Under the pieces are notes generated by a model. The model worked only from the letters and a program-made list of their open reading frames with translations, did no database searches and was not told the origin of the DNA. Positions 1 through 32,562 of a stretch of 32,562 nt of DNA are shown piece after piece. Both the position numbers and the translations under genes were made by a program. The stretch covers positions 6,844,117 through 6,876,678 of the forward strand of contig NC_057746.1 in NCBI RefSeq assembly GCF_004010195.1, written 5' to 3'. The stretch's first letter is position 1. Every line of letters starts with the position of its first letter. The stretch comes from Chiloscyllium plagiosum. Taxonomy: Eukaryota.

Positions 1-322
1 AGGAAGGAGACCAGAATTGCACACAATATTGCAAAAGGGGCCTAACCAATATCCTGTACAGCCGCAACATGACCTCCCAACTCCTGTACTCAGTACTCTG
101 ACCAATAAAGGAAAGCATACCAAATGCCTTCTTCATTATCCTATCTACCTGCGACTCTACTTTAAAGGAGCTATGAACCTGCACTCCAAGGTCTCTTTAT
201 TCAGCAACGCTCCCTTGGACCTTACCATTAAGTGTATAAGTCCTGCTCGGATTTGCTTTTCCAAAGTGCACCACCTCACATTTATCAAGGTTCATCTCCA
301 TCTGTCACTGATCTGCCCATCT
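1..322 (-). mobile_element. CR1/HER1-type LINE ORF2 fragment (decayed)
   Basis: Resembles the CR1 ORF2 post-RT region also seen at 20400-20740 and 30420-30720 (ccagaattgcacacaatatt...cctaacc...tgtacagccgcaacatgacctcc...aaagcataccaaatgccttc; ccaaagtgcaccacctcacatttatc). Confidence 0.7.
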
Positions 323-1059
323 CACCAAATTGTTCATACCCTCCTGTATGCCATATAACCTCAACCCTACTTTTCCTGACTTTTCCACACAATCCTTTGT
401 GAGAAACAAAAACTCACTCACTTTAATAATTTCCATCCGAGACCAAAAATCTGAAACAGTGTCGTTTATTTGTACACTTGCAAGTGGGTGCCATGTCTAA
501 TGCCAGGTAAGACAATGACAAATGCACACTAAATCCAACAAACTCTCGAAATTTATACAGTTTGAATCTTCTTATTTTTTCTTATTTCATTGTTTGCCCT
601 GTCCTCTGCTTACATCACTCATTTCCTTAAGACTGATCCCACATCTTCTGTTTATCCAGCCTTGTCCGTGACAAATGCCTATCTCTGCCTCCCCCATAAA
701 GTTGTTTGACGTCATCCCATCCTTTGCTTACCATTATCTGCTCCCTCCATCTGCGCTGCCCCTCACAGCATCTTATCACTAAGCCCTTTTAATTGGGGTT
801 TGTTCCTGTGTCTCTGTACAAGTGGGAAACAGATGTTTATAAAGGCCTCTTTTCACAGCATTTTATCTAGTGCCTGTATTTCTACCATTGTTCTGTAATC
901 ACGTCTCATGCTAACATACCATTTTGTAACGGATTATATATTTCCTCATTCTTGCTAAGTCAGCTCTCGTCCGAAACAATCCTAAACTAATGTGAATTCA
1001 TTTACTCTGTATCAGAACTTATAATTGCAGAAATAACATTAATTCACCTATATCCCACA

Positions 1060-1406
1060 CCTCGATTCCGCTTCCCTGATTAAAAAGCTGCCACTTTCAG
1101 TCTTGAATATACTTAATGACCCAACCTCGACAGCTCTCACAGAAAACAATGCCACAGATTCACAACCCTCAGAGAGATGCAATTCCTCCTCATCTCTGTC
1201 TTAAATGTATGATCCATTACCTGAGATGATTACCCTCTGGTCCTAGACTCTCCCATAGGGGAGACACGTTTCCAAATCTACTCTGTCAAGTTCCCTAAGA
1301 ATTTTGGATGTTTCAATATGATCGTCCCTTGCTCTGCTAAACCCCAGTGAGTCTACACTCAGTCTCCGCATAAGACATACCTGGGACCGGCTGAGTGAAC
1401 CTTCCT
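1060..1406 (-). mobile_element. Decayed CR1 LINE 3' region (inside duplication arm)
   Basis: Minus-strand peptide RRLSVDSLGFSRARDDHIETSKILRELDRV resembles the CR1 ORF2 C-terminal pattern 'LGLYSLE.RRLRGDLIET.KIL.GLDRV'. Confidence 0.7.
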
Positions 1407-1600
1407 GATCCCCACCCCCATCCACCTATTGTACTCTTTGCTACCTTCTCCCCAGCCCCAACCCCTCCCATTTGTCTCTTCACCCCGGAGGCTCCCTGCC
1501 TTCATTCCTAATGAAGGGCCTTTGCCCGAAACGTCAATTCTCCTGCACCTCGGATGCTGCCTGACCTGCTGTGCATTTCCAGCACCACACTAATCTAGAC
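1407..1600 (+). mobile_element. Penelope-like element terminal (pLTR) fragment with degenerate hammerhead motif
   Basis: ccccatccacctattgtactct...ctaatgaagggcctttgcccgaaacgtc...ggatgctgcctgacctgctgtgc; absent from the paralogous site near 22390. Confidence 0.75.
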
Positions 1601-1664
1601 TCTGCCTCCAGTACCAGTCTATCCTTCCTTGGTTAAGGGGAACAGAACTGTGCACAGTATTCCA

Positions 1665-2318
1665 CAAGACCGTTCCCTCCGTGACTATCTGGTCAGGTCC
1701 ACGCCCCCCTACAACCCACCCTCCCATCCCNNNNNNNNNNNNNNNNNNNNNNNNNNNNNNNNNNNNNNNNNNNNNNNNNNNNNNNNNNNNNNNNNNNNNN
1801 NNNNNNNNNNNNNNNNNNNNNNNNNNNNNNNNNNNNNNNNNNNNNNNNNNNNNNNNNNNNNNNNNNNNNNNNNNNNNNNNNNNNNNNNNNNNNNNNNNNN
1901 NNNNNNNNNNNNNNNNNNNNNNNNNNNNNNNNNNNNNNNNNNNNNNNNNNNNNNNNNNNNNNNNNNNNNNNNNNNNNNNNNNNNNNNNNNNNNNNNNNNN
2001 NNNNNNNNNNNNNNNNNNNNNNNNNNNNNNNNNNNNNNNNNNNNNNNNNNNNNNNNNNNNNNNNNNNNNNNNNNNNNNNNNNNNNNNNNNNNNNNNNNNN
2101 NNNNNNNNNNCTATTGTACTCTATGCTACTTTCTCCCCACCCCCACCCTCCTTGAGCTTATCTCTCCATGCTTCAGGCTCTCTGCCTTTTTTCCTGATGA
2201 AGGGTTTTTGCCCGAAACGTCGATTTCGCTGCTCGTCGGATGCTGCCTGAATTGCTGTGCTTTTCCAGCACCACTAATCCAGAATCTGGTTTCCAGCATC
2301 TGCAGTCATTGTTTTTAC
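1665..2318 (+). mobile_element. Penelope-like element insertion with 12-bp target-site duplication (cacagtattcca)
   Basis: cacagtattcca occurs at 1653-1664 and 2319-2330; the paralogous arm has a single copy (~22226-22237). The insert has a coding-like 5' part (QDRSLRDYLVRS), an N-run, and a pLTR with a hammerhead core. Confidence 0.8.
2190..2225 (+). ncRNA. Minimal hammerhead ribozyme motif (PLE type, family A)
   Basis: CTGATGA (2194-2200), a, stem II gggt-tttt-gccc, GAAA, then CGTC with palindromic ACGT helix III. Matches the minimal hammerheads known from Penelope-like elements; helix I is weak in this copy. Confidence 0.7.
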
Positions 2319-2844
2319 CACAGTATTCCAGCTGTTGCCTGAGTAGCACCCTGTATAGTCTTAGCTAAACTTCCCTGTTTTTATATACCATTCCCTTTGA
2401 AATAAAGGCCACCATTCCCATTACCTCTCCCTGTGAGCCACTGAGATTGGATGATAGCTTTCTGTGATTCATGGGTGGGGCTCTTCTGGTTGGTTTGGTT
2501 CCTCCAGTCTCTGAGAAGTGTGTCAGCCTCCACTGCCCCCCTGTGGAGACAGGAGGATCTGCAGAAGGCTCTCGACGTGGATGAGGAGAGACAGGGGGTA
2601 GATCTGTGGTCAATGTGCTCTCAGAGCTTCAGCCACCCCGTGTTGAAACAGAAGGATATGGAGTGGGCTGTTCTCCAGTAAGAACAACAAATGGGGAGCG
2701 GGGTGGGGGCCTGTGTTGGTGCAGAAGGCCCTGTACAGTGACGGTGGGCAGTCACCTTTAGTTTGAGAAGACAGTGGGGACCTGGACCCCAGTGCCCCCT
2801 CTCCTGCTGTAATTCAATCCCCTCCTGTCACTCTCTTCTTTCTG

Positions 2845-3262
2845 CCTGGAGGATCATCAACTCGGTGAAAGATGCTCTCTGGGCGGTCCGAAACCTGTTG
2901 ATCTTCCAGCTGAAGGAGTTGACCCCGACTGAGTGTTGCAGACTGGCACATTCCAAGGTCCAGGCCTACGTGTTGAGGGACGTGCTGAAGCTTGGGGCAG
3001 CTGCTGCCAAGGCGCGGTGGGGAAAGACCACTGTGTAAAGTCTGCCTGCCTAACGAAGAACAGAGGGCCCACGCAGTCATTTGGGCTCTGCTGACGCCTC
3101 AGCTAAATATATGGGCATATGATTGATAAAAGTACAGGCCTGTATGTAAAAATGATAAATTCTGATCTCTGTATGCAAAGGTTTACGTACGTATGGCATA
3201 ACCAACTGTACGACCATCAAATTATTTTATGAATAAAGTATATTTTTTGAAATAAAAAACAA
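2845..3262 (+). mobile_element. 5'-truncated Tx1/L1-clade LINE 3' end with A-rich tail and short TSD (ttctg)
   Basis: Open peptide WRIINSVKDALWAVRNLLIFQ...ARWGKTTV* resembles Tx1-like ORF2 C-termini; AATAAA and an A-rich tail at 3232-3262; flanked by ttctg (2840-2844, 3263-3267); absent from the paralogous site near 21445. Confidence 0.75.
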
Positions 3263-3374
3263 TTCTGTATCCTCACACTCACTCTGTCCATGTAAATTTA
3301 AATCCGGTTCCGTTTTCTCCAGCTCTCCTCTATGTGCACTCTCTTCCTCCAAAGTCAGTCTCTCTATCCTTATA

Positions 3375-3450
3375 TGAAGGGCTCTGGCCTGAAATGTCGA
3401 TTTTCCTGCTCCTCGGATGCTGCCTGACCTGCTGTGCTTTTCCAGCAACG
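3375..3450 (+). mobile_element. PLE pLTR remnant
   Basis: tgaagggctctggcctgaaatgtcgattttcctgctcctcggatgctgcctgacctgctgtgcttttccagc. Confidence 0.7.
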
Positions 3451-3814
3451 TGCTCTCGGTTCTCAGGAGGTACTGTTTGCTTGCGTCTGTGTAGACCTGG
3501 AGCTGTTCAGTGCATCTGCTTTCAGGTCCTGGGACTGGGATCAGAGTTGTAACTGACAGGTCATTGATCTTGAATGGTCAGGATACTTTGCAGTATTCTA
3601 ACTTGCCCATTTCCACATTACGAGAGAGAGAGTTTCTTTGCATTGTTGTGGTTTGTTCTGCTGGGGACAAGAAAAAGGCACCATCTCCTTGTATATTCTG
3701 TTGTGTGTAGAAGCAATCTCACCCCAGCACATGTAACCCACCCTTAACCAAGGGATATGGCTCTTTTGGAACATTTCGGTCTCGTGCTAGTGTTTTTCTG
3801 TGCCCCCTCAGGGA

Positions 3815-4150
3815 ATAGATTAGATTACATTACATTACATTACTTACAGTGTGGAAACAGGCCCTTCGGCCCAACAAGTCCACACCGACCCACCGAAGCA
3901 CAACCCACCCAGACCCATTCCCCTACATTTACCCCTTCACCTAACACTACGGGCAATTTAGCATGGCCAATTCACCTAACCTGCACATTTTTGGACTGTG
4001 GGAGGAAACCGGAGCACCCGGAGGAAACCCACGCAGACACGGGGAGAATGTACAAACTCCACACAGTGAGTCACCTGAGGCGCGAACTGAACCTGGGTCT
4101 CTGGCGCTGTGAGGCAGCAGTGCTAACCACTGTGCCACTATGCCACCCAC
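3815..4150 (-). mobile_element. tRNA-derived shark SINE (HE1-like)
   Basis: Minus strand: tggcacagtggttagcactgctgcctcacagcgccagagacccaggttcagttc (A/B boxes), body gtgtggagtttgtacattctccccgtgtctgcgtgggtttcctccggg, CR1-like 3' end, (taatg/taatc)n tail. Confidence 0.88.
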
Positions 4151-4366
4151 TAATCTCTCTCTGTCTCTCTGCTCCTCCCCACTGACTGTCTCCCTGCTAG
4201 GATCCCCTCCCCTGACCCTCAGTGTGACATGTCTCAGAAGCCGATGCATCACTGTCACAGTCATTGCCACTTATTGTATACCCCATGTTTGTCTCATGTA
4301 GAAGTGTCACACCTGACACTGCCACACTTCAGACTGTCAACGCTCAAAGTGTCACACGCCCCACAG

Positions 4367-4449
4367 AGAAATCCATCCGGGATTGATCCTGCACATGAAG
4401 AGGTGATTATTGAGGGGATGTGCCTGGCCTCCTGTGAGACCCGGCCAAG
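4367..4449 (+). CDS. Candidate internal exon, unknown gene (RNPSGIDPAHEEVIIEGMCLASCETRP)
   Basis: ccccacAG| acceptor, AAG|GTAATG donor, open frame in apparently unique sequence; no recognised homology. Confidence 0.2.
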
Positions 4450-5473
4450 GTAATGGTGTAGGGGCTACAATGCAATCAGACCGCATTACCCTTGCTCGGT
4501 GTTGTTACAGCACAGCCCAGTCAGACTGGGGACCAGTGGAGGATTTTATTTTCCCTAGTGTGGAAATCATTGAATGTAAGGACATTCAGCCCATCTGTCC
4601 CCTGCTGTCTCTTTGAAAGGCCTATTCCAGCAAATCTCCCCCTCTGCTTTCTCCCCGCAATCTGTCAATCTTTCTTCTTCGGATATTAATTCACTTCCAT
4701 TCTGATGGTTCTGCCCCAGGAAACCCTTTCTCCTCACTGAGAAAAGCCATCAGAATCAAATACAGCCCTCTCAAACCTCCCCTTCACCTCTGCTCAAAGT
4801 CCCTCCCAGAGTGACTGTGCACCCTGACAAGGCCGTTCAGCCCATTGTGTCTGGGTCAGCTGATGAAGAGCTGTCCATCCTCATCCACTTTCTAGCCTTT
4901 GCCCTATGACTCCACTTTACAGCATCTCAAGGTCATTCCCGAGTTTTGCCTCGATGACCTTTTCAGACAGTGTNNNNNNNNNNNNNNNNNNNNNNNNNNN
5001 NNNNNNNNNNNNNNNNNNNNNNNNNNNNNNNNNNNNNNNNNNNNNNNNNNNNNNNNNNNNNNNNNNNNNNNNNNNNNNNNNNNNNNNNNNNNNNNNNNNN
5101 NNNNNNNNNNNNNNNNNNNNNNNNNNNNNNNNNNNNNNNNNNNNNNNNNNNNNNNNNNNNNNNNNNNNNNNNNNNNNNNNNNNNNNNNNNNNNNNNNNNN
5201 NNNNNNNNNNNNNNNNNNNNNNNNNNNNNNNNNNNNNNNNNNNNNNNNNNNNNNNNNNNNNNNNNNNNNNNNNNNNNNNNNNNNNNNNNNNNNNNNNNNN
5301 NNNNNNNNNNNNNNNNNNNNNNNNNNNNNNNNNNNNNNNNNNNNNNNNNNNNNNNNNNNNNNNNNNNNNNNNNNNNNNNNNNNNNNNNNNNNNNNNNNNN
5401 NNNNNNNNNNNNNNNNNNNNNNNNNNNNNNNNNNNNNNNNNNNNNNNNNNNNNNNNNNNNNNNNNNNNNNNNN

Positions 5474-8400
5474 TATATTAAACAGAGTCAGCGACTTCAG
5501 GAGTTACGGGATCATGTAAATATTATATTAAACAGTGTCATCGATTTCGGCAGTTACAGGACAATGTAAATACATTATTAACCAGAGTCAGCGTTTTCAG
5601 GAGTTACAGGATAATGCTAATAATACATTAAACAAAGTCAGCGATTTCGGGAGTTACAGGATAATGTAAATAATATAGAAAACAGAGACGGCGATTTCAG
5701 GAGTTACAGGAGAATGTTAATCACATATTAAACAGAGTCAGCGACTTCGGGAGTTACAGGAAAATGTGAATAACATATGAAACAGAGTCAGCGATTTCGG
5801 GAGGTTCAGGATAATGTAAATAATATATTAACCAAATTCACCGATTTCGGGAGTTACAGGATAATTTAAATAATATATTAAACAGAGGCAGCGATTTCAT
5901 GAGTTACCGGATAATGCAAATAATACATTAAAGAGAGTCAGCGATTTCAGGAGTTACAGGATAATGTAAATAATTTATTAACCAGAGTCACCGATTTTGG
6001 GAGGTACAGGATAATGCAAATAATACATTAAACAGAGTCAGCGATTTCAGGTGTTCCAGAATAATGTAAATACTATATTAAAGAGAGTCAGCTATTTCGG
6101 TAGTTACACGATAATATAAATAATATATTAAACAGAGTCAGCGACTTCGGGAGGTTCAGGATAATGTAAATAATATATTAACCAAAGTCACCGATTTCGT
6201 GAGTTACAGGATAATTTAAATAATGTATTAAACAGAATCAGCGATTTCAGGAGTTACCGGATAATGCAAATAATATATTAAAGAGAGTCAGCGATTTCAG
6301 GAGTTACAGGATAATGTAAATAATTTATTAACCAGGGTCACCGATTTCGGGAGCTACAGGATAATGCAAATAATACATTAAACAGAGTCAGCGATTTCAG
6401 GTGTTCCAGGATAATGTAAATACTATATTAAACAGAGTCAGCTATTTCGGGAGTTACACGATAATGTAAATAATATATTAAACACAATCAATGATTTCCG
6501 AATTTACAGGATAATGTAAATAATATATCAAACAGAATCAGCAATTTCAAGAGTTCCAGGATAATGAAAATCATACATTAAATAGAGTCAGCGATTTCGG
6601 GAGTTACAGGATAAATTAAATAATATATTAAACAGAGCCAGCGACTTCGGCAGTTACCGGATAATGTAAATAATGCGATTTAATGTGTTACAGGATAATG
6701 TAAATAACATATTAAAGAGTCATCGATTTCGGGAGGTACAGGATAATGTAAATAATGTGTTAAACAGAGTCAGCGATTTCGGGAGTTACAGGATAATGTA
6801 AATAATATATTAAACAGTGTCAGCGACTTCGGGAGTTACAGGATAATGTAAATAATATATTAAACAGAGTCAGCGATTTCGAGAGTTACAGGATAATTTA
6901 AATAATATATTAAACAGAGTCAGCGATTTCGGGAGTTACAGGATAATGTAAATAATATAGTAAACAGGATTTCAGGAGTTACAGGATAATGTAAATAATA
7001 TATTAAACAGAGTCAACGATTTCAGGAGTTCCAGAACAATGTAAATAATATATTAACCAAAGTCACCGATTTCGGGAGTTACAGGATAATTTAAGTTATA
7101 TATTAAACAGAGTCAGCGACTTCAGGATTTACAGGATAATGTATATAATATATTAAACAGCGTCAGCGAATTCGGGACTTACAGGATAATGCAAAGAATA
7201 TATTAAAAACAGTCAGCGATTTCGAGTGTTACAGGAAAATGATAATAATATATTATAGAGTCAGCGATTTCGGGAGGTACAGGATAATGTGAATAATATT
7301 TGAAACACAGTCAGTGATTTCGGGAATTACAGGATAAGTTAAATAATATATTAAAAGGAATCAGTGATTTTGGCAGTTAAATGATAATATAAATAAAATA
7401 TTACACAGTGTCACCGATTTCGGGAGTTGCAGGATAATTTGAATAATGTATTAAACAGAGTCAGCGATTTCGGGAGTTACAGGATAATGTAAATAATATA
7501 TGAAACAGAGTCAGCGATTTCAGGAGTTACAGGATAATGTAAATAAAATATTATACAAAGTCAGCGATTTCTGGAGGTACAGGATAATGTAAATAATATA
7601 GTAAACAGAGTCAGCGATTTCAGGAGTTACAGGATAATGTAAATATTATATTAAACAGAGTCCGCGATTTCGGGAGTTACAGGATAATGTGAATAATATA
7701 TTAAACAGAGTCAGCGATTTCAGGAGTTACAGGATAATGTAAATAATATACTAACCAGAGTCCGCGATTTCGGGAGTTATAGGATAATGTAAATAATGTA
7801 TTAAACAGAGTCAATGAGTTCGGGAGTTACAGGATAATGTAAATAATATATGAACCAGAGTCCGCGATTTCGGGAGTTACAGGATAATGTGAATAATATA
7901 TTCAACAGAGTCAGTGATTTCGGGAGTTCCAGGATAATGTAAATAATATATTAAACAGAGTCAGCGATTTCAGGAGTTACAGGATAATGTAAATAATATA
8001 TTAAACAGAGTCAGCGATTTCAGGAGTTCCAGGATAATGTAAATATTATATTAAAGAGAGTCAGCGATTTCAGGAGCTACAGGATAATGTAAATAATATA
8101 TTAAACAGAGTCAGCGATTTCAGGAGTTACAGGATAATGTAAATAAAATATTAAAGAGAGTCAGGGATTTCGGGAGGTACAGGATAATGTAAATAATATA
8201 TTAAACAGAGTCAGCGATTTCAGGAGTTACAGGAAAATGTAAATAAAATATTATACAGAGTCAGCGATTTCTGGAGTTACAGGATAATGTAAATAATATA
8301 TTAAACAGAGTCAGCGATTTCAGGAGTTACAGGAAAATGTAAATAATATATTAAACAGAGTCAACGATTTCAGGAGTTACAGGATAATGTAAATAATATA

Positions 8401-8519
8401 TTAAAGAGAGTCAGCGATTTCGGGAGGTACAGGATAATGTAAATAATATATTAAACAGAGTCAGCGATTTCAGGAATTACAGGATAATGTAAATAATATA
8501 TTAAACAGAGTCAGAGACT
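5474..8519. repeat. 50-bp AT-rich minisatellite, ~61 copies, with a 350-bp higher-order duplication
   Basis: Consensus tatattaaacagagtcagcgatttc(a/g)ggagttacaggataatgtaaataa; diagnostic variants at ~5781-6130 recur at ~6131-6480. Confidence 0.97.
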
Positions 8520-8584
8520 TGGAGACCTATTTAAAAGACTGATTGTTAAATTTGTAACATAGCTTTTCAACAGGCCCCATGTCA

Positions 8585-8807
8585 TCAATTGTACCGGAGA
8601 ATGTCCCCCACACCATCTGTCTGGACAGTGCGGTACATGGTGAACTGGTTATTTACCCTCATGCAGGCTCTGGGTCCCTCACTCCCTGAAATTAGGACCA
8701 CTGGTCTCAAAACCCTCCTCCCACAGCCTTCAGGGGGAACCAGCTCCTTCATATTGCTGTCATCGTTCTCCTGTATCATACCAGTAACATCAGCAACACC
8801 ACACACT
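8585..8807 (-). CDS. Candidate terminal coding exon, unknown gene
   Basis: Acceptor tgtctgctcctgccAG|A, then ~73 open codons VCGVADVTGMIQENDDSNMKELVPPEGCG...DILRYN*; the other two frames stop early; unique island between two minisatellites. Confidence 0.3.
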
Positions 8808-8892
8808 CTGGCAGGAGCAGACACACATGCACAGAACTCAATATTTCCACAGATTAATGAGAAGACAGAATATAGTCATTTTAATCAGCCAG

Positions 8893-11268
8893 ATACAACA
8901 CAGGACCCGTAAATAAACCCTAAAATACAGAGCCCCCCGTAAACAAACCCCAAAACACAGAAACTCCTATAAATGAACACTGAAACACACTGCCACCTGT
9001 AAATGAACCTGAAAACTCAGAGGTCTGCGAAAATGAAGCCTATACCACACATCCCCCCGTAAATAAACCCCAAAACATAGGAACCCCTGTAAATAAACAC
9101 AGGGCCCCCTGGAAATAAGCCCTAAAACACAGAGCTCCCTGTAAATAGACCCTAAAACACAGAGGTCCCTATCAATAAATCCTAAAACACAGGGCCGCCT
9201 GTAAATAAACTCTCAAACACACAGCCCACTGTAAATAAACCCTAAAATGCAGCGTTCCCTGTAAATAAACCCTAAAACACAGAGCCCCCTGTAAGTGTAC
9301 GCTAAAACACAGAGCCCCTGTAAAAATACCCCAAAATACAGAGCTCGCTGAAAATAAATCCTAAAACACAGAAACCCCTGTAAATGAACACTGAAACACA
9401 CTGCCCTCTGTAAATAAACCCTAAAACACTGGGTCCCCAGCAAATAAAACCTAAAACACACAGCTCCGTGTAAATAAACCCTAAAACACAGGGCCCCCTG
9501 TAAATAATCCCTAAAACACTGGGCCCCCTGTAAATAAACCCTAAAACACAGAGCCCCCTGTAAATAAACCCTAAAACACACAGCTCCATGTAAATAAACC
9601 TTAAAACACAGGACTCCCTGTAAGTAATTCCTAAAACACAGAGCCCCCTGTAAATAAACCCTAAAACACAGAGACCCCCGTAAATAAACCCTAAAACATA
9701 CAGCTCCATGTAAATAAACCCCAAAACACAGGGCCCCACGTAAATAAACCCTAAAACACAGGACTCCCTGTAAATAAACCCTAAAACACAGAGCCCCCCG
9801 TAAATAAACCCCAAAACACAGGGCCCCACGTAAATAAACCCTAAAACACAGGGTTCCCTGTAAATAAACCCTATAACACAGGGCCCCCTGTAAATAAACC
9901 CTAAAACACACAGCTTTGTGTAAATAAACCCTAAAACACAGAGAAAGTGAGGACTGCAGATGCTGGAGATCAGAGCTGAAAATGTGATGCTGGAAAAGCG
10001 CAGCAGGTCAGGCAGCATCCAAGGAGCAGAAGAATCGACGTTTGGGGCATGAGCCCTTCTTCAGGAAAGAAGGGCTCATGCCCCAAACGTCAATTCTCCT
10101 GCTCCTTGGATGCTGCCTTACCTGCTGCGCTTTTCCAGCAACACATTTTCAGCTAAAACACAGATACCCCAGTAAATAAACCCTAAAACACACAGCTCCA
10201 TGTAAATAACCCATAAAACACTGAACTACCATAAATAATCACTAAAACACAGCGACCCCTGTAAATCAACTCTAAAACACAGAGACCCCTGTAAATGAAC
10301 CCTAAAACACACTTCCTCCTGTAAATAAACCCTAAAACGCAGAGCTCCCTGTAAATTAACCCTAAAACACAGAGTTCCCTGTAAATAAACCCAAAAACAC
10401 AGGGCCCCCTGTAAATAAACCCTAAAAGACACAGCCCCTTGTAAATAATCCCTAAAACACAGAGACCGCTGTAAATAAACCCTAAAACACAGAGCTCCCT
10501 GTAAATAAAGCCTAAAACACAGAGTCCCTTGTAAATAAACCCTAAAACACAGTTCCCTATAAATAAACCCTAAAACACAGAGCCGCCTGTTTCACACAGA
10601 GCCCCCGTATATAAACCCTAAACCACAGAGAACCCTATAAATAAACCCTAAAACACAGAGCCGCCTGTTTCACACAGAGCCCCCGTATATAAACCCTAAA
10701 CCACAGAGAACCCTATAAATAAACCCTAAAACACAGAGCCGCCTGTTTCACACAGAGCCCCCGTATATAAACCCTAAACCACAGAGAACCCTATAAATAA
10801 ACCCTAAAACACAGGGCGCTCTGTAAATAAACTCTAAAACACAGAACCTCTCTAAATGAACACTAAAACACACTGCCCCCTGTAAATTAACCCTAAAAAA
10901 CAGAGCTCCCTGTAAATAAACCCTAAAACACAGAGCCCCCTGTAAATAAACCCTAAAACACAGAGCCCCCTGTAAATAAACCCAAAAACACAGAACCCCC
11001 TGTAAATGAACCCTAAAATACATTGACCCCTGTGAATGAACCCAAAAACACAGAGCCACCTGTAAATAAACCCTAAAACACAGAGCCCCCTGTAAATAAA
11101 CCCTAAAACACACAGCCCCCTGTAAATAAACCCCAAAACACAGGGCCCCCTGTAAATAAACCCCAAAACACAGGGCCCCCTGTAAATAAACCCTAAAACA
11201 CAGCGTACACTGTAAATAAACCCTAAAACACAGAGCCCCCTGTAAATAAACCCCAAAACACAGGGTTC
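8893..11268. repeat. 30-bp minisatellite, ~70 copies, containing AAACCCTAAA; interrupted by a hairpin PLE
   Basis: Consensus gtaaataaaccctaaaacacagagccccct; 78-bp higher-order unit x3 at ~10559-10795. Confidence 0.97.
9942..10154. mobile_element. Non-autonomous PLE-derived hairpin element (inverted pLTRs, 88-bp arms)
   Basis: 9974-10061 is the near-perfect reverse complement of 10067-10154, with a 5-nt loop (cagga); preceded by the gaaagtgaggactgcagatgctggaga terminus also seen at 31963-31989. Confidence 0.9.
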
Positions 11269-11287
11269 TGGCATTTACCTAATAATC

Positions 11288-11488
11288 AAAACGTGCAACT
11301 CCATTCTGAGAGATGAAAGACTGAACAGCAATCTAGGTTTGTTCAATACATCACATCAGTTGTATGACACTTTGACCTTTTATGATAAATTCTGTGTCGG
11401 ATCCTGCCCCACTAGCCACGTGATGAAGGAGCAGCGCTCTGAAAGCTAGTGCTTCCCAATGAGCCTGTTGGACTATAATCTGGTGTTA
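11288..11488 (+). mobile_element. PLE family B terminal fragment with hammerhead motif (11417-11451)
   Basis: cac-gTGATGA-a-ggagc-agc-gctct-GAAA-GCTA-gtg, followed by cctgttggactataatctggtgtt, which is shared with 18970-19000 and inverted at 12597-12628. Confidence 0.7.
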
Positions 11489-12554
11489 TCTTTTTCTGGA
11501 ATAATAGGGAGCGAGTCAAATCTTGTTTCTTGACGTGTTGCAGCGCTGACTTTACACCCGCGGATAATATAAATAAGTGTTCTCGGGAAGCACACAAGGG
11601 CCAGCAGCTCCTCACAGAGATCAGCTCTGTACAAAGCGTCAGTCTGGGAGTCAGTGAATGACTGAAGAGATTCTGTTCCGATTTCCAATAAAATCGGATT
11701 AGACCACAAGAGGGAGCCAGAGACCAGCAATCAAACCAGCCCGAAGGGATTGAATAAATCTTCTGTCTGAACAAGTGCAGTGATTCTGTCAGCCACTGGG
11801 GACATACAAGCACTGGGTTATAGTTATAACTAACTAGTTAAACCATTTAATGTACCTACAGATCATTATTGACCGATCGTTGTAAACTTGTTAAATAAAG
11901 CATGATAAAGGTGACAGCTAAGTTGCTGGTCTGAACTGGAGTCTGAACATTACAGGCATCAGGGAGATGTAACGTCAGCTGGATATTTTGTTCCAGACAG
12001 GAGTCACACCCCTGAAGCTTCATATGTTGAATTTGGACTGTGGTCAGAGACAGGAGGATGTGACTTGGTGATGCAGAAGCAAATCTCTGCTTTTAAATGG
12101 CCCAAAGCTCTGAAATACTCTCCCTAAACATCTCTGTGTGCCTTTCTCCTTTTGGATGGTCAGTGTCACATTTTGGTTCATAAATCTGCTGTGAAGCATT
12201 TAGAGACATTTCATTGTGTTCAAAGAAAAGCTGTAAATGTAAGTTATTACATTTATGTGAGATGTGACTAATATGCAGATAAGTAGAAATATTTAGAGAT
12301 CCAGATGCAGAAAAGATAGCATCAGGTCCAAATGAAAATGAGAAATCTGAATGGAATGGCCTTTATTTTGGGGACTCCAACCGATGAGCTCCCAAGATCC
12401 CATTGTAACCTGAACTCACTGTCCTGCCTGTCCCGATGACCAGCGAGTCCTGTGTTGATCAAACCTCAAATTCTGCCTTGAATTTATTCAATTCCCCAGC
12501 CCTTCGGCTGCAGGAAAGAATTGCACTGAGCACAGACACTGTGAAAGGCTTGAT

Positions 12555-14063
12555 GTGGAGGTGCCGGTGTTAGAGTGGGGTGGACAAAGTGAACAATCAC
12601 ACAACACCAGGTTATAGTCCACCAGGATTATTTGAAACCACAAGCTTTTGGACACCCCACTCCATCCTCAAGCAGCTCGAGAGAGAGAGAGAGAGAATAC
12701 AACAGACACAGAATTTACCGTAAAACATCAAAAGGGTCATACAACTTACACAAACATACTGAACAAACCAAGGTAGTTATTAAATCTTTGATCAGTTAGA
12801 ATGGAGATGCAGGTTTCGATTGGTTAATATGTAAATCCCTGCACCAAGATAACTTCAGGTTTTACCAGAATAAAAGTCTGATAAAGGTTGTGGTACCAAA
12901 CTAACCTGTTGGATTACCACCCGGTGTTGTGTGATATTTATCAGAAAGAAGGTGACGCCTCAAGTCAGACAACGTATTTTAGCTGTGAGGCCTTGTTTTT
13001 GTGTCTTATCCTGGAGTCAGACTGGTTTTATTTCCAAAGTAGGAATTTATAAAACTCCACATTGACCGACTGCCAACAGATTGTGTGTTTTTTGAACAAA
13101 ATAGAATGTATCTGTGAATTCAAATTGGCAATTGCAAATTCACCCCCACAGTTAGATGTGTGCGTGTCTGTGAGGGAGAGGGAGAGAGTGCGCGGGGGTG
13201 TGTGTAGGTGCACGTGCTCTTGAGAGAGTATGTGTGTGTACTTGTGAGGGGGAATATATGTGTAAGAGCATGTGTGTGAGTATGGGTGTGCTTGAGACAG
13301 TGCCTGCACAAGTGTGAGGGAGTATGTGCCTGTGAGAGAGTGAGTGCAAGTGTGCATGTGTGAGAGAAGGTCTGTGTGAGTGTGTTGTGTGAGAGAGTGA
13401 GTGAGATGAAGTATATGCATGTGAGAGTGTATATGTGTGAGAGTGAGAGAGAGAGANNNNNNNNNNNNNNNNNNNNNNNNNNNNNNNNNNNNNNNNNNNN
13501 NNNNNNNNNNNNNNNNNNNNNNNNNNNNNNNNNNNNNNNNNNNNNNNNNNNNNNNNNNNNNNNNNNNNNNNNNNNNNNNNNNNNNNNNNNNNNNNNNNNN
13601 NNNNNNNNNNNNNNNNNNNNNNNNNNNNNNNNNNNNNNNNNNNNNNNNNNNNNNNNNNNNNNNNNNNNNNNNNNNNNNNNNNNNNNNNNNNNNNNNNNNN
13701 NNNNNNNNNNNNNNNNNNNNNNNNNNNNNNNNNNNNNNNNNNNNNNNNNNNNNNNNNNNNNNNNNNNNNNNNNNNNNNNNNNNNNNNTGTGTGTGTGTGA
13801 GTGTGAGAGAGAGAGAGAAAGTGTGCTTGTGTGAGTGGGTGTGTGTGTAGGAGTATCTGTGTGTGTGTATAGTGCAATGGTGCTCAGCTGTAATGTGACA
13901 TGAACCCAAGGTCCTGGTTGAGGCCCCTCCCTATGGGTACCGAACTTAGCTATCAGCCTCTGCTTGGTCACTTTTCGCTGCTGCCTGTCCTGAAGTCCAC
14001 CTTGGAGGATGGTCACCCGAAGGTCCGAGGTCGAATGTCCTGGACCACTGAAGTGGGAGGGAA
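12555..14063 (-). mobile_element. Penelope-like element (family B), 3' part: GIY-YIG C-terminus, CA/CT-rich UTR and pLTR
   Basis: Minus peptide HFSGPGHSTSDLRVTILQGGLQDRQQRKVTKQRLIAKFGTHREG resembles a PLE endonuclease C-terminus; (TG)n/(GA)n tract at 13156-13870; terminal cacacaacaccaggttatagtcca at 12597-12622 with an inverted copy near 12905-12935. Confidence 0.75.
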
Positions 14064-14069
14064 CACTCC

Positions 14070-14700
14070 TGTCTGGTGATTGTTGGGGAAAGGCAAACGC
14101 CTTCCCAGCTCCACCTTCAATAGAAGAACCTCCGAGTATTAAAGAAAGATACATGATGCTAGTCTGGTACAGGGAAGCATCCTCTCAGAATCCCTCCCAG
14201 TCACACTTCCTCAGGATGTTACAACAAGGTCACCTCTCATTCCTTTAACGTTTAATGAATAAACACACGACCTGCTCAATTATCCTTCATGAAATAAAAG
14301 TATAGTGATATCGTACTCTCTGTCTTCAGTAAAAGATCTGCAGGGTTGCAGCAGGATTTCCCCACCACTCAGCACTATTTGTGAGCACTAAATACCTGCA
14401 CTTATGGTGCACCAGCTTTATGTAGCTCAGGGACCAGGATACACAGACCCCTCTGGATGATTGAATTCTGTGATCCCTCACTTCATTCGATTCAGTCCAT
14501 GATGCCAAACCAGAAAGTTCATATTGTCGCACATCACACTGCGCCTGAACCACATCTGTCCACTCAGCAAACCCATCCATACCCAACCAGACAGTCTTCA
14601 GGTCACTGCCTACTGGGCAAAAGTTGGAGTGATCAGCAAACGTCGCTATCCCATCCATTTGCTTCCTGCAAGTGGATTGTGAAATCTTCAACACCCTGCA
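14070..14700 (-). mobile_element. Ancient CR1/L2-type LINE RT fragment
   Basis: Minus translation GSVQG..FTIHL...IATFADHSN...EWTDVVQAQCDVRQYEL parallels CR1 RT 'GSVLGPLLFTIYINDL...ISKFADDTK...EWAKKWQMEYNVEKCEV'. Confidence 0.65.
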
Positions 14701-17700
14701 CTGATCCCTGTCTCACTCCATTAGTTACATTGTAAATCACTGAGACCCCAGCACTGATCCCTGTCTCACTCCATTAGTTACATTGTAAATCACTGAGACC
14801 CCAGCACTAATCCCTCTCTCACTCCATTAGTTACATTGTAAATCACTGAGACCCCAGCACTGATCCCTGTCTCACCATATTAGTTACATTGTAAATCACT
14901 GAGACCCCAGCACTGATTCCTGTCTCTCTCCATTAGTTACATTGTCAATCACTGAGACCCCTGCACTGATCCCTGTCTCACACCATTAGTGACATTGTAA
15001 ATCACTGAGACCCCAGCACTGATCCCTGTCTCACTCCATTAGTTACATTGTAAATCACTGAGACCCCAGCACTGATCCCTGTCTCACTCCATTAGTTACA
15101 TTGTAAATCACTGAGACCCCAGCACTGATCCCTGTCTCTCTCCATTAGTTACATTGTCAATCACTGAGACCCCAGCACTGATCCCTGTCTCACTCCATTA
15201 GTTACATTGTAAATCACTGAGACCCCAGCACTGATCCCTGTCTCACTCCATTAGTTACATTGTAAATCACTGAGACCCCAGCACTGATCCCTGTCTCACT
15301 CCATTAGTTACATTGTAAATCACTGAGACCCCAGCACTGACCACTGTCTCACTCCATTAGTTACATTGTAAATCACTGAGACCCCAGCACTGACCACTGT
15401 CTCACTCCATTAGTTACATTGTAAATCACTGAGACCCCAGCACTGACCACTGTCTCACTCCATTAGTTACATTGTAAATCACTGAGACCCCAGCACTGAC
15501 CACTGTCTCACTCCATTAGTTACATTGTAAATCACTGAGACCCCAGCACTGACCACTGTCTCACTCCATTAGTTACATTGTAAATCACTGAGACCCCAGC
15601 ACTGACCACTGTCTCACTCCATTAGTTACATTGTAAATCACTGAGACCCCAGCACTGACCCCTCTCTCACTCCATTAGTTACATTGTAAATCACTGAGAC
15701 CCCAGCACTGACCCCTCTCTCACTCCATTAGTTACATTGTAAATCACTGAGACCCCAGCACTGACCCCTCTCTCACTCCATTAGTTACATTGTAAATCAC
15801 TGAGACCCCAGCACTGACCCCTCTCTCACTCCATTAGTTACATTGTAAATCACTGAGACCCCAGCACTGACCCCTCTCTCACTCCATTAGTTACATTGTA
15901 AATCACTGAGACCCCAGCACTGACCACTGTCTCACTCCATTAGTTACATTGTAAATCACTGAGACCCCAGCACTGACCACTGTCTCACTCCATTAGTTAC
16001 ATTGTAAATCACTGAGACCCCAGCACTGACCACTGTCTCACTCCATTAGTTACATTGTAAATCACTGAGACCCCAGCACTGACCACTGTCTCACTCCATT
16101 AGTTACATTGTAAATCACTGAGACCCCAGCACTGACCACTGTCTCACTCCATTAGTTACATTGTAAATCACTGAGACCCCAGCACTGACCACTGTCTCAC
16201 TCCATTAGTTACATTGTAAATCACTGAGACCCCAGCACTGACCACTGTCTCACTCCATTAGTTACATTGTAAATCACTGAGACCCCAGCACTGACCACTG
16301 TCTCACTCCATTAGTTACATTGTAAATCACTGAGACCCCAGCACTGACCACTGTCTCACTCCATTAGTTACATTGTAAATCACTGAGACCCCAGCACTGA
16401 CCACTGTCTCACTCCATTAGTTACATTGTAAATCACTGAGACCCCAGCACTGACCACTGTCTCACTCCATTAGTTACATTGTAAATCACTGAGACCCCAG
16501 CACTGACCACTGTCTCACTCCATTAGTTACATTGTAAATCACTGAGACCCCAGCACTGACCACTGTCTCACTCCATTAGTTACATTGTAAATCACTGAGA
16601 CCCCAGCACTGACCACTGTCTCACTCCATTAGTTACATTGTAAATCACTGAGACCCCAGCACTGACCACTGTCTCACTCCATTAGTTACATTGTAAATCA
16701 CTGAGACCCCAGCACTGACCACTGTCTCACTCCATTAGTTACATTGTAAATCACTGAGACCCCAGCACTGACCACTGTCTCACTCCATTAGTTACATTGT
16801 AAATCACTGAGACCCCAGCACTGACCACTGTCTCACTCCATTAGTTACATTGTAAATCACTGAGACCCCAGCACTGACCACTGTCTCACTCCATTAGTTA
16901 CATTGTAAATCACTGAGACCCCAGCACTGACCACTGTCTCACTCCATTAGTTACATTGTAAATCACTGAGACCCCAGCACTGACCACTGTCTCACTCCAT
17001 TAGTTACATTGTAAATCACTGAGACCCCAGCACTGACCACTGTCTCACTCCATTAGTTACATTGTAAATCACTGAGACCCCAGCACTGACCACTGTCTCA
17101 CTCCATTAGTTACATTGTAAATCACTGAGACCCCAGCACTGACCACTGTCTCACTCCATTAGTTACATTGTAAATCACTGAGACCCCAGCACTGACCACT
17201 GTCTCACTCCATTAGTTACATTGTAAATCACTGAGACCCCAGCACTGACCACTGTCTCACTCCATTAGTTACATTGTAAATCACTGAGACCCCAGCACTG
17301 ACCACTGTCTCACTCCATTAGTTACATTGTAAATCACTGAGACCCCAGCACTGACCACTGTCTCACTCCATTAGTTACATTGTAAATCACTGAGACCCCA
17401 GCACTGACCACTGTCTCACTCCATTAGTTACATTGTAAATCACTGAGACCCCAGCACTGACCACTGTCTCACTCCATTAGTTACATTGTAAATCACTGAG
17501 ACCCCAGCACTGACCACTGTCTCACTCCATTAGTTACATTGTAAATCACTGAGACCCCAGCACTGACCACTGTCTCACTCCATTAGTTACATTGTAAATC
17601 ACTGAGACCCCAGCACTGACCACTGTCTCACTCCATTAGTTACATTGTAAATCACTGAGACCCCAGCACTGACCACTGTCTCACTCCATTAGTTACATTG

Positions 17701-17717
17701 TAAATCACTGAGACCCC
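14694..17717. repeat. 53-bp minisatellite, ~57 copies, derived from the LINE RT motif
   Basis: Unit ccccagcactga(tccc/ccac)tgtctcactccattagttacattgtaaatcactgaga; its reverse complement encodes SVIYNVTNGVRQGSVLG. Confidence 0.97.
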
Positions 17718-18150
17718 GGGGAGGAGGTGGGGTGAGGAGATGGGGGGATAGAGCTGAGGGGGAGAGGAGGTGGGGGGAGGACTGATGGGAGGAGAGGAGG
17801 TGAGGGGGGAGGGGAAATGGTGGTTGGAGGCTGAAGGAGAGAGGAGGTAGGGGGAGGGTTAGGGGAAGGGAGAGAGGAGGAGGTACGGGAGGACTGGGGT
17901 AGCGAGTGGTGGTCTCCAAGAGCAGGAACCCGGCTGCTGTCAGACAGGTCGAGCCAGCTGTGGAGACTGCATTCCCAGTATCAGCTCTTTGCAGTGAGGA
18001 GGTAGGGGGAGAGTCAGGGGAAGGGAGAGAGGAGGAGGTACGGGAGGACTGGGGTAGCGAGTGGTGGTCTCCAAGAGCAGGAACCCGGCTGCTGTCAGAC
18101 AGGTCGAGCCAGCTGTGGAGACTGCATTCCCAGTATCAGCTCTTTGCAGT
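17718..18150. repeat. G/A-rich tract and a 155-bp tandem duplication
   Basis: ggggaagggagagaggaggaggtacgggaggact...cagctctttgcagt at ~17862-17995 is repeated at ~18017-18150. Confidence 0.9.
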
Positions 18151-18911
18151 TCCCAATCCCCTACCTTTGGGATTCCCTGAGGTAAACTACCCTCCTCACA
18201 GCTCATAATCCTTCCTAGCGTCGTGCTTTTGCCTTGTATCCCAGGTTTATGTCACTATATGTTGGAAAACCACGGGCATGCGAGCAGCTCCCATTTTACT
18301 CCCTGCCCCATCAGTGGCTGCATCTTCAGGAGCCAAAGGCCCAGTCTGGGGAATTCCTTCCCCAAACCTCTCCGTCTCACCAGCTCACCTTCCTCCTTTC
18401 AGACCCTCCATTCACTACCCTCTCTGACCTGTTTTGGCCACCTGACTGAATACCTCCCTGTGCCAGAGTTTATTTTATAACAATCCTGAGAGGAACTTAC
18501 AACAACAGGTTTCAGAGCCAGAGGAACTGCTCCCAGGAAACCAGGAAACAGCTTCTCACACAAAAGGGGAGTGAAAATCCAGAATGTTCTCCCCATAAAG
18601 CTGTAGCTATTGGGGGATAATTGCAGCTTGTAATACAAGGAGAAGAGTGGCTTTTACCAGAACAAGATAATGTGTACTCTGAATCCAAACTGAAAGTTTA
18701 CTGGAAATCCTCAGCAGCTTTCAGTGTCTTTTAAATGAAACAGAATTTGTGTTTCTGGGCAATGATCAGTGAGCAGGTTATTAACTTTGGCTAGAATCTA
18801 ATTGGGCAAAAGCACTACAGACCTCAGACCCCAGAATATCTGTCCGTCTCTCTCTCTCTCTCCCTCTCCCTCTCCAGCCTCCTTTCCCTTACTGTCAGAT
18901 AAACATACTGT

Positions 18912-19040
18912 ATCTCCTTCACCTGGTGAAGGAGCGTCGCTCCGAAAGCTAATGTACTTCCAATTAAACCTGTTGGACTATAACCTGGTGTTGTGTGATT
19001 TTTAACTTTGTACACCCCAGTCCAACACTGGCAACTCCAA
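18912..19040 (+). mobile_element. PLE family B pLTR with hammerhead motif (18920-18954)
   Basis: cac-CTGgTGA-a-ggagcg-t-cgctcc-GAAA-GCTA, then aaacctgttggactataacctggtgttgtgtgatttttaactttgtacaccccagtccaacac. Confidence 0.75.
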
Positions 19041-19442
19041 ATCAATACTGTATCTCTGTCTCTCACTCCATGTTTAATAGCCTCAGCATTAGACCCACAC
19101 ACCACCTTTGTCCCTAACTCCAATGTTTAGCTTCAGCCCTCCCACTCTCAGATTCTTACAACTCTCCTTTGTCTGTCCATCCAGCTCTATCACCCTCACC
19201 CTTGAACACTCGCACCATCTCTCTGTCTCTCCAGCCTTGTGTTCTTCATCTNNNNNNNNNNNNNNNNNNNNNNNNNNNNNNNNNNNNNNNNNNNNNNNNN
19301 NNNNNNNNNNNNNNNNNNNNNNNNNNNNNNNNNNNNNNNNNNNNNNNNNNNNNNNNNNNNNNNNNNNNNNNNNNNNNNNNNNNNNNNNNNNNNNNNNNNN
19401 NNNNAGGCTCTGTCTCTCTTCTCTCTGTCTAATGTCCCTCAC

Positions 19443-19547
19443 CTTCAGTCCCTCCTCTGCCACCACCATTTTTGTCATCCATTCCAATTCAGGATCCCGC
19501 CTGGCAGTGAGACCCTCTCTGACCCCATTCCTCACCAGAAGAGACCC
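19443..19547 (-). CDS. Candidate 105-nt phase 0-0 exon, unknown gene (GSLLVRNGVREGLTARRDPELEWMTKMVVAEEGLK)
   Basis: Acceptor tcttcggttctgtgtgcAG|, donor AAG|GTGAGG, length divisible by 3, only one frame open. Confidence 0.4.
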
Positions 19548-19594
19548 CTGCACACAGAACCGAAGACAGTATTTGCCTTGTGTTGAGTCAAAGC

Positions 19595-19800
19595 CAGGAT
19601 TCCCTGGAAAGGCTCAGCAGGTTAGGCAGCATCTGTGAACAGAAATCCAAGTTAACATTTCAAGACCAGAGACCCTTCCTCAGTTCTGAAGAAACGTTGA
19701 TATCTCTTCACAGACGCTGCCAGACCTGCTGAGCTTTTTCAGCAACTTCTATTTTTGTTTCTGATTTACAGCATCTGCAGGTCTTTCAGATTTTATTTAG
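19595..19800. mobile_element. Older inverted-arm PLE-like element
   Basis: ctggaaaggctcagcaggttaggcagcatctgtgaa ... ttcacagacgctgccagacctgctgagctttttcag form imperfect inverted arms; a related remnant lies at ~31270-31410. Confidence 0.6.
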
Positions 19801-20074
19801 TTTGCTGCTGCTTCCTTTGAGTGACTGTGATGAGGAGCCTGGGAGAAACCCTTTCCTGAGGTCATAGCTACCTGCTGTAATCATGACTGGCCCTGTCTCT
19901 GCTGCACTGTGTCCCTGTCATCAGTCTTTGTGCATGTTCCCCCAAGCTGATTGTATTGGACTCAGGACTCCATCAGTTCATTGTGAATTAGTGTCCAGAA
20001 CCAAACTAGAATTATCGCAGCCCGTGAGTCAGTTATGCCACTTCAAGCGTTGGTTGAAGTAATGTTTAACGGTT

Positions 20075-20740
20075 GTGAGGATTCCTGTCTCAGCTACCCT
20101 CCCAGGCAGTGCATTCTCGATTCCTACCTCTCTCTGAGTTTCCTCCAAACCCCTCTAAACCTCCGGCCTTTCACTTTAAAATTCTGGCCCCTTGCTATTA
20201 GTCTTTCGACTTGGGGAACAGCTGTTTTCTATCCCCCTTGGCCATGCCCCTCATAATCTTCTCCAGCTTGACCAGATCCTCCGTCAGCCTTCTCTGCTCC
20301 ATACAATATAACCCCCTGAGCTTATCTAGCCTCTCTTCATCACTAAACTGCGTCATCCCAGGCAACATCCTGGTGAATCTCCTCCATATCCCTCCTCAGT
20401 GCAATCACATCCTTCTGACAGTGAAGTGACTGAATCTGCGCACAGTACTCCAGCTGCTGTCTCACCAAAGTCCTGAACAACTCCAAACTAACATCCTTGC
20501 TCTTATAATCTATGCCTCAACTGATAAAGGGAAGCATCCCATATGCCTCTTTAACTACACTATTAATTCCGCCCTGACACCTTCAGGGATCTGTAGACAA
20601 GATCCCAAGATCCCTCTGTTCCTCTGAGCTTCCTGTGTCCTGCCATTCACTAAGTATTCCCTCGTCTTGTTCCTCCTTCCAAAGTACCATCACCTCGCAT
20701 TTATCAGGGTTCAACTCCATCTGCCACTGATCTGCCCATC
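20075..20740 (-). mobile_element. CR1 LINE ORF2 3' fragment (decayed)
   Basis: Parallels the CR1 copies at 30170-30750 and 23340-23720 (ccaggcaacatcctggtgaatctcctc, gcacagtactccagctg, ccaaagtaccatcacctcgcatttatcagggttcaactccatctgccac). Confidence 0.75.
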
Positions 20741-21790
20741 AACAAAACATCAGTGATTCACTGCTCATAAACACACAGTGTACTGATAGTTTTTATGAAT
20801 TGATAGGTTTGTAGGTGTTGCTGGCTGAATCGGTATTTATTACCCATCCTAGTTGTCCTGGAGAAAGTGATGAGCTCTCATCTTTAACTGCTGTAGTCAT
20901 TAGGGACTGCACACACACACACACACACTATATAAATATACTACACAAACCGAAATGTAAAATAGGAGAGTAAAATACATTTTCACATCTGCAGAACTCC
21001 ATCGGCATTGTCATTTCTGCATGATGTAAATTGTAATTTTGCTTCTGCAATATTGAGGAGGCCGAATGAGCAGGATGCCTGAATTGTGGTTCAGTCAGGT
21101 CACCAGGCAAGGTAAAAGCTGGAGGGGAGGGAATGTGGAGATTGAGAGGAGAGGGCTGTAATGGGGTAGAGAGCGAGAGAGAGAGAGAGAACGGTGAAGC
21201 TAGAAAACAGAGAGGGGGGGAATGAGCCATTCCTTGCATGAGGGGAGAGAGAGAGAAAGAGATTTGCTAAGACCACATCTGGACTGTGAGAGGGAGAGAG
21301 AGAGAGAGGAAACAGGAAGGGAAACTCCAAAGAATGGAAATAAGGATAGAGAGACTGACTTTGGAGGAAGAAAGTGCTCATAGAGAAGAGCTGGAGAAAA
21401 AGGAACCGGATTTAAATTTACATGGACAGAGTGAGTGTGAGGATACAGAAAGAAGAGAGTGACACTTCAAGCTGACGGGAGGGGATTGAATTACAGCAGG
21501 AGAGGGGGCACTGGGGTCCAGGTCCCCACTGTCTTCTCAAACTAAAGGTGACTGCCCACCGTCACTGTACAGGGCCTTCTGCACCAACACCCCGCCCCTC
21601 ACTTGCTGCTGTTACTGTAGAGCAGTCCACTCCATATTCAACACGGGGTGGCAGAAACTCTGAGAGCACATTGACCCCAAACCTGCCCTGTCTCTCCACC
21701 TCCTCATCATCCTTGTTTCGAGCCTCCTGCAGATCCTCCTCTCTCCACAGGGGGGCGGCGGAGGCTGCCCCATTTCTCAGAGACGGGAAC

Positions 21791-21860
21791 CAAACCTGAT
21801 TTCACAGACTCTTCCCGGCAACCGATGACGTCAGGGGACGGCTCTTTATTCTGATTGGTC
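21791..21860 (+). promoter_or_regulatory. S-X1-X2-Y-like regulatory module (RFX X-box, perfect CRE, inverted CCAAT)
   Basis: caaacct (S-like, 21791) ... cttcccgGCAACcg (21811-21824), TGACGTCA (21826-21833), CTGATTGG (21851-21858). Order and approximate spacing match MHC promoters; locally CpG-rich. Confidence 0.6.
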
Positions 21861-22289
21861 TCGCTGTGTAGCAATATTAGACATTGCAATACAGTAGGTG
21901 GGGTGGGAAGGGAAGGTTTGGGGGTGACCCGGAGAATGTGCAGAGGGATACAGACAGGTTAGGAGCATGGGTAAAACTTGGCAATGGAATATAATGTGGG
22001 AAAATGTACTTTGCAGGAATAGAGGATCTGAATATTATTTCAATGGAAAAAGCTACAGACGAGGGATTTGGGAATCCTCACCCATGAATCACAGAAAGCT
22101 ATCATCCAATCTCAGTGGCTCACAGGGAGAGGTAATGGGAATGGTGGCCTTTATTTCAAAGGGAATGGTATATAAAAACAGGGAAGTTTAGCTAAAACTA
22201 TACAGCGTGCTACTCAGGCAAGAGCTGGAATACTGTGAACAGTTCTGTTCCCCTTAACCAAGGAAGGATAGACTGGTATTGGGGTCTGT

Positions 22290-22385
22290 GGGGTTTGAGA
22301 GGTCCAGGAAGGGGAGGGAGGTGTCAGAGATGGTCCAGGTAAATTTAAGGTCAGGGTGGAATGTTTTTGAGAGGTCCAGGAGGGC
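22290..22385 (-). mobile_element. Short internal Penelope RT fragment insertion
   Basis: Minus translation TFHPDLKFTWTISDTSLPFLDLS fits the PLE RT 'HP..KFT.....LPFLD' motif; bounded by a repeated cctggacctctcaaa. Confidence 0.7.
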
Positions 22386-22740
22386 TGAGTCTAAGGAAGG
22401 TTCACTCAGCCGATCCCAGGTATGTCTTTTGAGGAGACTGAGTGTAGACTCACTGGGGTTTAGCAGAGCAAGGGGCGATCATATTGAAACATCCAAAATT
22501 CTTAAGGGACTTGACAGAGTAGATTTGGAAAAGTGTCTCCCCTATGGGAGAGTCTAGGACCAGAGGGTATCATCTCAGGTAATGGATCATACATTTAAGT
22601 CAGAGATGAGGAGGAATTGCATCTGTCTGAGGGTTGTGAATCTGTGGCATTGTTTACTGTGAGAGCTGTCGAGGTTGGGTCATTAAGTATATTCAACACT
22701 GAAAGTGTCAGCTTTTTAATCAGGGAAGTGAATCAAGGGT

Positions 22741-23058
22741 TTAGATTAGATTAGATTCCCTACAGTGTGGAAACATGCCCTTCACCCTAACAAGTCCACA
22801 CCGACCCTCCAAAGAGTAACCCACCCAGACCCATTTCCCTCTGACTAATACAGCTAACACTATGGGCAATTCAACATGGCCAATTCACCTGCCCTGCATA
22901 TCTTTGGACTGTGGGAGGAAACTGGAGCACCCGGAGGAAACCCACGCAGACACTGGGAGAATGTGCAAACTCCACACAGTCGCCCAAGGCCGGAATCGAA
23001 CCTGGGAACCTGGTGCTGTGAGGCAGCAGTGTGAATCACTGAGCCACCGTGCTGCCCA
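22741..23058 (-). mobile_element. tRNA-derived shark SINE (HE1-like)
   Basis: Minus: gcagcacggtggctcagtgattcacactgctgcctcacagcaccaggttcccaggttcgattcc (A/B boxes); body matches 3815-4150; (taatc)n tail. Confidence 0.88.
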
Positions 23059-23111
23059 CAAATTGTGTGGAAAAGTCAGGAAAAGTGGGGTTGAGGTTAT
23101 ATGGCATACAG

Positions 23112-23169
23112 GAGGGCTTATGCCCGAAACGTCGATTCTCCTGCTCCTCGGATGCTGCCTGACCTGCTG
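23112..23169 (+). mobile_element. PLE pLTR remnant at the outer boundary of the duplication arm
   Basis: agggcttatgcccgaaacgtcgattctcctgctcctcggatgctgcctgacctgctg, running into an N-run. Confidence 0.7.
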
Positions 23170-23339
23170 NNNNNNNNNNNNNNNNNNNNNNNNNNNNNNN
23201 NNNNNNNNNNNNNNNNNNNNNNNNNNNNNNNNNNNNNNNNNNNNNNNNNNNNNNNNNNNNNNNNNNNNNNNNNNNNNNNNNNNNNNNNNNNNNNNNNNNN
23301 NNNNNNNNNNNNNNNNNNNNNNNNNNNNNNNNNNNNNNN

Positions 23340-23725
23340 GGGGTGACCTTATAGAGGTTTACAAAAATTATGAGGGGCATGGATAGGATAAATAGACAAA
23401 GTCTTTTCCCTGGGGTTGGGGAGTCCAGAACTAGAGGGCATAGGTTAAGGGTGAGAGGGGAAAGATATAAAAGAGACCTAAGGGGCAACATTTTCACGCA
23501 GAGAGTGCTACGTGTATGGAATGAGCTGCCAGAGGAAGTGGTGGAGGCTGATACAATTGCAACACTTAAGAGGCATTTCGTTGGGTATATGAATAGGGAG
23601 GGTTTGGCGGGATGTGGGCCGTGTGCTGGCAGGTGGGACTAGATTGGGTTGGGATATCTGGTCGGCATGGATGGGTTGGCCGAAGGGTCTGGTTCCATGC
23701 TGTGCATCTCTATGACTCTGTGACC
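23340..23725 (+). mobile_element. CR1/HER1 LINE 3' end (relatively young)
   Basis: GDLIEVYK..MRGMDRINRQSLFP..SRTRGHRLRVRGERYKRDLRGNIFTQRVLRVWNELPEEVVEADT, followed by a 3' UTR and ctctatgactct tail. Confidence 0.9.
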
Positions 23726-24015
23726 CTATTCTAAATATATCTCTCTTCAAAAAGAGAGAGAGAGAGAGAGAGCAGCATGTGGAGCTGGGGCAGGGGTGGG
23801 AAATCAACAAAGGACAGAGAGAGAGTGATTTGTTATGACCACATCTGGAGGTCTCTATGCGGTTCTGGAACCTGGAGTGTGAGAGGGGGAAAGAGAGAGA
23901 GCGAGGAAACAGGAAGGGAAACTCTAAAGAATGCGAATAAGGACAGAGACTCTGAGTTCAGCAGAGGGGAGTGTACATATGGGATGAGCTGGAGAAAAAG
24001 GAACAACAACTTACA

Positions 24016-24364
24016 TTTAGATAGCACCTTTCACACAATGAAACCTCCTAAAATACATCATGGGAGAATGATCAAACAAAGTTTGACACTGAGCTGACAA
24101 AGTAATGCCCCAGACATCTGGCTCAGAGGTGAGTGTGTGTTGGTAATTCATCGGGAGGTGATGGTCCAGTAGTGTTATCCCTGGATTATTAACCTTTAGA
24201 TAGCACCTTTCACACAATGAAACCTCCTAAAATACATCATGGGAGAATTATCAAACAAAGTTTGACACTGAGCTGACAAAGTAATGCCCTAGACATCTGG
24301 CTCAGAGGTGAGTGGGTGTTGCTAATTCATGGGGAGGTGATGGTGTTATCCCTGGATTATTAAC
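24016..24364. repeat. ~179-bp tandem duplication
   Basis: tttagatagcacctttcacacaatg...ttatccctggattattaacc at 24016-24194 is repeated at 24195-24364 with a 9-bp deletion. Confidence 0.9.
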
Positions 24365-24640
24365 CCAAAGAGACAGGGAATATGCTGAGGACCTGTGTTC
24401 AAATTCCACCATGGCAGAATTCGATATTTTATTGAAACTCTCATGATGGTTATGAACCTGGAGCTACTTGGTAGAAATACCCATCAGATTCACTGATGTT
24501 CCTTTAGGGAAGGGAACTGCCGTCCGTACCTAGTCCGGCCTACATGTGACTCCTGATCAATTTGGTTGACTCTTAACAGCCTTGAGGTGGACAATAAATG
24601 CGGGCCTAGCCAGAGACACCAATACACTGTGAATGAATGT
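24330..24640 (+). mobile_element. Old tRNA-derived shark SINE (tentatively SacSINE1-like)
   Basis: B-box-like gttcaaattccaccatggcag, and body ttcactgatgttcctttagggaagggaactgccgtccgtacctagtccggcctacatgtgactcc...gttgactcttaac. Confidence 0.55.
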
Positions 24641-24855
24641 TTTTAATAACAGGAATGAAAATAAAATGTCAGGGGGAGAATGATTTACTTTCTAAATCAG
24701 GGAGAATGTTGTATGTTGATGTTCTGAGAGATTTAAAGGGAAGATACACCGAGAGGGAGCACAGAGACAGTAGGGTGAAGTTGTGAGTTAGTATTCCGCA
24801 GAATAGGAAGACAAAGCTCCGACTACAATTGTACTGGGATTGGCTGAGATCACAT

Positions 24856-24972
24856 CTGAGGACTGCAGATGCTGGAGATCAGAGTCGTAAGTGTGGGGCT
24901 TATGTCCGAAACATCGATTCTCCTGCTCCTCAGATGCTGCCTGACCTACTGTGCTTTTCCAGCACCACATTC
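24856..24972. mobile_element. Collapsed PLE hairpin element, possible TSD ggctgagatcaca
   Basis: tgaggactgcagatgctggagatcagagtcg ... gggcttatgtccgaaacatcgattctcctgctcctc; ggctgagatcaca occurs at ~24842 and ~24976. Confidence 0.65.
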
Positions 24973-26149
24973 TCAGGCTGAGATCACAGCTGGAGGTGTC
25001 TGTGCAGTTCTGATATCTCTCTGGCAGTAAGCCTCGAATTTGCATCGCAGGGGTAACATGAGAATATTCACTCAATTACTCCCTGGAATTCAGGATTGTC
25101 CGATGATGAGAGGCAGAAGAAATTGGGNNNNNNNNNNNNNNNNNNNNNNNNNNNNNNNNNNNNNNNNNNNNNNNNNNNNNNNNNNNNNNNNNNNNNNNNN
25201 NNNNNNNNNNNNNNNNNNNNNNNNNNNNNNNNNNNNNNNNNNNNNNNNNNNNNNNNNNNNNNNNNNNNNNNNNNNNNNNNNNNNNNNNNNNNNNNNNNNN
25301 NNNNNNNNNNNNNNNNNNNNNNNNNNNNNNNNNNNNNNNNNNNNNNNNNNNNNNNNNNNNNNNNNNNNNNNNNNNNNNNNNNNNNNNNNNNNNNNNNNNN
25401 NNNNNNNNNNNNNNNNNNNNNNNNNNNNNNNNNNNNNNNNNNNNNNNNNNNNNNNNNNNNNNNNNNNNNNNNNNNNNNNNNNNNNNNNNNNNNNNNNNNN
25501 NNNNNNNNNNNNNNNNNNNNNNNNNNNNNNNNNNNNNNNNNNNNNNNNNNNNNNNNNNNNNNNNNNNNNNNNNNNNNNNNNNNNNNNNNNNNNNNNNNNN
25601 NNNNNNNNNNNNNNNNNNNNNNNNNNNNNNNNNNNNNNNNNNNNNNNNNNNNNNNNNNNNNNNNNNNNNNNNNNNNNNNNNNNNNNNNNNNNNNNNNNNN
25701 NNNNNNNNNNNNNNNNNNNNNNNNNNNNNNNNNNNNNNNNNNNNNNNNNNNNNNNNNNNNNNNNNNNNNNNNNNNNNNNNNNNNNNNNNNNNNNNNNNNN
25801 NNNNNNNNNNNNNNNNNNNNNNNNNNNNNNNNNNNNNNNNNNNNNNNNNNNNNNNNNNNNNNNNNNNNNNNNNNNNNNNNNNNNNNNNNNNNNNNNNNNN
25901 NNNNNNNNNNNNNNNNNNNNNNNNNNNNNNNNNNNNNNNNNNNNNNNNNNNNNNNNNNNNNNNNNNNNNNNNNNNNNNNNNNNNNNNNNNNNNNNNNNNN
26001 NNNNNNNNNNNNNNNNNNNNNNNNNNNNNNNNNNNNNNNNNNNNNNNNNNNNNNNNNNNNNNNNNNNNNNNNNNNNNNNNNNNNNNNNNNNNNNNNNNNN
26101 NNNNNNNNNNNNNNCAACTAGAAACTGAATGGAGTGGGTTCAGTTGTAG

Positions 26150-26920
26150 AATAGTTACAGCACAGTAGCAGGCAATTTAACCTGTCCTGTCCATACTAGT
26201 TCTTTGTAAGAATAACTCAACTAATTCTGTTTCCATTCCCTTTCTCTGTAGGCTTGTAATTTATTTCCTCTTCAGGGTGCTTATCCAGTTTCCTTTCTGA
26301 AGGCGACAATTAAAACCAGACTTGCATGAAATGTATTCCAGATCCTAACCAGTCAGTGTAAAAATGATATTCCTCTTATTGCCTTTGGTTCTTGCGCCAC
26401 TAACATTGGGTTGTGTCTTCGTGTTCTCAACCTTTTACACCGTTTTTTTAAAAACTCCGTAACGGGATCTGGGCCTTACTGGGCCAGCATTTATTTCTTG
26501 TCTTAATGGATCCCTCGTGATTTTAACACTTCTGTCAAATTTATTGATATCCTTCCCTAAGGCAAAAACTTTCCACCTTTTGCAATTATTCACATAATTA
26601 AAGCTTGTCTTCTATTGAATCATTTTTGTAAATCTTTTCTGAACTCCCTCTAAAACCTTCACATCCTGCCTAGAGTGTGTTAGCTAGAATTATACAAACT
26701 TCTCCAATTGCAACATTTCATCGTAACTTCCTTGCTTTTGTGCACTCTGCATCTATTTATAAAGCTGAGAATTCTGTATGTCTTTTTAACATCTTTCTAA
26801 ACTGTTGCCCTTCTACTTGGACCACAAGATCCATCTGTATATCAATGCTCTTAAGTGTCCATCCATTTCAGCATACTTACCTCATGCATTTGACCTCCTA
26901 AAATGCATCACCTCACGCTT
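26150..26920 (-). mobile_element. Highly decayed CR1 LINE 3' fragment
   Basis: Recognisable remnants (gtaaatcttttctgaactccctctaaaaccttcacatcc, ccaagatccatctgtatatc, cctaaaatgcatcacctcac) parallel the other minus-strand CR1 copies. Confidence 0.55.
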
Positions 26921-27044
26921 GCTCTTATCTTGTGAAAGTTTGTACTTCTACTCAAAAATAGTCAAGAAGAGAACATTTGCAAGTATCTTGCTTGGTAAGT
27001 TACTATTTCCTAATAAATATCATAGGTTTTTTTTTTGTACCTAG

Positions 27045-27165
27045 GTTGAAGAACAATTTATATGCAGGCATGTAGGTGAGCGGAAAGTAAAAGTACAAGA
27101 TGAAGACATGGAGACGGTAACTAGCAGCACATCAGAACTATTTTCTGAGGATACTATACCTTTAG
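27045..27165 (+). CDS. Candidate 121-nt coding exon, unknown gene ([40 protein letters not shown])
   Basis: Strong acceptor ttttttttttgtacctAG|G, donor TAG|GTAATG, 40 open codons with protein-like composition, in a non-TE island between two LINEs. Confidence 0.5.
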
Positions 27166-27289
27166 GTAATGAAGAAAATTGATACATAAAATTATATGTC
27201 ACAACATTTATGAGAAGCTTTCAGAATTTATTTGTTCAATTGAGCCTTTATAAAATTGTATCCGTAAGAAATTCATCTCCAGGAAGAAG

Positions 27290-28950
27290 AAACATATCAA
27301 GGGGAGGGCGAAGTAACGATGGCTGACAAGGGAAGCCTGGAACAGAGAGAAAACATACAAAATGATGAAGATTATTGGGAAGGCTTTTAAAGAGAACAGC
27401 AAAAGATAACTAAAAAAAGCAATGCGGGGGGAGAATATGAACTATGAGAGTAAGCTAGCTAGCAATTTAAAAGAAGATGGCAAAAGCTTTTTTAGATCTC
27501 GAAAAGGAAGAGAACTGCTGGAAAATGAGGGCGGAGAAGTAATAATGGGAACAAAAGAATGGTGGAGGAACTGAATAGGTATTTTGTATCAATTTCCGCA
27601 GTGGAAGACACCAGTGGCATATGAGAACTTCAGGAGAGTCAGGTGGCAAAGGTAGGAGCCGTCGTTAAGGAGAAGATGCTGGGGAAGCTGAAAGATCTGA
27701 AGGGGGATAAATTACCCAGACCAGATGGACTACACCCCAGAGTTCTGAAGTAGATAGTTGAAGAGATATTGGCGGTAATCTTTCAGGAATCACTGGAGTC
27801 AGGGAGGGTCCCAGAGGACTGGAATATGGTTAATGTAACACCACTCTTTAAGATGGGAGGGAGGCAGAAGACAGAAAATTATAGGCCGGTTGGTCGGACT
27901 TTGGTCATTGGTCAGATCATAGAGTGTATTATTAAGGATGAGATTGTGGAGTATTTGGAAGTGCTTGAGTCAGCATGGGGAGGTCATGTCTGACAAATCT
28001 GTTAGAAGTCATTGAGGAGATAACAAGGAAGTTAGAACAAGGAGAGCTAGTGGACATGATCTGTTTGGAGTTCTGAAGGCCTTTGACTACAACGATTCAT
28101 GTTGTATATTCTTTCTAATGAAGGAACTGAGGGCATTGTTGCGAACATTGATGGCAGGACATGAGGAGGCTGTAGGAGGACTCAGACAAGCCGCAGGAAT
28201 GGTAAAGAAGTTGAATAGAGGTGAATATAATGTGGCAAAGTGTGAGGTTGTGCCCTTTGGTAGGAAGAGTAGACCATTTTCTAAAACAGGAAAAGGCTTC
28301 AAGATTCTGAAATACAAAGTGACTCGGGTGTCCTCATTCAGGATTGTCTCAAGATTGACAGGCAGGTTCAGTAGGCAGTTAGGAAATCAAATACAATGTT
28401 AGCTTTCATTTCAAGCGAGTTAGAATACCAGAGATGTACAGCTGAGGCTGTATTAGACCATGGTTAGACTGCATGTGAAATATGGTGAGCGGTTTTGGGC
28501 CACTACTGGTTGGGCTACTGGTCTTGCAGGCAGTCCAGTGGAAATTCACAAGAATGATTCTGGGGATGAAGGGCTTGTCATATGAAGAGTGGTTGAGGAC
28601 TCTGCGTCTGTACTTGATAGCGTTTAGAGGGTAGGATACTGAAAAACGTGGATACAGTGGATATGGAGAAAATGTTTCCACTAGGACCCAAGGGCACAGC
28701 CTCCGAGTGAAGGGGTAGCCCTTCAGAACTGAGATGAGGAGTGTGGGGCGTCAGTGGCACCCATTGCCCCAGAGGCCACCTCATTGAGTGTATCAAAGAC
28801 AGAAATGGATACACTAAGGGAACCATGGGTTACAAGGGGAAAGCAGGTGAATGGGGTTGAGAAATCTCTCAGCCTTGATCAAATAGTGAGGCAAACTCTC
28901 AATGGGCTGAATGTCCTGATTCTGCTCCTGTATCCTGCAGTCTATAAGAG
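27290..28950 (+). mobile_element. CR1 LINE ORF2 relic (RT region, internally deleted)
   Basis: DGLHPRVLK, IFQESLESGRVPEDWNMVNVTPLFKMGGRQKTENYRPV and YNVAKCEVVPFGRK are CR1 RT motifs, with stops and frameshifts. Confidence 0.9.
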
Positions 28951-28959
28951 GCCAGTTGA

Positions 28960-29124
28960 TATAGAGTCGAAAAGGATAGTGCTAGAAAAGCACAGTAGCC
29001 CTTCATCAGGAAGGGCTTATGCCCAAAACGTCGACTGTCCTGCTCCTCGGATGCAGCCTGACCGGCTGTGCTTTTCCAGCACTGCCCTTCTTGACATTGA
29101 CTCTCCAGCATCTGCAGCCCTCAC
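28960..29124. mobile_element. PLE inverted-pLTR remnant
   Basis: gcccttcatcaggaagggcttatgcccaaaacgtcgactgtcctgctcctcggatgc...tctccagcatctgcagccctcac. Confidence 0.75.
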
Positions 29125-29245
29125 CAGTTGAGCCAGGCTGGGTTTGACCGTCGAAGCCATGGGGTGATATATTGAAGGGGATGGGCTGTTTCCCTGTCAG
29201 GGTCTGTCCAGAAGAACGCTGCAGGGCTTTGCCGTGTGAGCCAGG
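29125..29245 (-). CDS. Candidate 121-nt exon, unknown gene
   Basis: Acceptor ttctcccttgcctcaacccttgacAG|, donor CTG|GTGAGG (coinciding with the PLE end); two frames open. Confidence 0.2.
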
Positions 29246-29341
29246 CTGTCAAGGGTTGAGGCAAGGGAGAACGTTTCACACAGAGCAAAACCGGGAATCT
29301 CAAACTCTGTCCCCACGACAGGCCGGTGGTTCTGCGAGTGT

Positions 29342-29914
29342 TGTGGAGAAAATATAGAGACGCAGAGAGTTCTTCAAGAAGTGGGTCTTTTATTTGTAAA
29401 CAAAAAACCGTGACACTGAGAAAGCAGATTCTCGAATGCCCCCGAACCTCAGGGTCCGTGGATTTTTATGTTTTTTTATCATGTTTCTGTCAGTTTATCA
29501 GCAAGTCCAACTATATTAATCAAAATACCTCACTCTAGCTACATAATAAACCGATGATGTTAGTTCCCATTATCTCTTTAGTTGTACATTCTGCTTAATG
29601 TTATTCTAATGTCACAGTTAGATATTTAGTGCTAACTCTGCTACAGTGATCTTCAATTCCAGACTAACCTGTCATGGTAGATATTTAGCTATTCCATCTA
29701 TTACAATAGTCTCCAGCTGACTCTACTAACTATTAATTAGATATTTTAATGTCATGTCCCAAATATATATGGTCCCAATCTTGTCACGATGATACTTAAC
29801 TTACTTTATTACTTGTGTTATCTCATCTGGCCATAGTGCCCTTTCAGCCTTAACCTTACTCTGCTAATTGGTGTAAGAGCATTACACTAATCTTATCCCA
29901 TCCTGCCTTCCACA
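29342..29914 (-). mobile_element. Putative solo LTR
   Basis: TGTGGA...TCCACA inverted termini, ~570 bp; on the minus strand an AT-rich U3-like part, a TATA-like cataaaaa (~29463-29470), then AATAAA (~29389-29394) near the end; no TSD seen. Confidence 0.45.
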
Positions 29915-29999
29915 GACCATAGATTGCCAGTTGGCTTCATGCTTTCACCCTTCCCATGCTTTCATGCTCTTTATTTTCCATATTATCCACTCCTTTGTC

Positions 30000-31170
30000 T
30001 GTCCATAGAACACAGAACATTCCAGCGCAGTAGAGACCTTTCAGCCTTCGATGTTGTTCATCCAATGACCATGTAAGTGCCCCTAAAGTTGGGAGTCTAC
30101 TAATGTTACAGGTAGTGTGTTCCATGCTCTTACTACTCTCTGACATCTGTCCTATATCTATCATCCCTCAATTTAAAGCTTTGTCCCCCTCGTGCTAGCC
30201 ATTACCATCCAAGGAAAAAGGCTCTCCCTGTCCACCCTATCTAACCCTCTGATTATCTTCTCTGTCTCAATTAAGTCACCTCTCAATCTTGTTCTCTCCA
30301 ACAAAAACAGCCTCAAGTCCCTCAGTCTTTCCGCGTAAGACCTTCCCTCCATACCAGGCAACATCACAGTAAGACCCCTCTGCGCCCTTTCCAAAACTTC
30401 CACGTCCTTCCTATAATGTGGTGTGCAGAACTATACGCAATACTCTAAGTGCGGCCACACCAGAATTTTGTTCAGCTGCAACATGACCTTGTGGCTCTGA
30501 AAGTCAATCCCTCGATCAATAAATACTAACACACCATATGCCTTCTTAACAACCCTGTCAACCTGGGTGGCAACTTTCAGGGATCTATGTACATGGACAT
30601 CGCGATCTCTCTCATCATCTACACTACCAAGAATCTTACCATTAGCCCAATACTCTGTATTCCTGTTGCTCCTTCCAAAGTGAATCACCTCACACTTTTC
30701 CACATTAAACTCCATTTGCCACCTCTCAGCCCAGCTCTGCAGCTGATCTATGTCCCTCTGTAACCTGCAACAACCTCCTTATTGTCATCTGCAAATGTAC
30801 GAAACCATCCTTCTATGCCCTCATCCAGGTCATTTATAGAAATGACAAACAGCAGTGGCCCCAAACAAATCCTTGCGGTACACAACTAGTAACTGAACAC
30901 CAGGCTGAACGTTTCCCATCAACTACCACCCTCTGTCTTCTTTCAGCTCACTAACTTCTGATCCAAGCGTTAAATCACCCTGAATCCCATGCCTCCCTAT
31001 TTTGTGCAATAGCCTACAGTGGGGAACCTTATCAAACACATCACTGAAATCCATATACACTACATCAACTGCTTTACCCTCATCCATCTGTCTGGTTACC
31101 TTCTCAAAGAACTCAATAAGGTTTGTTAGGAGTGACCAACGCTTCACAAAACCGTATTGACTATCCCTAA
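30000..31170 (-). mobile_element. CR1/HER1 LINE ORF2 RT to 3' end
   Basis: LTNLIEFFEKVTRQMDEGKAVDVVYMDFSDVFDKVPH, MEFNVEKCEVIHFGRSN, LVWPHLEYCV, RLRGDLIETEKIIRGLDRV. Confidence 0.92.
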
Positions 31171-31589
31171 ACTACTGCTCTTCTATCTGTTAGGGCTATA
31201 TCTCCATCCACTATTTCCTGATAACCCTTTTCCTCACTTAAGTTTTTTCATTAAAAACATTTTCCTGGCTACCATCAGCTCTGAGCAAGGGTCACTGGAA
31301 CAGACACATTAACTTTGATTTCTGTTGATAGGTGCTGCCAAACCTGCTGAGCGTTTCCAGCAATTTCCATTTTTGTTTCTGATTTCCATCAGCCGTAGTT
31401 CCTTCAGTTTTTACAAAGTTCCTGGCTTTGGGTTAGAAGCAGGATGCTCTGTCTGAGAGGGAGATCATTCGGATTCCACTCCTGAACAAGGCATACCTCC
31501 ATCAGCGCCATCTCCATCAATCACTTCCTCAGCCCTAGCTCCGAAAGTGCAACCAAATGTAATTTAAGATCCGAGAGAGAGCGAGCCAG

Positions 31590-31960
31590 ACTGGATCACA
31601 GCGGATCACACCAGGTCAGAGGATCACAGTGGATCACACCAACACAGTGAGATCGCAGTGGGATAGGGGAATTACACTAGACAAGAGGGAGACAGGAGAT
31701 CACACCAGATCATGAAGAAACACACTGGGACAGAGTTGTCATACATGGAACAGGATGGTTACAACAGGTCACAGCTGGACACTGAATCACGCCAGAACAC
31801 ACCAGGATAACAGGGGAAACACAGAATCACAGTGGATCAGGAGTACAGAGGATCACATCAGTATAACAGCATCACAACAGGACAGGGGATTCACATTGGA
31901 ACAAAGCAGGGGTATACCAGGACAGGGGATTCACATTGGAACAAAGCTGGGATATACCAG
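31590..31960. repeat. Degenerate gatcaca(c/g) repeat region ending in a 40-bp tandem duplication
   Basis: Recurrent ggatcacag/ggatcacac; gacaggggattcacattggaacaaagc at 31881 and 31921. Confidence 0.7.
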
Positions 31961-31961
31961 G

Positions 31962-32562
31962 AGAAAGTGAGGACTGCAGATGCTGGAGACCAGAGTTGAA
32001 AACACCGGTGCTGGAAAAACACAGCAGGAGAATCGATGTTTCAGGCATAAGCCCTTCTTCAGGATTGAGGCTGGTGTGCCAAGCGGGCTGAGATAAAAGG
32101 TTGAGGGGGAGGGAATTTGGGGGATGGGCGCTGGGAATACGGTAGGGTGGAAGGAGGTGAGGGTAAAAGGCGGTGGGGGTGGTGGGGGCGGAGAGGTTGG
32201 GAAGAAGATTGCAGGTCAAGAGGGCGGTGCTGAATCTGAGGGTTGGGAATGAGATAAGGTTGGGGGAGGGGAAATAAGGAAGCTGGAGAAATCTACATTC
32301 ATCCCGTGTGGTTGGAGAGTTCCTAGGCGGAAGATGAGGCGCTCTTCCTCCAGGCGTCGTGTGGCCTGTGTCTGGCGATGGAGGAGGCTAAGGACCTGCA
32401 TGTCCTTGGTGGAGTGGGAGGGGGAGTTAAAGTGTTGAGCCACGGGGTGGTTGGGTTGGTTGGTCCGGGTGTCCCAGAGGTGTTCCCTGAAACATTCCGC
32501 AAGTAGGCGGCCTGTCTCCCCAATATAGAGGAGGCCACATCGGGTGCAGCGGATGCAGTAAA
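31962..32562 (-). mobile_element. Penelope-like element (family A): GIY-YIG endonuclease C-terminus, 3' UTR and hammerhead-bearing pLTR
   Basis: Minus translation YCIRCTRCGLLYIGETGRLLAECFREHLWDTRTNQPNHPVAQHFNSPSHSTKDMQVLSLLH..RRLEEERLIFRLGTLQPHGMNVDF; runs off the window end. Confidence 0.9.
32031..32066 (-). ncRNA. Minimal hammerhead ribozyme motif (family A)
   Basis: Minus: aatc-CTGAAGA-a-gggc-ttat-gcct-GAAA-CATC-gatt; helix I aatc/gatt pairs, and helix III has a CpG-type change (ACGT to ACAT). Confidence 0.65.

Follow-up and report, generated by a model that had tools for sequence, protein, structure and literature searches.

What might an S-X1-X2-Y module control in a stretch of shark DNA in which no MHC gene had been recognised? 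The module occupies positions 21791-21858 on the plus strand of a 32,562-nucleotide stretch of the bamboo shark genome (hereafter the window), and its S, X1, X2 and Y boxes stand in the fixed order and orientation of MHC modules (Table 1); the box coordinates of the preliminary description, its gap of 17 nt between X2 and Y, and its distance of 27 nt between the S box and the X1 core GCAAC (21818-21822) were all recovered unchanged. An X1-X2-Y pattern, derived from the site itself, found this single match in the window and none in 100 shuffles. The contig of sequencing run X1 covers 21632-21973 with two differences, neither within the boxes, and a contig from sequencing run X2 extends to 21840; the data of both have the character of genomic DNA, and the source sample may be one of the two. 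The module is real, MHC-linked and non-random. It is best explained, with a probability that we put at roughly 0.55, as a distal enhancer for class I pathway genes, one of a family and likely of the NLRC5 type.

Position in the MHC class Ia region

The window corresponds to C37:6,844,117-6,876,678 and lies between TAP1 and a class I gene in the bamboo shark MHC class Ia region; the contig C37 bears many class I exons and a class II alpha exon. Linkage to MHC, TAP and PSMB genes, which the preliminary description had named as a check, is evident from the TAP2, PSMB8, PSMB9, TAP1 and class I exons that surround the window, and the same gene set makes up the elasmobranch class Ia region as the cited portion of PMC10751288 describes it. 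Because it is linked to the TAP/PSMB set, the class I gene is probably the classical one. From the module it is 83.7 kb to the first coding exon of TAP1, 35.4 kb to the class I alpha-3 exon and 50.7 kb to the promoter module of class I. PSMB9 and TAP1 lie on the same strand, approximately 47 kb apart (C37:6.69-6.78 Mb); in mouse, Tap1 and Psmb9 are arranged head to head and have one common NLRC5 peak (PMC4374748). The same TAP2-like exon occurs at C37:6766891-6767073, inside TAP1, and at 6835471-6835653, near the window, in both places within a 1.6-kb block that is 99% identical and that reflects either a mobile duplication or an assembly error; duplications of 98-99% and stretches of N occur in the region. 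A broken Ig C1-like fragment at C37:6509638-6509784 (+) has 39% identity to a class I alpha-3 exon.

Table 1. Boxes of the module, remnants and repeats of the window, and genes of the surrounding contig C37 (positions without prefix are those of the window)
Feature	Position	Strand	Remark
S box, S-like CAAACCT	21791-21797	+	letters and 27-nt X1-core distance as in the class I promoter 50.7 kb off
X1 box, pyrimidine-rich 5' half and GGCAAC	21809-21822	+	predicted RFX site; CAAC invariant in 10/10 copies
X2 box TGACGTCA, full CRE palindrome	21826-21833	+	predicted CREB/ATF site; central CpG in 7/9 C37 copies
Y box CTGATTGG, inverted CCAAT	21851-21858	+	predicted NF-Y site; ATTGG invariant in 10/10 copies
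Conserved non-coding family flank, GC box at 21752-21758	21728-21790	+	mean pairwise identity 0.69-0.77; frames unconserved
Inverted duplicate of 21446-21796	2492-2844	-	ends in S box; without X1, X2, Y
30-bp minisatellite	9095-11263	-	other scored C37 matches in first introns of class I genes
MHC class I leader exon-end remnant and splice donor	19501-19587	-	exon end at 19536
Truncated PSMB8 exon-1 copy	31398-31511	-	stop after 35 codons
TAP2	C37 6.59-6.62 Mb	-	
Partial TAP2	C37 6.635-6.657 Mb	+	
PSMB8	C37 6.666-6.676 Mb	-	
PSMB9	C37 6.693-6.713 Mb	-	
TAP1	C37 6.760-6.782 Mb	-	
TAP2 and PSMB8 fragments	C37 near 6.836 Mb		
S-X1-X2-Y module of the window	C37 6.866 Mb		
Class I exons	C37 6.901-6.903 Mb	-	leaders at 6.907 and 6.916

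No Ig-domain exon or class I alpha exon was found in the window, where stretches of N could conceal one; the earlier statement that it holds no Ig-domain or MHC exon stands for Ig domains, and has to be amended for the end of a class I leader exon and a fragment of PSMB8 exon 1. The leader remnant matches, at 75-81%, six places that precede class I alpha-1 exons; it has no in-frame start codon, and a SINE-like repeat lies upstream of it. It is found 2.2 kb from the module, which points away from it, and the minisatellite at 9095-11263 is oriented as the remnant is. Directly after this minisatellite, a single-copy open frame of 96 codons occupies 8588-8875 (-); as a candidate downstream exon it was rejected, having matched two unrelated repeat proteins only and no credible homologue. 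Two further tandem arrays, at 5474-8514 and 14698-17717, consist of 50-bp and 53-bp units, and the 53-bp array is 98% homogeneous.

A confined family of paralogous copies

The module is one of ten paralogous copies, which are 66-91% identical over positions -90 to +42 from the X1 core; the window's copy is 70-79% identical to its sisters. A profile search placed nine copies, in both orientations, in C37:6,662,372-6,865,934, a span of 204 kb situated between TAP2 and class I, and the tenth is found on the unplaced 1.8-kb contig C98827. An eleventh, inverted copy at 2492-2844 of the window is truncated in the S box and is missing the equivalent of 21797-22075. A family pattern that allowed X2-Y gaps of 14-24 had six matches in 3.56 Gb, each of them a family copy, and its reversed control had none; since this pattern was drawn from the family, it demonstrates confinement, not discovery. 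Two DNA searches concur, with 5/5 and 4/4 matches in C37:6.66-6.87 Mb or on C98827, and no family copy was found in C37 6.44-6.64, 6.966-7.066 or 1.15-1.25 Mb. A Y-box pattern of 18 nt gave 18 matches as compared to 7 in the control, five being family copies and the rest having noise-level scores. The preliminary description had considered a distal or orphan SXY enhancer marking an MHC-linked region in a shark; the MHC linkage is corroborated by the position between TAP1 and class I, and the epithet orphan does not apply to a module with ten copies. An interspersed mobile element was rejected as a source, the copies not being spread over the genome in searches that score the best candidates only. 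With a loose pattern, 15 matches were obtained in 626 kb and 0-5 in each of ten shuffles; four of the 15 (6668937, 6708988, 7025319 and 7049730) look like chance. Near class II alpha there are two loose matches.

Mean column identity among the ten copies was 0.79 in S, 0.84 in the S-X spacer, 0.88 in X1, 0.73 in X2 and 0.84 in Y; the X2-Y spacer reached 0.43 in its first part (10 nt) and 0.82 in its second part, and identity past Y was 0.41-0.47, the family similarity stopping 2 nt beyond the Y box. Box columns stood above other columns by 0.107 (p 0.005, 20,000 shuffles; 2 of 131 circular shifts), with box limits that had been set with the copies already in view. Among ten paralogues of one genome, boxes and spacer length are kept while spacer letters drift, as is described for mammalian class II promoters in the cited part of PMC4381081. 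Since conservation of the S-X spacer (0.84) and of the flank (0.69-0.77) is on a par with that of S (0.79) and X2 (0.73), box-specific selection appears modest; gene conversion among the copies could contribute to the pattern. CpG observed/expected is 0.58 in the block and 0.33 across the region.

These data bear on the main rival of the enhancer reading, which we consider rather unlikely: the window's copy would be a relic, duplicated together with a block of promoters and pseudogenes and driving nothing now, even if one or two of its sisters are true promoters. Its surroundings fit such an origin, as C37 6.83-6.88 Mb holds TAP2, PSMB8 and class I fragments, a class I remnant lies close by and the duplicate within the window has lost its boxes; yet a copy this divergent from its sisters has kept all four boxes, their spacing and the X2 CpG. 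As an ascertainment check, a flank profile was built from seven copies with the boxes left out; it gave ten strong matches in 526 kb, nine with intact boxes and one truncated, and one weak match beside the truncated copy. None of the ten strong matches has point-decayed boxes, which argues against the relic.

Spacing, S box and the predicted activator

The distance from the X1 core to ATTGG is 36 nt in seven of the ten family copies, 35 nt in two and 41 nt in one; in all five non-family modules of this genome (those of three class I promoters and those at 6,839,983 and 1,214,281) it is 33 nt. The X-Y distance therefore departs from that of the MHC promoters (36 vs. 33 nt), and the preliminary estimate of about 3 nt of extra length, made relative to HLA-DRA, is borne out with this genome's own modules as the reference. 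Beyond Y, at 68-110 nt from the X1 core, four of the nine C37 copies carry a GAS-like site; the window's copy is without one.

The usual X-Y gap is given as 18 bp in PMC7753138; if one counts the X box as closing with the seventh base of X2, which is our own mapping, then 33 nt corresponds to 18 bp and the family distance to 21 bp. By analogy with human XY boxes that are bound and not regulated by CIITA, a 21-bp gap could put the Y box out of phase. In human cells, CIITA-regulated XY boxes measure 46-50 bp, and binding without regulation is frequent among longer ones (PMC4381081); we infer where the family's additional 3 nt would fall on this human scale. The genome scan in PMC4374748 tolerated +/-5 nt, and the 36-nt X-Y distance falls within this range.

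The S box can be compared directly with that of a shark promoter: the class I promoter at 6,916,587, which also contains an ISRE-like site, agrees with the module in the letters of its S box and in the 27 nt from S to X, so that the S box of the module is of the class I type and identical to that of its neighbour. It is also close to the S box that PMC7753138 gives for BTN3A2, and the S box is what decides NLRC5 specificity in mouse, according to the cited section of PMC4374748. A search for the atypical CARD of NLRC5 (PF18461), run with no positive control, had no match in the genome.

The +3 spacing suggests a further reading, in which the copies bind RFX, CREB and NF-Y but recruit no activating NLRC5 or CIITA, and serve as open-chromatin hubs, either constitutive or STAT1-responsive, or else as sinks; we judge both parts of it improbable. 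The family has the longer spacing as a fixed feature, which the promoter modules lack, and GAS-like sites follow Y in four of nine copies; both would suit it. Off-length XY boxes, moreover, bind CIITA without regulation in human B cells (PMC4381081). Against it stand the class-I-type S box at its exact distance, a feature that matters for NLRC5 (PMC4374748 and PMC7753138, as far as quoted there), the description of NLRC5 as more relaxed on X-Y spacing in a passage of PMC7922096, and the H2-T promoters, in which Y is 48 bp from X (PMC4374748).

One of the non-family modules, an S-X-Y module at C37:6839983 (-) with 33-nt spacing, lies beside PSMB8 and TAP2 fragments and is possibly the promoter of the class I remnant or of a lost gene. 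Another, the X-Y module at C37:1214281 (+), also with 33-nt spacing, is 33 kb upstream of the class II alpha exon and inverted to it; a proximal class II module was not picked up by the scans in this stretch, which includes 8.9 kb of N, and a search for class II beta (PF00969) gave no match.

Candidate targets, transcripts and related systems

Only one of six coding starts tested has an X-Y module within 1 kb upstream; none was found in that interval ahead of PSMB8, PSMB9, TAP2, the first TAP1 coding exon and one class I leader, which is the leader nearest the module, and the PSMB8, PSMB9 and TAP2 starts have ISRE-like sites only. Since five of the six starts are without a proximal module, distal action fits. 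The module itself is situated within the MHC and away from the mapped coding starts, with no leader or exon found after Y, and no family copy coincides with any mapped coding start (coding starts, not transcription starts, having been mapped). The class I leader exons are at C37:6907281 and 6916263, and the one that adjoins the gene body has neither an ISRE nor an SXY module in 1 kb.

For the preferred reading of a distal enhancer, work in mammals suggests a sequence of events: RFX, CREB/ATF and NF-Y would bind X1, X2 and Y; the class-I-type S box would favour NLRC5 over CIITA; NLRC5 would be recruited to the box-bound complex; and this complex would loop to nearby promoters. The likely targets would be TAP1, PSMB9, PSMB8 and TAP2, together with the class I gene that has a module-free leader. 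The copy lies inverted at 2.2 kb from the class I leader remnant, so the target that it first served may no longer be functional. Distal S-Y enhancers of the human class II region do bind CIITA (PMC1802633 and PMC1904273, as cited in part). Several observations speak against an enhancer: the 3 nt of extra X-Y length, the boxless duplicate, the absent GAS-like site and the surrounding gene fragments. The NLRC5-occupied modules of mouse T cells count against it as well, in that they lie upstream of transcription starts and are not distal (PMC4374748, in the passages cited).

The first coding exon of TAP1 has a splice acceptor ahead of its ATG, and four family copies lie 21-30 kb upstream of it; the TAP1 promoter, upstream of a first exon that is itself unmapped, could thus be one of these four copies. 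This would suit the part of the relic reading that allows for one or two sister promoters, as would the NLRC5 peak that mouse Tap1 shares with Psmb9 (PMC4374748). Two family copies, at C37:6802890 (+) and 6803076 (-), stand 186 bp apart in facing orientation, and the interval contains two GAS-like sites; this pair, 21 kb upstream of the TAP1 first coding exon, is a candidate TAP1 promoter.

Extending the enhancer reading to the whole family, one may speculate, with doubts slightly greater than those attached to the relic, that a duplicated battery of SXY enhancers, with a spacing of its own and partly coupled to GAS sites, runs the shark class Ia region. Equally tentative is the suggestion that those TAP, immunoproteasome and class I genes which have no proximal module receive their NLRC5-type input from this battery, as an ancient form of locus control. 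The close linkage of class Ia with TAP and PSMB8/9 is regarded as ancestral, and the usual explanation for it is coevolution of the proteins (PMC10751288); common distal enhancers, if true, would be an added regulatory reason for it.

The preliminary description had alternatively proposed an RFX/CREM-type promoter for an exon-like segment on the minus strand. This claim found no support: the segment is in part the shared, non-coding family flank, a stop-free frame of approximately 73 codons exists solely in the window's copy among nine (barring one copy whose frames run into N), the truncated duplicate differs from the segment by several indels, and none of 28 window frames matched Pfam, so that no coding first exon was found beside the boxes. 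The conserved donor-like CAG/GTTTGG was not accepted as a splice site, since these letters are the S box in reverse complement. In minus-strand orientation, the boxes would form a CCAAT-CRE-RFX promoter of an unannotated transcript starting in this segment, a reading that we regard as highly improbable. It could draw on minus-strand open frames 79-83 codons long, on donor-like sites of the same strand, on the class I leader remnant 2.2 kb downstream, and on the intergenic transcripts that flank human distal S'-Y' modules (PMC1904273, as quoted); the frames, however, are not kept in the sisters and have no Pfam match, and a testis-type promoter is not expected to be confined to the class Ia region. 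RFX1-3 sites are palindromic; the 5' half of X1 is instead rich in pyrimidines, as MHC X boxes are described to be. No RNA data set was listed as containing 21400-21900. Of two single-cell runs, each without a positive control gene and therefore uninformative on expression, run X5 (about 2% read) contributed 53 partial reads, all of them outside 20752-21972, and run X6 (about 6% read) gave no reads.

For the human MHC class II locus and the Ii gene, distal S'-Y' enhancers were reportedly described by Krawczyk in 2004 and Masternak in 2003. They resemble the shark copies in their full S-X-X2-Y order away from starts, and in occurring as several copies per locus in either orientation (PMC1802633, PMC1904273, as far as cited). 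In contrast to them, the shark copies lie in the class Ia region, have a class-I-type S box and a function that is predicted; they are clear paralogues with a shared 60-nt flank and a fixed longer X-Y distance. The NLRC5-type SXY modules of the MHC class I, B2m and Tap1/Psmb9 promoters have as their target set the genes that neighbour the shark module (PMC4374748), and the shark module shares with them an S box and S-X distance that match a shark class I promoter; whereas these modules are promoter-proximal, the shark copies are at no mapped coding start, with an X-Y distance greater by 3 nt and an X2 that comes close to a perfect CRE. In the atypical SXY modules of BTN3A1-3, an NLRC5-like S box still works with altered X-Y geometry; there the Y box is reversed, the distance shorter and the site a proximal promoter, in contrast to the retained Y orientation and longer distance of the shark module (PMC7753138, in the portion cited).

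A cartilaginous fish thus uses the S-X-Y layout at class I promoters. No description of this layout at shark MHC promoters was found in the text of the open literature searched, the figures and supplements of which may bear on spacing, and the word 'promoter' is absent from PMC10751288. With their +3 spacer, the ten natural variants constitute a test set for how spacing and S box decide between NLRC5 and CIITA action. Among the minor elements of the region, C37:6625600-6626000 (-), 5.5 kb upstream of TAP2, combines an X1 core without Y with ISRE-like and NF-kB-like sites, and its ISRE/kB part is duplicated at 6663303-6663538 (89%), approximately 1 kb from the family copy at 6662372.
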